A stretch of DNA of 64,000 nt from an uncultured Gemmatimonadales bacterium (GTDB lineage Bacteria; Gemmatimonadota; Gemmatimonadetes; Longimicrobiales; RSA9): the NCBI GenBank assembly GCA_963798085.1, contig CAWCRS010000001.1:96001-160000 (forward strand), read 5' to 3'. Each line of letters opens with the position of its first letter. Position 1 is the stretch's first letter. Below the pieces are notes generated by a model. It saw nothing but the letters and a program-made list of their open reading frames with translations, made no database searches and was not told the origin of the DNA. This document shows, piece by piece, positions 1 through 64,000 of this stretch. The position numbers and the translations under genes are program-made.

Positions 1-2
1 AT

Positions 3-899
3 CTGCTGGCCAGCGGCGAGGACGATGCGTCGTTCGTCGTCGAGAGCGAGAGCAATGGCGCGTCGTATCTGCGTTTTGGCGATGACACGTTCGGCCGGCG
101 CCCCGCCGCAGGCACGGCTTTCGTTGCGAACTACCGTGTTGGCAACGGCAACAGCGGCAATGTCGGGCTGGCGGCGATCCGTCACGTGGTCAGCACCGAT
201 GGCCGGCTGACGGGCGCAGCCAACCTGCTGCCTGCTGCCGGTGGCATCGAACCCGAGACCATCGCGGAAGCGCGTCTGCGCGCGCCCGTCGCGTTCCGCA
301 CGCAGGAGCGTGCCGTCACACCCGACGACTACGCGCGTCTCGCGGAGACGCACCCGGAAGTGCAGCGTGCCGCGGCCGCGTTCCGCTGGACCGGCAGCTG
401 GCGCACGGTATTCCTGACCGTGGATCGCGTCGGCGGCCTGCCCATCGATGATACATTCGAGGCGACGATGCGTCGTCATCTGGAACGCTATCGTCTGACC
501 GGCCACGACCTCGAGATCGAGACGCCGGATTTCGTATCCCTCGAGATCGCCATGGATGTCTGTGCGGGGCCGGAACGCGCGGCGTCGGATGTGCGACGCG
601 AGCTGCTCGACATCTTCAGCGCGCGTCAGCTGCCCGATGGCCGCCGCGGTCTCTTCCACCCCGACGCGCTGACGTTCGGCCAGACAGTGTTCCTCAGCCG
701 TCTCTACTCGGCGGCGCAGAAGGTCGCCGCCGTGCGCACGGTGTCCATCACCACGTTCCAGCGGCAGAGCCAGCCGCTGTCGTCGGGCATTACCTCGGGC
801 CGTCTGGAATTTGCGCGCACGGAGATCGCCCGCCTCGACAATGATCCCGATTTCCCCGAGCACGGCGTGCTGACCATAACCGTGGGAGGTGGCCGGTGA
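3..899 (+). CDS. Putative baseplate assembly protein (baseplate J-like), 5'-truncated by the window edge
   Basis: The frame is open from base 3 (LLASGEDDASFVVE...LRFGDDTFGRRP...YRVGNGNSGNVG). It continues into the listed ORF 186-899 with RAVTPDDYA, FRWTGSWRTVFLTVDR and EIARLDNDPDFPEHGVL, typical of CIS/phage-tail baseplate proteins. Confidence 0.85.
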   Translation: MLASGEDDASFVVESESNGASYLRFGDDTFGRRPAAGTAFVANYRVGNGNSGNVGLAAIRHVVSTDGRLTGAANLLPAAGGIEPETIAEARLRAPVAFRTQERAVTPDDYARLAETHPEVQRAAAAFRWTGSWRTVFLTVDRVGGLPIDDTFEATMRRHLERYRLTGHDLEIETPDFVSLEIAMDVCAGPERAASDVRRELLDIFSARQLPDGRRGLFHPDALTFGQTVFLSRLYSAAQKVAAVRTVSITTFQRQSQPLSSGITSGRLEFARTEIARLDNDPDFPEHGVLTITVGGGR

Positions 900-3529
900 C
901 CGAGCCGCGGCTGCCTGACAGCGAGTTCGAGCGCAACCGCCACGCGGCCCTGCGCGCGCGTCTGCTGGCGCAGCTCTCGGCCGCGAATCACCCGGCGCTG
1001 GCCGGCCTGACATCGCGCGCGCCCGATGACTTCGTCATTGCGTTGCTTGATGCCTGGGCGGCGGCCGGCGACGTCATCAGCTTCTATGACGAGCGCATCG
1101 CCAACGAATCGTATCTGCGCACGGCGACGGAGCGCTTCTCCGTGCTCCAGCTCGCGCGGCTCATCGGCTACGAGCCTCGCCCGGGCCTCGCGGCGGAGAC
1201 TTTCCTGGCGTTCACACTGGAGACCGCGATCGGCGCACCGCGCGCGGTTACGATTGCGCCGGGCGCCAGGGTGCAGAGTCAGCCCGGCCCGGGCGAGCTG
1301 CCGCAGCTGTTCGAGACCGTCGAGGAGATCCCTGCACGACCCGCGTGGAACGCGCTGGTGCCACGTCTGAGCGTGCCCCAGAACGTGACCGTGAACAACG
1401 CTTCGTTCACGGTGGCCGCCGGCGCCGCGATCCAGCCTGGTGATGCACTGTTAGTGCGTGCGGGCGGCGCCTTCCAGGTGCGGCGCGTGCGCCGCGTCGT
1501 ACCTTCGCCCGATGCGCGCACCACCCGCCTCGATGTGAGCACGGGCGCCACCGGCACGGGTGCGCTGGTCGAGCTGTCCACCGGCGCCTTCGCCGCGCCT
1601 TTCACGGATGCCGCGCCGCTCAATGCAAACACCGTGAACAACCGCATCCTCGGTCGCAAATGGCATCAGGCGGACCTGCTGGCGCTGGCGGCCGCGCAGC
1701 AGTGGCCGCTCGACAAACTCACGGCCGCGATCCAGGGCCAGCTCGCGGCGCGCGCCTCGGCCTCCGCCGGAGAGCTGTACGTGATGCGGCAGCGCGCCGC
1801 GCTGTTCGGCCACAACGCGCCCGCGTACGAGTCGCTCCCCGCATCACTGCGCTTCACGAGTTTCCGCGAAGCCACCAAGACGACCGCGGGCATCGCGACG
1901 TTCGCATCGGTCGGCGCCGCATTCGGCACGAACTGGGAGAATCGCACGGCCGCACAGGAGGCCGGGTCGCAGCCGGTGATCTTCCTCGATGCCGTGTATC
2001 CCGGCATCACACCGGGCGGCTGGGTGGTGCTGCGCGACGGCGACAACCAGCGCGCCTATCAGATCACGGACGTCGGCGAGGTGGCGCGCACGTCGTTCAC
2101 CTTGAGTGCAAAGGTTTCCCGCCTGCTGCTCAACACCGCCGCCGATCTGGGCCTCTTCAAGCTGCGTACCACCACCGTGCTGCTGCAGAGCGAGCCGCTC
2201 ACGCTCACGGGTGTTCCAGTGGCAGCACCGGTGGCCGGCAGCGCCATCCAGCTCGACTCGCCGTATCTCGAGCTGCGGGCGGGACAGCGACTCGCCGCCA
2301 GCGGCCCGCGTGCCGACCTGGCCGGTGCAGCAGCGGGCGAAGTGCGCTCGCTGGCTGACACCGTGCTGGACGACGGCCGCACCGTGCTCGTGCTCGACCG
2401 TGCGCTCGATTTCACATACGTGCGCAGCGACCTGCAGCCGGAGGGGCGGGTTCGCCTGTGCGCCAATGTCGCGCGCGCCACGCACGGCGAGTCCGTGAGC
2501 GAGATCGTGGGCGCCGGCAATGCGCGCAAGCCGTTCCCGACTTTCGCGCTGCGCCAGTCGCCCCTGACGTTTGTGAGCGCTGCCACGCCTTCAGGCGAGG
2601 CGTCCACGCTCGAGCTGCGCGTAAATGATGTGTTATGGAAGGAAGTGCCCACGCTCGTCGGCCAGGCCGCCACGGCCAGGGTGTTCTCCACGCGCGTCGA
2701 GGATGATGGCAGCACCACGCTGCAGTTCGGCGATGGCAGTACGGGCGCCCGCCTGCCCTCGGGCACGGACAATGTGCGCGCCACGTATCGCAAGGGCATT
2801 GGCACGGCCGCCCTGCTGGATGCGGACCGGCTGACACTGCTGTTGACGCGGCCGCTGGGCGTCAAGGATGTGACCAACCCGGTGCCGGCAGTGGGTGCGG
2901 ACGATCCGGAATCACGCGATGCGGCGAGGCGCAATGCGCCGCTCACCGTGCTGACACTGGGCCGCATCGTCTCACTGCAGGACTACGAGGACTTTGCGCG
3001 CGCCTTCGCCGGTATTGCCCGCGCCTTCGCCACGTGGATGTCGCTGGGCAATGAGCGTGGCATCCTGCTCACGGTCAGCGGTCCCCGCGGCGAGGATGTC
3101 GCGGAAGGCAGCGTACTGGCGGGCAATCTGCTGAGCGCCATCGCGCAATCCGGCGATCCCAGGGTGCCCGTTCGCCTGGTGAATCGCAGCCGCGTCTGGT
3201 TCCGCCTGGACGCGCGCGTCCGCACGGATCCCGACTTCACCCGCCTCAAGGTCCTGGCGCAGGTCGAGCAGGTGCTGCGCACGCGCTTCGGCTTCGATGC
3301 CCGCGACTTCGGGCAGGCGGTCACGCTCGCCGAAGTCATGGCCACCATGCACGAAGTGGCGGGCGTTGTCGGCGTGGATGTCGATGCGCTGTACCGCCCG
3401 GACGAGCAGGGCGCCATTCCTAACACTGTCGTACCCTCCCATGTGCCGCCCGCCGGCACGGCGCTGGCCACACCCGCCGAGCTGGTGCTGCTGGACCCCC
3501 GGCCCCTCAACTTCGCGGAGCTGTCGTGA
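896..3529 (+). CDS. Putative baseplate assembly protein (second baseplate J-like protein)
   Basis: N-terminal DDFVIALLDAWAAAGDVISFYDERIANESYLRTATER...LIGY, internal FGDGSTGARLPSG and C-terminal RIVSLQDYEDFARAFAGI. GTGA overlap with the upstream gene. Confidence 0.88.
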   Translation: MTEPRLPDSEFERNRHAALRARLLAQLSAANHPALAGLTSRAPDDFVIALLDAWAAAGDVISFYDERIANESYLRTATERFSVLQLARLIGYEPRPGLAAETFLAFTLETAIGAPRAVTIAPGARVQSQPGPGELPQLFETVEEIPARPAWNALVPRLSVPQNVTVNNASFTVAAGAAIQPGDALLVRAGGAFQVRRVRRVVPSPDARTTRLDVSTGATGTGALVELSTGAFAAPFTDAAPLNANTVNNRILGRKWHQADLLALAAAQQWPLDKLTAAIQGQLAARASASAGELYVMRQRAALFGHNAPAYESLPASLRFTSFREATKTTAGIATFASVGAAFGTNWENRTAAQEAGSQPVIFLDAVYPGITPGGWVVLRDGDNQRAYQITDVGEVARTSFTLSAKVSRLLLNTAADLGLFKLRTTTVLLQSEPLTLTGVPVAAPVAGSAIQLDSPYLELRAGQRLAASGPRADLAGAAAGEVRSLADTVLDDGRTVLVLDRALDFTYVRSDLQPEGRVRLCANVARATHGESVSEIVGAGNARKPFPTFALRQSPLTFVSAATPSGEASTLELRVNDVLWKEVPTLVGQAATARVFSTRVEDDGSTTLQFGDGSTGARLPSGTDNVRATYRKGIGTAALLDADRLTLLLTRPLGVKDVTNPVPAVGADDPESRDAARRNAPLTVLTLGRIVSLQDYEDFARAFAGIARAFATWMSLGNERGILLTVSGPRGEDVAEGSVLAGNLLSAIAQSGDPRVPVRLVNRSRVWFRLDARVRTDPDFTRLKVLAQVEQVLRTRFGFDARDFGQAVTLAEVMATMHEVAGVVGVDVDALYRPDEQGAIPNTVVPSHVPPAGTALATPAELVLLDPRPLNFAELS

Positions 3530-5556
3530 CCATTACCGCCGATCGGCTCGCCGGGCTGCTGCCGGCCCTCTATCGCGTCCGCGATGCGGAGGCGGGCGGA
3601 CCGCTGCAGGCACTGCTCGAAGTCATTGCTGCTTCCATGGCAGACCTCGAGGAGGAGATCGAGCAGCTTTACGACAATCAGTTCATCGAGACCGCTTCGC
3701 CTTCGGTACTGCCGTGGTTCGCCGATCTCGTGGGCGCGCGCGCCTTCGGCCTGCCCGTCGAGAAGGATGAGACGCAGCCGGAGCGCAGTGCGGAATCGCT
3801 GCGCGCGCAGATCGCCAACACGGTGGGTAACCGGCGCCGTCGCGGCACGGCTGCAGCACTCGAGCAGGTGGCGAGGGACATCACGGGCTGGGACGCCGTC
3901 GTCGTCGAATTCTTCCAGCGTCTTGCTGCCACGCAGGCGCTGCACCACCTGCGGCCCGGCAACATCGTGACCGCAGACCTGCGCGACATTGCCGGCCTGG
4001 ATCGCGTCGGCTCGGCCTTCGAGCCCGTCACGCGCACGGTGGACGTGCGCCGGATTGCCTCGGGCCGCGGTACGCACAACATCCCCAACGTCGGCATCTT
4101 CCTCTGGCCGTTCCGCGCCGAGCGGTGGGTGCTGTCCCCCGCCTTCGAGATCGATCCCCGGCGCTTCGTGCTGCACCCGCTCGGCATCGACGCGGCGCTG
4201 CGCACAGATCCCGTGGCCGAGCGTTCGCTGGCCGGACTGGCGCAGCCGCTCAACCTGCCACTGCCCATCAGCCGCCGCGCCATGGACGCCGCGCTGGACG
4301 ACTACTACGGCGCCGGCAGAAGTCTGCTGCTCAATGTGGATGGCGTGCCCGTTACGAGCAACGTGTTAGTCGCCGACCTGTCGAATGTCGGCGCGGATGA
4401 CGCGTCCGGCTGGTCCTGTGCGCCCGCTGCAGGCGACATTGCGGTGGACCCCGTGCTCGGCCGCATTGCCTTCCCGCCCGCGGCGCCGCCGCCCACCACG
4501 GTGCGCGCCAGCTTCTTCGCTGGGCATCGCACGGGCATGGGCGGTGGCGCCTACGAGCGCGCCGCCAGCTTCCGCTCGCCCGGCTCCGTGCTCGCGCAGG
4601 TCACGGGCGCGGTCAGCACGATCCCCACCGCCATCGCACAGGTGCTGGATGGCGGCACCATCGAGATCACGGACAGCGATCGCTACATCGATTCACTCCT
4701 CATTCAGGCGAATGACAACGCGCAGATCGAGCTGCGCGCGGCCAACGAGCACTTCCCGCACCTCGCGCTGCCCGACGACTTCGAGATCAATGGCGACGGC
4801 ATCGAGGTCTGGCTGAATGGCCTGCTCATCAGTGGCGCCGCGATTGTCGTGGGGCCGGGCGTGGCGCAGGTGCACATCCGCCATTGCACGCTGGTGCCCG
4901 GCAGCGGCCTGAACCGCAATGGCACGCCCGTCGACACCACGGCGCCGTCGCTCATCATCGAGGGCACCGCCACCAGCGTCGAGATCGAGAGCAGCATCGT
5001 CGGCACGGTGCACCTCACGCGCGGCTCCTCGCTCAGCGCGCGTTACAGCGTCATTGATGCCACAGCGCCGGACGGCATCGCGCTGGCCAATGGCACACTG
5101 GCCGCTGCGGGTGGTGCCGTGTCGCTCGAGCAGTGCACGGTGATCGGCAAGGTGTGGACGGAACAGCTGGATGCATCCGACAGCATCCTGTTTGCCCGCC
5201 TGGCCGCCGCCGATCCGTGGACCTCACCGGTGCGCAGCGAAAAGCGACAGGAAGGCTGCGTGCGTTTCAGCTTCGTGCCGCCGGGCTCGCTCACGCCGCG
5301 GCGCTACCGCTGCCAGCCCAATGCCGCGCACACCGGCCTGCTCCCGCGCTTCCGCACCCTGCGCTTCGGCCTGCCGGACTACGCCCTGCTCGCGAAGAAC
5401 TGCGCGCCCGAGATCGCGGAAGGCGGGGATGATGGAGGCGAAATGGGCGCGTTCGTAAGACTGCGTTTGCGCCAGCGCGTGGCCAATCTGCGGGCCGCGC
5501 TGCCGGAGCATCTGCGATTCGGGCTCGAGGCCGGCACTTTCGTGTCGGAACTCTGA
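3526..5556 (+). CDS. Phage tail/baseplate wedge protein (P2 gpI-like N-terminus)
   Basis: LLPALYRVRD...IEQLYDNQFIETA...LPWFADLVG...RAQIANTVGNRRRRGTAAALEQVARDITGW, plus C-terminal GCVRFSFVP...EMGAF. Translationally coupled to the baseplate gene. Confidence 0.75.
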   Translation: MTITADRLAGLLPALYRVRDAEAGGPLQALLEVIAASMADLEEEIEQLYDNQFIETASPSVLPWFADLVGARAFGLPVEKDETQPERSAESLRAQIANTVGNRRRRGTAAALEQVARDITGWDAVVVEFFQRLAATQALHHLRPGNIVTADLRDIAGLDRVGSAFEPVTRTVDVRRIASGRGTHNIPNVGIFLWPFRAERWVLSPAFEIDPRRFVLHPLGIDAALRTDPVAERSLAGLAQPLNLPLPISRRAMDAALDDYYGAGRSLLLNVDGVPVTSNVLVADLSNVGADDASGWSCAPAAGDIAVDPVLGRIAFPPAAPPPTTVRASFFAGHRTGMGGGAYERAASFRSPGSVLAQVTGAVSTIPTAIAQVLDGGTIEITDSDRYIDSLLIQANDNAQIELRAANEHFPHLALPDDFEINGDGIEVWLNGLLISGAAIVVGPGVAQVHIRHCTLVPGSGLNRNGTPVDTTAPSLIIEGTATSVEIESSIVGTVHLTRGSSLSARYSVIDATAPDGIALANGTLAAAGGAVSLEQCTVIGKVWTEQLDASDSILFARLAAADPWTSPVRSEKRQEGCVRFSFVPPGSLTPRRYRCQPNAAHTGLLPRFRTLRFGLPDYALLAKNCAPEIAEGGDDGGEMGAFVRLRLRQRVANLRAALPEHLRFGLEAGTFVSEL

Positions 5557-5603
5557 CAGGTCAGCGTACCCGCACCGCGCGGGTACCGCACAGGAGATCG
5601 ACC

Positions 5604-8405
5604 ATGCACGGCGACTTCAGCCGCCAGACATTCGAGCCGCGCAAGCATTATGCGGGCGTGCTGCTGCAGCAGGGTCGCGTCCAGACCAATGCGGACTGGA
5701 ACGAGGCCACGCAAATCGGGCAGCACCAGCTCGAGACCACGGCCGCCAATGTGATCGGCCCGACGGGTGCTCCCCGTGATAACGCCGGGTTCCAGCTGAG
5801 CGCCGCGGGCGCCACCCTCAACATTGGCGCCGGCCGCTACTACGTCGACGGCATCCTCTGCGAGAACGAGGCGGCCCTGGCGCTCAGTGCGCAGACCGGC
5901 GCGGCGCCACCCGCGGGCGCCGGCCTCTACGCCGTGTACCTCAATGTGTGGCGCCGCCATGTCTCGGCCATCGAAGACCCGTCCATTCGCGAGCCGGCAT
6001 TGGGCGGGCCCGATACGGCAACGCGTGTGCAGACCGCATGGCTGGTTCGCCTCGTGCGCATTGGCAATGCCAACGCCAATGCGGTGTGCAGCACGGTGTC
6101 GCCGCAGTGGCAGGCCACACTGCCCGCCAGCACCGGTACGCTGCGCGCGTCCACGCAGGCGGTCGCTGCGCCCACCACGCCCTGCGTGCTGCCCGCCAGT
6201 GCGGGCTATCGCGGCCTCGAGAATCAGCTCTACCGCGTGGAAGTGCACGGGGCCGGCAACCAGGCAACCGCACGCTTCAAGTGGTCGCGCGAGAACGGCT
6301 CCGTGGTGGCCGCCGTGGAGAGCGTGAGCGGCGCCGATGTCACACTGCGCGACCTGCGCACCGATGACCCCCTCGGCTTCGCCCAGGGCGACTGGGTCGA
6401 GCTGATCGATGATGCGCTGGAAGCCGCGAACCAGCGCGGCGATCTCTTCCAGATCGCGCAGCTCGCGCCCGAGATCCGCCGCGTGACGCTCAATACCGCA
6501 CCCGCGCTCGTGGCTAACGCGGCATTGCACCCGCGGCTGCGTCGCTGGGACCAGACGGCGGGCGCCACCAGCCAGGGCGTGTCCATGGTGCCGGGCGGTG
6601 GCGCCACCTCCATATCGCTGGAGCGCGGCGTCGAGGTGAGCTTCGGCGCGGGCCAGTACAATGCCGGCGACTACTGGCTCATTCCCGCGCGCACCGCGCT
6701 GGGCAACGAGCTGGGCACCATTGACTGGCCCGCGGGCCAGTTCCTGCCGCCCGCCGGCATCCGCCACCACTTCGCGCTGCTCGGCGCGTTCAACTTCGAT
6801 GGCGCGAACTTCAGCGCCACGACAGCGGCCGACTGCCGCGAGATCTTCCCGCCGCTGACCGATCTGCACGCAGTCGACGTGGCCTATGACGCCGGCGCCT
6901 GCAGCGACCTGGCGGGCGTGACCACCGTGCAGCAGGCGCTCGATGTGCTGTGCGACCGGCGGGAGGAGTGCTGCGGCATCGTGCTCGAGCCGCTGCCCGG
7001 CTGGGAAGCGGCCTTCGACCAGATCCCGGCCGGCGGTCACGGCCACTTCTGCTTCCGCGCGGCCGACTATCCGCTGGCGGCCACGAAGACCATCACCGGC
7101 AAGGGCACGATCCTGCTGACGGGAGCCGGTCCCGCGAGTCGCATTGTCACCAACAACGAGTGCGCGCTGCTCTTCTCCGGCTGTACCAGTGTGACGGTGC
7201 GCGATGTCGCGTTCATCAGCGGCAGCCCGGGCAAGCCCGTGACTGGCCTGAAGGCGCTGAACGGCGTGCTCACCTGCGACAACGTGGCTGCGGTCACCAT
7301 TGAGCACGTCTCCGCCAGCTGCTCCGCGTCTACGCGCAAGAAGAGCGCATGCCTGGCCGTGCGCAATGCCGCGGTCGCGAGCGCCACCGCGGCCGGACCC
7401 GGAACGGTGCGCATCCGTGGCTGCGACATCGAGGTGGGCTATCAGCAGGTGGGCATCCTCGTGGTCAATGCGCTGCGCGCCACCATCGAGGACAACGCGC
7501 TCCGCGTCGGTCCCGACGTGCCGGCGGGCGCGCAGATCCACCGCCGCATCACGGACCCGGCCGTGCGCGCGCCCATCAGCAAACTCCTGGTTAAGGCGTC
7601 TGTAGCGAAAGCCGCGGGCTCGTCCGTGCCCGCGCCGGTGGTCACCACGGCGGCCGGCGGCGCCATCACGCTGCGCGCGGGCGCGCAGCAGGTCAACTTC
7701 TCCACGGATCCCTCGCTCGCGCCGGCGTGGTCCGCGCTCATCGCCGCCGCACCGCCCACCGACACCACCACCGCGGCGGCTGTCGCCGCGTACGTCAGCT
7801 CGCTCGCCAATCGCGTGCTCTTCGACCCGACGTTCCGCGAGCAGTTCGCGCTGCTGCGCACCTGGTTCGACACGCTGCGCGCCGACAACCCTCCCGCCGC
7901 GGCGCAGGGCATTGTCGTGGGCGGCCAGGTCGCGCGTGACGTGCGCGTCCGCGGCAACACGCTGTCAGGCATGATCGAAGGCGTGCACATCGGTGTGAGC
8001 CACCGCGAGGGACAGCGCGGTACGCCCGACAGCGCCGGCACCGTCCTGATACGCGACAATTCCATCGACACCGTGCTGCCTGCCGCCACCACGCGCCAGC
8101 GTTATGGCATTTACCTCGGCAACTGCGACAGCGCCGTGATCGAGGACAACTTCATCAGTGTGCAGCGCACCGTGCTCACACTGCGCATGCACGTGGATGG
8201 CATCCACATCTTCGGACGCATGGGCCGGCGCCTGATCGTGCGCCAGAACCACCTGCGCGGCTTCCAGACCGGCGTCGCCTTCACCCCCACACCGGCATCG
8301 CTCACGGCGTCCCGGCTCTGGGTGGTGGCGGAAACCATGGCGGAGTCCGCCAGTGTCGCCGTGACGGGGCCGGCGAGCCTGATCCAGGCGAACAACATCA
8401 AGTGA
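5604..8405 (+). CDS. DUF6519-domain protein with C-terminal right-handed beta-helix (putative tail fibre/spike)
   Basis: Starts MHGDFSRQTF...VLLQQGRVQTNADWNE and contains GYRGLENQLYRVEVH, FKWSRENGSV and GDYWLIPARTA. The C-terminal part has PbH1-like repeats (ATIEDN, VRVRGN, VLIRDN, AVIEDN, IVRQN). RBS AGGAG at ~5592. Confidence 0.8.
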   Translation: MHGDFSRQTFEPRKHYAGVLLQQGRVQTNADWNEATQIGQHQLETTAANVIGPTGAPRDNAGFQLSAAGATLNIGAGRYYVDGILCENEAALALSAQTGAAPPAGAGLYAVYLNVWRRHVSAIEDPSIREPALGGPDTATRVQTAWLVRLVRIGNANANAVCSTVSPQWQATLPASTGTLRASTQAVAAPTTPCVLPASAGYRGLENQLYRVEVHGAGNQATARFKWSRENGSVVAAVESVSGADVTLRDLRTDDPLGFAQGDWVELIDDALEAANQRGDLFQIAQLAPEIRRVTLNTAPALVANAALHPRLRRWDQTAGATSQGVSMVPGGGATSISLERGVEVSFGAGQYNAGDYWLIPARTALGNELGTIDWPAGQFLPPAGIRHHFALLGAFNFDGANFSATTAADCREIFPPLTDLHAVDVAYDAGACSDLAGVTTVQQALDVLCDRREECCGIVLEPLPGWEAAFDQIPAGGHGHFCFRAADYPLAATKTITGKGTILLTGAGPASRIVTNNECALLFSGCTSVTVRDVAFISGSPGKPVTGLKALNGVLTCDNVAAVTIEHVSASCSASTRKKSACLAVRNAAVASATAAGPGTVRIRGCDIEVGYQQVGILVVNALRATIEDNALRVGPDVPAGAQIHRRITDPAVRAPISKLLVKASVAKAAGSSVPAPVVTTAAGGAITLRAGAQQVNFSTDPSLAPAWSALIAAAPPTDTTTAAAVAAYVSSLANRVLFDPTFREQFALLRTWFDTLRADNPPAAAQGIVVGGQVARDVRVRGNTLSGMIEGVHIGVSHREGQRGTPDSAGTVLIRDNSIDTVLPAATTRQRYGIYLGNCDSAVIEDNFISVQRTVLTLRMHVDGIHIFGRMGRRLIVRQNHLRGFQTGVAFTPTPASLTASRLWVVAETMAESASVAVTGPASLIQANNIK

Positions 8406-8438
8406 ACCCGGGGACTGCGCCACGCCGGCGCCGAATGC

Positions 8439-8672
8439 ATGGTCGTCGGACAGGGTCTCGGTGTGGCCGCCATTGGCGCAGGCATCGGCGTGGCCATCGC
8501 GTTGCTCGTCACACGACTCATGGTGAGCCTCCTCTACGGCGTGCGGCCGGGGGACCCCCTCACGCTGATTGCCGTCGCACTGCTCATGCTGTTTGTTGCG
8601 TGCGCCGCGGCGTGGGCGCCCGCGCGGCGTGCGGCGCGCGTGGATCCGCTCGCGTCGATGCGCCTGCAGTGA
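8439..8672 (+). pseudogene. C-terminal remnant of an ADOP/MacB-FtsX ABC permease
   Basis: The 77 aa (...LLYGVRPGDPLTL...APARRAARVDP...MR) match the C-termini of the full-length permeases in this window (LFGVKPGDPITF...PARQATRLDP; LFEVKPGDPLTF). About 90% of the gene is missing. Confidence 0.75.
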
Positions 8673-8866
8673 GTCGAGGCCTGTGGACTCCGGCTCTTCC
8701 CACTCGGCAAGAGGATGCCCATGCACCTGACATTACAGATGTACGTCGGTGTCGCGGGGGACTCAGGCCGCGGTCATGCGGATCACGGACTTGATCGCAC
8801 GACGCTCGTTCATGGCCCGGCAGGCCTCCCGCGGAGCAAGGTTGCACGACTCGCTGCAGGGATGCT

Positions 8867-10855
8867 CTAACCGGCGCCCTCGCCGGGGACGCGCGTCGCG
8901 GGCGGAGCCGCGGCAGCGGACCGGCGCAGCATCCATCCGTAGAGCAGCACGATCAGCCCGACGAAGCCGAGCACGCCCAGCCACGGTCCTGGCACGAACG
9001 TCTCTGGAACCACAGCGAGCGGCGCGTCCTTCGACGTGGCTACGATGAGGCCGGCGTTGATCACGCCCCAGATGCTCTCGCCTACGATGAGGCCGGACGC
9101 CACGAGCGTGCCCAGCCGTTGCGCACGTCCGGCATCCGGCATGGGCCGGCTGCGCCGGTCGTACCAGTGCGACAGCACCGCACCCACGACTACGGCGAAC
9201 ACCGCGGACATGGGCAGATAAATCCCAATGCCAACAGCGAGCGGCGGGATACGCAGCTTCTTCATTGCACCCAGCACAGCGTCCACCACGATGAGCCCGA
9301 CACCGATGACGGCGCCGATAAGGATCATCTTCCATTCCAGACTGCCGCCGATCACACCCTGCGCCAGCGCCGCAATGAGCGTGGCCTGCGGCGCGGGCAG
9401 CGGGTTCAGGGCGACCACACCGATGTTGGCTGCGCCCGCGAAGCCGTACGCCTTCGCCAGAAGATTCAGCACGGACGGAATCACGGCCGCGCCCGCACCC
9501 ACGCCGACGATCAGCGCGATCTGCTGGCGCATCGGCGAAGCGCCCACGAGCTGGCCGGTCTTGAGATCCTGGAGGTTGTCGTTCGAGATCGTGGCGCACG
9601 CGAAGACGATGGCAGTGACGAAGAGTGCGAGGGCGACGAGCGCGGTGCGATTATCCGCCGTGGGCGGCACTGCGATGGCCAGCACCCAGGCGCACAGCAC
9701 GATCGAGAGGATGCCCACGCCCGAGACCGGACTGTTGGAGGCGCCGATCAGCCCCGCCATGTACCCGCAGATCCCCGCGATCAGAAAGCCGCCGATCAGA
9801 ACGAACGGGACCGCAACCAGCGTGAGCCGCGTCGCATGCTCCGCAAGCACGGTGCCGCCCGCGAAGGTGTACGCGAGCCAGCCCGCCAGCAGCATGCACG
9901 CGCCGGTGAGCGTGAGAATCCAGAAGGGCGAGAGATCGCGATCGAGTTCGTCCTGGCGGCCCGTCGCACGCGACGCCGCAAGGGTGCTGACCAGCCCGCC
10001 TAACACGGGCTTTGCCAGGGTCGCGAGCGTGTAGATCGCGGCCACGCCGATCGTGCCCGCACCAATGAAACGCACCTGCGTGCGCCAGATCGTCAGTGTG
10101 TGCGCCGCCAGCGTGACGCCCGCCGCCGCCGGCTGCATGGACGTGAGGATCGGCACCGTGATGCCCCACGCGATCACCAGACCCGTGAGCATCGCCATGC
10201 CCACCGACAGCCCGACCAGGTGCCCCGCCCCCACCAGCGCAAGCGACCACGCGAAGTCGTATCCGCTCGAGGCCATCGCGCCAATGCGGAAGAACCCGCT
10301 GACCCCGCCCGCTGCAATCCGCGTCGCCGTCACAATCGCGAGCCCCGCAGAAGCGACGGAACCGTAGACCACGGCGCGCAGGCCCTCGCGCGCCTCGCCT
10401 GTTTCGTCCTTCGTCTCGCCCCGCGTACCCGAACCCACCTTCAGCACTTCGGCGGCCGCCACGCCTTCCGGATACGGCAGGTCCGACGTCGTCACCAGCG
10501 CGCGCCGCAGCGGAATCGTGAAGAGCACACCCAGCACGCCGCCGCTCACGCAGATCAGGAACGACTGCCAGAACGGGAAGCCCGTCCACCAGCCGATGAT
10601 CACGAGCCCCGGCAGCACGAAGATGATGGCCGAGAGCGTGCCCGCCGCGGACGCGACCGTCTGCACGATGTTGTTCTCGAGGATCGTCGAGTCCTTCACC
10701 GCGCTCAGCACCGCCATCGAGATCACCGCCGCCGGTATCGACGAGGCGAAGGTCAGCCCGACCTTCAGGCCGAGGTACACGTTGGCCGCCGTGAACAGCG
10801 TCGTGATCAGCGCACCCAGGATCAGGCCGCGGATCGTGAGTTCCCTGGGTTTCAT
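8867..10855 (-). CDS. OPT family oligopeptide transporter
   Basis: ELTIRGLILG...ANVYLGLKVGLTFASSIPAAVISM, ENNIVQTVASAAG, LPYPEGVAAAEVL, NDNLQDLKTG and LPAPQATL, with many TM segments. Confidence 0.95.
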   Translation of the reverse strand: MKPRELTIRGLILGALITTLFTAANVYLGLKVGLTFASSIPAAVISMAVLSAVKDSTILENNIVQTVASAAGTLSAIIFVLPGLVIIGWWTGFPFWQSFLICVSGGVLGVLFTIPLRRALVTTSDLPYPEGVAAAEVLKVGSGTRGETKDETGEAREGLRAVVYGSVASAGLAIVTATRIAAGGVSGFFRIGAMASSGYDFAWSLALVGAGHLVGLSVGMAMLTGLVIAWGITVPILTSMQPAAAGVTLAAHTLTIWRTQVRFIGAGTIGVAAIYTLATLAKPVLGGLVSTLAASRATGRQDELDRDLSPFWILTLTGACMLLAGWLAYTFAGGTVLAEHATRLTLVAVPFVLIGGFLIAGICGYMAGLIGASNSPVSGVGILSIVLCAWVLAIAVPPTADNRTALVALALFVTAIVFACATISNDNLQDLKTGQLVGASPMRQQIALIVGVGAGAAVIPSVLNLLAKAYGFAGAANIGVVALNPLPAPQATLIAALAQGVIGGSLEWKMILIGAVIGVGLIVVDAVLGAMKKLRIPPLAVGIGIYLPMSAVFAVVVGAVLSHWYDRRSRPMPDAGRAQRLGTLVASGLIVGESIWGVINAGLIVATSKDAPLAVVPETFVPGPWLGVLGFVGLIVLLYGWMLRRSAAAAPPATRVPGEGAG

Positions 10856-11142
10856 GGGCGCTCATAGTACGGCGGGCAGGCGTTTCCGTGCGAGGGCCGC
10901 GAACCGCGTTGGACTCCGATGGCAGGCCCGGCTCCCTGGGGCTCGCTCGGCAATGGATCGGACAGCCGGCAATCCGCGGTCGATGGAAGAGCGCAGAGCG
11001 GTCACGGCGCGAACCCCGACACTGCCGCTTTCGTCAAGCCGTTCCGCAGCAACGAGCCCCAGCAACCAGCCCCGGCAACGCAGCCCTTCCGCGCCCTCTA
11101 CTCCTGCTCTCACCCAGGGGTGGAACTGCATCGTTGGATCTA

Positions 11143-11171
11143 TTGACCGGGGAAACCGACGTCGCGACATT
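11143..11171 (+). promoter_or_regulatory. sigma70-type promoter for the downstream small RNA
   Basis: TTGACC (11143-11148), 17-bp spacer, GACATT (11166-11171). The predicted start site falls at ~11178-11179, the first base of the RNA's terminal stem. Confidence 0.55.
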
Positions 11172-11178
11172 TCGCTTC

Positions 11179-11301
11179 GACACGACGCAATCTCCTGGTA
11201 GAGGCGTGTTGGTCAGTACAAAGGTCTGCTATCGTGGCATCGTCTTCGAAAGCGTTTCTGAGGAAAGCTGATTCGTAGGGTTCGAATCCCGCGTCGTGTC
11301 A
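11179..11301 (+). ncRNA. Putative tRNA-like small RNA (~123 nt, non-canonical cloverleaf)
   Basis: Perfect 10-bp end pairing GACACGACGC/GCGTCGTGTC plus an unpaired A. D-arm-like TCTC-CTGGTA-GAGG and T-arm GGG-TTCGAAT-CCC. Lies in an ORF-poor, lower-GC gap between a promoter and a terminator. Confidence 0.65.
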
Positions 11302-11302
11302 T

Positions 11303-11335
11303 TGGGCGAGCCTCTCGGCTCGCCCATTCTATTTC
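11303..11335 (+). terminator. Rho-independent terminator
   Basis: 10-bp stem TGGGCGAGCC-tctc-GGCTCGCCCA followed by TTCTATTTC on the + strand. Confidence 0.8.
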
Positions 11336-11378
11336 TGCCCACACCGCTTCACACCTGCCCGTCCACCGACGTCGCGAC

Positions 11379-12179
11379 TCACCCGGAGTGCAGCCGCGTC
11401 GATACCGCATCCCCGGTCCACGAGGACTCCGGGAAGGAGCGGAACGCACCCCGCCGCCACGTGCCGGCCCGCCGTAGATGCGCCACGGCTTCGCCTCGCC
11501 GGCGCACGCGCAGCTTTTCCAGAATGTTGTGCACGTGATTCTTCACAGTGGAAAGACCAATCCGCAGGCGGCGCGCGATTTCCTTGTTGGAGAGGCCCTG
11601 CTCGATCAGCTCGACGATCTCGCGCTCGCGGGTGGTGAGCGACGCTTCCGTGTCCACCGGGGTCGCGCGCGCATCGGTCAGGTCCGCGACGCGGCGGAAC
11701 AGCATGCCGGCCACGCGCGGTGAGCACCACGCCTCACCTCGCACCACGCCCTCGAGCGTGGCCATGAGATCGCTCAGGCTGGCACTGCGCGGGACATACG
11801 CCGCCACGCCCGACTCCGCACACGCCAGCACCGCACTCTCGTTGTCCTCGACGGCGAAAGCCACGACGTGCATCGTCGCCTGCAATCTGCGCAGCTGACG
11901 GGCGGCCTCGAACGCATCACGCATTGAGATGTCGAGCAGCACCACGTCGGGCGACATCTGCTCCGCCTGGACGAGGGCGCTCTGCGCATCCGTTGCCACG
12001 GCCGCGACGCGCAGGGCCGTGGAGCCATCGAGTGCGCGCGTCAGTCCGTCGCTGAGCAGCCGCACATTGGTGATGACGAGCACACGTATCCCGGCACCGT
12101 CGTGAGGCGCGACTGGGGAGAGAGGAGCGGACGAGGTGGACGGGACCGCATCATCCCGCGGCAGCGATAACCCGGCCAT
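11379..12179 (-). CDS. NarL/FixJ-type response regulator (REC + LuxR HTH)
   Basis: Receiver motif PDVVLLDISM and LuxR HTH LTTREREIVELIEQGLSNKEIARRLRIGLSTVKNHVHNILEKL. Start uncertain. Confidence 0.92.
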   Translation of the reverse strand: MAGLSLPRDDAVPSTSSAPLSPVAPHDGAGIRVLVITNVRLLSDGLTRALDGSTALRVAAVATDAQSALVQAEQMSPDVVLLDISMRDAFEAARQLRRLQATMHVVAFAVEDNESAVLACAESGVAAYVPRSASLSDLMATLEGVVRGEAWCSPRVAGMLFRRVADLTDARATPVDTEASLTTREREIVELIEQGLSNKEIARRLRIGLSTVKNHVHNILEKLRVRRRGEAVAHLRRAGTWRRGAFRSFPESSWTGDAVSTRLHSG

Positions 12180-12429
12180 CGTAACGGCGAATGAGGATGC
12201 GGCGAGGTCGATTCAGGGAAGACCCTCACCGCTGGCCAAGATAGGACTCGCCCTCCGACCGATCAAGAGAAGCGACGCGCGGCCCCGCCGCCGGTGCTGA
12301 ACTGGCTGCCTGGCCTGAAGCCCTGACTACTTCGCTTCCGCCGTCGAATCTGCCCGCTCCAACCGGGCGTAGGGCTACCGTCGGCACCTCGCCACCCGCA
12401 CATTCCCGCGCACACACACAGAGGTACTC

Positions 12430-14877
12430 ATGGCCGAAGCCCTGCACGAACTCCGCCTCGCATTCCGCGTCATGCGGCAGCGCCCGTTGTTCGCGACGGT
12501 CGCGATCGTCTCGCTGGCCGTGGGCCTGGGCGCGAGCACGGCCATATTCAGCGTGGTAAATGCGCTGTTATTGCGGCCGCTGCCCGGGGTGGGCGAGCCG
12601 GATCGCGCGGTCGAGATCGGGCGGACCACAGGCGGCCGCGGCTTCGACACCTTCGCCTACCGCGAAATGCTCGACATCCGCGAGCAGGTGCCATCGCTCG
12701 AGCAGGTGGCGGGCTGGACCATCCGACCGGTCAGCCTGAGTGCCGGCGGCGAGGGGCAGCGCGCGCTGGGCATGCTGACGTCGTGGAACTACTTCGCCGC
12801 GCTGGGCGTGCGCCCGCTCCTGGGTCGCTTCGCCACGCCGGACGAAGACATCGTGGGCGCCCAGGGCGCGGTCGCCGTGCTCTCCTGGCAGTTCTGGCAG
12901 CAGCGCATGGGCGCGGATCCCGGCATCCTCGGCCGCGAAATCTCGATCGACCGCCACGCGTTCACTGTCATTGGCGTAACGCCGCCGGAATTCCGCGGCA
13001 ACGTCGTCGGCATCGCGCCGGATGTCTACATCCCGATCACCACGGCCGGCGTACTCGTTCCCGGCCTCACGGATTTCGACAGTTATCGTGCGAGCTGGTT
13101 CACGATCGTGGGCCGGCTCGCGCCCGGCGGGACACTGCCCCAGGCGCAGGCCGCACTGAACGCGCTGTTTGCCCGCATGCCGCAGGAGGCGGCGGAAGGC
13201 GACCTGCGCAACCTGCGCGGTGCGCGCGTGATGCCGCTCGGTCCGATACCCGGCGCGGGGCGCACGATCGTGACGGCGTTCCTCGGCATGCTGTTCGGCG
13301 TCGTGGGCCTGGTGCTGCTGATCGCGTGCTCGAACGTGGCGGGCATGCTCATCGCTCGCGCCACGGCGAGGGGTCGCGAGATCGCGATCCGTCTGGCGCT
13401 CGGCGCCGGACGCCTGCGTCTCGTGCGACAACTCCTCGTCGAGGCGCTCGCCCTCTTCGTGCTCGGCGGCCTTGCCGGCATTGCGCTCGCGTGGTGGGGT
13501 GTCGGCCTGGTCTCGCGCATTCACCTGCCCGTGCCCATTCCCGTCGACTTCGACTTCCGCCCCGATGGCCGCGTCCTCGGCTTCGGCCTGCTGCTCGCGC
13601 TGTCGAGTGGCGTGATCTTCGGGCTCGCGCCTGCGCTGCAGGCCACACGGTTCGCCGTGGTGGGCGCGCTCAAGAACGAGGCGGCACGCCGCGGCAGCCG
13701 CGGCGGCAGGCTGCGCCGCGTGTTCGTCGCCGCGCAGATCGCGCTCTCCGTCATTCTGCTGGTGTGCGCCGGCCTGTTCCTGCGCTCGCTGCAGCGCGCC
13801 GCGCAGATCACCACCGGCTTCGATCCGGCCGGTGTGCACGCACTGAGCTTCAACCTCGCCATCAATGGGTACGACGACGTCGCCGGCGCCGCCTTCGAGC
13901 GCGACCTGCTGGACCGCGTCCGCAGCGTCCCGGGGATCCCCGCCGCGGCGTTCGCCTCGGACCTGCCGCTCGACGGCAGCAAGAGCGGCGAGCCCGCCTA
14001 CCCCGAGGACAGCGCTGCCGGCCGCCGCCGCGATGGCATGGATGCGTCGTTCTGTGTCGTGAGTGACGGCTATTTCGAGCTGCTGGGCGTGAAACTGTTG
14101 CGCGGCCGCGTGTTCAACAGTGCCGATGGACCGTCTGCGGAGCCCGTCATCGTGGTCAGCCGCAGTTTTGCCGAGAGCGCGTGGCCGGGCAGCGAAGCGG
14201 TGGGCCGGCGGGTGCGCGTCGGTGGACCCGACCAGCCGCTGCGCACGATCATCGGGGTGGTGGACAACGTGAAGAACCAGATGCTGTCCGAGCAGCCCGA
14301 GCCAATGTACTACCTGCCCTTAACACAGCGTTACGACGGCTCCTTGTATCTGCTGACGAAGGGTCCGGGCGATGGCGCCGCCGCCGCCGCGGCCGCGCTG
14401 CGTACCGTGCGCGCGCAGGATCCCCGCCTCTCGCTCACCGAGCCGCAGTCGCTGGCTGCGATCACATCGCTGGGGGTGCTGCCCCAGCGCATTGCCGCAA
14501 GCCTGAGCAGCAGTCTGGGCCTGCTCGCGCTGCTGCTCTCCGCCATTGGCGTGTACGGCGTCATTGCCTTCATGGTGGCGCAGCGCACGCGGGAGATCGG
14601 TGTGCGCATGGCGCTGGGCGCACGCCGGCCCGATGTCTTTGCGCTCGTGCTCCGCGGCGGACTGCTGCTGGCGCTGCCCGGCTTCGCGATCGGCCTGCTG
14701 GCCGCGCTCGCGCTGAGCCGCCTGCTGCGCAGCTTCCTCCTCGGCGTACCGACGCTCGATCCGGTCACGTTCCTCGGCATGCCCGCAGTACTGCTCGTCA
14801 CGATCATTCTCGCCGCGCTCGGACCCGCACGCCGCGCTTCCGCGGTGCAGCCCGTGCGCGCACTGCGCAGCGACTGA
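12430..14877 (+). CDS. ADOP-family duplicated ABC permease (MacB_PCD/FtsX x2)
   Basis: LAVGLGASTAIFSVVNALLLRPLP, LLIACSNVAGMLIARA...REIAIRLALGA and QRTREIGVRMALGA. RBS GAGG. Confidence 0.93.
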   Translation: MAEALHELRLAFRVMRQRPLFATVAIVSLAVGLGASTAIFSVVNALLLRPLPGVGEPDRAVEIGRTTGGRGFDTFAYREMLDIREQVPSLEQVAGWTIRPVSLSAGGEGQRALGMLTSWNYFAALGVRPLLGRFATPDEDIVGAQGAVAVLSWQFWQQRMGADPGILGREISIDRHAFTVIGVTPPEFRGNVVGIAPDVYIPITTAGVLVPGLTDFDSYRASWFTIVGRLAPGGTLPQAQAALNALFARMPQEAAEGDLRNLRGARVMPLGPIPGAGRTIVTAFLGMLFGVVGLVLLIACSNVAGMLIARATARGREIAIRLALGAGRLRLVRQLLVEALALFVLGGLAGIALAWWGVGLVSRIHLPVPIPVDFDFRPDGRVLGFGLLLALSSGVIFGLAPALQATRFAVVGALKNEAARRGSRGGRLRRVFVAAQIALSVILLVCAGLFLRSLQRAAQITTGFDPAGVHALSFNLAINGYDDVAGAAFERDLLDRVRSVPGIPAAAFASDLPLDGSKSGEPAYPEDSAAGRRRDGMDASFCVVSDGYFELLGVKLLRGRVFNSADGPSAEPVIVVSRSFAESAWPGSEAVGRRVRVGGPDQPLRTIIGVVDNVKNQMLSEQPEPMYYLPLTQRYDGSLYLLTKGPGDGAAAAAAALRTVRAQDPRLSLTEPQSLAAITSLGVLPQRIAASLSSSLGLLALLLSAIGVYGVIAFMVAQRTREIGVRMALGARRPDVFALVLRGGLLLALPGFAIGLLAALALSRLLRSFLLGVPTLDPVTFLGMPAVLLVTIILAALGPARRASAVQPVRALRSD

Positions 14878-15806
14878 TGCCGGGTCCGGCGCGGAAACCG
14901 CGCAGGCTCACGTTTGCGCGCGTCCTGCTGGCGCTGCTGCTGCTCCTCGCCGCCGGCGGAGCCTGGTTCGCCTGGGGCATCCGGCCCAGCAATGACCGCA
15001 ACTGGGTGCCCGATCAGGCGCACACGCTGACCGCGACCATCACCGGACCTCGCGTCGTCGTCCACAATGTGCGCAATTTCGACTGGACCGCCGGCGATAT
15101 TCCCTCGCCGCGCTGGGAGGACCGCACGCTCGACCTCGACCGCATCGAGTCCGTCTGGTTCGTGCTCACGCCCTTCGACACGAACTGGCGCGGGCCCGCG
15201 CACGCGTTCCTGAGTTTTGCTTTCGCCGACTCGCAGTACCTCGCCATCTCCATCGAGGCGAGGCGTGAAGTGGGCGAAACCTACTCGATTCTGAAAGGCA
15301 TGCTGAAACGTTTCGAGATTGCGTACATCGCAGGCGACGAACGGGATGTCATCGGCCTGCGCGTCCTGCAGCATCACAGCGAGGTCTACCTGTATCCTGT
15401 CCGCGCCACACCGGAAGCAGTGCGCGAGCTGTTCACCGGCATGCTGCAGGCCGCGAACCAGCTCGCGGCCAAGCCGAAGTTCTACGGCACGCTGCGTGAC
15501 AACTGCACGACGCGCATCCTCGACCACGTGAACGCGATCGCGCCGCACACCATTCCCTACAGCTGGCGCGTGCTGCTGCCCGGGTACTCGGACGGACTCG
15601 CGCTGTCGCTCAACCTGATCGACACGGACCTGCCCCTCGAGGACGCGCGCCAGCGGTTCCATGTGAACGACCGGGTGCGCAGGTTCATCGCCGCGCCGGA
15701 CTTCTCCGAACGCATCCGTGAGCCGGTCGCGACCGCACCGCCCGACAGTACCCCGCCGGCCGCACGCAGCACGCGCACACAGCTGGCTGCCGCCGTGTAC
15801 AACTGA
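14877..15806 (+). CDS. DUF4105 / Lnb-N-terminal-like membrane-anchored protein
   Basis: ATG overlaps the upstream TGA. N-terminal TM followed by PSNDRNW, HNVRNF, AHAFLSF, SIEARRE and FYGTLRDNCTT...LLPGYSD. Confidence 0.8.
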   Translation: MPGPARKPRRLTFARVLLALLLLLAAGGAWFAWGIRPSNDRNWVPDQAHTLTATITGPRVVVHNVRNFDWTAGDIPSPRWEDRTLDLDRIESVWFVLTPFDTNWRGPAHAFLSFAFADSQYLAISIEARREVGETYSILKGMLKRFEIAYIAGDERDVIGLRVLQHHSEVYLYPVRATPEAVRELFTGMLQAANQLAAKPKFYGTLRDNCTTRILDHVNAIAPHTIPYSWRVLLPGYSDGLALSLNLIDTDLPLEDARQRFHVNDRVRRFIAAPDFSERIREPVATAPPDSTPPAARSTRTQLAAAVYN

Positions 15807-15836
15807 CTGTTTGCGGAATCGACAGAGGACGGGACC

Positions 15837-16721
15837 ATGCTTGCTATCGTTCGCCGACCGGCCCTGGTGCTGCTGAGCACGCTGCTGCTGCCCGCCGCGG
15901 TGGTGCGCTGGGGTCACGAAGGACACCTGATGGTGGGGCTGGCCGCGGCCTCCCGCCTGCCGCCCGACATGCCCGCGTTCTTCCGCGATGCGAAGGACGA
16001 GCTGGGCTGGCTCGACTTCGAGCCCGATCGCATGCGCAATCCTGCGCTCGTCGAGATGAACGATGTCATGCAGTACGACCATTTCATCGATCTCGAGAAG
16101 ATTCCCGACGCGGCGCTCGCGGCGCGCAACCGCTGGGCCTATTTCCAGGCGCTGCAGAGTGCGGGCATCGCGCACCCCGAGACCATGGGCTTCCTGCCCT
16201 TCCGCATTGTGGAAGGCTACGAGATGCTGGTGCAGGAGTTCACGCTGTGGCGCAAGGCGACCAATGCGCAGGAGAAGCACTGGATCGAGCAGCGCATCCT
16301 GAACGAGGCCGGCATTCTCGGCCACTTCGTCGCCGATGGCTCGAACCCGCACCACGCCACCATTCACTACAATGGCTGGGCCAGCGGTACGCCCAATCCT
16401 GAAGGGTTCAGCACTGACCACACGATTCACAGCCGCTTCGAGGAGGTGTACGTCTCCTCGCACGTGAAGCTCGATGACGTGATGGCGCGCGTCACAGGGC
16501 CTGCGCGCCAGCTCAATGACGTGCGCGCCGATGTGCTGGCGTACCTGCGCAAGAGCAATTCCCTGGTACGCACGCTGTACGAGCTGGAAAAGAAGGAGCC
16601 CTTCTCGGCTACCACGCAGTCAGCGGATCACAAGGCGTTCGTGGTGGAACGGCTGGCCGCAGGCGCGGAAATGCTGCGCTCGGTGTGGTACACGGCCTGG
16701 CTGAAGAGTGCGACGATGTAG
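15837..16721 (+). CDS. S1/P1 nuclease family protein (secreted)
   Basis: Signal peptide then WGHEGH, HFIDLE, LGHFVADGSNPHH and IHSRFE zinc-ligand motifs of the S1/P1-phospholipase C fold. Confidence 0.85.
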   Translation: MLAIVRRPALVLLSTLLLPAAVVRWGHEGHLMVGLAAASRLPPDMPAFFRDAKDELGWLDFEPDRMRNPALVEMNDVMQYDHFIDLEKIPDAALAARNRWAYFQALQSAGIAHPETMGFLPFRIVEGYEMLVQEFTLWRKATNAQEKHWIEQRILNEAGILGHFVADGSNPHHATIHYNGWASGTPNPEGFSTDHTIHSRFEEVYVSSHVKLDDVMARVTGPARQLNDVRADVLAYLRKSNSLVRTLYELEKKEPFSATTQSADHKAFVVERLAAGAEMLRSVWYTAWLKSATM

Positions 16722-16723
16722 CT

Positions 16724-17236
16724 TCAGCCGTCCTTCTCGATCTCGCGTACTGCGATGATCGCGCTGGTGTTGACGGCGACCGGACCCAGCAGCTTGTCCG
16801 AACCCGCGATCGTCGCCTGCGTTACCGGCAGGAACGCGGGCGCGGCATCGAAATAGTCCGTCAGCCGCTGCTCATCCGCGATGTACAGCCCGGCCTGCAT
16901 CACCACGCCATCGTCCAGTGTCAGCTCGGCCCAGCGCGGTGTCGAGGTAGGCCGCTGATTCGTCGAGATCGGCAGCGCATCGTCCAGCGAGCCCGCCCAC
17001 AGCAGTTTCTCCGTGCGGATCGCCATGTGGGGCAGCACCTGCATGCCCGGGCCGATCCAGCGGGCCTCCGTGATGCTCGTCAGATAACGCCGCGTTTGCA
17101 GGAACACGGCCAGCGACTGCCCTTCCGTGACGTGGATGTTGCCTTCCACGATGCGGCCACCGCGGACCATGAAACGCACCAGACGGCGCGTGAACTGCGC
17201 AAAGGCCCGCGGCCGCTGCATTGGACGAGCATCCAT
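16724..17236 (-). CDS. Hypothetical protein with two tandem DUF6812-like repeats
   Basis: The two halves share a pattern (G.I/LH/Y...Q.L..F...F/YL..T.A...AI/V....I/L). Convergent with the nuclease gene. Confidence 0.6.
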   Translation of the reverse strand: MDARPMQRPRAFAQFTRRLVRFMVRGGRIVEGNIHVTEGQSLAVFLQTRRYLTSITEARWIGPGMQVLPHMAIRTEKLLWAGSLDDALPISTNQRPTSTPRWAELTLDDGVVMQAGLYIADEQRLTDYFDAAPAFLPVTQATIAGSDKLLGPVAVNTSAIIAVREIEKDG

Positions 17237-17744
17237 CGGAAAGTCCTTTTCACGGATCCGGAAAGCGGCGGATGCCGCAATCCTCGCGGCGGGCCGGGCG
17301 TTGTCCTCCCTCCGACCTCGACGTTTCCGGTTTGTCTGATGTTTTCGGCCTCGGCGCGCGTAAGTTGAGGAGTTTGTGACGTGACGCGCCGATTCCGGGC
17401 CCTGCAGGCCGGTTACAGCACCAACGTTGACCGTTCACCGACGCGCGATTATCTTGGCCGCCCTGAACCTCTGAACTGGGGAAAGATGCGTCGATTTTCC
17501 GGAATCCCTCACAGCATGGCACGACCGCGGTGCACCCGCGTCGGTGTCACCAGCGCCGCGCCGTATGCGCGGCGTGATGGGCTGTGCATGAAGCAACCCG
17601 TACTCACCAGCGACGGGAAGCGAGCAGACCAGGAGTAGCGGAATCGCCGCTATTGGCCAGTATCGGCCTCCCGGGTGCTCGGCTCCCGGGAGGCCGCTTC
17701 GTTTGAGACAGGAAACGCAGGACCGCACAACTGCGGAGCTGAAA

Positions 17745-19148
17745 GTGCCTTTGCGTAACCGGCTGCAATCGGGCGCGTCACTGCTGCGCAGTGCCTTGCG
17801 CGGCGAAGGCGTGGACCCGGCGCGTGACGCGCTGACCCGCGCCATCGTCTTCCTCGCCGTGCCCATGGTGCTCGAGATGGTGATGGAGTCCATCTTCGCG
17901 GTGGTCGACATCTTCTTCGTTTCCCGCCTGGGCGCGGAAGCGGTTGCCGCCGTCGGCCTCACCGAGTCGATGCTCGCCATCGTCTACACGCTCGCGGGCG
18001 GGCTTTCGATCGGCGTGATGGCCATGGTCGCGCGCCGCATGGGCGCACGTGACCCGGATGGCGCCGCCGATGCCGCTGTGCAGGCCATTGCCCTGGGTCT
18101 GCTGGTGGCCGTGGTCTTCGGCATTGTCGCCGGCGTCAACGCGCCGCGCCTTCTGCACATCATGGGCGCTGATGACAACGTGGTTCGCGTGGGCCACAAC
18201 TTCACACGCGTGATGCTCTCGGGCAGTGGCGTGATACTGCTGCTGTTCCTGAACAACGCGGCGTTCCGCGGCGCCGGCGACGCCGCCGTAGCCATGCGTG
18301 TGCTCTGGACCGCGAACCTCATCAACCTGATCCTGGACCCCTGCCTGATCTTCGGGCTGGGACCGTTTCCGAAGCTGGGTGTGCTGGGCGCCGCCGTGGC
18401 TACCACCACGGGCCGCGGCTCAGCCGTGGTTCTGCAGCTGGTCACACTGCTGCGGGCCGATGGCCGGCTGCGCCTGCGCGCGCGTCACCTGAAGCTGCAC
18501 CCCGCCGTCATGGCAAGGCTCGTGCGCCTGTCCGGTACCGGTACGCTGCAGGTGTTCATCGGCACGGCCAGCTGGATCGGACTGGTGCGCATCCTGTCGA
18601 CGTTCGGCAGCAACGCACTGGCCGGCTACACCATCGCCATTCGCATTGTGCTGTTCGCACTGCTTCCCGCGTGGGGCCTGGCCAACGCCGCCGCCACACT
18701 CGTGGGCCAGAGCCTGGGCGCGAAGAACCCGGAACGCGCCGAACAGGCTGTTTGGCTGGCCGGCTTCATGAATCTGCTGTTCCTGGGCAGTGTGGGCATC
18801 CTCTTCATACTGCTGGCGCCGCAGATCGTGCACTTCTTCGGGGGCGACCCGGTCACCGCCGGGTTCGCGTCGCGCGGCCTGCGCATTGTCAGTGCCGGCT
18901 TCTTCTTCTACGCCTACGGCATGGTGCTGACGCAGTCCTTCAACGGCGCCGGCGCCACCTGGACGCCGACGATCCTGAACCTGTTCTGCTTCTGGCTCTG
19001 GGAAATCCCCGTTGCCTGGGCACTGTCACACAATGCCGGCTTCGGTGCTAACGGCGTGTTCCTGGCCATCACCACCGCCTTCTCCATCATCGCGGTCGTA
19101 AGTGCCATCCTCTTCCGCAGAGGGAGGTGGAAGTTGAGTGTGGTGTAA
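17745..19148 (+). CDS. MATE family efflux transporter
   Basis: LAVPMVLEMVMESIFAVVDIFFVSRLG, FRGAGDA, NLILDPCLIFG and LVGQSLGAK. GTG start chosen after GGAG (ORF open from 17703). Confidence 0.93.
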   Translation: MPLRNRLQSGASLLRSALRGEGVDPARDALTRAIVFLAVPMVLEMVMESIFAVVDIFFVSRLGAEAVAAVGLTESMLAIVYTLAGGLSIGVMAMVARRMGARDPDGAADAAVQAIALGLLVAVVFGIVAGVNAPRLLHIMGADDNVVRVGHNFTRVMLSGSGVILLLFLNNAAFRGAGDAAVAMRVLWTANLINLILDPCLIFGLGPFPKLGVLGAAVATTTGRGSAVVLQLVTLLRADGRLRLRARHLKLHPAVMARLVRLSGTGTLQVFIGTASWIGLVRILSTFGSNALAGYTIAIRIVLFALLPAWGLANAAATLVGQSLGAKNPERAEQAVWLAGFMNLLFLGSVGILFILLAPQIVHFFGGDPVTAGFASRGLRIVSAGFFFYAYGMVLTQSFNGAGATWTPTILNLFCFWLWEIPVAWALSHNAGFGANGVFLAITTAFSIIAVVSAILFRRGRWKLSVV

Positions 19149-19197
19149 GCGGAGGCGTACTTCCCGGCCGGGAGTTGGCGGAGGACTGGCCACTCGT

Positions 19198-19371
19198 TTC
19201 GTCATGCGGCCACGCAACCTGACACCCGACGATGAGACGGGCACCGGCAGGTACAGCGAGCACCAGATCTTCAATGCGCTGTGCTCCGGGCTGCGCCCGC
19301 GCGCGACACCCGACGGCGCGATCACGTCCGGCACGCCTGGCCTGGGCAACTGCCCGAAGAATCCGGATTAC
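19198..19371 (+). pseudogene. Possible internal fragment of a c-type cytochrome gene
   Basis: RPRNLTPDDETGTGRYSEHQIFNAL.SGLRP resembles the NLTPD.ETG.G.WS......AL..G segment of diheme cytochrome c subunits. No CxxCH or signal peptide remains. Confidence 0.5.
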
Positions 19372-19420
19372 CAGACGAAAGCCAAGGCCGATGTCCAATC
19401 CCGGATCGGCGCTAACGATC

Positions 19421-20125
19421 TCAATCTGACGTGTCGGTGGCCGTTTCGGCGAGGCGAGTCAGCTCGCTGACGACGTTCTCCAGCTTTTCCGCTTCCGACT
19501 TCGACAATCGCCGGAGAATCGCGCGCAGCCCACCGAACACGATGGAGAGGACGGCGAGGACGATGAGGACCGGTATCACGCTGTCTGTCTTCACGGACGC
19601 AAAGACACCTGCCATCGATACGAACAGACTCAGGATGCCGGCCGGCAGGAATGCGATGAGCGCGGCATTGTTCAGATTGCTGGCTGCGCGGATCGTCGTG
19701 CTGCCGTCCCTGGACCAGACACTCACGTGCCTCTCGACGAAGTCGCCGCGTGCGCTCCATTCGAGGGAGCCGCGGATGTCAGCGACTTCTCCCTGCAACC
19801 CCGTCGTGTCGCGAATGAGCGAGAGCACGCGTGGCGCATCCTCCGGAGCGATCACGCCCTCCACGGTTCGCTCGAATTGCAGCTGCAGCGGAGCTCCGAT
19901 CAGCGGATTCTCAGGCGCGCCGCGGCGCAGCGCGACATCGCGCGCCGCCTCCTCGATGCGTCGGGGATCGATGCCCGCTTCGCCCGCGATCGCCCTGAGC
20001 TCGGCGAGCGAGAGACCCTCGCGTTTCGAAAGGCTGCGCGACGGGGCGTGCTGCACCGCCCGCTTGAGGATCTCGCGAACCTCGGTGTCGGTGAATCGCC
20101 GGTCGTCGATCGGGGTGTCCGCCAT
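19421..20125 (-). CDS. Hypothetical membrane protein
   Basis: N-terminal RRFTDTEVREILKRA...LSLAELRAIAGEAGIDP motif and two C-terminal TM helices. Confidence 0.75.
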   Translation of the reverse strand: MADTPIDDRRFTDTEVREILKRAVQHAPSRSLSKREGLSLAELRAIAGEAGIDPRRIEEAARDVALRRGAPENPLIGAPLQLQFERTVEGVIAPEDAPRVLSLIRDTTGLQGEVADIRGSLEWSARGDFVERHVSVWSRDGSTTIRAASNLNNAALIAFLPAGILSLFVSMAGVFASVKTDSVIPVLIVLAVLSIVFGGLRAILRRLSKSEAEKLENVVSELTRLAETATDTSD

Positions 20126-20349
20126 CGCTATCGTACGCTAGCCGGTGCCGACGCTGTGGGCCAGACGGGCGCTCGACCTGGACGTTCCTCGACTTCGAAG
20201 CGATTCCGAGTCGGTCCGCCTGACAGCTCGAACAATCCCTCCGACTGGTGTTGCGGTTTCGGCTGGCCAGGCAACATTCATCGCAGTCAATGCCGTATCG
20301 GCCGCTGACGGCAACACCAATTACGGCAAGCATTGACCGGAGTCAACCT

Positions 20350-23300
20350 GTGAGAACGAACGCTACCATCCGTCATCGCCGCTTCGAGTCAGGCCGCCCG
20401 GAATGGGCGATGCTCGCGGCAGTCCTGCTCGCTTTGACGTCCGCGGCGCCGGTCCTGGGCCTCCAGGCCAGTGATCCGAGCGCACGCGCGGCGGACCGGG
20501 CGGATTCGTCGAAGAAGGTGCTCAACGTCGCGGACTACGCGCGCTGGCGCACGATCGGAGACAAAAGCATCTCGAGCGACGGCCGCTGGGTCACGTGGGT
20601 CTATCGCTTCACGAACGTCGCCCAGAAGGACGAGAAGCCCGAGTTGCACGTCCTGAATCTCGAGACGAACCAGGACGTGAAGATCGCCGGTGCGAGCCGC
20701 GGCACGTTCTCCCCGGACGGCCGCTGGATCGTCTACCAGGTCGACTCGATTCCCTCGCGAGGCGGCCGCGGCGGCGGCGGGCCGGACAGCGCGGGTGCGG
20801 GCGGACAGGGTGGAGGCGGTCGGGGCGGTGCGCCGTCGACGTTGCACCGCATGGAGCTGCGCAACCTCGCCACCGCAACGACGCAGGTCTGGCACGACAT
20901 GCAGTCGGCGACCTTCAACCATTCCTCGACGCACGTGCTGGTGCGGAATCGCGCCGCCAGCGGAGGTGGCGGCCGCGGTGGCTTCGGCGGTGGCAGGGGT
21001 GGAGCCGGTGCCTCGCCCGCGGCCCGGGGATCGGACGCCATTCTCTTCGATCTGGCAACCGGGCGCGGACAGCTGCTCGGAAGCGTCGGTGACGCGGAGT
21101 TCAATCGCGCCGGCGACATGCTCGCGTATACGGTGGACGCGACAACGCGTGATGGTAACGGCCTGTTTGTGGTCGACCTCGCGTCGGGCGCGACGCGAGC
21201 CCTCGACAACGAAGCGCGCACTTACAGCCGCCTCGCCTGGAACGAGGCAGGTAATGGCGTCGCCGTGCTCAAGGGCAAGGACGTCCCGAAGATGAGGGAG
21301 CGCGACAACGTGCTCCTCGTGGTTCGCGATGTGCGCGCCGCGCTCGCCAATGCGAAGCTGCCACCGGCAAGGCTCGACTCGTCGGCCGCCGGCTTTCCCA
21401 GGGGCTGGGTCCTCAGCGAACGCGCGCCGCTCAGCTGGAGTGGGGACGGCGCTCGCGTGTTCCTCGGCGCCATGCCCCAGACGCCCGCCATCGACACGAT
21501 CAAGGTGGAGAGCTCGGATTCCACGACCGACGTCGACGTGTGGCGCACGGACGACCGCTGGATCCAGTCCGAGCAGATGATCCGCGCGCAGCGCGATCGC
21601 AACTTCACGTACAACGAGGCGTTCGACGTCACGCGCGGCGCGTACGTCGCACTCAGTGACTCGACGATGCGCGATCTGGAGATCTCGACGGATGGCCGTT
21701 GGGGTGTAGGTCGCGATGCGCGCGCCTATATCTCCGACTGGAAGCCCGACCTCGCCGATTTCTATCGCGTGAACACTGCGACGGGCGAGCGGACGCTGAT
21801 GTTCAAGGGGCTGCTGACACAGCAGTCGACGTTCGGCATCTCGCCGGACAGCCGCAAGTTCGTGTTCTGGAAGGACGACCGGTTCCAGGCGTACGATCTC
21901 GACACGGGCGCGACGACGACGCTCGGCGTCGACGCACCGACGTTCGTGGACACCACGTTCGACCATCCCGGACCGAAGCCATCGTGGGGAGTGGCCGGCT
22001 TCACGAGCGACGGCAAGAGCGTGATCGTGTCCGATCGCTACGACCTGTGGACACTCCCGCTCGATGGCAAGAGTGCGGCGCGCAACATCACGAACGGGCT
22101 CGGCACGAAGAACCGCACGCGCTTCCGCCTGGTACGCCCGGAACCGATCGACCCGCTGGCGACGCGGCGGGAACGCACCGGTCGCGAATACGACCTGAGC
22201 AAGCCGGTCACGCTCTCGGCATTTGGCGAGCTGACGAAGAAGTCAGGGTTCGATCGCCTGTCGAAAGGTCGCGTCGATAACATCGTGTTCGACGACGCCA
22301 GCTACGACACGCCGGACAAGGCCGCCCACGCCGACCGCTTCCTGTTCACGCGCGAAACCTTCACGGAGTCACCCGACCTGCGCGTGTCCGGACCCGACTT
22401 CGCCGGCGCGAAGCGCATCACGGATTCCAACCCGCAGCAGGCCGAGTACCGCTGGGGCCACGCGCAGCTGTTCGACTTCACGGACAAGCACGGTCATGCA
22501 CTGCAGGGACTGCTCTGGCTGCCGGACGATTACCAGCAGGGCGAAAGGCGACCCACGCTCGTCACCTTCTACGAGAAGAATTCGCAGATCCTGAACCGGT
22601 ACCCGATGCCGGAGCTGCTCGTCAGCATGGGGCGTCCGGCCATTGAGGCCGTGAGCCGCGGCTACATCGTGATGATCCCCGACGTCTGGTACAACACGGG
22701 CACATCGCACGACGACCAGCTCGATTGCGTCGAAGCTGCGACTCGCAAGGTGATCGCGATGGGCTACGTCGATCCGCAGCACATTGGTCTCCACGGGCAC
22801 AGCTACGGCGGCGAGGGCGCGGCGTACATCGGAACGAGGTCCCATCTCTTCGCGGCGGTAGGCGAGGGCGCGGGCGTCACCGATCTCTACACGGACTTCA
22901 GCCAGGAATGGGGCTGGTCCTATCAGGTGAGCGGCGGGTCCGGGCAGAACGGCAACCAGTACTACATCTATGGACAGGGACGCTGGGGCGTATCGCCGTG
23001 GGAAAAGCCGGACGTGTATCGCGACGAGTCGGCGCTCACGCACGCGGCGGAGGCGTCGCAACCCATCCTGATCCTGCACGGCACCGCGGATCCGACGGTC
23101 TCGTTCAATGAGAGTCTCAAGTTCTACAACGCGCTCCGTTACAACGGGAAGGAAGCGATTCTGCTCGCCTATCCGAACGAGGGCCACCACCTCGACAAAC
23201 TCGGGAACCGGAAGGATTTCACGCTTCGATTCTTCGAGTTCTTCGACCACTACCTGAAGGGCGCGCCGGCCGCGAAGTGGATGACCGGTGAGGTGCCCTT

Positions 23301-23361
23301 TCTCGAGAAATCGGCCGTGAATCGTCCCGTGGCCGAGACGGCGGGCGGGAATCACCGATGA
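20350..23361 (+). CDS. Secreted S9 (prolyl oligopeptidase-family) serine peptidase
   Basis: Signal peptide, beta-propeller repeats (SSDGRW, SPDGRW) and triad motifs GHSYGG, HGTADPTV and YPNEGHH. GTG start after GGAG (ORF open from 20248). Confidence 0.92.
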   Translation: MRTNATIRHRRFESGRPEWAMLAAVLLALTSAAPVLGLQASDPSARAADRADSSKKVLNVADYARWRTIGDKSISSDGRWVTWVYRFTNVAQKDEKPELHVLNLETNQDVKIAGASRGTFSPDGRWIVYQVDSIPSRGGRGGGGPDSAGAGGQGGGGRGGAPSTLHRMELRNLATATTQVWHDMQSATFNHSSTHVLVRNRAASGGGGRGGFGGGRGGAGASPAARGSDAILFDLATGRGQLLGSVGDAEFNRAGDMLAYTVDATTRDGNGLFVVDLASGATRALDNEARTYSRLAWNEAGNGVAVLKGKDVPKMRERDNVLLVVRDVRAALANAKLPPARLDSSAAGFPRGWVLSERAPLSWSGDGARVFLGAMPQTPAIDTIKVESSDSTTDVDVWRTDDRWIQSEQMIRAQRDRNFTYNEAFDVTRGAYVALSDSTMRDLEISTDGRWGVGRDARAYISDWKPDLADFYRVNTATGERTLMFKGLLTQQSTFGISPDSRKFVFWKDDRFQAYDLDTGATTTLGVDAPTFVDTTFDHPGPKPSWGVAGFTSDGKSVIVSDRYDLWTLPLDGKSAARNITNGLGTKNRTRFRLVRPEPIDPLATRRERTGREYDLSKPVTLSAFGELTKKSGFDRLSKGRVDNIVFDDASYDTPDKAAHADRFLFTRETFTESPDLRVSGPDFAGAKRITDSNPQQAEYRWGHAQLFDFTDKHGHALQGLLWLPDDYQQGERRPTLVTFYEKNSQILNRYPMPELLVSMGRPAIEAVSRGYIVMIPDVWYNTGTSHDDQLDCVEAATRKVIAMGYVDPQHIGLHGHSYGGEGAAYIGTRSHLFAAVGEGAGVTDLYTDFSQEWGWSYQVSGGSGQNGNQYYIYGQGRWGVSPWEKPDVYRDESALTHAAEASQPILILHGTADPTVSFNESLKFYNALRYNGKEAILLAYPNEGHHLDKLGNRKDFTLRFFEFFDHYLKGAPAAKWMTGEVPFLEKSAVNRPVAETAGGNHR

Positions 23362-23540
23362 GCGCGCCCGTCGGGCGGCCGAGCGCGTCCTGCCGGGCTG
23401 CCCGGTTTGGTGACTCGGCCGTGCGCCAGGTCGTTAGCGAGAACCTGCCGCCTTCGGTCGGCCCTTTGACGGTCCGCTGCGCGTGCTGCACATTTGGCCG
23501 CCGCACCAACCGTCCGCTACCGATTCCAGTGAGGTCCGCC

Positions 23541-25424
23541 GTGCGCCCGCGTATCCTTGCCACCGCGCTCGTCTCGCTCGTCGTCTTGACAGCCGCGTCT
23601 CTTCCCGTGTCCGGCCAGAAGGGCTCGGCGGCCCGGGCCGACCAGAAGCCGGTCTGGCCCGACGAGGGCCCGGCCGTGTGGGCGCCCCGGCCCACCGTCG
23701 CCGACATCACGGCCAACGATCTGCGCACTCGCCTGTACGGCTTCGCCGACGACTCGATGATGGGCCGGCGCATTGGCGAGCTGGGCAACCAGAAGGGCAC
23801 GGCGTACATCGCCGCGGAATACAAGCGCCTCGGCCTCGAGCCTGCCGGTGAGGGCGGGACGTACTTCCAGGACCTGCCGTATGGCCCAATTGGCTTTGAT
23901 CGTGCCGCTTCACGACTCCTCGTGGCGGGCCGCTCCGCCGCGGCAGGCCAGGACTGGATCCCGCTGACGCCTTCCGCCGCCAACGGTCTCGGCGGCACTG
24001 CCGACCTGACGAATGTGACCGCGGTGTTCGCCGGCCGGTGGGGCGACCAGACGCCACTCGACGCCGCCGCGTTCAAAGGCAAGGTCGCGGTCTTCGCCGG
24101 AGGGCCTTCCGCTGGCCGAGTCGGTGGCGCTGGCAGAGGCGGCGCGCGCGAACTCCCGAGCTGCGACGAGCTGCCCAACCGCTTCGGCGCCGAGGCCGTT
24201 CTCGCTTCCGATGCGGCGCAGCGTGCTGCGGGAGGGCAGGCCGCCGGCCGCGGCGCACGCGGCGGCCGCGGAGGACCGGGCGGCCCCACGCGCGACACAC
24301 GGGCAGTGGACGCGGGCGCCGTCGCCGTCCTTTTCGTGAACCTCGACGACGAGCCGGACGCGGCGGCCGGCGCTTTCGCGCAGCGCAGCACGATGCGACC
24401 GGAAGCGGCACCGTCCGGCGAACCCGCCGGCGCGTCCGTCACGCGCGCCACCGCGGAACGCATCTTCGGCAAGCCGGTGGATCAGTTGACGGTTGGCGCT
24501 ACTGGCAAGGCGGTGTCAGGCCACTGGGACTACGCGTGGCACATGTCGGAGTGGCCGGCGAGGAACGTGATCGGCGTCATCAAGGGATCCGATCCCGCGC
24601 GGGCCGGCGAGTACGTGCTCATCAGCGCACATAACGACCACGTCGGCGTCAATGGCCAGGCCGTGGACCACGATTCGCTGCGCGCCGTGAACATGGTGAC
24701 CCGGCGCCAGGGCGCGAACGACCCGGTGTGCCGGCCCACCGCGTCACAACAGCACGAGATCGACTCGCTCATTGCGCGCGCCCGCAGCATCCGGCCGCCG
24801 CGCAGGGACTCGATCATGAACGGAGCCGACGATGACGGCTCAGGCACCGTGATCATGCTCGAGGTCGCGGAGCGCTTCGCCGCCGAGCATCCGGCCCGCT
24901 CCATCATTTTCGTGTCTCATGAGGGTGAGGAAGCCGGACTGCTGGGATCCAGGTGGTTCACCGACCACCCCACGATTCCCCTCGCGTCCGTAGCTGCGGC
25001 GCTCAACATGGATATGGAGGCGAAGGGGCGTGTGGAGCAGGTGAAGTACGGCGGACCCACGTCGATTCAGATCCTGGGCGCCCGCCGGTTGTCCATCGAG
25101 TTCGGCAGCGTCATCGACTCCGTGAACGCGATCCGACCGGTGGTCATGGCCATCGACCGCTCATGGGATGTGTCGGGGAATCCGCTGAACCGGTTCTGCC
25201 GGAGCGACCAGGTGAACTACGTGCACCACGACGTGCCGGTCGCGTACTTCTCGACCGGCTACGCCGAGGACTATCACCAGCCGACGGACGAACCGCAGTA
25301 CGCTGACTACGATCACATGGCCAGGATCGGCGGCTTCATCCACGACATCGCCATGGCCATCGCGACGCGGCAGAACCGGCCGGCGATCTCGGGCGCCGAC
25401 CCGAGCTACCCGCAGTGCCGGTAG
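23541..25424 (+). CDS. Secreted M28 family metallopeptidase
   Basis: Signal peptide, SAHNDH, NGADDDGSG, GEEAGLLGS, LNMDM, RSDQ and YHQPTDE. GTG start after GAGG. Confidence 0.92.
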   Translation: MRPRILATALVSLVVLTAASLPVSGQKGSAARADQKPVWPDEGPAVWAPRPTVADITANDLRTRLYGFADDSMMGRRIGELGNQKGTAYIAAEYKRLGLEPAGEGGTYFQDLPYGPIGFDRAASRLLVAGRSAAAGQDWIPLTPSAANGLGGTADLTNVTAVFAGRWGDQTPLDAAAFKGKVAVFAGGPSAGRVGGAGRGGARELPSCDELPNRFGAEAVLASDAAQRAAGGQAAGRGARGGRGGPGGPTRDTRAVDAGAVAVLFVNLDDEPDAAAGAFAQRSTMRPEAAPSGEPAGASVTRATAERIFGKPVDQLTVGATGKAVSGHWDYAWHMSEWPARNVIGVIKGSDPARAGEYVLISAHNDHVGVNGQAVDHDSLRAVNMVTRRQGANDPVCRPTASQQHEIDSLIARARSIRPPRRDSIMNGADDDGSGTVIMLEVAERFAAEHPARSIIFVSHEGEEAGLLGSRWFTDHPTIPLASVAAALNMDMEAKGRVEQVKYGGPTSIQILGARRLSIEFGSVIDSVNAIRPVVMAIDRSWDVSGNPLNRFCRSDQVNYVHHDVPVAYFSTGYAEDYHQPTDEPQYADYDHMARIGGFIHDIAMAIATRQNRPAISGADPSYPQCR

Positions 25425-25440
25425 CCTGATCGCGTGAAGA

Positions 25441-25471
25441 GAGAGGCGCGGGGGATGCGACCCGCGCCTCT
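25441..25471. terminator. Hairpin terminator between convergent genes
   Basis: 12-bp stem GAGAGGCGCGGG-7nt-CCCGCGCCTCTC. Confidence 0.65.
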
Positions 25472-25539
25472 CGATCCTTCCGCGTCTGATTATCCGCCCG
25501 GCTGCGTCCTCTCCATCCGATTCTCCAGGGCGATCCTTC

Positions 25540-28230
25540 TCACCCGTGCATCAGGATCTGCCCCGGATCCAGTCGCGTCGCCTGCCTCGCCGGCACCAGC
25601 GCCGCCAGCACCGCAGCCGACAACAGGACTGCCGCTACGATCACGAACGTGATGGGGTCACCCGGCTTCACGCCGAACAGCGCGTTCCGCAACACCCGTG
25701 TGGACGCCGCCGCGAGCGCTCCGCCGATCACGAGACCGAACAACACCGGCAGGATCCCCTGCCCCGTGACGAGCGCCAGGACATTGCGTCGACTCGCACC
25801 CAGAGCCATGCGCAGCCCGATCTCGTGTGTGCGACGTTTCGCGTAATACGCCACGACGCCATAAATGCCCACGATCGCCAGCGCCAGGCCCATGAAACCC
25901 AGCACCGCGAGCAGCTGCGCGTTGAACCGGCTCGTCGCAAACGAACCACGCACCCGATCCTCCATTGACCGGACATCCCAGACCGGGACGCCGGGCGCCA
26001 CTGACGCCACGGCGTTCCGGATCGCGCGCGCGCTCGACTGCATTTCTCCACCCCGCGATCTCGCCACGAGCGCCAGCGTGTTCTGAATCCAAGAGAACGA
26101 CACGGCAGGCGCCTGGGCCAGCGGCAGGTAGAATTCGGGCCACGGCTCCCGGCCTGGGCCGCGCGACTTCACGTCTGCTGCAACCCCGATCACCGTCTTC
26201 CACATCGGATCCGCGTCCGAGCCCTCGCAGCACGCCACGCGGCGTCCGATCGGATCCTCATCGGGCCATGCAAGCCTTGCGAACCGCTCGCTCACCACCA
26301 TCACGCGATTGCCGCCCGTGACATTGCGCGAATCGAAATCCCGGCCGCGGGCAAGCCTGATTCCCATTGCGCCGAAGTAGCCCGGGGTCACGATTCGCAG
26401 CACCGTCTGGATCGAGCTCTCCACAGCCAGGGCACGGCCCTCCGGGATGAGTCCGATGAACCCGCAGCAGCCGGGCCCGGTCGGCACCTGGGAGGACAGG
26501 GCCGAGGCGACGATGTCTGGCTGCTCCTTCAGCGCCCGGCTCAGCTCGATGAACGTCCGCCGGGGCCCCTCCGAATCGCCGTAGTCCGTCGGCGGCAGCG
26601 TCACGAGCGCGGTCAGCACACCCTCCGGATGGTATCCGGGACCATCCCGTGCCAGACTGATCGCCGTTCGCACCAGCAGGCCCGCACCCGCAAGCAGCGC
26701 GAAGGCGAGTGCCACCTCGGCCGCTACGAGTATGTCGCGCGCTCGGTCCGAACCGCCCACCGTTCCCCGACCACCCGACCGCAGCGTGCCGAAGAGGTCG
26801 CGCCGGACGATCCGGAGCGCGGGCGCCGCGCCGCACAGCACCGCGCTCACGACGGCGATCGCTGCCCCGAACAGCCCTGTCGTCCCGTCCACCGAAATCA
26901 GGCCCAGGCGAGGCACTCCCGGCGGCGCCGCCGCGATCAGCGCGCGCATCCCGGCCCAGCCCAGCAGTCCACCCGCCAGTGCGCCGAGCACCGACAGCAC
27001 CAGACTCTCCGTCAGCAGCTGCCGAACCAGCCGCCGTTGTCCCGCACCGATCGCCGCTCTCACCCCCAGCTCGCGCAGCCGCCCGGTGCCGCGGGCCAGC
27101 AGCAGATTCGCGACGTTCGCGCACGCGATCAGCAGCACGAAACCCACGGCACCGAGCAGAATCAACAGCCTGGCCCTGACGTCGCCGCTCACCACGACGG
27201 CCGAGAACTGGCGCACGGTGATCTCACCGCGCGCGTTTTCCTGCGGAAAGCGCTCCTTCATCACCCGCGCCACCCGATCCATCTCCCGTTGCGCCGCCGT
27301 GCGAGTAACTCCCGGCGCGAGCCTCGCCGCCACCATGAGATAGTGCTCGTCGTGCATCTGCCGCCGCGCTTCCGTGAACGCTGCGGGAAACCAGAGCGCT
27401 TCGCCGGCGTCGAACGGGTCGAAGTCGGCCGGCATCACACCGAGCACGGTACTCGGCTGTCCGTTCAGTCGGATCTCCCGCCCCACGATCGACGAATCCG
27501 CGCGAAACCGGCTGCGCCAGAGCCCGTCCGACAGCACAACCACGCCGTCACGGCCCGGGATATCCTCCTCCGCCGTGAAGGTCCGGCCCAATGCCGGCTG
27601 CACGCCGAACACGTCCCAGAAATCGTGCGTCGCCTGGACGGCGAGGACATGCTCCGGCGATTCCTCCGTCGCAATGTTGACGTTCGTCCACCGCAGCGCC
27701 GCCATCGACGCGAATGATCGGCTGATCTCCTTCCAGTCGACGAAATTCCCCGCCGACACGTCGCTCGCGTTGGCATCGTCGCCTTCCTCGACGACCACCA
27801 CCCGGCCCGGCTCGCGAAACGCGTACGGCCGAAGCATCACGCCTTCGACCACGCTGAAGATCGCAGTGGTCCCGCCCATGCCCAGCGCCAGCGTCAAGAT
27901 CGCCGCGACGGCGAAACCGGGGGCCGTGCGCAGCTGCCGCAGCGCGTAGCGCACGTCCGTTCCGAAATCTCCAGCGATCATTCGCAGGCTTCGCCTCCGA
28001 TCCCGCCGCCGGCCGATCGCGGCGCATTCTTCCCGTAAGCGGTCCAGATCACCAAAATGTCGCAGCGCCTCCCGCCTCGCCGCCTCACTCGTCCAACCCT
28101 GCGCCTCCAGCTCACGCGTCCGCATCTCCAGATGGAACGCCAGCTCGTCCGCCACTTCGCGATCCGCATCGACCCGGAAGACGCTGCGATCGTATCGACG
28201 GCGCTCCACGCGCCGCGCGCGACCCCTCAC
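25540..28230 (-). CDS. ADOP-family ABC permease with permease-prefix domain
   Basis: DREVADELAFHLEMRTREL...ARREALRHFG prefix, DVRYALRQL, LLIACANVANLLLARG and RTHEIGLRMALGA. The GTG start overlaps the PadR stop. Confidence 0.92.
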   Translation of the reverse strand: MRGRARRVERRRYDRSVFRVDADREVADELAFHLEMRTRELEAQGWTSEAARREALRHFGDLDRLREECAAIGRRRDRRRSLRMIAGDFGTDVRYALRQLRTAPGFAVAAILTLALGMGGTTAIFSVVEGVMLRPYAFREPGRVVVVEEGDDANASDVSAGNFVDWKEISRSFASMAALRWTNVNIATEESPEHVLAVQATHDFWDVFGVQPALGRTFTAEEDIPGRDGVVVLSDGLWRSRFRADSSIVGREIRLNGQPSTVLGVMPADFDPFDAGEALWFPAAFTEARRQMHDEHYLMVAARLAPGVTRTAAQREMDRVARVMKERFPQENARGEITVRQFSAVVVSGDVRARLLILLGAVGFVLLIACANVANLLLARGTGRLRELGVRAAIGAGQRRLVRQLLTESLVLSVLGALAGGLLGWAGMRALIAAAPPGVPRLGLISVDGTTGLFGAAIAVVSAVLCGAAPALRIVRRDLFGTLRSGGRGTVGGSDRARDILVAAEVALAFALLAGAGLLVRTAISLARDGPGYHPEGVLTALVTLPPTDYGDSEGPRRTFIELSRALKEQPDIVASALSSQVPTGPGCCGFIGLIPEGRALAVESSIQTVLRIVTPGYFGAMGIRLARGRDFDSRNVTGGNRVMVVSERFARLAWPDEDPIGRRVACCEGSDADPMWKTVIGVAADVKSRGPGREPWPEFYLPLAQAPAVSFSWIQNTLALVARSRGGEMQSSARAIRNAVASVAPGVPVWDVRSMEDRVRGSFATSRFNAQLLAVLGFMGLALAIVGIYGVVAYYAKRRTHEIGLRMALGASRRNVLALVTGQGILPVLFGLVIGGALAAASTRVLRNALFGVKPGDPITFVIVAAVLLSAAVLAALVPARQATRLDPGQILMHG

Positions 28231-28574
28231 GTCGCCTCCCGGCCGGTTGGACGCAGCACTCGCGACACCGCCGCGGCGAAGCGCAGCCATTCCACTGAGT
28301 CTTCCGCCAGGCGGCGAGCCCCTGCTTTCGTGAGCCGGTAGAGCTTCGCCCGCCGGCCCAGCTCGGAGACGCCCCATTCCGCGTCGAGCCAGCCGCGCTT
28401 CTCCATGCGATACAGCGCCGGGTACAGCGAACCCTCTTCCACCCGGATCGCGCCACCCGATTCCTGCTCGATCCGCCGCGCGATCCCGTATCCGTGCAAC
28501 GGCTCTTCTTCGACCGTCCGCAGGATGAGCGAGTCGAGCGTGCCGTGGAGCCAGTCCTTGGTGGCATTGGTCAT
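28227..28574 (-). CDS. PadR family transcriptional regulator (ADOP-associated type)
   Basis: GTLDSLIL...HGYGIARRIEQ...EEGSLYPALYRME...RRAKLYRLTKAG. Confidence 0.95.
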   Translation of the reverse strand: MTNATKDWLHGTLDSLILRTVEEEPLHGYGIARRIEQESGGAIRVEEGSLYPALYRMEKRGWLDAEWGVSELGRRAKLYRLTKAGARRLAEDSVEWLRFAAAVSRVLRPTGREAT

Positions 28575-28607
28575 GGGCGGCCTGGCGTCGTGGGATCGTA
28601 ATGCGAC

Positions 28608-28669
28608 TACCTAGATAATCTTGGTATCACCTGCAATGCTGCGTCTGCGATACCTCGATTGTCAAGGCT
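28608..28669. promoter_or_regulatory. Two related palindromes (putative PadR operators) overlapping the padR promoter
   Basis: TACCTAGA-taa-TCTTGGTA (28608-28626) and TACCTCGA-ttg-TCAAGGCT (28651-28669). The second contains a minus-strand TTGACA. Confidence 0.55.
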
Positions 28670-28877
28670 TCCTGCGTGGCGACTTCGCGAGCGCGGTGCG
28701 TTCCCTGCGCACATGGCCGACGGGTGCATCCCATGGAGATCGCCGCAACGACGGACAGCGTGTGCACAGGGACATCAGTGCCTTTCTAACACCACGTTAC
28801 AATGGCGCGAAGAAGGTCCTTGCGGGACGCAGCACCGACGCTCCGGCTCGCGCGTACCCCCTGACCCCGCGCTGGAG

Positions 28878-29600
28878 TCAGGGGGTGACCGGAAGGTGCT
28901 CGGGATCCCAGCGCAGAACCGCCTTCAGGACGCCCTCGAGGTGTTTCCGCATGCGTTCCCTGACCAGCTTCGCGTCGCGCTGTTCCAGAGCTTCGAGGAT
29001 GGCAAGGTGTTCCCGGTGGTCTTGTTCGCGCGACCCGAAAATGCCGAGGATCAGGCGCTGCTCGTCCGAGAAGAGGTCGCCGAGAACATCGAGCAGCTGC
29101 GCCAGCACGGTGTTGCCGGAGGCGAGCGCAATGCGCCGATGAAACGCCATGTTAGTCGTGTTGAGGACGCCGTCGTTGTTCAGGTTCCGGCCGGCGGTCT
29201 CGAGCAGCTCCCGCATCTCGGCGAGGTCGGCGGCGGTCGCCTGCGCCACCGCCGTCGACGCCGAAAAGATCTCCAGCGGGATCCGCGTCTGCACGAGGTC
29301 CACGAGCAGCTTCTTGGTCACCGTGCCGCCGTAATCCCGGCTGGCGTGTACCAGCACGTCGTGGCCGCGACTGACGTATACGCCGGACCCGTGCCGGATC
29401 TCCACCATGCCCGTGGTCTGCAGCTTCTTGAGCGCTTCTCTGACCGTCGGGTGGCCGACGCCGAAGCGGCGCGCCATTTCCATGATGGCGGGAAGGCGAT
29501 CGCCCCGCGCGTATTCGCCTGCCATGATCAGAGTGCGGATGCGGCGGGCGAGCCGATCCGACAGGCTCTCCTTCACCACGGGCCTGAACGGGTCCTTCAT
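28878..29600 (-). CDS. GntR/FadR-subfamily regulator (HTH + FCD)
   Basis: GDRLPAIMEMARRFGVGHPTVREALKKL...EIRHGSGVYV, plus FCD motifs AFHRRIALASGN and EHLAILEAL. ATG after GGAGG. Confidence 0.93.
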   Translation of the reverse strand: MKDPFRPVVKESLSDRLARRIRTLIMAGEYARGDRLPAIMEMARRFGVGHPTVREALKKLQTTGMVEIRHGSGVYVSRGHDVLVHASRDYGGTVTKKLLVDLVQTRIPLEIFSASTAVAQATAADLAEMRELLETAGRNLNNDGVLNTTNMAFHRRIALASGNTVLAQLLDVLGDLFSDEQRLILGIFGSREQDHREHLAILEALEQRDAKLVRERMRKHLEGVLKAVLRWDPEHLPVTP

Positions 29601-29775
29601 GCGCGGCCTCCGCGTGCCGGACGTGTTCATCAGTCTACCCGGTCGCCTTCGGTTTTGCCATTCGAGGACTGTGCCTCTGCCCGTGCCGGCATTGCCGGTG
29701 TCCGGGATGCGCCAGGCGGGGTATGATGGAGGTGAATCGACCGCGCCCCACTGTTCATCAGCCGGGAAGGGGCAG

Positions 29776-30177
29776 ATGAAAGCCCGCAGACTCACCACCG
29801 CCCTGGCCATCTTCGCTTGCAGCACGCTCGCCGCCTGCGGCCTGCACCATGGTCGAGGTGCGGAGAAGCCGAATCCGGAACTCATCACACACCAGCAGCT
29901 CACCGAGAACCGCTTCGTCAACGCCTACCAGGCCGTCGAGGCGATGCGCCCGAACTGGCTCGTGCCGCACGGGCCCGACAGTTTCAGCTCACCGAGCGAG
30001 GTCCTCGCCTATCTGGACAACGTCAAGCTCGGCTCCGTCACCGAACTGCGCTCGATCCTCACGCCTGACATCTCCTTTCTGCGCCACTACGATGGCGTCG
30101 CGGCCACCACCCGCTTCGGCGTGGGTCACGCCGCGGGTGTGATCCAGGTTTCCACGTTCACGGAGAACCGGCGCTAG
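29776..30177 (+). CDS. Small lipoprotein, TonB-plug-like
   Basis: Lipobox LAAC, LIT...NAYQAVEAMRPNWL and ATTRFGVGHAAGVIQVST, which resembles the end of a TonB plug (compare AIYGSRGANGVVLITT in SusC). Confidence 0.7.
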   Translation: MKARRLTTALAIFACSTLAACGLHHGRGAEKPNPELITHQQLTENRFVNAYQAVEAMRPNWLVPHGPDSFSSPSEVLAYLDNVKLGSVTELRSILTPDISFLRHYDGVAATTRFGVGHAAGVIQVSTFTENRR

Positions 30178-30211
30178 GCTGGTCGGAGGCGCAGGCCGGG
30201 GCGCGGCAAGT

Positions 30212-31045
30212 TCAGCGGGACTTTCTAGACCCGCTGCTGCGCGCGCCGGAAGCGGTGGCATGCGTCGCGTTCCATTTACGAATGGCAGCCGTGACGCCGC
30301 GCAGGTGGTTCGTCATCCGTTCGCTGGCGAGCCGCTCATCGTGTGCTTCGATCGCGGCAAGGATCCCGAGATGGTCCTCGTGGTCGAGCTGGCGAGTGCC
30401 GAAGATCCCGATGATCAGTCGCTGCTCGTCGACAAACAGCTCCTGAAGCACGGAAATCAGCTGAACCAGTACTGCGTTGCCCGAGGTCAGCGCGATCTCG
30501 CGGTGAAACGCCATGTTCACGGTGTTGAGCTCGACCTCGTTCTCGGTCGCGCTCGCCTTTTCCAGGAGGCGTCGCATCTCGGCGAGATGCAGCGGGTCCG
30601 CGTTCTTCGCCGCTAGCGCTGCGGACAGCACTTCCAGTGGTGCCCGGGCCTGGATCAGATCCAGGAGCAGCTTGCGGGTCACCGTGCCCGCGTAGTCCGG
30701 CGTGGCGACGACCATTACGTCGTGATTGCGCGTCACGTACACGCCCGAGCCGTGCCGGATCTCCACCATACCCATCGCCTCGAGCTTCTTCAGCGCTTCG
30801 CGCAGCGAGGGATGCCCGACGCCGAACCGTCGGGCCATCTGCATGATCGGAGGCAGTCGGTCTCCTTTCCGGTACTGCCCTTCCTGGATCATGGCCCGGA
30901 TGCGCTGCGCCAGCCGGTCCGCGAGGTTGAGTTTCAGCACCGGTCGGAACGCCTCATCCGCGGGCTCTCGGCGCAGTGGCTGGTTGCCTCGGATTCTCGC
31001 CCGGCCCCTCGCGGGCGGACCCTGGCGCTCCGGACCGGGCGTCAC
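30212..31045 (-). CDS. GntR/FadR-subfamily regulator (paralog of 28878-29600)
   Basis: Same HTH/FCD motifs (GDRLPPIMQMARRFGVGHPSLREALKKL). Probable GTG start overlapping the MFS stop, start uncertain. Confidence 0.9.
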   Translation of the reverse strand: MTPGPERQGPPARGRARIRGNQPLRREPADEAFRPVLKLNLADRLAQRIRAMIQEGQYRKGDRLPPIMQMARRFGVGHPSLREALKKLEAMGMVEIRHGSGVYVTRNHDVMVVATPDYAGTVTRKLLLDLIQARAPLEVLSAALAAKNADPLHLAEMRRLLEKASATENEVELNTVNMAFHREIALTSGNAVLVQLISVLQELFVDEQRLIIGIFGTRQLDHEDHLGILAAIEAHDERLASERMTNHLRGVTAAIRKWNATHATASGARSSGSRKSR

Positions 31046-32544
31046 CGCGAAGCGGCGGTCGCCGGTTCGGCGTACTGCCTCCGCCGCTCCGCCAGCCCGT
31101 CCTGGATTTTCAGGTTGAGATCCTTCCCGATCCGGTAGAAGAGAAGGGACGCCACGACGATGGCCAGGAAGACGGCCGGGTAGACGCTCGCAGTGAGCCG
31201 GATCCCGAGCAGCGCTCGCGGCGCCTGCGTCACGTTCGCGACGTAGCCGTAGGCCCCGAGGAGCCAGCCGGTGAGCGCGCCGCCGAGCGAAAGGCCTGCC
31301 TTCAGCGCGAACAGGATGGTGGCGAAGATCACGCCGGTGATCCGCCGTCCAGTGGTCCACTCCGCGTAATCCGCCACATCCGCGAACATCGCCCAGAGCA
31401 GCGGGATCGTCGGCGCATAGCACAGCGCGCGAACCCACTCGAGCACGTAGGTGGCCCCGATCGCGTTCGCCGGCAGCAGGATGAACGCCGCGGCGAGTAC
31501 GGTGGCCAGCGTGAAGCCCACGAGGGCCACCGCCTTCTTGCCGAACCACCGGGCGAGGAACGCCGAGGCCACCACGCCGAGGATGGTCACGAGCTGCTGG
31601 GACATCTGGAAGAAGCTGAAGCCCACCGACGCGACGTTGCTGCGCGTCTCGTTGACCACGAGCCCGAACGTCTCCAGCAGATATCGCAGCACGCCGGACG
31701 GGCCGGCTCCCGCCTGGCCCAGTCCGAACTTCTCCAGGAAGCGGTACAGCTGCTCGCCGTCCACGTAGTAGGTGAAGTAGTAGAACATCGTCCCGCCACG
31801 CATCGCCACATAGATGAAATGCGCGAGCGTGACCCCGAACATGACGATCCACGGACCGTTGTGGAGCAGACCCGCGAAGTCCTCGCGCGGTGAAGACTTC
31901 TGCTCCGGCGGCGGCAGGATGCGCTCGCGCGTGGTGAGGAACGTGATCAGGAAGAACACGACGCAGACCACCGCCCACAGGCCCATCGTGAGCTGCCAGC
32001 CCCGAGCGTTGTCGCCATGCCCGAACTTGGCCACCAGCGGCAGCGTGAACCCGCCCACGATGAGCTGCGCGATCATCGCCGCGAAGAACCGGTACGACGA
32101 AAGCGTCGTGCGCTCGTTCACGTCCCCCGTCATCACCCCCATGAGCGCCGAGTACGGCGTGTTGTTCGCCGAGTACAGCGTCATGAGCAGGACGTTGGTG
32201 ACGACAGCGTAGACGAGCATTCCTGTGGCGTTGAAGGACGGCACGGTATACGCCAGCACCAGAACGACGGCCCAGGGTAGCGCCGTGCCCAGCACCCAGG
32301 GTCGGAACTTGCCCCAGCGGGTCTTGGTGCGGTCCGCGAGCACGCCCATCATGGGATCGAAGAACGCGTCCCAGAGACGCCCCACCAGCAGCAGTGAGCC
32401 GGCCGCACCGGCCGTGAGCCCGAACGTGTCTGTGTAGAAGCTGAGCTGGAAGAGGATCATCGTCATGAAGACGAAGTTTGCCGCGGCGTCGCCGAGGCTG
32501 TAGCCCGCCTTCTCGACGAACGAAAGCTTCTCTCTTTCCGCCAT
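31042..32544 (-). CDS. MFS glycoside-pentoside-hexuronide symporter
   Basis: KLSFVEKAGYSLGD, DPMMGVLADRTKTRWGKFRPW, NTPYSALMGVMT and MFADVADYAEW. Confidence 0.93.
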   Translation of the reverse strand: MAEREKLSFVEKAGYSLGDAAANFVFMTMILFQLSFYTDTFGLTAGAAGSLLLVGRLWDAFFDPMMGVLADRTKTRWGKFRPWVLGTALPWAVVLVLAYTVPSFNATGMLVYAVVTNVLLMTLYSANNTPYSALMGVMTGDVNERTTLSSYRFFAAMIAQLIVGGFTLPLVAKFGHGDNARGWQLTMGLWAVVCVVFFLITFLTTRERILPPPEQKSSPREDFAGLLHNGPWIVMFGVTLAHFIYVAMRGGTMFYYFTYYVDGEQLYRFLEKFGLGQAGAGPSGVLRYLLETFGLVVNETRSNVASVGFSFFQMSQQLVTILGVVASAFLARWFGKKAVALVGFTLATVLAAAFILLPANAIGATYVLEWVRALCYAPTIPLLWAMFADVADYAEWTTGRRITGVIFATILFALKAGLSLGGALTGWLLGAYGYVANVTQAPRALLGIRLTASVYPAVFLAIVVASLLFYRIGKDLNLKIQDGLAERRRQYAEPATAASR

Positions 32545-32573
32545 GCGTTGCAGTTCCTCGTGTGCGCCGGGAA

Positions 32574-34888
32574 TCAGCGCGTGACCGTGAGTGCCAGCGT
32601 CTGCAGGTCGCAGTCCCGTGACGAGGTCCCGACCATGATCGTGAACTCTCCGGGCTCGACCACCCGTTGCATGTCGATGTCGTGGAAAGCCAGTGAATCG
32701 GGTGTGATCTCGAGGGCCACCGTGGCTGACTCGCCGGGGACGAGCGTCACCCGACTGAAGCCCTTCAGCTCCTTGACCGGCCGCGTCACGGAGCTGAACT
32801 CGTCGCGGATGTACAGCTGCACCACCTCCGTGCCTTTGCGCGACCCGGTGTTCGTCACCTCCGCCAGCACGCGCGTGCGGCCGTCGCACGCAATCGTGCT
32901 CGCCTCTAGCCTCACGCGCTCCACGCGGAACGTGGTGTAGCTCAGACCGAAGCCGAACGCGAACAGCGGCGTTGCATCATCGAACAGGTAGCCCCGCCGC
33001 GCCGACGGCTTGTGATTGTAGAACACGGGCAGGTGGCCCGCGCTGCGCGGGAATGAAATCGGCAGCTTGCCCGACGGATTGCAGTCGCCGAACAGGACGT
33101 CGGCGATCGCGCGGCCGCTGTCCTGCCCGAGGTACCAGCATTCCAGGATCGCCGGCACGGTCGCGGCCAGATGCGGAATCGCCAGTGGGCGACCGTTGAA
33201 GAGCAGCGCGATCACCGGTTTGCCCGTGGCCAGCAGCGCGTCCACCAGCTGCTGCTGACGGCCGAGCAGGTCGAGGTGTGCGCGGTCACCCATGTGCGTT
33301 CGTGACCACGCCTCGCGCGACGTTTGCTCGTTGCCGCCGATCGCCAGGATCACGACGTCGGCCTGCAACGCGACTGCGACTGCCTCCCCGATCTTGCGCG
33401 CGTCCTCGGCCGGATCCGCGGCCACGACCTCGTCCTGGTTCCACGAGCCGCCCTGCGTGATGCCGCAGCCCTCCGCGTACAGCACGGCGTGCGCCCCTGC
33501 CTTCTCCCTCACGCCGTCCAGCACGGTCACGAAATAGCCGGGCACGCCGCTGTAGCCACCCAGCATGGTGCGGTGCGCGTTCGGGCCGATCACCGCGATC
33601 GTGCCGCAGCGGTCGGCGTCGAGAGGCAACAGATCCGCTTCGTTCCGCAACAGTGTGATGGCCTCGCGCGCCGCGGTGAGGCCGAGCGCGCGGTTCGGTG
33701 CGGACCCGACGATCCGTTCCGCCGCATCCGGGTCCACGTACGGGTCGTCGAACAGGCCCATGCGGAACTTCCAGTAGAGCATGGGCGCCACCAGCTCGTC
33801 GAGCTCCGCCTCCCGCAGCGCGCCTTCGCGCACCAGCTCCGCCAGGTGCAGGTAGCAGTCCGGCTCCGGCAGCTCGATGTTGACGCCCGCGCGCACCGCC
33901 AGTGCGCACGCTGCCCTCCGGTCCGCCGCCACCCGGTGGCCGTGCGTGCCCGGGCGGTCGGACAGCTCCCAGATCGCGTAGTAATCCGAAACCACATAGC
34001 CGGTGAAGCCCCACTCGCCGCGCAGCACGTCCCGCAGCAGCCAGCGGTTCGCGTGCGAAGGAACGCCGTCGATCTCGTTGTACGACGCCATGACGCTGAT
34101 CGCGCCCGCCTCGTCGATGGCCTGGCGGAAGGGAGGGAAGAAAACGTCGCGCAGCAGACGCTCCGAGATTTCGGCCGGCCCGCAGTTCATGCCGCCCTCC
34201 GGCTGGCCGTGGCCGGTCATGTGCTTGAGCGTGGCGATCACGTGCTTCCGGCCGCGGAACGTGCCATCGCCCTGGAAGCCGCGCACCGCCGCCGCACCCA
34301 TCCGCCCCGCCAGATACGGATCCTCGCCGTACGTCTCCTCGACGCGACCCCAGCGAGCATCGCGCGCCACGTCGACCACTGGCGTCAGCGCCTGGTGCGT
34401 CCCCCGCGCGCGCGCCTCCTCTGCCGTCATCGCGAACAGCGACGTTCCACCAGCTCCGGGTCGAACGTGGCCGCCAGAGCAATCGGCTGCGCGAAGCTCG
34501 TCGCGCCCACCGCCGCGTGGCCGTGCAGGCACTCCTCATGGAAAATCACCGGGATGCCCAGGCGACTCTCCTCCACGAAGAACCGCTGGATCGCATTCGT
34601 CAGCTCGGCGGTTTCGCGCGGTCTGAGACCGCCTGCCGCGTCGCTCGGCCGCCCGACCTGCCCCAGGCCGTGGCCCGCCGCGAATGCCCGCTCCGCCTTC
34701 TCCCGGTCGAACCGGCCCGCGGCGTCAACCAGCGTGTCGGCCTTCTGCTGCCACACGCACATCATCTGCGCGGCCTTCTCCTCGAGCGTCATGCGCGCGA
34801 GCAGATCCTTCAGCCGTTCCTCGGCCGGCAGCACGGGATTGCGGTACGGCTCGCTCACCTGGTTCGGCATTTCGACCGGCGTGGTCAC
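32574..34888 (-). pseudogene. GH3 beta-glucosidase/xylosidase split by a frameshift at ~34443
   Basis: The N-part (RMTLEEKAAQ...RLGIPVIFHEECLHG...ATFDPELVE) and the C-part (SLFAMTAEEARARG...RWGRVEETYGEDP...VSDY...KELKGF) are in different frames. Could be an assembly error. Confidence 0.85.
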
Positions 34889-35092
34889 GGGTCGACTGCC
34901 GGCTCGAACGGCACTCGTTGCCCGCCGTGGTCACGGAGACTGCTCCGGCCGCGCCGCTCACACAGCAGCCGGCCGGATTTCGGAGAGGAAATCGCGCGCA
35001 TTGCAAAGGCCTCGCCCACGGGTCCGTGAGGCTGACCTCGTGGTCGCCTCGTCGGAACAGCCGGGGAGGCGTGCGCTGCGCCATTGATAGAA

Positions 35093-35103
35093 TGATAATA
35101 TGA
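35093..35103. promoter_or_regulatory. Putative operator TGATAATATGA in the GH3-MFS-GntR promoter
   Basis: AT-rich island lying between minus-strand TTGCGA (35112-35107) and TATCAAT (35089-35083). The motif recurs at 37610 and 50462. Confidence 0.5.
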
Positions 35104-35245
35104 CTTTCGCAAGAATCAGCTACGCGGGCAGGCAGACGCAGCGACGGGAACCGCCGGTTCGCGCGAAACGGGACTGCGGCCGGAATCCGCGCTGATGGGG
35201 CGGCCGATGGACGGCGGGTCGCGTTCGCGTGCTCGATCGGCGCGG

Positions 35246-37480
35246 TCAGCGGAGGCGGGGGGTGCTGCGCGCGCCCCCGCCGCTCGCCGACGGGCGCATG
35301 ATCTCCGGACACGATGCGTGGACCAGGTTCATGGGGCAACGCAGCTGCCGGTAGAAATCGAGATTGTGCGCCGGCTGCTCGTATCCGGCAGGAATCGGCA
35401 GCCCGGAGAACGTCTGCCAGTAGAGCAGCGACGCGTCCCGCCACCAGCGGGCCTCTGCCACTTCCTTCTCGAGGTTGACGCGCGCCTCCCGGAACCGGTC
35501 GTCGTCGATTCGGCCCGCGAGGGAAACCCATGTGCGCAGATTCGCCTTCACGGTGTCCACGCCCATGTTGTAGTGCCGCACAAGCTCCTCCCAGAGTGTA
35601 CGGCCGGACGGCAGCCGCTCGGTCCAGGCGACGTGGTGAAACCAGAGCAGCAGGGTGTCACCGACCGTGCTGCGGTCAGCGAATCGATGGTCGAGCGGCG
35701 GGTGGTACTGCGCTACGGCGTTGCTACCGCTCGGTGTGCGGTCGAAGCCGATCCCCACGCGGTCCGCGCGTGCGTAGTAGGGCGGCGTCCAGTCTGCTCG
35801 CGGTCCGGCGGACTGCCACGGCCCCGGGCCGTAGTGCCCCCGCGCCGACATCTGATGGGCCAGACCGAGCGGCGTCATGTAGTTCACCGCGGCCTCACGC
35901 GAGTGGAGCATCATCGCCTTCACCTGCGTGACGAACGTGCTGTCATTCGTGAACGTCATGCGGATCCACTCATCCGCGATCGTGCCCGCGCTCAGTTCGT
36001 GGTCCCAGGCCAGACGTCCGAACGCATACCAGTTCGCCTGGTTGAACGTGGAGCCGCACCAGTTCGGGTCGTCCCCGGTATTGGCCACGCCCGCCATGCC
36101 CGTGTGCGGGTAGTGCGTCAGGCTGCCATCGAGCATGCGCGCCACCGAGGACCCCGACCCGTGCGCATACGTGTCTGCGCGCAGCACTTCCGTCCACATC
36201 GGGGCGAGGTAGACCAGGCTCGAGTACTGGCCCAGGTACTCCTTCGTGACCTGCACCTCCATCATCAGCGGCGTCTTCGGCATGGCGCCGAAGAGAGGCG
36301 AGAAGGGCTCCCGCGGCTGAAAGTCGAGCGGTCCGTTCTTCACCTGGATGAAGACATTCGGCCGGAATTGCCCGTCCAGTGGCGTGAACTCGTCGTACGC
36401 CTGTTTCACCCGGTCGATGGCGGCGCTGTCCGCATACACGAAGGCTCGCCAGAGGACGATGCCACCGTGCGGCGATAGCGCGTCCGCGATCAGGTTCGCG
36501 CCCTGGGCATGAGAGCGGCCGTAGTCCCTGGGTCCCGGTTGTCCCTCCGAGTTCGCCTTCATCAGGAAGCCGCCGAAGTCCGGGATCAACGCGTACACTT
36601 CGTCCGCCTTCTGCTTCCACCACGCCTGCACCGCCGCATCGAGCGGGTCCGCCGTCGCCAGACCGCCGGTCTCCACCGGCGAGCTGAAGCGCGCCGTCAG
36701 AAAGACGCGGATGCCGTACGGCCGGAACACGTTCGCCAGCGCGGCCGCCTTCACCAGGTAATCGTGCCGGAGAAATATCGTGTTAGCGTTGACGTTCGTG
36801 AGCGCGACGGCATTCAGGCCCAGGGATGCGTCGGCGCGCGCGTAGTCGGTGTAGCGGGGATCGAGCGTGTCCGGCAGCTGACTCCACTTCCACAGCGAGC
36901 CTCCCGCGTAGCCTCGCTCGATGCTGCCGTCCGGGTTGTCCCAGTGGTCCAGCATCCGCAGCTCGAACGTCGGCGCGCTGGTCAGCGCCAGTCCTGCCAG
37001 CGGACGATGCGTCTGCAGCTGCCGCAGGAACGCGAACACGCCGTACAGCACGCCAATGTCGCGGTTGGCGGTGATCACGATGAGGCGCCGGCCCCCCACG
37101 GCCACCGGCCGGATCAGGTAGCCCTCACTGCCCAGGGGCGGCAGCTCCGCGGCCAGCGGCAGCGTGGCAATGAACCGGGAGCTGGCCGGCGTCCCCGCCA
37201 GCACCGTGCCCTCGCCCACCGCGCCGCCGACCGCGAGTGAAGTACCGAGCAATCCATTGATGCCAATCGTGAGCTCCCGCCGTGCGGCCGCCAGCGTCGG
37301 CGACTCGCCCTCCACCACCAGGCGCTGGATCGCCGCGCGATAGGAACCCAGCAGCGCCGCGTCCTCGACGCGTGGGTAGCGCAGCCACAGCGCGTACCCG
37401 TTCTCCACGCGCGTCCGCTCGCTCGCGGCCAGCAGTGGAATCAGCAGGAGTGCGCCCTTGAGCAGCTTCCGGATCCTCAT
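35246..37480 (-). CDS. aguA: GH67 alpha-glucuronidase
   Basis: ENGYALWLRY, RMLDHWDNPDGSIERGYAG, KANSEGQPGP, QVKNGPLDFQPREP, KEYLGQ, QANWYAFGRLAW and YMTPLGLAH. Confidence 0.95.
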   Translation of the reverse strand: MRIRKLLKGALLLIPLLAASERTRVENGYALWLRYPRVEDAALLGSYRAAIQRLVVEGESPTLAAARRELTIGINGLLGTSLAVGGAVGEGTVLAGTPASSRFIATLPLAAELPPLGSEGYLIRPVAVGGRRLIVITANRDIGVLYGVFAFLRQLQTHRPLAGLALTSAPTFELRMLDHWDNPDGSIERGYAGGSLWKWSQLPDTLDPRYTDYARADASLGLNAVALTNVNANTIFLRHDYLVKAAALANVFRPYGIRVFLTARFSSPVETGGLATADPLDAAVQAWWKQKADEVYALIPDFGGFLMKANSEGQPGPRDYGRSHAQGANLIADALSPHGGIVLWRAFVYADSAAIDRVKQAYDEFTPLDGQFRPNVFIQVKNGPLDFQPREPFSPLFGAMPKTPLMMEVQVTKEYLGQYSSLVYLAPMWTEVLRADTYAHGSGSSVARMLDGSLTHYPHTGMAGVANTGDDPNWCGSTFNQANWYAFGRLAWDHELSAGTIADEWIRMTFTNDSTFVTQVKAMMLHSREAAVNYMTPLGLAHQMSARGHYGPGPWQSAGPRADWTPPYYARADRVGIGFDRTPSGSNAVAQYHPPLDHRFADRSTVGDTLLLWFHHVAWTERLPSGRTLWEELVRHYNMGVDTVKANLRTWVSLAGRIDDDRFREARVNLEKEVAEARWWRDASLLYWQTFSGLPIPAGYEQPAHNLDFYRQLRCPMNLVHASCPEIMRPSASGGGARSTPRLR

Positions 37481-37581
37481 GTTCCTGCCTCGTTCTTACC
37501 GGTGGCGCCGGCAGGTCGTTCGAATCGACGACCGCGCGATTCCGCCGCGGGCATGGCAGAGTCACGGTGCGGCGTGAGGCG

Positions 37582-37620
37582 TTGTCAACAGGTCGGCCGA
37601 CTCGTAATCTGATATTATGA
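37582..37620 (+). promoter_or_regulatory. Promoter of the GH43-GH3-GH43-GH8 operon with adjacent operator
   Basis: TTGTCA-N17-TAATCT immediately followed by TGATATTATGA (37610-37620). Confidence 0.55.
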
Positions 37621-37715
37621 GCCCGCACCTATCCCGGCCATAGCGCGACCCGCGCGCCGCGCGATTGCCTCGCAATGCCGGCTGCCGCACGCCGGCGTGG
37701 CACGAACCGACGAGC

Positions 37716-39317
37716 ATGAAGACGAACCCGTCGCTCCTCCTGGCTTCGACCTTCCTCTGCAGCAGCCTGGCGACCGGGACGGTGCGCGCCCAGACGCCGG
37801 TCATACCTGCGCGCAATCCGATCCTGTGGGCGGACGTCCCGGACCCCTGCGTCATCCGCGTGGACAGCGTCTATTACATGACCAGCACGACCATGCACAT
37901 GAGTCCGGGCGTGCCCATCATGCGGTCGAGGAACCTGGTCGACTGGAAAACGATCGGATACGCGTACGACCAGCTTGCCGACGTTGACGCGATGGCCATG
38001 CGGCAGGGCGAGAACGCCTATGGTCGAGGGACGTGGGCGAGCAGCCTCCGCTACCATGCAGGTACCTTCTACGTGGCCACGTTCTCGTACACGACGGGTG
38101 AGACCTACGTCTTCACCACCCGTGACCTCGAGAAGGGTCCGTGGCGTCGGTCGTCACTCAGCGCGGTCTACCACGACCAGTCCCTGTTCTTCGACGATGA
38201 TGGGCGCGCCTGGCTGGTCTACGGCGCGGGCGACATCCGCATCATCGAGCTGACGGCGGACGCGCGCGCGGTGAAGGCGGGCGGAGTGGACCGGCTGCTG
38301 ATCCCGAACGTGGGCGGCATCGCGGGCACGACCTTCAACGTGCCCGGCGAAGGTTCGCATCTGGAGAAGGTGAACGGGCGGTACTTCCTCTTCCTCATCG
38401 TCTGGCCGCGGGGCGGGATGCGTACCGAAGTCGTCTACCGGGCGGATCACCTCACGGGTCCGTGGGAGGGCCGGATCGTCCTCGCCGATGCGGGCATTGC
38501 GCAGGGCGGCATCGTCGACACGCCGGATGGCAAATGGTACGCGCTGCTGTTCGGGGACCGCGGCGCCGTCGGCCGGATTCCCTACCTCGTGCCGGTCACG
38601 TGGAAGGACGGGTGGCCGGTTCTCGGCGACAACGGCAAGGTGCCGGAGACGCTCGACATCCCCACTGATGGAACGGACGTGGGAGGCATCGTCGCATCCG
38701 ACGAATTCTCTGGAGACGCGCTGGGACCTGCCTGGCAGTGGAACCACAATCCGGACGCGCGGCTCTGGTCGCTCGTGAGCCGATCCGGCTGGCTGCGTCT
38801 CACGACGGGTCGCACCAATGCCGGCTTCGTCGCGGCTCGCAACACGCTCACGCAGCGGACCTTCGGACCGCAGAGCACAGCGAGCACAGCGCTCGACGTA
38901 ACCGGCATGAAGGACGGCGACGTCGCCGGCCTCGGGCTTCTGGCCGAGTACTGGGGCTATGTCGGCGTGAAGAAGGAGAATGGCACCGCAACCCTGATCA
39001 TGGCGAGCGCCGACGAAGGCGAGGTGGCGCGTGTCCCGTTGGAGTCGTCGATCATCCAGCTTCGCGCAGAAGCCGATTTCCGGAACCAGACGGACCGCGC
39101 CGTCTTCTCGTACAGCAGCGACGGCGTCCGCTGGACGCCGATCGGCGACACCCTCCGCATGCGCTACACGCTGGGCCATTTCATGGGCTACCGCTTCGCG
39201 CTCTTCCATTACGCGACGAAGACACCCGGCGGCTGGGCCGATTTCGACTATCTGCACCTGGGCAGTCCGGCCGATGCTGCCGGTGGTCGGAGCGAGCGAC
39301 GAAGGAGGGACAACTGA
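37716..39317 (+). CDS. Secreted GH43 glycosidase with C-terminal ConA-like domain
   Basis: Signal peptide, NPILWADVPDP, WASSLRYH, HDQSLFFDDDG, EGSH, AQGGIVDT and WQWNHNP. Confidence 0.93.
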   Translation: MKTNPSLLLASTFLCSSLATGTVRAQTPVIPARNPILWADVPDPCVIRVDSVYYMTSTTMHMSPGVPIMRSRNLVDWKTIGYAYDQLADVDAMAMRQGENAYGRGTWASSLRYHAGTFYVATFSYTTGETYVFTTRDLEKGPWRRSSLSAVYHDQSLFFDDDGRAWLVYGAGDIRIIELTADARAVKAGGVDRLLIPNVGGIAGTTFNVPGEGSHLEKVNGRYFLFLIVWPRGGMRTEVVYRADHLTGPWEGRIVLADAGIAQGGIVDTPDGKWYALLFGDRGAVGRIPYLVPVTWKDGWPVLGDNGKVPETLDIPTDGTDVGGIVASDEFSGDALGPAWQWNHNPDARLWSLVSRSGWLRLTTGRTNAGFVAARNTLTQRTFGPQSTASTALDVTGMKDGDVAGLGLLAEYWGYVGVKKENGTATLIMASADEGEVARVPLESSIIQLRAEADFRNQTDRAVFSYSSDGVRWTPIGDTLRMRYTLGHFMGYRFALFHYATKTPGGWADFDYLHLGSPADAAGGRSERRRRDN

Positions 39318-41647
39318 AGAGCTGGCTCCGCGCTGCCGCTTCGCTCGCACTGCTGCTTCCGGCCTGTTCGCCCCACCTTGCCCGGCCAGAGGCGGCGCGG
39401 TCCTATCGCGATCCCGCAATGCCCGTGGATGCGAGGGTGGCCGACCTCCTGGCGCGCATGACGCTGGAGGAGAAGGTGGCGCAGATGGAAGCGCTCGCGC
39501 TGGGCCGGGACCTGGATTCGCTCGAATCAGGCTCGAGGGTGGACCGCTACGGCCCGGTCGGAGCGCGGCTCGGCTTCGGGGCCGTGACGGGGCTGGGCTT
39601 CCTGGCGAGGAGCGGGCCCGGTGCGCGGGCCGAGCTGGCGAATCGCGTGCAGCGGTACTTCGTGGAACACACGCGTCTCGGGATTCCCGTCCTGATCACG
39701 GATGAGGCCCTGCACGGTGTGGTCACGCAGAGTGCGACCAACTATCCGACGCCGCTGGCTCTTTCGAGCACGTTCGACACGGCGCTGGTGCACGAAGTCT
39801 TCAGCGAGGTCGGCCTGGAGGCGGCGCTGCTGGGGACGAACCTCGTGCTCTCGCCGGTGCTCGACCTGGCGCAGGACCCGCGGTGGGGCCGCGCCGAGGA
39901 GACGTACGGGGAGGACCCGTACCTCAACTCGCGGATGGGTCTGGCGGCGATCACCGGCTATCAGGGCGAGCGCGCGCCGCTGATCGACCGGCGGCACGTC
40001 GCCGCCACCACGAAGCATTTCGCCGGACACGGCTCGCCCGAGGGCGGGCGCAACATCGGCCCGGTGCACATGAGCGAGGTGGAGCTGCGCAACCTGCCGC
40101 TGCGCCCCTTCGAGACGGCGGTGCGCGAGGCGCACGTCGCCGCGGTGATGCCGGCCTACCACGAAATCCTGGGCGTCCCGGTCCACGCGAACCCGTTCCT
40201 GCTCACGCGGGTGCTGCGCGACGAGTGGAAGTTCGACGGCATGGTCGTGTCCGACTTCTTTGGCGTGCGCTACAATCTCGAGCCGCATCGCGTGGCGCGG
40301 GACACCGCGGAAGCGGCGCTGCTGGCGGCGGAGGCGGGGGTGGACATCGACATGCCCGAGCTGGCGTCCTACCGCAAGCTGGTCTCGCTGGTCCGTGAGG
40401 GAAAGCTGGACGAAGCCATCATCGACCGGTCTGCGGGCCGGGTCCTGCGCACGAAGTTCCGGCTCGGCCTGTTCGATCAACCGTACGTGGATGGGGCCGA
40501 AGCAGCGCGCGTGGTGGGCAGTGAAGCGCACCGTGCGACGGCGCGGCGAGCGGCCAGCGAAGGCATGGTGCTGCTGAAGAACGAGGGCGGTCTGCTGCCG
40601 CTCGACGCGGCCCGCATTCGCACGCTCGCCATCATGGGTCCGCACGCCGACCTCGCCGAGCGCGGCAACTACTCGGGCATGCCATCCTCCAGCGTGACGC
40701 CACTCGCGGCGATCCGGGAAAGGCTCGGCAACGGCGTTCGCGTCCTGTATGCGGAAGGCGTCCGTCTGCTCCAGGGCGGTAGCGGGTTCGGTCCGGTTGG
40801 TCTCGCGGCTGACAGCACGAACCGGCGCCTGATCGCGGAAGCCGTGGGAGTCGCGCGGGAGGCCGATATCGTGGTTCTCGCGCTGGGCGCAACCGCATCG
40901 ATGATGCGCGAGGCGTGGCCCGGCAGAGAGGGCGACAATGCGAGCCTCGAGCTGCGCGGCATGCAGAACGATCTGGTGGATGCGATCCGCGCCACCGGCA
41001 AGCCGTTCGTCGTGCTGCTGTTCAGCGGTGGCCCGCTCAGTTTCGCGCACGTGGACAGTGTGGCTCCGGCCGCGGTCTACTGCTGGTATCTCGGACAGGA
41101 GACCGGTCACGCGATGGCGGACGTGTTGTTCGGCGACGTCAATCCCTCCGGCCGCCTGCCGATCAGCATCGCGCGCAGCGTCGGCCAGCTGCCCGTGTAC
41201 TACAACCATGCGCCCAGCGCGCGCCGCCAGTCCTACCTCTTCGAGGAATCGTCACCACTCTACCCGTTCGGCTACGGCCTGAGCTACACGACCTTCCGCT
41301 TCAGCAGCCTGCGCCTCTCGGCCGACGCCATCTCGGCGCGCGACTCTGTCGCCGTGTCGGTGGACGTCACCAACACCGGATCGCGCGGCGGCACCGCCGT
41401 CGTGCAGCTCTACATCCGCCAGGACTTCACCATTCCCACACGGCCGGTCAAGGAATTGAAGGACTTCGCGCGGGTCACCCTTGCGCCTGGCGAGACGAGG
41501 CCGGTGCGCATGGTGCTGACACCGCAGAAGCTCGGGCAGTACCTCGCCGATGGCACGTTCGTGGTGCGGCCCGGGCCTTTCCATGTGATGGTGGGGGGCT
41601 CGTCGCGCGATGAGGATCTTCTCAGCGTCGAGCTCCAGCTGAAATAA
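39314..41647 (+). CDS. GH3 beta-xylosidase/glucosidase (lipoprotein; probable CTG start)
   Basis: RMTLEEKVAQ, RLGIPVLITDEALHG, RWGRAEETYGEDP, KHFAG, VVSDF and KELKDF. Lipobox LPAC. AGGAGG lies upstream of a CTG that overlaps the GH43 stop. Confidence 0.9.
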   Translation: MKSWLRAAASLALLLPACSPHLARPEAARSYRDPAMPVDARVADLLARMTLEEKVAQMEALALGRDLDSLESGSRVDRYGPVGARLGFGAVTGLGFLARSGPGARAELANRVQRYFVEHTRLGIPVLITDEALHGVVTQSATNYPTPLALSSTFDTALVHEVFSEVGLEAALLGTNLVLSPVLDLAQDPRWGRAEETYGEDPYLNSRMGLAAITGYQGERAPLIDRRHVAATTKHFAGHGSPEGGRNIGPVHMSEVELRNLPLRPFETAVREAHVAAVMPAYHEILGVPVHANPFLLTRVLRDEWKFDGMVVSDFFGVRYNLEPHRVARDTAEAALLAAEAGVDIDMPELASYRKLVSLVREGKLDEAIIDRSAGRVLRTKFRLGLFDQPYVDGAEAARVVGSEAHRATARRAASEGMVLLKNEGGLLPLDAARIRTLAIMGPHADLAERGNYSGMPSSSVTPLAAIRERLGNGVRVLYAEGVRLLQGGSGFGPVGLAADSTNRRLIAEAVGVAREADIVVLALGATASMMREAWPGREGDNASLELRGMQNDLVDAIRATGKPFVVLLFSGGPLSFAHVDSVAPAAVYCWYLGQETGHAMADVLFGDVNPSGRLPISIARSVGQLPVYYNHAPSARRQSYLFEESSPLYPFGYGLSYTTFRFSSLRLSADAISARDSVAVSVDVTNTGSRGGTAVVQLYIRQDFTIPTRPVKELKDFARVTLAPGETRPVRMVLTPQKLGQYLADGTFVVRPGPFHVMVGGSSRDEDLLSVELQLK

Positions 41648-41840
41648 TCGTTCAGGCGGGAAGTGAGCACCGGGAGGCGGCACCGTGAACCAAGGCGAAG
41701 CGCTACCGGCACGCGGTGCGGCCAGGGACGGGAGCCGCCGTGACCAGCTGCGGATGATGAGCGCGGGCATGGCCGCCGGTCCCGTCGTGATGGATCGGGT
41801 GGTGGGGTCGCGCATGACGGCGAATCCGGCAGGCTGAGCC

Positions 41841-43505
41841 ATGGTCGGACCGATCATCCGCAATCCCATCCTTCGCGGGTTCAATCCGGATCCATCCATC
41901 GTGCGGGTCGGGGATGACTACTACATCGCGACATCGACCTTCGAATGGTTTCCGGGCGTGCAGATCCACCATTCGCGCGATCTGGTACACTGGCGCCTGT
42001 TGACACGACCGCTCGAACGAGCAAGCCAGCTGGACATGCTCGGAGACCCGGACTCGTGTGGCGTCTGGGCACCTTGCCTGAGCTGGGCCGACGGGCGGTT
42101 CTGGTTGATCTGCACCGACGTGAAGCGCTACGCGCGCACCACGACGGCGGGCGCCTCGGGAGCTGCGCTCCGCGACTTCCACAATTACCTGGTGACCAGC
42201 GCGTCGATCGATGGCGACTGGAGCGACCCGATCTACCTCAACAGCAGCGGCTTCGACCCCTCGCTCTTCCACGACGATGACGGCCGCAAGTACCTGGTGA
42301 ATGTGCTGTGGGACTGGCGCCCCGGTCACAACCATTTCGGCGGGATCGTGCTGCAGGAGTACTCGCCGGAGGCGAGGGCTCTCGTCGGCGAACGGTCGAA
42401 CATCTTCCGGGGCACCGGGCTCGGCTTCACCGAGGCACCCCACCTGTACCGTCGTGATGGCTGGTACTACCTGCTCACAGCCGAAGGCGGGACCTTCCGG
42501 GACCACTCCGTCACGATGGCGCGCTCCCGGTCGCTGCAGGGACCGTACGCGCTGCACCCCGACACGTACATCCTGAGCGCGCGCCAGCGGCCCGACCTGC
42601 CGCTGCAGAGATCCGGGCACGCGGATCTCGTCGAGACGCAGGACGGCGAGACGTACATGGTCTACCTGTGCAGCCGACCGTTAGTGAACCGCGGGAGGAG
42701 CCCGCTCGGCCGCGAGACCGCGATCCAGCCAATGGTCTGGTCCGCGGATGGCTGGCTCCGCACCACCAATGGCGAAGGCCTGCCGCAGCTCGAGGTGCCC
42801 GGACCCGCCCTCCCGGCGCATCCGTTCCCTGCTCCGCCGGAGCGCGAGGACTTCGATGGCGCGCGGCTCCCGATCGAGTTCCAGTGGCTGCGTTCCCCCT
42901 GGCCCGATGCGCTGTTCAGCCTCAGCGCGCGTCCGGGTCACCTGCGCCTCTTCGGTCGCGAGACGCCGGGCAGCCTGTTCCGCCAGTCGCTCGTGGCCCG
43001 GCGCCAGCAGGCGCACTGCTTCAGCGCCGCGACGGTCGTCGAGTTCGAGCCGGAACATTACCAGCAGATGGCAGGCCTCATCTGCTACTACGGCGGCAGC
43101 AAGTTCCATTACCTCTTCATCAGTCACGATGAGGTCGTGGGAAGGCACGTGCGGGCGATGACCGCGTCGCCTGACAATCCGGCGGCGGACGCGTTCACGA
43201 CGCCGGTTCCGTTGCCTGCCGGGAAGCGGATCGAGCTGCGGGTCGAGGTCGACTACGCGAGGCTTCGTTTCGCCTTTCGCGTCGAGGAGGCTGACGGCCG
43301 GTGGCGATGTCTGCCGGAGCCGTTCGACGCCAGCATCCTCTCCGACGAGGTGACGCTTCCCGGCGCGCCGAGCTTCACCGGCGCGTTCGTCGGGATGGCC
43401 TGCCAGGACCTGGCCGGCATGGGCCGGCCAGCGGACTTCGACTGGTTCGAGTACCGGGAACGGGATTTCGCCCCGCCGGGTGGCGGAAGGAGCGAGCGAA
43501 CGTGA
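41841..43505 (+). CDS. GH43 beta-xylosidase (XynB-like, cytoplasmic)
   Basis: IRNPILRGFNPDPSI...TSTFEWFPGVQIHHSRDL, GVWAPCLS, GFDPSLFHDDDG, TEAPHLY, LGRETAIQ and FTGAFVGM. Confidence 0.95.
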   Translation: MVGPIIRNPILRGFNPDPSIVRVGDDYYIATSTFEWFPGVQIHHSRDLVHWRLLTRPLERASQLDMLGDPDSCGVWAPCLSWADGRFWLICTDVKRYARTTTAGASGAALRDFHNYLVTSASIDGDWSDPIYLNSSGFDPSLFHDDDGRKYLVNVLWDWRPGHNHFGGIVLQEYSPEARALVGERSNIFRGTGLGFTEAPHLYRRDGWYYLLTAEGGTFRDHSVTMARSRSLQGPYALHPDTYILSARQRPDLPLQRSGHADLVETQDGETYMVYLCSRPLVNRGRSPLGRETAIQPMVWSADGWLRTTNGEGLPQLEVPGPALPAHPFPAPPEREDFDGARLPIEFQWLRSPWPDALFSLSARPGHLRLFGRETPGSLFRQSLVARRQQAHCFSAATVVEFEPEHYQQMAGLICYYGGSKFHYLFISHDEVVGRHVRAMTASPDNPAADAFTTPVPLPAGKRIELRVEVDYARLRFAFRVEEADGRWRCLPEPFDASILSDEVTLPGAPSFTGAFVGMACQDLAGMGRPADFDWFEYRERDFAPPGGGRSERT

Positions 43506-44806
43506 GGCGTCTGGCCTTGCTGGCGATCGCGGGGGCGGCGCTGTCGGCCGCCTGTGCGCGAGCGGGCACCGAAACAGCGGCTGTTCCGGGGACCCGGCGA
43601 GGCGCAGCTGAGACGGGCAGGTACCGCAACCTGTTCGCCGAGGCCGGGCACTCGCAGGGGGACATCCGACGGAAGATCAATGCGGCGTGGCTCCAGCTCT
43701 TCCACGGCGATTCCGTGACCCAGACGGTGTTCTACTGGGCGGGCAGGAACGAGAACGGCAGGCTTGCCTACCTGAGCGACATCAACAACCACGACGTGCG
43801 TTCGGAGGGCATGTCGTACGGCATGATGATCGCCGTCCAGATGAACCGGAAGGCGGAATTCGATGCGCTCTGGAACTGGTCCCGCACGTACATGTACCAC
43901 GCCGACCCCGCGCACCCCGCATACCGCTTCTTCTCCTGGTCGATGAACCTGGACGGTACGCCGCGCAGCGAATCGCCAGCGCCGGACGGGGAAGAGTACT
44001 GGACGATGGCGCTCTACTTCGCATCCGGGCGGTGGGGTGACGGCAAGGGCATCTACGCCTATCGCGCGCGTGCGGACGAGCTGCTGGATGCAATGAAGAA
44101 CCGGGGTGTGATCCGGGGTCCGTGGAAGAGCCGGCCGGAGCACATCGCGAGCGAGGGCGCGGAGTTCAACCCGGAGCACCGGATGGTGCGGTTCACTCCC
44201 GACACGAGCCGCCCGGACCACACGGATCCTTCGTACCACCTGCCGCACTTCTACGAGCTGTGGGGCCGCTGGGGCCCGGAGAAGGACCGCCCGTTCTGGC
44301 TGGCGGCTGCGCGCGTCAGTCGGGATTTCTTCCAGAAGGCGACGAATCCCGGGACCGGGCTCGCGCCCGAGTACGCCCACTTCGATGGCACACCGGTCAC
44401 GGACAGCTTCAACGGGCGATCCGGCACCTTCGGACCGGACGCGTGGCGGACAGCCGCCAACTGGTCGGTGGACTGGTCGTGGTGGGGAGTGGATCCGCGC
44501 GAGCGACTCCTGAGCGACCGGATCCAGATGTTCTTCGCATTGCAGGGCCGTTACGGCAACCGCTACACGCTGGACGGCGAACCGCTCGATTCCGCGCATT
44601 CCACAGCCCTGGTCGCGACCAACGCGATCGCGAGCCTGGCGGCGACCGACAATGGCAGGGCCGCGCGATTCGTGGCAGAGCTGTGGGGCGCGACGATTCC
44701 TTCGGGCCGCTACCGCTACTACGACGGCATGTGGTACCTGATGGCGCTGTTGCATGTGAGCGGGCAGTTCCGCGTGTGGACGCCGCGGGGCGTTGCCCAC
44801 CCGTGA
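43502..44806 (+). CDS. GH8 xylanase / reducing-end xylose-releasing exo-oligoxylanase (Rex-like), lipoprotein
   Basis: TGRYRNLF, DVRSEGMSYGMM, APDGEEY, TDPSYHLPHFYELW, DAWR and RYYDGMWY. Lipobox LSAAC. GTG overlaps the upstream stop. Confidence 0.92.
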   Translation: MRRLALLAIAGAALSAACARAGTETAAVPGTRRGAAETGRYRNLFAEAGHSQGDIRRKINAAWLQLFHGDSVTQTVFYWAGRNENGRLAYLSDINNHDVRSEGMSYGMMIAVQMNRKAEFDALWNWSRTYMYHADPAHPAYRFFSWSMNLDGTPRSESPAPDGEEYWTMALYFASGRWGDGKGIYAYRARADELLDAMKNRGVIRGPWKSRPEHIASEGAEFNPEHRMVRFTPDTSRPDHTDPSYHLPHFYELWGRWGPEKDRPFWLAAARVSRDFFQKATNPGTGLAPEYAHFDGTPVTDSFNGRSGTFGPDAWRTAANWSVDWSWWGVDPRERLLSDRIQMFFALQGRYGNRYTLDGEPLDSAHSTALVATNAIASLAATDNGRAARFVAELWGATIPSGRYRYYDGMWYLMALLHVSGQFRVWTPRGVAHP

Positions 44807-44976
44807 AAGCGACGCGACCCGGCGCAGTCCTGCTGCTGGTTCACGTTCGCGCTCGTGAGCGGCATCGGGCACGGCTGGCTCGATGCCGGCTACGCGTCGG
44901 TCGCGCGCAGGCAGCGGAGACCTGCACGGCCAGGCGCCCGTGCTCTGGGCCGCGACCGCGCTGCTGTGCTGATGTG

Positions 44977-45013
44977 AAAGGCCCGGCTCACTCCGCGGGA
45001 GTGAGCCGGGCCT
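44977..45013 (-). terminator. Rho-independent terminator after susD (possibly bidirectional)
   Basis: 16-bp stem AGGCCCGGCTCACTCC-gcg-GGAGTGAGCCGGGCCT with TTT on the minus strand. Confidence 0.8.
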
Positions 45014-45038
45014 GCTTCTAACAGATCGTTAACGCGGA

Positions 45039-46967
45039 CTACCAGCCCGGGTTCTGCGGGTACGCCTTCGGACCGGTCACGCCCTGAATCTGCTGCGCCG
45101 GAATGGGCCGCAGGTAGTGCTTGTCCGTGATATTCGGCCGGGCGTACGGGTTCCACTTCTTGATGCGATCCAGAAAGAACTGCTTGCCCGGGCGATGCAG
45201 ATCGTCCCAGCGTGTGAACTCGCCCGACATCTCGCGCTCGCGCTCGTCCATGATGAAGTCGATGGTCATCTGGCCAGCCGACGCGAGGATCGCCGGATCG
45301 CTCTTGTGGCTGACCGCGCACAGCTTCGGAGCGTTCGCCGGTGTCGGGTCGCAGGCGGCGCGCACCCGCAGCACGTTGATCATGGCCGCCGCCGTGGCAT
45401 TCTGACCCAGGCCCACGGCCGCTTCCGCCGCGATCAGGTAGGTCTCACCCAGGCGGAAGACGACGCGGTCCTTTCCGCCGTTCAGGTCATTGAAGCCGCC
45501 CGTGCGCCCATTGTCCTGGAACTTCTTGAGAGACGGATAGTGGGCGTAGCCGAACGTGCCCTTCGCGTCGTTGTCCTTGCCGCAATCGTCACCCGGCGCC
45601 GTCGTGCAGGGTGTTCCGATCCGGTACGCCTTGGACATGCGGTAGGCATCGGACACCTGGTAGGTCAGGTAGACCAGCGCCGTGTCGGAGCCGGCCGCGG
45701 CGCCGACCTGGCTGCCCGGCAGCATGGTCCCTTTCATGGCGGCGCCGCTGGTGCACTTCGGGCAGGTGCCCGCCGGGTTCGCGGCGTTGCTGTTCGCGAA
45801 CCAGACCGTCTGGTAGCTGCCGTCGAAGCGGGTATCTACCACGTCAACACCGGGCGCGCACGGCTGGCCGCCGCAACGCGTCTCGTTGAAGAGCGCGATC
45901 GTGAACGGCGTCGGCCGGATCCGGCGGAACGGCCGGCCGTTGTCCAGGTCGCGAGTGATCCCGGCCGCCCAGCCGCCGGCACCGCCATCGTACTGGCTCA
46001 GGAAGACGACGGGATTGTAGTTCGTGGCCGTGTTGGTGTATTGCACGGGATCATAGGAGAACTGGGTCGACCAGATGACTTCCTTGTTGTTCTCGCTGTA
46101 CCCGTTCGTCACATCACAGAAACTCTGGCGGCCGGGATCCGGCGGCTTGGTCGCGCCGTGCGTGCCGCACCACAGGTCCGCGTAGATCGGCACCAGCGAG
46201 TAAGTGCCGGAGTTGATGACCGTGTTGGCCATATCCAGCGCCTTCTGGAAGTCCGACTGCTTGTTGGCCGTGTTCCATTCGCGGTAGGCGCGGGTCAGGT
46301 ACACCTTCGACAACATGTGCTGTGCCGCACCCTTCGTCGCACGTCCGAAATCCGACTGTGTCACGGGAAGCAGATTGATGGCGTCGTTCAGGTCGCTGAT
46401 GATGACCTTGTAGACACTGTCCTCCGGCTCGCGCTCCGCCTCGGTGCTGATGTCTCCGGAGTGCAGGTTCACGGTCAGATCGCCGTACTGCTGCACGAGC
46501 TGGAAGTACGCCCACGCGCGCAGGAAGTGCGCTTCGCCCAGGCGCGAGTCCTTGATGGTCTGAGTCAAATTGCCGCCTACCGGCGTGTTAGGGCCGTTGT
46601 CCAGTACGACGTTGGCCCGGGCGATGATCGTGTAGCCCGCCTGCCATTGCGGATTGATGAACGCGGAAAGGGTCGTGTACTGCGGGTCGTAGGTGTCGAG
46701 GTACACCCACGGCTGGGCACCGCCGGCTGCGACCTGGTCCGCCGCAGTCCACGTATCGACGCCCATTTGCTCCATCCCATAATAGGTGTCGCCGCCGTCG
46801 TAGCCCCTTACCGCGGCGTAGATCCCGTTGGTCAGGTCCGTGAGGCCCTGCTGCGACTGGGCATAGTTGGAGCCCAAGCTCGATACCAGTTTCTCGTTGA
46901 GGTCGAGGCAGGCCATCGAGCCGGCCACCAGAGCCAGGGCCAGACCGGTCTTCAGGATTCGGTTCAT
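45039..46967 (-). CDS. SusD/RagB family nutrient-binding outer-membrane lipoprotein
   Basis: Lipobox SMAC, GEAHFLRAWAYFQLVQQYG, GRATKGAA, FRLGETYLIAAEA, IMDEREREMSGE..RWDDL, PIP and QNPGW. Confidence 0.95.
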   Translation of the reverse strand: MNRILKTGLALALVAGSMACLDLNEKLVSSLGSNYAQSQQGLTDLTNGIYAAVRGYDGGDTYYGMEQMGVDTWTAADQVAAGGAQPWVYLDTYDPQYTTLSAFINPQWQAGYTIIARANVVLDNGPNTPVGGNLTQTIKDSRLGEAHFLRAWAYFQLVQQYGDLTVNLHSGDISTEAEREPEDSVYKVIISDLNDAINLLPVTQSDFGRATKGAAQHMLSKVYLTRAYREWNTANKQSDFQKALDMANTVINSGTYSLVPIYADLWCGTHGATKPPDPGRQSFCDVTNGYSENNKEVIWSTQFSYDPVQYTNTATNYNPVVFLSQYDGGAGGWAAGITRDLDNGRPFRRIRPTPFTIALFNETRCGGQPCAPGVDVVDTRFDGSYQTVWFANSNAANPAGTCPKCTSGAAMKGTMLPGSQVGAAAGSDTALVYLTYQVSDAYRMSKAYRIGTPCTTAPGDDCGKDNDAKGTFGYAHYPSLKKFQDNGRTGGFNDLNGGKDRVVFRLGETYLIAAEAAVGLGQNATAAAMINVLRVRAACDPTPANAPKLCAVSHKSDPAILASAGQMTIDFIMDEREREMSGEFTRWDDLHRPGKQFFLDRIKKWNPYARPNITDKHYLRPIPAQQIQGVTGPKAYPQNPGW

Positions 46968-46995
46968 GATCTCATCCCTTTCCAAGTTTCCGGCC

Positions 46996-49900
46996 CTAGA
47001 AGGTGACGTCGGCGCCGATCAGCAGTGTCCGGTACACGGGCGATCCGCCCGCGTAGCCGGATTCCGGATCGAAGTAACTGTACTTGTAGTGCACGTACGG
47101 CTCGGTGGCGGTCAGGTACAGCCTCGCGGTCGAGGCGCCGAACCGTTTCGCCATGTTCGCGGGCATGGTGTAGCCGAGCTGGATGTTGCGGATGCGCCAG
47201 TGGGAGCCGCTGGTGTATCCGCGAGAGTCGCCGTACGAGAGCGGGTTCCCGTTCAGGTTCGGCGACGGGTTCACATTGGTCGGATTGGTGGGCGTCCAGT
47301 AGTCCGCCACGTACTGGCCGTACCGGCCAAACAGCGAGGGGAGGAACGTGTCCCAGATCGTATAGTCCCACCGGATGACGGCGAGAGCGGACACATCGAA
47401 ATCGCCGTACGTGAACCGGTTGTACATGCTTGCGGTCCACTTGGGGTAGGTGTTGCCCTGGAGGACGCGGTCGGCGGCGGTGATGACGCCGTCCCCGTTC
47501 GCATCGAGAATGCGGATCTGACCGGGCTTGGAGCCGAACTGCGCGGCCTCCGCCTCCTGTCCCAGCTGCCAGACGCCGATCTGCTTGAAGTCGTACCATG
47601 TGCGCCGCTGCGGGTCGCCCGTGAATGCGCCGTTCGAGTTCAGCGGATTGGTCTGGCCACCCGTGTTGATGGGCTGGCCGACGTACCAGCCGTTGTTCGC
47701 ATCGCAGCGCGGCGCCTCACGTGGGCACGCGGTGGTGTCCGAGTAGAAGGCGAGCGCGGTGATCTCGTTCCGGTTGTGCGCCCAGCTGAGGTCGGTCTGC
47801 CACTGCAGCCCGTGCCAGTTGCGCGCATTGATGCTCGAAAGCTGCAGCTCAATGCCCTGGTTTCGCGTGGCGCCGATGTTCTGCAGTGCTGAAGTGTAGC
47901 CCGAGGTTCCCGGAAGGCTGCGTGTCATCAACAGGTCGCTGGTGTTCTCCCGGTACCAGTCCGCGCTGCCCGTGAGGCGATTGCCGAACAGGCCGAACTC
48001 GACCGCGGCGTCCGTCTTCGCAGTCTTCTCCCAGCCCAGGTTCGGGTTGGCGGGGTTGTTCGGGTTCGGGTAGTACGCCGGCGCGGTGGTTGTGCCGAAA
48101 TTGATCTTCCCGTTGGATAGCGCTCCCTGCGTCTGGTACGCGCTGACGGCCGAGTTGCCGGTCCGGCCCCAGCTCGCGCGCAACTTCAGACTGTTCAGCC
48201 AGTCGACGCCGCGCAGGAATGACTCATCACCCACCTGCCAGGCCACGCCGACGGTCGGGAAGGTCGTCCACTTGCGGCCCGGCGCCAGCACGCTGGAGCC
48301 ATCCCGTCGGACCGCACCCATCACTGTGTACCGGTTCAGCAGCGTGTAAACCAGGCGGCCCATGTACGACTCCAGCGCCGTCTCGGTCAGGCCCGTGTTC
48401 GCTATGTAGTTGTCGCCCTGCCCGATGGCGTAGTAGAGCGCCTCGTCGTACGGGATGTGCTGCGAGCTTTCATTGCTGAACACGAACCGGGTCTTCCCGA
48501 TGCCGTAGAGCAGTGTGCCATCGATGTGGTTCGCCGAACCGATGTCACGATTGATCTGCAGTATGTTGTCCAGCGTGTACTGGAAGTTCGTGTTCTGGTT
48601 GTACGACGCGGTCCGGTACGAGGCGCCGCCGAACTGGACGTCCGCGCCCGTGAAGTCGCCGGCGCTGGTCTGCGTGTAGTCGGGCCCGAAATCCACGCGC
48701 AGATCGACGCCGTCCAGCAGGTTGAACGTCGCGAAGGCGGAGGCGAACATGCGGTCGCGCCGGTTCTGGCTCACCCTCCCCTGGACCAGCTTGAGCGGGT
48801 TGTAGGCCAGGGGATCGCCGTCGGGGTTGGTGATCAGCGCGCCGCCCGCGTCGTATGCCAGCCCGAAGCCGGTCTGCTGGCGCGCGGCGCCCCAGAGACC
48901 GTCGCCGCCGTTCACGGTCTGAAGCGAGTGCGCATAGTTCGCAGTGACGCCCAGGCGCAGGCGGCCTTCGACGTGATCCACGGAAGCGCTGCCGGTGGTG
49001 CGGTTGAACTGCAGACCGACGGCCGTGCCTGTCTGCTTGAAGAAGTCACCGGAGATGTTGAAGCGCGTCGTCCCCGAGTTCCCGCGCATGCCCACTCGGT
49101 AGTCCTGCTGGTAGCCCGTGCGCTCGATCACATCCTGCCAGTTCGTGTGCTGGCCGGCCTGGAAGGCCGCATAGGCCACGTTGTTGAGCAGCGACTGCGG
49201 GTCGCTGCTGACGCCGGTGTACGCAGCCGCGGCCTGCAGCATGGCCACGTACTGGTCGTTGTTCATCAGCGCGGGCAGACCGTACGGCCGCTGCCCCGCG
49301 TAGCTCATGCCTGCGCTGAACTCCGTGGCGACACCGCCGGCGCCCGCGCCTTTCGTCGTGATGAGCACGACGCCGTTCGCGCCGCGGCTGCCGTAAATGG
49401 CCGTAGCCGCCGCGTCCTTCAGAATGTCGATCGAGACAATGTCGTTGGGGTTGAAATCGCCGATGCCGCCCGCGATCGGCACCCCGTCCACCACGAAGAG
49501 CGGGTCATTGGTCGCGCTGATCGACCGCACTCCGCGAATCCGGATACTGACGCCGTCTCCGGGCTTGTTGCCCGCATTCGTGATGTCCACGCCCGGCACA
49601 CGGTCCTGGATCGCCTTGACCGCGTTGAACGTGGGCACCTCGTGGATCTTGTCGGCGGTGACGGTCGCCATCGAGCCCGTGACCGCGCGCCGCTGCAGCT
49701 GGCCGTACCCGACTGCAACGACGCCTTCCAGCTGCACTGCCTTGACGAGCAGCGTGAAATCGGCGTTCGCCGGCGGCGCGGTGGCAACCTCGACTTCCTG
49801 CTGCGCGTCGCCGTAGCCGATCAGTGATGCCACGACCACGCGTTTCCCCAGCGGCACCTCGGTCAGGAGGTACCGGCCGTTTTCGCTGGTCACGGCTCCG

Positions 49901-50052
49901 ATTCTGGTGCCCCGCACCGTCACGCTCGCGTTGGCGATCGGCTGACCCTGCTCGTTCCTGACGATCCCCGTCACGCTCCCGGTGCCCTGCGCCTGCAGCG
50001 GACCTGCGGCCGCGAGGGCCAGAGTCAGGACGTACCTCCATGATCTCATCAT
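46996..50052 (-). CDS. SusC/RagA family TonB-dependent outer-membrane receptor
   Basis: Signal peptide, carboxypeptidase-regulatory-like domain, VVAVGYG, PLFVVDGVP, ILKDAAATAIYGSRGANGVVLITTK, NPNLGWE and C-terminal F. Confidence 0.96.
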   Translation of the reverse strand: MMRSWRYVLTLALAAAGPLQAQGTGSVTGIVRNEQGQPIANASVTVRGTRIGAVTSENGRYLLTEVPLGKRVVVASLIGYGDAQQEVEVATAPPANADFTLLVKAVQLEGVVAVGYGQLQRRAVTGSMATVTADKIHEVPTFNAVKAIQDRVPGVDITNAGNKPGDGVSIRIRGVRSISATNDPLFVVDGVPIAGGIGDFNPNDIVSIDILKDAAATAIYGSRGANGVVLITTKGAGAGGVATEFSAGMSYAGQRPYGLPALMNNDQYVAMLQAAAAYTGVSSDPQSLLNNVAYAAFQAGQHTNWQDVIERTGYQQDYRVGMRGNSGTTRFNISGDFFKQTGTAVGLQFNRTTGSASVDHVEGRLRLGVTANYAHSLQTVNGGDGLWGAARQQTGFGLAYDAGGALITNPDGDPLAYNPLKLVQGRVSQNRRDRMFASAFATFNLLDGVDLRVDFGPDYTQTSAGDFTGADVQFGGASYRTASYNQNTNFQYTLDNILQINRDIGSANHIDGTLLYGIGKTRFVFSNESSQHIPYDEALYYAIGQGDNYIANTGLTETALESYMGRLVYTLLNRYTVMGAVRRDGSSVLAPGRKWTTFPTVGVAWQVGDESFLRGVDWLNSLKLRASWGRTGNSAVSAYQTQGALSNGKINFGTTTAPAYYPNPNNPANPNLGWEKTAKTDAAVEFGLFGNRLTGSADWYRENTSDLLMTRSLPGTSGYTSALQNIGATRNQGIELQLSSINARNWHGLQWQTDLSWAHNRNEITALAFYSDTTACPREAPRCDANNGWYVGQPINTGGQTNPLNSNGAFTGDPQRRTWYDFKQIGVWQLGQEAEAAQFGSKPGQIRILDANGDGVITAADRVLQGNTYPKWTASMYNRFTYGDFDVSALAVIRWDYTIWDTFLPSLFGRYGQYVADYWTPTNPTNVNPSPNLNGNPLSYGDSRGYTSGSHWRIRNIQLGYTMPANMAKRFGASTARLYLTATEPYVHYKYSYFDPESGYAGGSPVYRTLLIGADVTF

Positions 50053-50458
50053 TCGGTCCTCGACAAAGAATGGGTGGAACAACTCCACTGCCTGCCGTGG
50101 TGAATCGCCCGTCGCTCCCGGTCCAAGGTGGGTGGCGCGCGCCCGAGCGCGTGGCGGAGCGCATGGGAAGGCGGCGCGTCCACGCAGCGGGGGCCGGTCC
50201 ACGCCTCCGGTGGAGGGCCATCGGAGCAACCCGGGAATCCTGACGCCATTGGCCGTCGCCGGTGTTGGCCGGAGCCGGCCCCGGGCCAGAGGTCAGGCGA
50301 AACGAAATCGGATCTGGGGCTCGTCACGGTCCCGGTCCGGACCGTCCCGAGGTGCATGTGGCCCCTTCGGGTCCTCGCCGGCACCGAGCCGGTCCGGACC
50401 TTTCGGTGGAGGACCCCATGTCGGCGCACCGGATCGTGGTGCGGACCCAAAAGTTCTT

Positions 50459-50514
50459 AGGTGACATTATCACCTCACGAAAGCCATGCTACTGTCCACC
50501 ACCGGACCTGTCAA
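50459..50514 (-). promoter_or_regulatory. susC promoter with downstream palindromic operator
   Basis: Minus-strand TTGACA (50514-50509)-N17-TAGCAT (50491-50486), and palindrome AGGTGA-CATTA-TCACCT at 50459-50475. Confidence 0.6.
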
Positions 50515-50910
50515 GAATTCTGGGATCCGCCTGCAACCCGCGATGCGGATGCCATACTGTGACCCGCCGCATGCGAGTGCGGGAGAATGCGCGCTCATGC
50601 GAAAACGCATGTCGTTACGGGAGCGCGGCGCTTCGGTTACCGGTGCGGCCAGAGGGGGGAGCGGTCTCGACGAGGACAGGAAGACTGTCGGCCACATCAT
50701 GGGCTGCGTATGCTGTCGCACGGCTCTCGCGAGACACGCGCCGCGTCCGGCTTCTGTCGAACCGGTCGCCTGGTGCGAGCGGCGCGGGCCACGTCGTGCG
50801 CCATCACCGCGGCCCACCTGACGCCCTGTCGCGCATCGCCGTCCATTCGTGAAGGTGGTCGACAGGGAGTGTGCGAGGCGGGTTCATCCGGTGGCTTCCT
50901 GGAGGAAACC

Positions 50911-53259
50911 GTGCGCCGAACGCTGCTTCTGCTTGTGTCGATCGCCGTGCTCGCGCGCGGCCTGGCCGGCCAGCAGAATGGGCCGCGCACCCTACCGCCA
51001 ATGGTCGACCCGGTGATCGACGAGGGTGCCGGCCCGTTCTCCTACTTCAGCCACCCGACCGACGTGATCGGCGTCATGGATGGCCGCGGCACGGAGGTGA
51101 CGCCCGAAGGCTGGCTCTACACCGGTTTCGGCGAGCTGATGTTCTTCGCCGGCCCCACACTAACACCGGTCGAGCAGCGCATCCGCACGTTGCGTGGCGG
51201 GTGGCTTCCGATCATCGAGTACGACGCGCAGCGCGGCGATGTCGCCTACCACTTCACGCTCTTCGCAGCCACGCTCAATGGACAGCCGGAGAGTCCGGTC
51301 GTCGACTTCGTGCGCGTGACGATGACGAACCGCGGCACCGCCCCCACGCGTGCACGCCTCGCCTTCGCGGTCCGCTACACCGCGCCATCCACGACGGGAA
51401 ACGGCGTCGGCGACAATCGCTTTCGCCGACCTGCCGCAGCCGCGCGCAAGGGTCAATACGAACAGCCGGGCACAGCGTTCGATACAGCGTGGACCTACGG
51501 TTTCGCGGATGGCGCGTTCCTGCGCGGGGGTCGTGTCATGTACCTCTATCCGACGACGCCGCAGCCGGAGCTGCGTGTGGTCATCGGGCAGGAGGGCTCC
51601 CGTGCGAGCAGCATTCCAGCGCGGCGGGTTCGCGTGCAGGAAACGACGCCCGTGGGTGTGACGGTCCGTGACACCGTGTTAGCGCCGGGCGCGTCGACTG
51701 ACATCGTCGTCAAGCTTCCCTGCACACCGGTTGCGCCGGACGACACGTTCCTGAATCAGGTGCGCGCGGCCGGCTTCGATGACTACCTGGCACGGACGGA
51801 GTCGTTCTGGCGCGGGATCGCGGCGCGCGGGATGCGCGTCTCCATCTCCGAGCGGAAAGTCGGGGACACGTTCAATGCCAGTCTCGTCTACAACCTGATC
51901 GCGCGCGACAAGCGCGGCGACGACTACGTCCAGACGGTGAACGAATTCCACTACCACGCGTTCTGGCTGCGCGATGCATCGTACATCGCGCGCGAGTACG
52001 ACGTGACGGGCTATCCCGACCTCTCGCGGCAGGTGCTCGACTTCTTCGCCGGCTGGCAGCAGCCGGATGGCAACTTCGTCAGCCAGGGCGGGCAGTACGA
52101 CGGCTGGGGCCAGACACTGTGGGCGTACGGACAGCATTATCGTCTCACGCGCGACCGTGTGTTTGCGGAGCGCGTGCTGCCTGCCGTTCGCCGTGCGGTG
52201 GACTGGCTGCGCACGGCGAGGGCCGGCGACTCGCTGCATCTGGTGCCGGCGACAACGCCAGGCGACAACGAAGAAATCACGGGACATGTCACCGGCCATG
52301 ACTTCTGGGCGCTCGCCGGGTTGCACGGCGCCATCGATCTCGCCGAGGCCGCCGGACATGCTGACGATGCTCGCGCGTTCCGGCGCGAGTACGATTCGCT
52401 GAAGCAAGCGTTGCTCGACCGGTTGCGTGTCGTGACGGCGTCGACCGGCGGGTACATCCCGCCCGGACTCGACAAGGCGGGCGGCTACGACTGGGGCAAC
52501 ATGATGGCGGTCTACCCGGAGCCGGTGCTCGATGCGCACGACGCGATGGTAACCGCGACGCTCGACACCACACGCGCGCGCTACGCCGAAGGCATCATGA
52601 CGTACGCGGACGGCTTCTATCTGCACGATTACCTGACCATGAAGAACACGGAGACCGAAGTGGTGCGCGGCGACCAGCAGAACGCGCTCGAGGAGTTGTA
52701 CGCCGTGCTCGTGCACACCAGCTCGACGCACGCCGGCTTCGAGTACACGGTCCGTCCCTGGGGCAACCGCGACTTCGGCGGCAACCTGTCGCCGCACGGC
52801 TGGTACGCCGCGAAGTACCGCGCACTGCTGCGCGACATGCTCGTACGCGAAGCGGGGAGCGAGCTGCACCTGCTGTCCGTGCTTTCGCCGGCATGGCTGA
52901 ACACCGGCGACAGCGTAACCGTGCGCGCTGCGCCCACCGAATTCGGGACGATCGGCTTCGCCCTCGATATGCGCTCGGACAGCGCGGCGTCACTAACGCT
53001 GGATTCGCACTTCGCGCGCAATCCGTCAGCGATCGTGCTGCACCTGCCCTGGTTCATGGAAACGCGCAGCGCCACGGCCAATGGCAGGAAGCTCGCGATC
53101 CGCGCGGGCCAGATCCGGCTGTCTCCCGGAACCCGTCGCGTCGAGCTGACGTGGCGCCGGCAGCCGGACACGCCGTCGCTCAGCTATGACGCGGCCGTGC
53201 GTGACTACAAGCAGGAATACCGGCGACGCTGGGAAGCGTGGCTGCGCGGCAGCCGCTGA
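50911..53259 (+). CDS. Secreted (alpha/alpha)6-barrel glycoside hydrolase-like protein, family unassigned
   Basis: GGAGG then GTG, signal peptide, YHAFWLRDASY, QYDGWGQTLW, HDFWALAGL and PHGW, typical of six-hairpin glycosidases. Confidence 0.7.
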   Translation: MRRTLLLLVSIAVLARGLAGQQNGPRTLPPMVDPVIDEGAGPFSYFSHPTDVIGVMDGRGTEVTPEGWLYTGFGELMFFAGPTLTPVEQRIRTLRGGWLPIIEYDAQRGDVAYHFTLFAATLNGQPESPVVDFVRVTMTNRGTAPTRARLAFAVRYTAPSTTGNGVGDNRFRRPAAAARKGQYEQPGTAFDTAWTYGFADGAFLRGGRVMYLYPTTPQPELRVVIGQEGSRASSIPARRVRVQETTPVGVTVRDTVLAPGASTDIVVKLPCTPVAPDDTFLNQVRAAGFDDYLARTESFWRGIAARGMRVSISERKVGDTFNASLVYNLIARDKRGDDYVQTVNEFHYHAFWLRDASYIAREYDVTGYPDLSRQVLDFFAGWQQPDGNFVSQGGQYDGWGQTLWAYGQHYRLTRDRVFAERVLPAVRRAVDWLRTARAGDSLHLVPATTPGDNEEITGHVTGHDFWALAGLHGAIDLAEAAGHADDARAFRREYDSLKQALLDRLRVVTASTGGYIPPGLDKAGGYDWGNMMAVYPEPVLDAHDAMVTATLDTTRARYAEGIMTYADGFYLHDYLTMKNTETEVVRGDQQNALEELYAVLVHTSSTHAGFEYTVRPWGNRDFGGNLSPHGWYAAKYRALLRDMLVREAGSELHLLSVLSPAWLNTGDSVTVRAAPTEFGTIGFALDMRSDSAASLTLDSHFARNPSAIVLHLPWFMETRSATANGRKLAIRAGQIRLSPGTRRVELTWRRQPDTPSLSYDAAVRDYKQEYRRRWEAWLRGSR

Positions 53260-53266
53260 GAGTGTA

Positions 53267-54127
53267 TCAGCGTGGCAGCGTGCGGCCGACCAGCACGGTG
53301 ACATTGTCGGTGCCGCCGCCTTCGAGCGCGTCGGCGATCAGCTGCTCCGCGACCTGGCGGGCGCTGGTCATCGTCCTGAGCCGCTCCCGGATGCGGGCGT
53401 CCGATACGTGCCGCGTCAGCCCGTCGCTGCAGAGCAGGACAACGGTGCCCCAGTCGCGCACCACGCGCGTCACCACGGGCGCCGCCTGGTGCCCGCCAAT
53501 CGCGCTGGACAGCACGTGCGCCCAACGGCTCCGCTCCGCCACCGTCCGCGACATTACGCCACTGTCGATGAAATCCTGCGCAATGGTCTGGTCGCGCGTG
53601 ATCTGCGTCAGTTCACCATCGCGCAGCACGTAGCAGCGGGAGTCTCCCACCTGCAGCAGATACGCCTGCGGCCAGAGCCCCAGGAACAGCGTGAGTGTGG
53701 TGGCGAATCGCCGGTCGCCGCCTTCTTCGCGTGCGCGCAGCAGCAGGGCCTCGTGACACGAGAGCGCGGCCTCCTGCAGCAGGCGCGAGAACACGTCCGG
53801 GTCGTCCGGTTCGTCGACACCGGCCTCGAAGAAGCGCGCCACGGCATCGGTCAGTTCGCGCACGGCGACACGCGCCGCCTCATCCCCATCGGATACGCCG
53901 CCCGCGCCGTCCGCGACCACCGCCAGTGAAGCCAGCCGCTCCACCCCGTCCGGCAGCTGCTGATCCTCCACGGCGCTCACGGCCTCCACGCGATCCTTCC
54001 GGGCCAGGCCACCGACGAAGAAATGGTCCTGGTTGTCCTTCCGAACGTAGCCCTGGTGGCTCGCGCCCCATGCGTCGATGTCGGCAAACTGCGGGCGGGC
54101 AGTCCGCCCCGGTTCATTCCCGCTCAT
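53267..54127 (-). CDS. PP2C-family Ser/Thr protein phosphatase
   Basis: SHQGYVRKDNQD, VADGAGG, ATTLT, VGDSRCY, LLCSDGL and GGTDNVT. Confidence 0.95.
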   Translation of the reverse strand: MSGNEPGRTARPQFADIDAWGASHQGYVRKDNQDHFFVGGLARKDRVEAVSAVEDQQLPDGVERLASLAVVADGAGGVSDGDEAARVAVRELTDAVARFFEAGVDEPDDPDVFSRLLQEAALSCHEALLLRAREEGGDRRFATTLTLFLGLWPQAYLLQVGDSRCYVLRDGELTQITRDQTIAQDFIDSGVMSRTVAERSRWAHVLSSAIGGHQAAPVVTRVVRDWGTVVLLCSDGLTRHVSDARIRERLRTMTSARQVAEQLIADALEGGGTDNVTVLVGRTLPR

Positions 54128-54413
54128 GGCTTCGTCTCTCCGGCCGGTCGTCCGCCACCAGTTCGCGGCCGTCCTGCCGCAGACGAAGCGGCCGCCTCCT
54201 GACAGCGGTCATAATACGGCGGCGCCATTGGCTCACAAACCCGGCGCGCCCGGCCACGGCTTCGAGAGCTGCGCCGGGCCCGCTCCCCGCAAAGGGCCGC
54301 ACCCGGTTGCCCGCTGTTCTCTGGCGAAGCGGACGCGCACGTGCAACGATGCAACGCGCACGTGTCCGTTCCGCCACCCGGTAATCGTGCCCGCATCCGC
54401 ACCAGGGGCTGCC

Positions 54414-56132
54414 ATGACCGATCACCCGAGCCGCAGAAGCTTCATGGGTCTCACCGCCGCAACCGTGGCCGGCATGCTGACGCCGCGCTGGCTGCGCAAC
54501 GGCCCGACTAACGGCGTGCAAGGTGCGGATCCCGAGCTGATCGTCCTGAACGCCAGAGTCTGGACGGTAGATCCGGCATCGCCCCGGGCCGAGGCGTTCG
54601 CGGTCAGCGGCGGGCGCTTCGTCGCGGTCGGAAGCACGGCCGACATCAGGGGCCTGACCGGCAAACGCACGCAGACTTTCGACGCGAAAGGGATGACCAT
54701 CGTCCCCGGCTTCATCGACTGCCACAATCACGCCGGCGGCACCACGCTTCTCTACGAAGTGCTCGTCGGCAATCCATTCGAAGTCGAGTTCGTGACCATC
54801 GCCAGCATCGTGGACAAGCTTCGTGCGAAAGCACGCGAGACACCGCCGGGCACGTGGGTGGAGGGCTACTTCTTCGACGATACCAAGCTCCAGGACAAGC
54901 GCCCGCTCAACCGTCACGACCTCGACCAGGTTTCGACGGCGCATCCGGTCGTGGTGCGGCATCGCGGCGGGCACACATCGTTCTACAACAGCAAGGCGCT
55001 CGAGCTGGCCCACATCACGAGGGATACGCCGAATCCGCCGGGCGGCACCTTCGATCGCGATGCCGGTGGCGAACCGAATGGCCGGGTGACGGATCGCGCC
55101 AACGGCGCATTCAACGGCGTCGGCCGACGACCCGAGTTCACCGCGGAGCAGCGCGCCGAGCGCGACCGCGATGGGCTGGCGTACATCTCGAAGCAATTCG
55201 TGCGCTACGGCCTGACGAGCGTGCATCACGAGGGCGGCGACCTTTCCGCACTGCAGGATGTCCGCGCTCGGGGCGACCTGCTGCACCGCGTGAGCTACGA
55301 GTCGAGCGGCCGGGTTCTGGACTCGATGATGGCGAGCGGCATCAGGACGGGGTTCGGTGACGAGTGGATCAGACTGGGCGCCACATCCGAGCACACCGTG
55401 GACGGCTCCTTCTCCGAGCGCACCATGGCGCTCAGCACACCGTATCCCGACAGCCAGCCGCCCTACAAGGGCAACATCACGGAAACGCAGGAGGATCTGA
55501 ATGCGTGGGTCGAACGCGTGCACCGGGCGGGCATCCAGGTGAACTGTCACGCCAATGGCGATGTCGCCATCGACATGTATCTCACGGCCATCGAGCGCGC
55601 GCAGAAACTGTTCCCTCGCCGCGATGCACGGCCCAAGATCACGCACTGCACGCTCATCAACGACGACCTGGTGGGCCGCATCAGGGCCGTGGGCGCGGTA
55701 CCCGCGATGTTCACGACGTACGCGTACTACAACAGCGACAAGTTCGTGTTCTACGGCGAAGAATTGATGCGGCGCTGCATGGCCTACCGCACGCTGCTCG
55801 ACGCAGGCGTGCCTGCGGCGGCCGGCTCCGATTTCGCCCCCGGCCCGTTCGCGCCGCTCATGGGCATCCAGGGCATGGTGACGCGCACGGGCTGGGATGG
55901 AAAGACGTGGGGCGCGAACCAGCGCATCAGCGTGGATGACGCGATCCGCGTGAACACGCTCAATGGCGCGTACGCATCGCTCGAGGAAACGCTCAAGGGC
56001 TCGATCACGGCGGGCAAGCTCGCGGACTTCGTCGTGCTCGCGGAGGATCCGCATGCGGTGCCCGCGGAAAAGATCAAGGACATCACGATCGTGCGCACGG
56101 CGGTGGGTGGCAGGACCGTGTACGCCGCATAG
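54414..56132 (+). CDS. Tat-exported amidohydrolase (Amidohydro_3/YtcJ-like)
   Basis: SRRSFMG Tat motif, PGFIDCHNH, HANGD, ITHC, GSD and KGSITAGKLADFVVL. Confidence 0.92.
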   Translation: MTDHPSRRSFMGLTAATVAGMLTPRWLRNGPTNGVQGADPELIVLNARVWTVDPASPRAEAFAVSGGRFVAVGSTADIRGLTGKRTQTFDAKGMTIVPGFIDCHNHAGGTTLLYEVLVGNPFEVEFVTIASIVDKLRAKARETPPGTWVEGYFFDDTKLQDKRPLNRHDLDQVSTAHPVVVRHRGGHTSFYNSKALELAHITRDTPNPPGGTFDRDAGGEPNGRVTDRANGAFNGVGRRPEFTAEQRAERDRDGLAYISKQFVRYGLTSVHHEGGDLSALQDVRARGDLLHRVSYESSGRVLDSMMASGIRTGFGDEWIRLGATSEHTVDGSFSERTMALSTPYPDSQPPYKGNITETQEDLNAWVERVHRAGIQVNCHANGDVAIDMYLTAIERAQKLFPRRDARPKITHCTLINDDLVGRIRAVGAVPAMFTTYAYYNSDKFVFYGEELMRRCMAYRTLLDAGVPAAAGSDFAPGPFAPLMGIQGMVTRTGWDGKTWGANQRISVDDAIRVNTLNGAYASLEETLKGSITAGKLADFVVLAEDPHAVPAEKIKDITIVRTAVGGRTVYAA

Positions 56133-56180
56133 CACGGCGCGGAGGTAGCGGCCCGGAGTACCCAGCGCCAGATTCGGGTC

Positions 56181-56738
56181 ATGACCACGTCGGATCCGTC
56201 CATGCGCAAGTGGTATCTCCAGCCGGAGACCTTCATTGCCCTGGCCGCGCTGGTCGTCAGCGTCTCGGCGGTGGTCGTCGGCATCTATGAGGCCGCGCTG
56301 CAGCGGCGGCACGATCGCGCGGAGGTGTGGCCCAACCTCGAGGTCCAGACCTGGATCGACGACAAGGGGGCCAGGGTGACGCTCGAGAACACGGGCGTCG
56401 GGCCTGCCATCGTGGTCTCCGCCATGGCCACAGTCGACGGGCAGGCGCGACACGGCTGGCTCGACGTGATCCGCGCGCTCACCGACTCCACGCACGCGTA
56501 CGAAATCACCACGGTCGTCGGCCACAGCCTGCGGGCCGGCGAATCCGCGACGCTCATCGGGCTCCCGACTGCTGCATTGCATACCCCGTTCTATCCCTGG
56601 ATCGGGCGTGTGAAGGTGCGCATGTGCTACCGCTCCATCTTCGATGATTACTGGGAGGTCGATGCGCAGCTCGGCGTGGGCGGCCACGCGCTGAAGGTGA
56701 AAGGCTGCGCGGCGCAGCCCGACAGTACGGATTTCTGA
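56181..56738 (+). CDS. Hypothetical membrane-anchored protein
   Basis: N-terminal TM, VWPNL, LENTGVGPAIV and CYRSIFDDYW. Confidence 0.7.
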   Translation: MTTSDPSMRKWYLQPETFIALAALVVSVSAVVVGIYEAALQRRHDRAEVWPNLEVQTWIDDKGARVTLENTGVGPAIVVSAMATVDGQARHGWLDVIRALTDSTHAYEITTVVGHSLRAGESATLIGLPTAALHTPFYPWIGRVKVRMCYRSIFDDYWEVDAQLGVGGHALKVKGCAAQPDSTDF

Positions 56739-56780
56739 CCCTCGAGCGGCGGACCTCATGCCTTTACCCGTCACCGGGCA

Positions 56781-58475
56781 TTGACTTCACGCCGTGAGTT
56801 CGTCGAGCGCGCCGCGCTTTCCGGCATTGCCCTGATGCTGCGGCGCGGTGCGACCGCGCCTGCCGCTTCTGCAGCGTCTGCGCAGCACGGATTCCTCAGC
56901 CTGCTGCGACCGCCTGACAGCGTGTTCGTGCAGATCACCGATGCGGACCTGGCGCTGCGGCGGGAGAGCGGAGAGCAGTGGTCGGGTGAGAACGGCATTC
57001 GGGTGGCGACGACGCCGCTCGCCGGCATCCTGCGCGTGTCGCTCGCGTCTCCCGCCGCCGCGATTCGGCGGCTGCGTCTCCGCTGGCAAGGCGATCTGAG
57101 CGACACGCGACTGATTCTGGGCGATGCGTGGGAACGCGCGTACGGCGATCTCGAGTGGCACGCATGGGTGCCGGACCGCGTCATGCCGTGGTACTTCCTG
57201 GCGTACGATGGCGCGCGCACGCACGGCTACGGCGTGCGCACGGGCGCGCGCGCATTCTGCTGGTGGCAGGCCGATCCGCGCGGCATCACGCTGTGCGCGG
57301 ATGTGCGTAGTGGCGCCGCCGGTGTGCTGCTGGGCGAGCGCACGCTCGAGGTCTGCGACGTGGTGTGCCGGGCGGGTCATGGCGGCGAGAGCGCGTTCGC
57401 CGCGCAGCACGCGTTCTGCCGCCAGATGTGCCCGCAGCCGCGCCTCCCGCCTGACCCGGTGTTCGGCAGCAACGACTGGTATTGGGCGTACGGCCGGAAC
57501 AGTGGGGAAACCGTGCGCACCGATTCGGCCCACATCGTCGAGCTGTCCCCCGCCGGTACTAACCGGCCGTTTGCCGTGATCGACGATGGCTGGCAACCCG
57601 GCCGTGGCGCCGACAAGGCGGGCGCCGGCGACTGGGACCGCGGTAACGACAAGTTCGGCGACATGGCTGTGCTTGCCGCCGATGTTCGCCAGGCGGGTGC
57701 GCGCCCCGGCATCTGGATACGCCCGCTGCAGGCGCCGGCGCACGCGCCCGACAGCTGGCGCCTGTCACGCGATCGCAACGTGCTGGACCCGACCCTGCCC
57801 GATGTGCTGCAGAAGGTCCGCGATGACATTGCGCGCATGCGGCAGTGGGGATTCCAGCTGATCAAGCACGACTACACAACGTTCGACATCTTCGGCCGCT
57901 GGGGATTCCAGATGGGCGACGCGCTGACACGCGATGGCTGGAGCTTCGCGGCCGGCACGGATCGCACGACAGCCGAGGTGATCGATCAGCTGTATGCAAC
58001 CATCCGTGCCGCCGCAGGCGACAGCCTCATCATTGGCTGCAACACCGTGAGTCACCTGTCCGCCGGCCGTTTCGAGATCTGCCGGATCGGCGATGACACG
58101 AGCGGCACCGAGTGGGCGCGCACGCGCAGGATGGGCGTCAACTCGCTCGCGTTCCGCGGCGCGCAGCACGGCGCGTTCTACGTTGCTGATGCGGATTGTG
58201 TGGGCGTGACCAACGCCGTGCCCTGGAGTCTCACCCGTCAGTGGCTGGATCTGCTGGCGAGGAGCGGCACCATGCTGTTCGTGTCGCTCGCGCCGGATGC
58301 GCTGGGCCAGGCGCAGCGCGCGGACCTGCAAGCCGCACTCGCGCTCGCGGCGTTGTCGCAACCACTGGGAGAGCCGCTGGACTGGCAGCGCACCGTGTAC
58401 CCCGAGCACTGGCGCCTCATGGGCCGGGAGCGCGCCTTCGAATGGGTCGATGCCGATGGTGTCGGCTGGCAGTGA
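56781..58475 (+). CDS. Tat-exported clan GH-D (GH36/GH27-like) glycosidase, alpha-galactosidase-like
   Basis: SRREFV Tat motif, NDWY, VIDDGWQ, PGIW, LIKHDY (nucleophile) and RIGDD (acid/base). Confidence 0.8.
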   Translation: MTSRREFVERAALSGIALMLRRGATAPAASAASAQHGFLSLLRPPDSVFVQITDADLALRRESGEQWSGENGIRVATTPLAGILRVSLASPAAAIRRLRLRWQGDLSDTRLILGDAWERAYGDLEWHAWVPDRVMPWYFLAYDGARTHGYGVRTGARAFCWWQADPRGITLCADVRSGAAGVLLGERTLEVCDVVCRAGHGGESAFAAQHAFCRQMCPQPRLPPDPVFGSNDWYWAYGRNSGETVRTDSAHIVELSPAGTNRPFAVIDDGWQPGRGADKAGAGDWDRGNDKFGDMAVLAADVRQAGARPGIWIRPLQAPAHAPDSWRLSRDRNVLDPTLPDVLQKVRDDIARMRQWGFQLIKHDYTTFDIFGRWGFQMGDALTRDGWSFAAGTDRTTAEVIDQLYATIRAAAGDSLIIGCNTVSHLSAGRFEICRIGDDTSGTEWARTRRMGVNSLAFRGAQHGAFYVADADCVGVTNAVPWSLTRQWLDLLARSGTMLFVSLAPDALGQAQRADLQAALALAALSQPLGEPLDWQRTVYPEHWRLMGRERAFEWVDADGVGWQ

Positions 58476-58674
58476 CAGCGATAGCGGACACGCGCGGATT
58501 CCTTAGCGCATGTTCGCGTCCTGGCTGGGGATCAGCCGGAGACGCTGAGCCGCGCCCGGCGCCGGCTCAAGCCGGAACGGTCGCCGCTCCTGATCCGATC
58601 AGTGACCGGGCTACGACACCGTGTTAGCTTGGACTTCGATCCAGCCCGATCCGCCGTCTCAGCCGGAGGCCGAT

Positions 58675-59526
58675 ATGCACGCGCCCTGCGCCACCCGTCG
58701 CGGCCCATTCTCGATACCTCGCGCCTCTGCCTGCCTCGCCGTAGCCGCTCTCGTGCTGCTGCAGGCCCAGCGCGTATCCGCGCAGGCGAAGACGCTGGTC
58801 GCCGTGCTGGCGCACGCCGATGACGAAACCCCCGCCGGTCCCGTCCTGGCCCGCTATGCGCGCGAGGGCGCGCACGTCTACCTCATCATTGCCAGCAATG
58901 GCGGGCAGGGCACACTCGCCAGTGGCGGTGCCATGCAGCCCGACTCCGCGCAGATCGCCGCAATGGCGAGGGCACGGGCCGACGAGGCCCGCTGCGCGAC
59001 CGCCGCGCTCGGCGCCAATGCCCCCATCCTGCTCGGATTCCCTGATGGCAAGCTGGGCGACTACACCGCGGACCGTTCGCTCCTCTATCGGCTCACTGCG
59101 AGCATTGCCGCAGAACTCGAGCGACTGCGTCCCGACGCGGTGATCACGTGGGGACCCGACGGCGGAACCGGACACCCGGATCACCGCCTGGTCAGCGGCA
59201 TTGTGTCGCAGCTCGTGCACGCCGGCGCGCCGGGCGTACTCGAGCGCCTGTTCTATATGTACATCCCGCCGCAGGGCTTCAGTGACATCAATCCGCAACG
59301 CGGTGCGCCACCGCTGCTGGTACCCCAGCCGAAGTATCTGACCGTGCACGTTCCCTTCCAGCCCACCGACCTCGACGCTGCCCAGAAAGCCATGGCCTGC
59401 CACAAATCGCAGTTCACACCGGAAACGCTGCAGCGCTACTTTCCGGCGCAGGCCCGCCTGCTGAACGGACAGGTCACGTTCACGCCTGCATTCTCGAATC
59501 TCGCTGGAACTGACCTGTTCCGCTGA
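58675..59526 (+). CDS. PIG-L/LmbE family deacetylase (secreted)
   Basis: AHADDE, R..EA, FPDG, GHPDH and CHKSQ. ATG after GGAGG. Confidence 0.92.
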   Translation: MHAPCATRRGPFSIPRASACLAVAALVLLQAQRVSAQAKTLVAVLAHADDETPAGPVLARYAREGAHVYLIIASNGGQGTLASGGAMQPDSAQIAAMARARADEARCATAALGANAPILLGFPDGKLGDYTADRSLLYRLTASIAAELERLRPDAVITWGPDGGTGHPDHRLVSGIVSQLVHAGAPGVLERLFYMYIPPQGFSDINPQRGAPPLLVPQPKYLTVHVPFQPTDLDAAQKAMACHKSQFTPETLQRYFPAQARLLNGQVTFTPAFSNLAGTDLFR

Positions 59527-59790
59527 AGGCCTGGGGCAGCGCGCCGCGTGACATGCCAGTACGCCCCTGTAATGGCGTGTTATATGACGACGCAGGCTGC
59601 ACCGCCTCGCGACAGACAGCAGCCCTTCCACCGAACAAGCGCCCCTCAGGTCCCCCCGTGTCCACTGTGTGATAATGAGCCGTCAGCGTGGCACCACCCC
59701 GGGCCGTGGCACCGCCCCGGTCCACAAGTAACAGGACCCGCCGCACCCGACCGCCACCCCCGATATCACGGGAACGCCCAGACCCCATCC

Positions 59791-62218
59791 TTACTCCCCC
59801 CTCATACTCCTGACGGGATCCACGCGGGTGGACCGCAGCAATGGAATGAAGCTCGCCAGCCAGCCCGCCGCTCCCAGCACCACCAGCACACCGAGGAACG
59901 TGAGCGGATCGCCCGGCTTCACCTCGAACAGCAGGCTCTGCATCAGGCGGGTGAGGAACAGCGCCAGCACCACGCCCGCGGCCGCGCCATAGCCGGCGGC
60001 GGTCATGTATTCGCGCTGCATCATGCGGCGCACGTTCGCGGGCGCGGCGCCCAGTGCCAGGCGGATGCCGATCTCCTGCCGCCTGCGCTCCACCGCATAC
60101 GCGACGACGCCGTACACGCCCACGCTCGCCAGCACCAGCGCACTGCAGGCGAAGGCGGCAATGATCATGAGGATGAAGCGGCGCGCGGCCAGTGTGCCCG
60201 ACAGCTTCTGCTCAATGGTGCTGAACAGCACCGGGACATCGGCGTCCACCGCTCTTACCGCATCGCGTACCGGTCCGATGAGCGACTCGGCGCGCGTGTC
60301 GCCGCGCGGCCGGAGCAGCGCCGTCATGCTCCATGCGCGGAACGGGCGCTGCGTATAGGGAAAGAAGATGGTAGGCGATGGCGGCCGCGTGAAATCGCTC
60401 TGGCGGATGTCACCCACCACACCGATGATCGTGGCGCGGTCCCGGGTCTGCCAGTGATCGTCCATGCCGCCGCCCGTGATGCGCTTGCCCACCGCATCCT
60501 GCCCGGGCCACACCGCTTCCGCAAACGCGTGGTTAACCACGACGACAGGTTCGCTGCCGTCGCGGTCGCGGCTGTCGAACACGCGGCCGCGCACCACGGG
60601 AATACCGATGGTCTCGAAATAGCCCGGACCCGCAACCTGGTAGAGCGCGCTGGTCGTGGGCTTCGCCGCGTCGTCCACATCGATCATGCCGTTGGACACG
60701 AACGTGAGCGGCGCCGCGTTCACCAGGCCCATGGACTCGACGCCGGACAATGCGCTCAGGTTCTGCATCAGCGCGTCGTAGTACTGCCGCTTCGTGGCGT
60801 TGTCACCGTAGCGCGATTCCGGCGGATCGACGGTGGCAGTGAGGATGCGCTCCGTATGGAATCCCGGGCGCACGGCCAGCACGCTCCAGAAGCTGCGCAG
60901 CAGCAGGCCCGAGCCCACCAGCAGTAGCAGCGCCACCCCCATTTCGGCGGCGACCAGCCACTTCCAGATGCGCTGCCGCCGCGGATCGTCGCCGCCGCGC
61001 GTGCCGCTGCGCAGCGAGCGAATGGCGAAGCTTGCAATGCGCACACCGGGCAGCAGGCCCGCCAGTGATGCGGCCAGCAGCGACACTGCCATGGTGAACG
61101 CGAGGACAGGCACGTCCAGGTGCACGTTGTCAATGCGCGGAATGCCCGCGGGCGCGAAGCGCACCAGCAGCCGCAGCACGCTCCAGGCAACCGCCAGGCC
61201 CAGCGCCGCGCCCATCAATGACAGTGCGAACGACTCCGCGAAGATCACGCGCACCATGCGGCCGCGGCCGGCGCCCAGCGCGTGCCGGATCGAGTATTCC
61301 TGTTCTCTTGCGGTGCCGCGCGCGAGCGTCGTGCTCGCCAGGTTCGTGCACGCCACCAGCAGCACGAGCGCGGACGCGGCCATCAGAATCCAGAGCGGCC
61401 GGCGCGTGCTGCCCACAATGGCGTCGCGCAGAGTCTGGACCGACGTAGTCTGCGGGAAGTAGTCGTTGTAGCCCTCTTCCTGCGCTACTGCCGGCTCATT
61501 CGTGGTGAAGCGCTTCGTGATCGCATCCAGTTCGGCCTTCGCGCGCGTCAAGGTCACGCCGGGCGAGAGCCTTGCCAGTGCCTCGAAGTTGTGCGCCGTA
61601 CGATAGGGATTCGCCGGCTCCAGCTCGACCGGATACCAGAATGTCGACCTTGCCCGGATAGTCGAAGCCGCGCGGCATCACGCCAACGACGCGTGCGGTG
61701 TATCCCGCCATGGTCAGCGACTGCTCGGCGAAATCCGGCCGCGCACCCAGGTGTGTGCGCCAGAACGCATCGCTCACCACCACCGCAGGCGAAGCGCCTC
61801 GCCGGTGCTCGTCCGCGCTGAATGTGCGGCCCACCTCGGGCGGCACACGCAATGTTGCGAAGAAGCCTTCGCTCACGGCGGAAATCCCGACGCGCAGCGG
61901 CTGCCCGGTGCCCAGCACGGTGCCCTCGCCGCCCGGTGTGTGGATCACGAATCCGTCGAACACAGTCGCCGCATCGTGCCAGTCCTTGAAGTTCTGCCAT
62001 GCGACCTGCATCTGGCCGCCGGCGCCGGACACTTCCCGGATGCGCACCAGCCGGTCCGACTCCGGAAAATCGAGCGGCGTGAGCAGCACGCCTTTCACCA
62101 GGCTGAACACGATCGCGTTCGCCGCAATGCCCAGCACCAGTGTGGTGAGCGCGACGATTGTGTAGCCCGGGCTGCGCGCCAGCGCGCGGAACGCGAAACG
62201 CAGGTCTTTCATGAACAT
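59791..62218 (-). pseudogene. ADOP-family ABC permease split by a +1 frameshift at ~61641
   Basis: The N-part ends ...GVMPRGFDYPGKVD. Removing one base from GAC ATT C TGG restores IWYPVELEPANPYRTAHNFEALARL in frame with the C-part (LLVACTNLA, RRQEIGIRLALGA). Confidence 0.85.
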
Positions 62219-62401
62219 GATTGCCTTGTCATCCCCGGTGGGTCGAGACGATCATGCCGCCGCACGTGCGGGCGTACGCCTGATCGTCGTGTGGTTTCGC
62301 CAGGGTTAGACCGACACTGAGGCTGGCAGGGTTGAATCAGGCAGGCTATTTCCTGTCGCCGCCGGCCACTTGATCGACCACCCGTTCACAAGGGAGAGCC
62401 G

Positions 62402-62632
62402 ATGCGCCCGTATCTGAAATCGCGGCTGGTTCAGGTCGGACTGGTGCTGCTCGTCTTCGGAGCGGGGCCGCTGCTCTTCATCATCTTTGCGGCCGCGGTG
62501 GGCCTCTGGCCGGATCCCAACCCCAATCCCATTGGTCCGGGCATTCTTGCCTTCTTCACCTTCTGGCCCGGCGTGATCTGCACACTCGTGGGTATCGCGC
62601 GCGTCTGGCTGCGCCGCAACGAGGGCGTCTGA
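62402..62632 (+). CDS. Small two-TM hypothetical protein
   Basis: RBS GGAG. Two hydrophobic helices joined by PDPNPNPIGPG. Confidence 0.7.
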   Translation: MRPYLKSRLVQVGLVLLVFGAGPLLFIIFAAAVGLWPDPNPNPIGPGILAFFTFWPGVICTLVGIARVWLRRNEGV

Positions 62633-62698
62633 TCACAGGCGACGACACCGCCCCGGGAACCGGCACGGTCCCCGAGGTTCCATCGTCGCCTGCACGGT

Positions 62699-64000
62699 TC
62701 ATTGCTGCTGCTGTGACTTGATCCAGCGCTCGATCTTCTGCCGCAGCATGACCAGCGGCACTGCGCCGTCTTCCAGTACGCGGTCGTGGAAGGCGCGGAT
62801 GTCGAAGCGCGAGCCCAGCGCCTTCTCCGCCTCCTCGCGCAGCCGCCGGATCTCGAGATTGCCCAGCATGTAGGACGTGGCCTGGCCGGGCACCGCGATG
62901 TAGCGGTCCACCTCCGACTCCACGCTGGCCTTCGATTCGGCCGTGTTCTGCAGCATGTAGTCGATGGCCTGCTGCCGGCTCCAGCCCAGTGCGTGCATGC
63001 CCGCGTCCACCACCAGCCTCGCCGCCCGTAACGCCTCGTTAGAGAGCAGGCCCATGCGGTCCACATCGCTGGTGTACAGCCCCATCTCGTCCGCCAGCCG
63101 CTCGCAGTACAGCGCCCAGCCCTCGCCGAAACCCGACAGGAAGATGTAGCGCTGCACCGGGTGCAGTCCCTTGCGCTCGAGGGCAATGGCGCCCTGCAAA
63201 TGGTGGCCCGGCCAGGTCTCGTGGAACGCGGTCGCCTCAATGCCGGCGCGGGGTTTGGTGTCGGCCTGGTAGAGGTTGATGTAGTAAATGCCGGGGCGGC
63301 TGCCATCCTCGGAGCCGTTGTTGTAGAAGCCGCCGGGCGCGTTGGGCTCGGAGAATGCCGGCACGGGCTGCACCTCGACCACGCCGGCCGGCACGATGCC
63401 GAACCACTTCGGCACGCTGTCCCTCGCCCGCTCGACCGCCGACTTCGCCGCCGCCAGCATGGCCGAGCGGCTGCCCATCAGGTATTGCCGATCCGTGCGC
63501 AGCTTCTCCAGTGCCGCATCCACATTGCTGGTGGCAAAGGAGCGCTCCGCAATGGCCGCCATTTCGCCGCGGATCTTCTTCATCTGGTCCAGCCCGGTCT
63601 GGTGCACCTGCTGTGGCGTCATGTCCACGGTGGCGTGATAGCGGATCGCCGCCTGATAACACTGGGCTCCATCCGGGTTCGCCGAGACGGCGATCGCATC
63701 CCTCGCCTCGGGCTGGTACTCGAGACGCAGGAAGTCGCGGTAGCGCAGGATGGCCGGCCGGATCGCCGTTTCCTCGAGCTGCTCCATGCGCTTGCGGAAA
63801 TCGGGGATCGACTCGGGCGCCATCGCGACGAAGGGCGAGTCCTTGATGGGCGCGTTGAGCAGCGCGTCCATCTGCTGGATCACCGCTTCGACATTCCCCT
63901 TCGGTGCCGAATAGCCGCGCTCCAGCCCGGTGCGCAGGTTGGCCATCTCCTGGTCCAGATAACGCGGGATTTCGGAAAAGCGACGCACCGCCGCATCGTC
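62699..64000 (-). CDS. DUF885 family protein, 5'-truncated by the window edge
   Basis: HETWPGHHLQ, EGWALYCE, RAARLVVDAGMH, EVDRY..PGQATSYMLG and FDIRAFHD. Confidence 0.93.
   Translation of the reverse strand, partial: DDAAVRRFSEIPRYLDQEMANLRTGLERGYSAPKGNVEAVIQQMDALLNAPIKDSPFVAMAPESIPDFRKRMEQLEETAIRPAILRYRDFLRLEYQPEARDAIAVSANPDGAQCYQAAIRYHATVDMTPQQVHQTGLDQMKKIRGEMAAIAERSFATSNVDAALEKLRTDRQYLMGSRSAMLAAAKSAVERARDSVPKWFGIVPAGVVEVQPVPAFSEPNAPGGFYNNGSEDGSRPGIYYINLYQADTKPRAGIEATAFHETWPGHHLQGAIALERKGLHPVQRYIFLSGFGEGWALYCERLADEMGLYTSDVDRMGLLSNEALRAARLVVDAGMHALGWSRQQAIDYMLQNTAESKASVESEVDRYIAVPGQATSYMLGNLEIRRLREEAEKALGSRFDIRAFHDRVLEDGAVPLVMLRQKIERWIKSQQQQ

Follow-up and report, generated by a model that had tools for sequence, protein, structure and literature searches.

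The allo-tRNAs are tRNAs whose 12-bp acceptor/T-arm branch is split 8/4 or 9/3 (Mukai et al. 2017; PMC5389517). The (9/3) members come from soil and sediment bacteria, and some are discussed as possible regulatory non-coding RNAs. The same paper describes an inactive allo-tRNA(UAU) as well as irregular tRNAs encoded in polycistrons; their junctions vary, an extra loop occurs, and one pseudo-tRNA has a "38-nt D-loop". These species failed to function in translation, and the authors suggested that they are non-coding or associated with mobile elements or toxin-antitoxin systems (PMC5389517). The Y RNA YrlA does not decode either: it joins a tRNA-like D/T module to a long irregular stem at the place of the anticodon arm, but it is circularly permuted (T before D) with a closed acceptor, ends in a Ro60-binding stem and adjoins rsr. 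Bacteriophages encode anticodon-less tRNA-shaped RNAs (T4 species 1 RNA/RNAC) that have a tRNA-like top half, a long end stem and an insert replacing the anticodon loop. Such phage RNAs often belong to a tRNA cluster or a long message, and related phages share several of them. To our knowledge, the RNA biology of Gemmatimonadota is almost unstudied.

In the 64,000-nt stretch of DNA from an uncultured Gemmatimonadales soil bacterium analyzed here (the window), a candidate tRNA-like RNA of 123 nt looks like a stand-alone plus-strand transcription unit. A promoter-like site lies at 11143..11171 on the plus strand, with a -35 element TTGACC (11143-11148), a 17-nt spacer and a -10 element GACATT (11166-11171). 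The gap between GACATT and G11179 is 7 nt, and both sequence reading and a custom scan place the predicted start at or beside G11179, as the initial annotation had proposed. The pattern TTGACC-N17-NANNNT occurs 60 times on both strands of the genome (12.5 Mb), or ~4.8e-6 per base, thus its placement by chance 7 nt 5' of the terminal helix is unlikely. The stand-alone tRNA genes of the genome, as we read them, carry TTGACC or TTGACN, a spacer of ~17 nt, TAnnnT and a leader of 5-14 nt, and the -35 TTGACC with 17-nt spacing is common to the candidate and the genes for tRNA-Asn, tRNA-Met and tRNA-Pro(tgg). The site is absent from a stricter sigma-70 consensus scan because GACATT is a weak -10 element that agrees with TATAAT at only 3/6 positions.

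At the other end, a terminator scan identified an intrinsic terminator at 11303..11335 (plus strand), beginning 2 nt past the RNA end as claimed, in which a stem at 11303-11326 with 10 pairs (8 G-C) and a 4-nt loop is followed by TTCTATTTCT. Read on the minus strand, the same hairpin is followed by ATGACAC and no U tract, which makes it a plus-strand terminator only. Both flanking genes, encoding an OPT transporter and a LuxR-type response regulator, are indeed on the minus strand, while the tRNA-type promoter and the terminator are on the plus strand. The open reading frames of the spacer do not show the GC3 bias of real genes (0.51-0.79, versus 0.82-0.87 in the neighbors).

The two ends of the candidate were found to be as the initial annotation described them. 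The 5' strand of the terminal, acceptor-like helix (GACACGACGC, 11179..11188) and its 3' strand (GCGTCGTGTC, 11291-11300) form 10/10 Watson-Crick pairs with no G-U, at pair probabilities of 0.997-1.0, and an unpaired A (A11301) occupies the discriminator position, completing the 3' segment at 11291..11301. By our own estimate, a few 10-bp inverted repeats at such spacing would be expected per 64 kb, thus the terminal helix by itself is no proof. An AA linker (11189-11190) leads into a D-arm-like hairpin, TCTC-CTGGTA-GAGG (11191-11204; linker and hairpin together 11189..11204). Alternatively, and in our view better, this hairpin can be read as a D arm of the tRNA-Sec/allo-tRNA type, having a 5-position stem with one C-A mismatch (4 pairs) around a TGGT (UGGU) tetraloop. 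The T-arm-like hairpin GGG-TTCGAAT-CCC (11278..11290) has the consensus T loop and abuts the 3' strand of the helix; its stem is limited to 3 pairs, as the positions that follow mismatch (U-A on the 5' strand, G-C on the 3' strand). The bases that form the elbow of canonical tRNAs are present in both hairpins, namely UUCRANY with the G53-C61 pair in GGG-UUCGAAU-CCC, and G18-G19 in CUGGUA.

The T-arm 13-mer GGGTTCGAATCCC has 8 copies in the 6.2-Mb genome, 7 of which fall within ARAGORN tRNA or tmRNA calls, the eighth being the candidate. This distribution, together with a promoter matching those of the genome's tRNA genes, marks the arrangement as more than chance. Furthermore, in a genome-wide scan of long-acceptor/short-T arrangements, the candidate was the only 10/3 instance with a consensus T arm and without a G-U pair. 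No CCA is encoded after A11301, in agreement with the initial annotation. Since CCA follows none of the 53 ARAGORN tRNA calls in the genome, and is included only in the tRNA-Sec call, its absence here is normal for the genome.

Between the D and T arms lies a 73-nt region (11205..11277, plus strand) without a canonical anticodon arm; both sequence reading and folding bear out the claim that it holds no canonical 7-nt anticodon loop. Its candidate elements, all on the plus strand, are UUG-GUCAGUA-CAA (11209-11221), a CUUCGAAA loop (11244-11251), the hairpin GC(G)UUUC-UGAG-GAAAGC (11252-11268) and an outer stem, GGUCAGU/GCUGAUU (11211-11217 with 11267-11273). Folded alone, the region reaches -13.4 kcal/mol with several near-equal alternatives. 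A D-like hairpin at RNA positions 46-60, considered as a second D arm arising by internal duplication, was judged unconvincing by eye.

The whole RNA has a minimum free energy (MFE) of -43.3 kcal/mol, a value reached by 1 of 200 shuffles (z = -2.57), versus -37.9 kcal/mol for the tRNA-like fold; the MFE structure contains neither the D arm nor the 3-bp T arm. It does contain a rival hairpin, GAUUCG-UAGGGUU-CGAAUC (11270..11288, plus strand), which sequesters the T loop. In the ensemble, the probabilities are 0.01 for the D arm and 0.13 for the T arm, versus 0.81 for the rival hairpin. The claim that the RNA retains a D/T elbow is therefore not supported by predicted folding.

The candidate was compared with known RNA classes, and neither the tRNA finder nor any Rfam family recognizes it. 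ARAGORN at default settings found no gene in the window; at an 80% threshold with introns allowed, its sole output was a forced "tRNA-Arg(tcg)" whose T stem is mismatched and whose 33-nt insert occupies a non-canonical position. The Rfam models for tRNA (RF00005) and tRNA-Sec (RF01852) gave no match at the candidate, even at E <= 10. A canonical tRNA is rejected by the 10-bp helix and 3-bp T stem, which are not a 7/5 (12-bp) branch, and by the lack of an anticodon arm with a 5-bp stem and 7-nt loop one base past the D stem. The 13-bp total is that of tRNA-Sec, but it is split 10/3 instead of 8/5, no UCA stands in a 7-nt loop, and the discriminator is A rather than G73; against the 6-bp stem and 4-nt loop of the tRNA-Sec D arm, the candidate offers 4 pairs plus the C-A mismatch around TGGT. 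The 12-bp allo-tRNA branch (8/4 or 9/3) is likewise exceeded by one pair, and if the branch is read as 9/3, a G stays unpaired where the acceptor meets the T stem. As for the allo-tRNA arms, a TGGT tetraloop can be read with one C-A mismatch, the anticodon stem has at most 4/6 pairs, and the 53 nt that follow are branched. The claim that a 10/3 (13-bp) branch without a usable anticodon arm fits none of the 7/5, 8/5, 9/4, 8/4 and 9/3 splits thus stands.

The YrlA model (RF02553) gave no match at the region at E <= 10, and the candidate differs from it in having D before T and free ends. Genome-wide, this model returned 16 matches at E <= 10, all below the cut-off and mostly at tRNA genes or inter-tRNA junctions, with the candidate not among them. 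The initial annotation had asked whether the genome encodes Ro60, RtcB and SelAB. Ro60 (TROVE, PF05731) had no match in this genome (90% complete), with positive controls in Deinococcus and Bacteroides, which would leave a Y-RNA role without a partner. SelA, SelB and a normal tRNA-Sec are encoded, as is RtcB, on contig C7 and unlinked to the candidate. A tmRNA is about 350 nt long and combines a tRNA-like domain with a tag-peptide reading frame and pseudoknots. The candidate has only 123 nt and no Rfam tmRNA match, and the real tmRNA is called by ARAGORN at C7:1551847. The open frame of 21 codons in the middle region (GUG to UGA) is the tail of a 127-codon ORF with no GC3 bias and no tag-like end, thus a tmRNA-like identity was rejected.

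With the (9/3) allo-tRNAs the candidate shares a lengthened acceptor, a 3-bp T stem, a consensus T loop and, on one reading, a D arm with a TGGT tetraloop, whereas its branch has 10+3 = 13 bp instead of 12 and its linker is AA (PMC5389517). It holds 73 nt between the D and T arms where the allo-tRNAs described there have an intact 6-bp anticodon arm and one variable arm, and its discriminator is A where theirs is mostly G or U. The GGAGGG-type 5' acceptor of the allo-tRNA rows in the supplement is absent from the candidate, a comparison made by reading that establishes no homology (PMC5389517). The inactive allo-tRNA(UAU) and the irregular tRNAs offer a further likeness, being tRNA-derived RNAs with destabilized stems and extra stems or large insertions; these species lie near toxin-antitoxin or transposon genes or in polycistrons, whereas the candidate stands alone between a transporter and a regulator gene (PMC5389517). 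As irregular, non-decoding allo-tRNA-like RNAs have thus already been reported from soil bacteria, calling the candidate an undescribed kind of RNA was too strong.

The genome's own selC (C7:1567194-1567292; D arm CCGTCC-TGGT-GGGCGG) resembles the candidate in its 13-bp branch, 2-nt linker, D arm (if the candidate's is read with a TGGT loop) and long stretch between anticodon and T arms, and its anticodon loop CUUCAAA is similar to the candidate's CUUCGAA(A) stretch. The differences are the 10/3 split and the lack of an intact anticodon arm, of UCA and of G73. With YrlA, the candidate shares the tRNA-like D/T module and the long irregular stem, but it keeps the tRNA order and free acceptor ends. 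Unlike the anticodon-less phage RNAs, it sits in a chromosome between a promoter and a terminator of its own, and we found no relatives. Two phage tRNAs, L176 tRNA-Glu(ctc) and L180 tRNA-His(gtg), have ends that can pair over 10 bp (L176) or 9 bp (L180) and adjoin GGG-TTCGAAT-CCC, and a 10+3 arrangement thus does occur in nature. Nevertheless, both are called as tRNAs by ARAGORN, are 72-74 nt long, possess normal anticodon arms and are unrelated in sequence to the candidate. The tenth pair of L176, moreover, forms at the expense of the D stem.

Homologs were sought in relatives, as the initial annotation had advised, and in family, phylum, metagenome and viral sequences, and none was found in those collections. 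In BLAST against 61 genomes, only the genome itself matched (0/60 relatives), and within it the remaining matches span 14-27 nt with E > 1, revealing no paralog. A covariance model, R1, was built from the candidate's single sequence. In the family it matched 2/73 genomes at E <= 1, namely the genome itself and one other (G009, 18.5 bits); in the phylum it matched 5/151, the genome itself and four at 19.7-27.1 bits. None of these four keeps the T loop, and ARAGORN calls no gene at their loci. The match in L022 shares a 17-nt D-arm string, but within DNA that reads as coding. The weak matches were rejected on inspection, so that no R1 match other than the genome itself was accepted in 72 family and 150 phylum genomes.

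Searches by pattern gave the same picture. A D arm and a T arm separated by N60-85 were found in none of the genome contigs and none of the metagenome contigs. A 17-mer spanning the mismatched T-stem base occurs at 46 genome loci, none with an acceptor of at least 9 bp within 200 nt, although four chance 7-bp pairings were seen. When 16 of these 46 loci were run against Rfam, no family matched on the 17-mer at gathering score. An ordinary tRNA is near three of those 16, and in L036 a YrlA lies ~270 nt away. Pattern scans of viral contigs gave 1 and 17 loci, none of them related, and BLAST against phages and plasmids gave no match or two chance matches of 43-46 nt.

The neighborhood offers no conserved partner. 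Orthologs of the transporter in two relatives (G003, with 82% identity, and G010) have different upstream DNA in which the candidate is absent. The response regulator has no close ortholog in G001, G003, G010 or G075 (best, 34%). In metagenomes, 80 transporter loci (74-85% identity) were identified, 56 with >500 nt upstream; the candidate is absent from these 56 upstream regions, where one partial R1 match reached 11.4 bits (E 4.8) and BLAST matches were <= 23 nt, and no regulator gene neighbors the transporter in these loci. Checked for conserved neighbors, then, neither gene's neighborhood proved to be kept in the relatives or metagenome loci examined.

Mobile origins were considered as well. 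The phage-like genes upstream are an eCIS cluster rather than a prophage, and with no integrase among the annotated neighbors, a prophage or att origin was rejected. A MITE-like repeat, which should occur in multiple copies with terminal inverted repeats and a target-site duplication, does not fit the single copy in the genome or the flanks as read, where no direct repeat stands. Elsewhere in the genome, integration has left a copy of a tRNA 3' end (tRNA-Thr(tgt), C5:515258). Among the 53 tRNAs of the genome, the best global alignment with the candidate was to tRNA-Ser(cga), with a score of 73.1 (shuffles, n = 200: mean 58.3, sd 3.5, maximum 73.3). This score is driven by the T arm in common and is not clearly above the shuffles, and no donor was accepted among these tRNAs.

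The explanation we favor, at about an even chance, is that the candidate is a single-copy, lineage-restricted sRNA gene derived from a long-acceptor/short-T-stem tRNA of the tRNA-Sec or allo-tRNA kind, with decoding lost. The inactive allo-tRNA-like species of soil bacteria, with their broken stems and large insertions, offer a precedent (PMC5389517). Given that nothing alike occurs in the other genomes searched, it is probably the leftover of an unusual tRNA. RNA polymerase would start at or beside G11179 and stop at the 11303-11326 hairpin, and these signals predict a primary transcript of ~150 nt. The 10-bp helix and the stacked 3-bp T hairpin would present a 13-bp minihelix with a T loop; going by their known recognition, tRNA 3'-end enzymes may trim the transcript to A11301 and add CCA, leaving a stable RNA of ~123-126 nt. 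As the energy model disfavors the D and T arms, such processing is not assured. The middle region reads as lacking a 7-nt anticodon loop that is suitably spaced and borne on an intact stem, and the RNA would thus be unable to act on the ribosome. As the candidate was found in no other genome searched and its T arm faces a competing hairpin, it is most likely a relic, either young or decaying, and the RNA would at most be a strain-specific regulator rather than a conserved machine. The initial annotation had itself stated that the lack of a transcript and of homologs with compensatory changes would indicate a decayed tRNA or a chance arrangement, and the lack of homologs in the collections searched makes a decayed tRNA a real possibility. 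Mismatches would be expected in a relic, yet the helix, T arm and terminator are all perfect, which recent origin and selection fit equally well. Moreover, passing from 8/5 or 9/3 to 10/3 takes several coordinated changes rather than simple decay, and no donor was identified among the 53 tRNAs.

The perfect stems and signals could instead be those of a functional tRNA mimic, with a true D/T elbow on the 13-bp branch, to which proteins that recognize the shape of tRNA would bind as to a decoy, a scaffold or a sensor. Possible partners are the selenocysteine machinery, which gauges a 13-bp branch, enzymes that modify or process tRNAs, and toxins that target them; the rival hairpin could then be a switch. 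We regard this as unlikely, though the D-loop G-G and T-loop UUCGAAU are the very bases that form a tRNA elbow, a 13-bp branch is that of tRNA-Sec (PMC7609411), and the genome encodes SelA, SelB and a normal tRNA-Sec. By our estimate, a 6-bp rival hairpin has a ~0.2-1% probability of arising by chance at that spot, thus it may be designed. Against a mimic stand the lack of conservation in any collection searched, the low ensemble values of both arms and the lack of a linked partner gene, the neighbors being a transporter and a response regulator in unconserved neighborhoods; the SerRS rules given in PMC5389517 are also at odds with a discriminator A and with a variable region that lacks a clean long arm. 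The stronger form of this idea is more doubtful still: a new tRNA-mimic architecture with a 10/3 branch, a Sec-like D arm, a long irregular stem replacing the anticodon arm, its own promoter, a start that is the mature 5' end and a hairpin hiding the T loop, acting as a switchable decoy for SelA/SelB or elbow-reading proteins. Ranking between the mimic and this stronger form is an ordinary sRNA in the MFE fold, improbable in our view, whose tRNA-like motifs are an ancestral residue without structural role. In that fold, three short hairpins and one long bulged hairpin (RNA positions 16-59, loop GUCAGUA) meet at a junction closed by the terminal helix. Like other sRNAs, the RNA would work through base-pairing or by binding a protein, and its target may be the transporter leader or the convergent transcript of the response regulator. 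The energy difference between the two folds, the z-score and the promoter and terminator all favor it. However, the element was picked by the very helix that the z-score takes in, it has neither a known target nor known conservation, and this fold gives no account of why a consensus T arm abuts the helix exactly. Folding energy models, moreover, often misjudge real tRNAs, ignoring coaxial stacking and tertiary contacts.

A smaller chance than any of these is given to a DNA-level relic that makes no RNA, either MITE-like with 10-bp terminal inverted repeats or debris of tRNA-targeted integration, with the promoter and terminator coincidental. The tRNA-Thr(tgt) copy shows that such debris does exist in the genome, and the locus is non-syntenic with relatives. 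Yet the genome contains neither another copy nor a fragment of it, reading of the flanks showed no target-site duplication, and no integrase was seen among the annotated neighbors; both acceptor halves are kept, unlike in an att remnant, the 3' half matches no tRNA of the genome, and promoter, start point and terminator are in register. Least probable by far is an irregular but active decoder, an allo-tRNA-like 10/3 adaptor with GUCAGUA (CAG, for the Leu codon CUG) or CUUCGAA (UCG) as anticodon loop and a very long branched variable region. The (9/3) allo-tRNAs do have Leu anticodons including CAG, 3-bp T stems and TGGT D loops (PMC5389517), and a U stands directly 5' of CAG here. But the GUCAGUA stem has 3 contiguous pairs, or 4/6 in a Sec-like register, the base after CAG is U rather than a purine, and CUUCGAA can close only with 3 pairs and a loop of 8 nt. 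A variable region of 53 nt would result, versus ~15-25 nt estimated for the allo-tRNA rows of the supplement (PMC5389517). ARAGORN and Rfam reject the candidate, and a full tRNA set, tRNA-Leu(cag) included, is already encoded in the genome.

If expressed and tRNA-folded, the candidate would extend the series of acceptor/T-stem splits (7/5, 8/5, 9/4, 8/4, 9/3) to 10/3, and would give the anticodon-less tRNA look-alikes, known so far mainly from phages and acidobacterial soil metagenomes, a chromosomal, stand-alone member. As a single orphan locus it settles no open question; its value is that of a documented case and of a search template once more genomes of the lineage exist. A search of sequencing runs listed no RNA run with the sequence; six DNA runs, which carry no information on expression, each contained 5-9% of the sampled words. 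Assembly of four of these six gave no contig across 10886-11371, and one 192-nt contig, from run X1, identical to the window over 11395-11586.

The candidate RNA, a putative tRNA-like element of ~123 nt (11179-11301, plus strand), lies in a 523-nt spacer. On one side an OPT-family oligopeptide transporter gene (8867-10855) begins, and on the other a LuxR-type response regulator gene (11379-12179) ends, both on the minus strand. No ORF in the spacer has the third-position GC bias of a real gene (0.51-0.79 vs. 0.82-0.87 in the flanking genes; the source genome is 67% G+C). The elements of the initial annotation, namely a promoter, a 10-bp helix, D-like and T-like arms and a terminator, were all recovered where it had placed them. 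A plus-strand promoter-like site is read from -35 TTGACC (11143-11148) and, 17 nt past it, -10 GACATT (11166-11171), 7 nt ahead of a terminal helix in which GACACGACGC (11179-11188) pairs with GCGTCGTGTC (11291-11300) without mismatch or wobble. The 5' helix strand is followed by AA, TCTC-CTGGTA-GAGG, 73 nt, and a T-arm-like GGG-TTCGAAT-CCC that abuts the 3' helix strand without a gap. The D arm is probably better described as UCUCC-UGGU-AGAGG, in which a stem containing a single C-A mismatch closes a UGGU tetraloop. A single unpaired A is found 3' of the helix, and one base past it starts a terminator hairpin of 10 bp (8 G-C) followed by TTCTATTTCT, which the terminator scan reports for the plus strand and not for the minus strand. 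The candidate RNA is single copy in the source genome.

The claim that this RNA fits no known tRNA class agrees with ARAGORN and Rfam, neither of which recognises it. ARAGORN found neither a tRNA nor a tmRNA in the window. Run with an 80% threshold and introns permitted, it forced a "tRNA-Arg(tcg)" whose T stem is mismatched and whose 33-nt insert sits in a non-canonical place. Rfam 15 at gathering thresholds gave no match across the whole window, and at E <= 10 the interval 11050-11450 yielded nothing beyond a SorY match of 17 bits, which is the terminator, and a T-arm fragment of 13 nt. The candidate RNA was not picked up in a genome-wide search with the YrlA model, a Ro60/TROVE gene was not found in the 90%-complete assembly, and RtcB is encoded on a contig other than that of the candidate RNA.

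Relatives were not found in the collections searched, which may lack records very close to the source genome. By BLAST, 1 of 61 genomes matched, the source genome itself, in a set that took in the sole other species of the genus. A covariance model of the tRNA-like core and outer middle stem, weak because it was built from one sequence, matched convincingly only in the source genome. One further match was obtained among 73 family genomes (18.5 bits) and four among 151 phylum genomes (19.7-27.1 bits), and these were rejected as homologs, since the T loop is missing from all of them and one is in apparently coding DNA. Pattern scans of 185,579-species genome contigs, JGI metagenomes and IMG/VR, which are blind to sequences differing within the exact pattern, returned no locus of the same architecture. 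The locus is not syntenic with relatives: in the related genome G003 the transporter gene is 82% identical and the DNA upstream differs, the response regulator has no close ortholog in four relatives, and both regulator and candidate RNA are absent from 56 soil-metagenome transporter loci (74-85% identity, >500 nt upstream).

By our estimate, 10-bp inverted repeats ~100 nt apart should turn up a few times in every 64 kb; thus the terminal helix alone carries little weight. The arrangement beyond the helix, however, seems more than coincidence. The 13-mer GGGTTCGAATCCC has eight copies in the 6.2-Mb genome, seven within tRNA or tmRNA genes and one in the candidate RNA. By reading, stand-alone tRNA genes of this genome (tRNA-Asn, tRNA-Met, tRNA-Pro(tgg), tRNA-Gly(gcc), tRNA-Gln) are preceded by TTGACC/TTGACN, ~17 nt, TAnnnT and a 5-14 nt leader; the candidate promoter equals theirs in -35 and spacing but is weaker in its -10. 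TTGACC-N17-NANNNT occurs only 60 times in the genome, both strands included. Furthermore, the tRNA-like ends are in register with the promoter, its start point and the terminator, and no other plus-strand feature at the locus needs a terminator. Given the 13-mer, the tRNA-type promoter, the rarity of its motif and the register of the signals, the locus is a probable small transcription unit, and the absence of any RNA seems quite improbable. A search of sequencing runs turned up no RNA data set with this region, and contigs built from DNA runs do not extend over it. The tRNA-Sec of the source genome (D arm CCGTCC-TGGT-GGGCGG) shares the TGGT-tetraloop D-arm pattern, which, together with a 3-bp T stem, also marks the (9/3) allo-tRNAs (9 acceptor and 3 T-stem bp) tabulated in the supplement to Mukai et al. 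(PMC5389517); the tRNA-Sec branch described in PMC7609411 is 13 bp, as in the candidate RNA. The middle contains a GUCAGUA loop, whose CAG is a Leu anticodon also listed among the 9/3 allo-tRNAs, and a CUUCGAA(A) loop, one change from the CUUCAAA of selC, the tRNA-Sec gene. The former has a stem of 3 pairs, the latter can be closed only with a loop of 8 nt, and neither is a usable anticodon arm. An active irregular decoder is very hard to credit. Because of the likeness in D arm, branch and T stem and the want of an anticodon arm, the candidate RNA appears to derive from the long-acceptor/short-T-stem class and to have lost decoding. Such non-decoding derivatives are already known, as Mukai et al. 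(PMC5389517) describe allo-tRNA(UAU) species that are inactive, their stems destabilised and their junctions varied, as well as "pseudo" tRNAs from soil metatranscriptomes that carry large insertions. The known kind here is irregular allo-tRNA/tRNA-Sec-like non-coding derivatives; what is new is that the branch splits 10/3 and that the element stands alone. The candidate is most likely a small RNA that is transcribed, descends from a tRNA and does not decode.

The energy model favors a different fold outside the terminal helix (probability ~1.0). The D arm has an ensemble probability of 0.01 and the T arm of 0.13, vs. 0.81 for the 6-bp hairpin GAUUCG-UAGGGUU-CGAAUC, which sequesters the T loop; a long bulged hairpin pairing the D-arm sequence with RNA positions 46-59 is also favored. 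The minimum-energy structure is at -43.3 kcal/mol vs. -37.9 for the tRNA-like fold, and the 73-nt middle yields only a weak fold (-13.4 kcal/mol, many alternatives). These predictions are real evidence against presuming a tRNA shape. Coaxial stacking and tertiary contacts are left out of the energy model. For this reason, and because 3-bp T stems are functional in allo-tRNAs, the low arm probabilities do not refute the tRNA shape. A small RNA acting in its minimum-energy fold is judged unlikely. The earlier tRNA-mimic interpretation holds in part: tRNA-like ends and the element's own signals speak for it, the disfavored arms and the absence of relatives from the collections searched against it, and a conserved tRNA-mimic machine is unlikely. 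With no relative found and a competing fold, a relic or strain-specific RNA is the likelier reading, with about an even chance of being correct.

The phage-like genes upstream, ending at 8405, were considered as a prophage and rejected, as they form a complete-looking extracellular contractile injection system (eCIS) cluster (contig C1:80828-96000 and window 186-8405, plus strand) without a visible integrase. It encodes tail sheath, gp19-like tube, Pvc16_N, AAA ATPase, eCIS_core, spike OB-fold, Baseplate_J, Mu Gp48-like and DUF6519 proteins, and ends ~2.8 kb ahead of the candidate RNA.

The pattern scans also returned other loci. On viral contig L176 (IMG/VR), the ends of an ARAGORN-called tRNA-Glu(ctc) are pairable over 10 bp beside a 3-bp GGG/CCC T stem, so the 10+3 arrangement has natural precedent; a tRNA-His(gtg) (L180) is 9+3, its ends pairable over 9 bp and its T stem having only 3 real pairs. 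Both phage tRNAs are natural long-acceptor/short-T-stem decoders. A tRNA-shaped sequence on L165 (IMG/VR, ~300-440, minus strand), with ends pairable over 12 bp, a 5-bp T arm and ~60 extra middle nt, gave no ARAGORN call. Large phage contigs (L166, L168-L170, L172, L175, L177, L178 and L182, IMG/VR) carry a recurring short module, GGTGC...TAGGGTTCGAATCCCGCAC..., which looks like an acceptor/T-arm minihelix without the remainder of a tRNA. Four Rhodanobacter / Dyella loci (L029, L033, L036, L053; ~310-430) share a conserved ~100-nt element with the 3' end GGG-TTCGAAT-CCC; in L036 a YrlA gene (72.4 bits) is ~270 nt downstream, and the element could be a second Y-RNA-like gene of an rsr locus, uncaught by Rfam.

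Elsewhere in the source genome, SelA, SelB and tRNA-Sec are all present (C7:1393820, C7:1548542 and C7:1567194), thus it appears to use selenocysteine. Four ARAGORN calls, 86-, 93- and 77-nt "tRNAs" and a permuted "tmRNA*" (C2:175341, C3:548265, C3:737937, C7:1552113), have poor T loops and lie in coding-like context, and are likely false positives. Two near-identical ~110-nt copies with 10-bp inverted ends, 21.7 kb apart (C2:403022-403131 and C2:424690-424800), could bound a duplicated segment or a mobile element. The 3' end of tRNA-Thr(tgt) is copied exactly over 28 nt (C5:~515230-515258, minus strand) 7.7 kb from the gene (C5:522984-523056, minus strand), the mark of an island or prophage having inserted into that tRNA. 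On the same contig, 22 tRNA genes covering most amino acids are packed at unusual density within 3.7 kb (C5:189593-193300).
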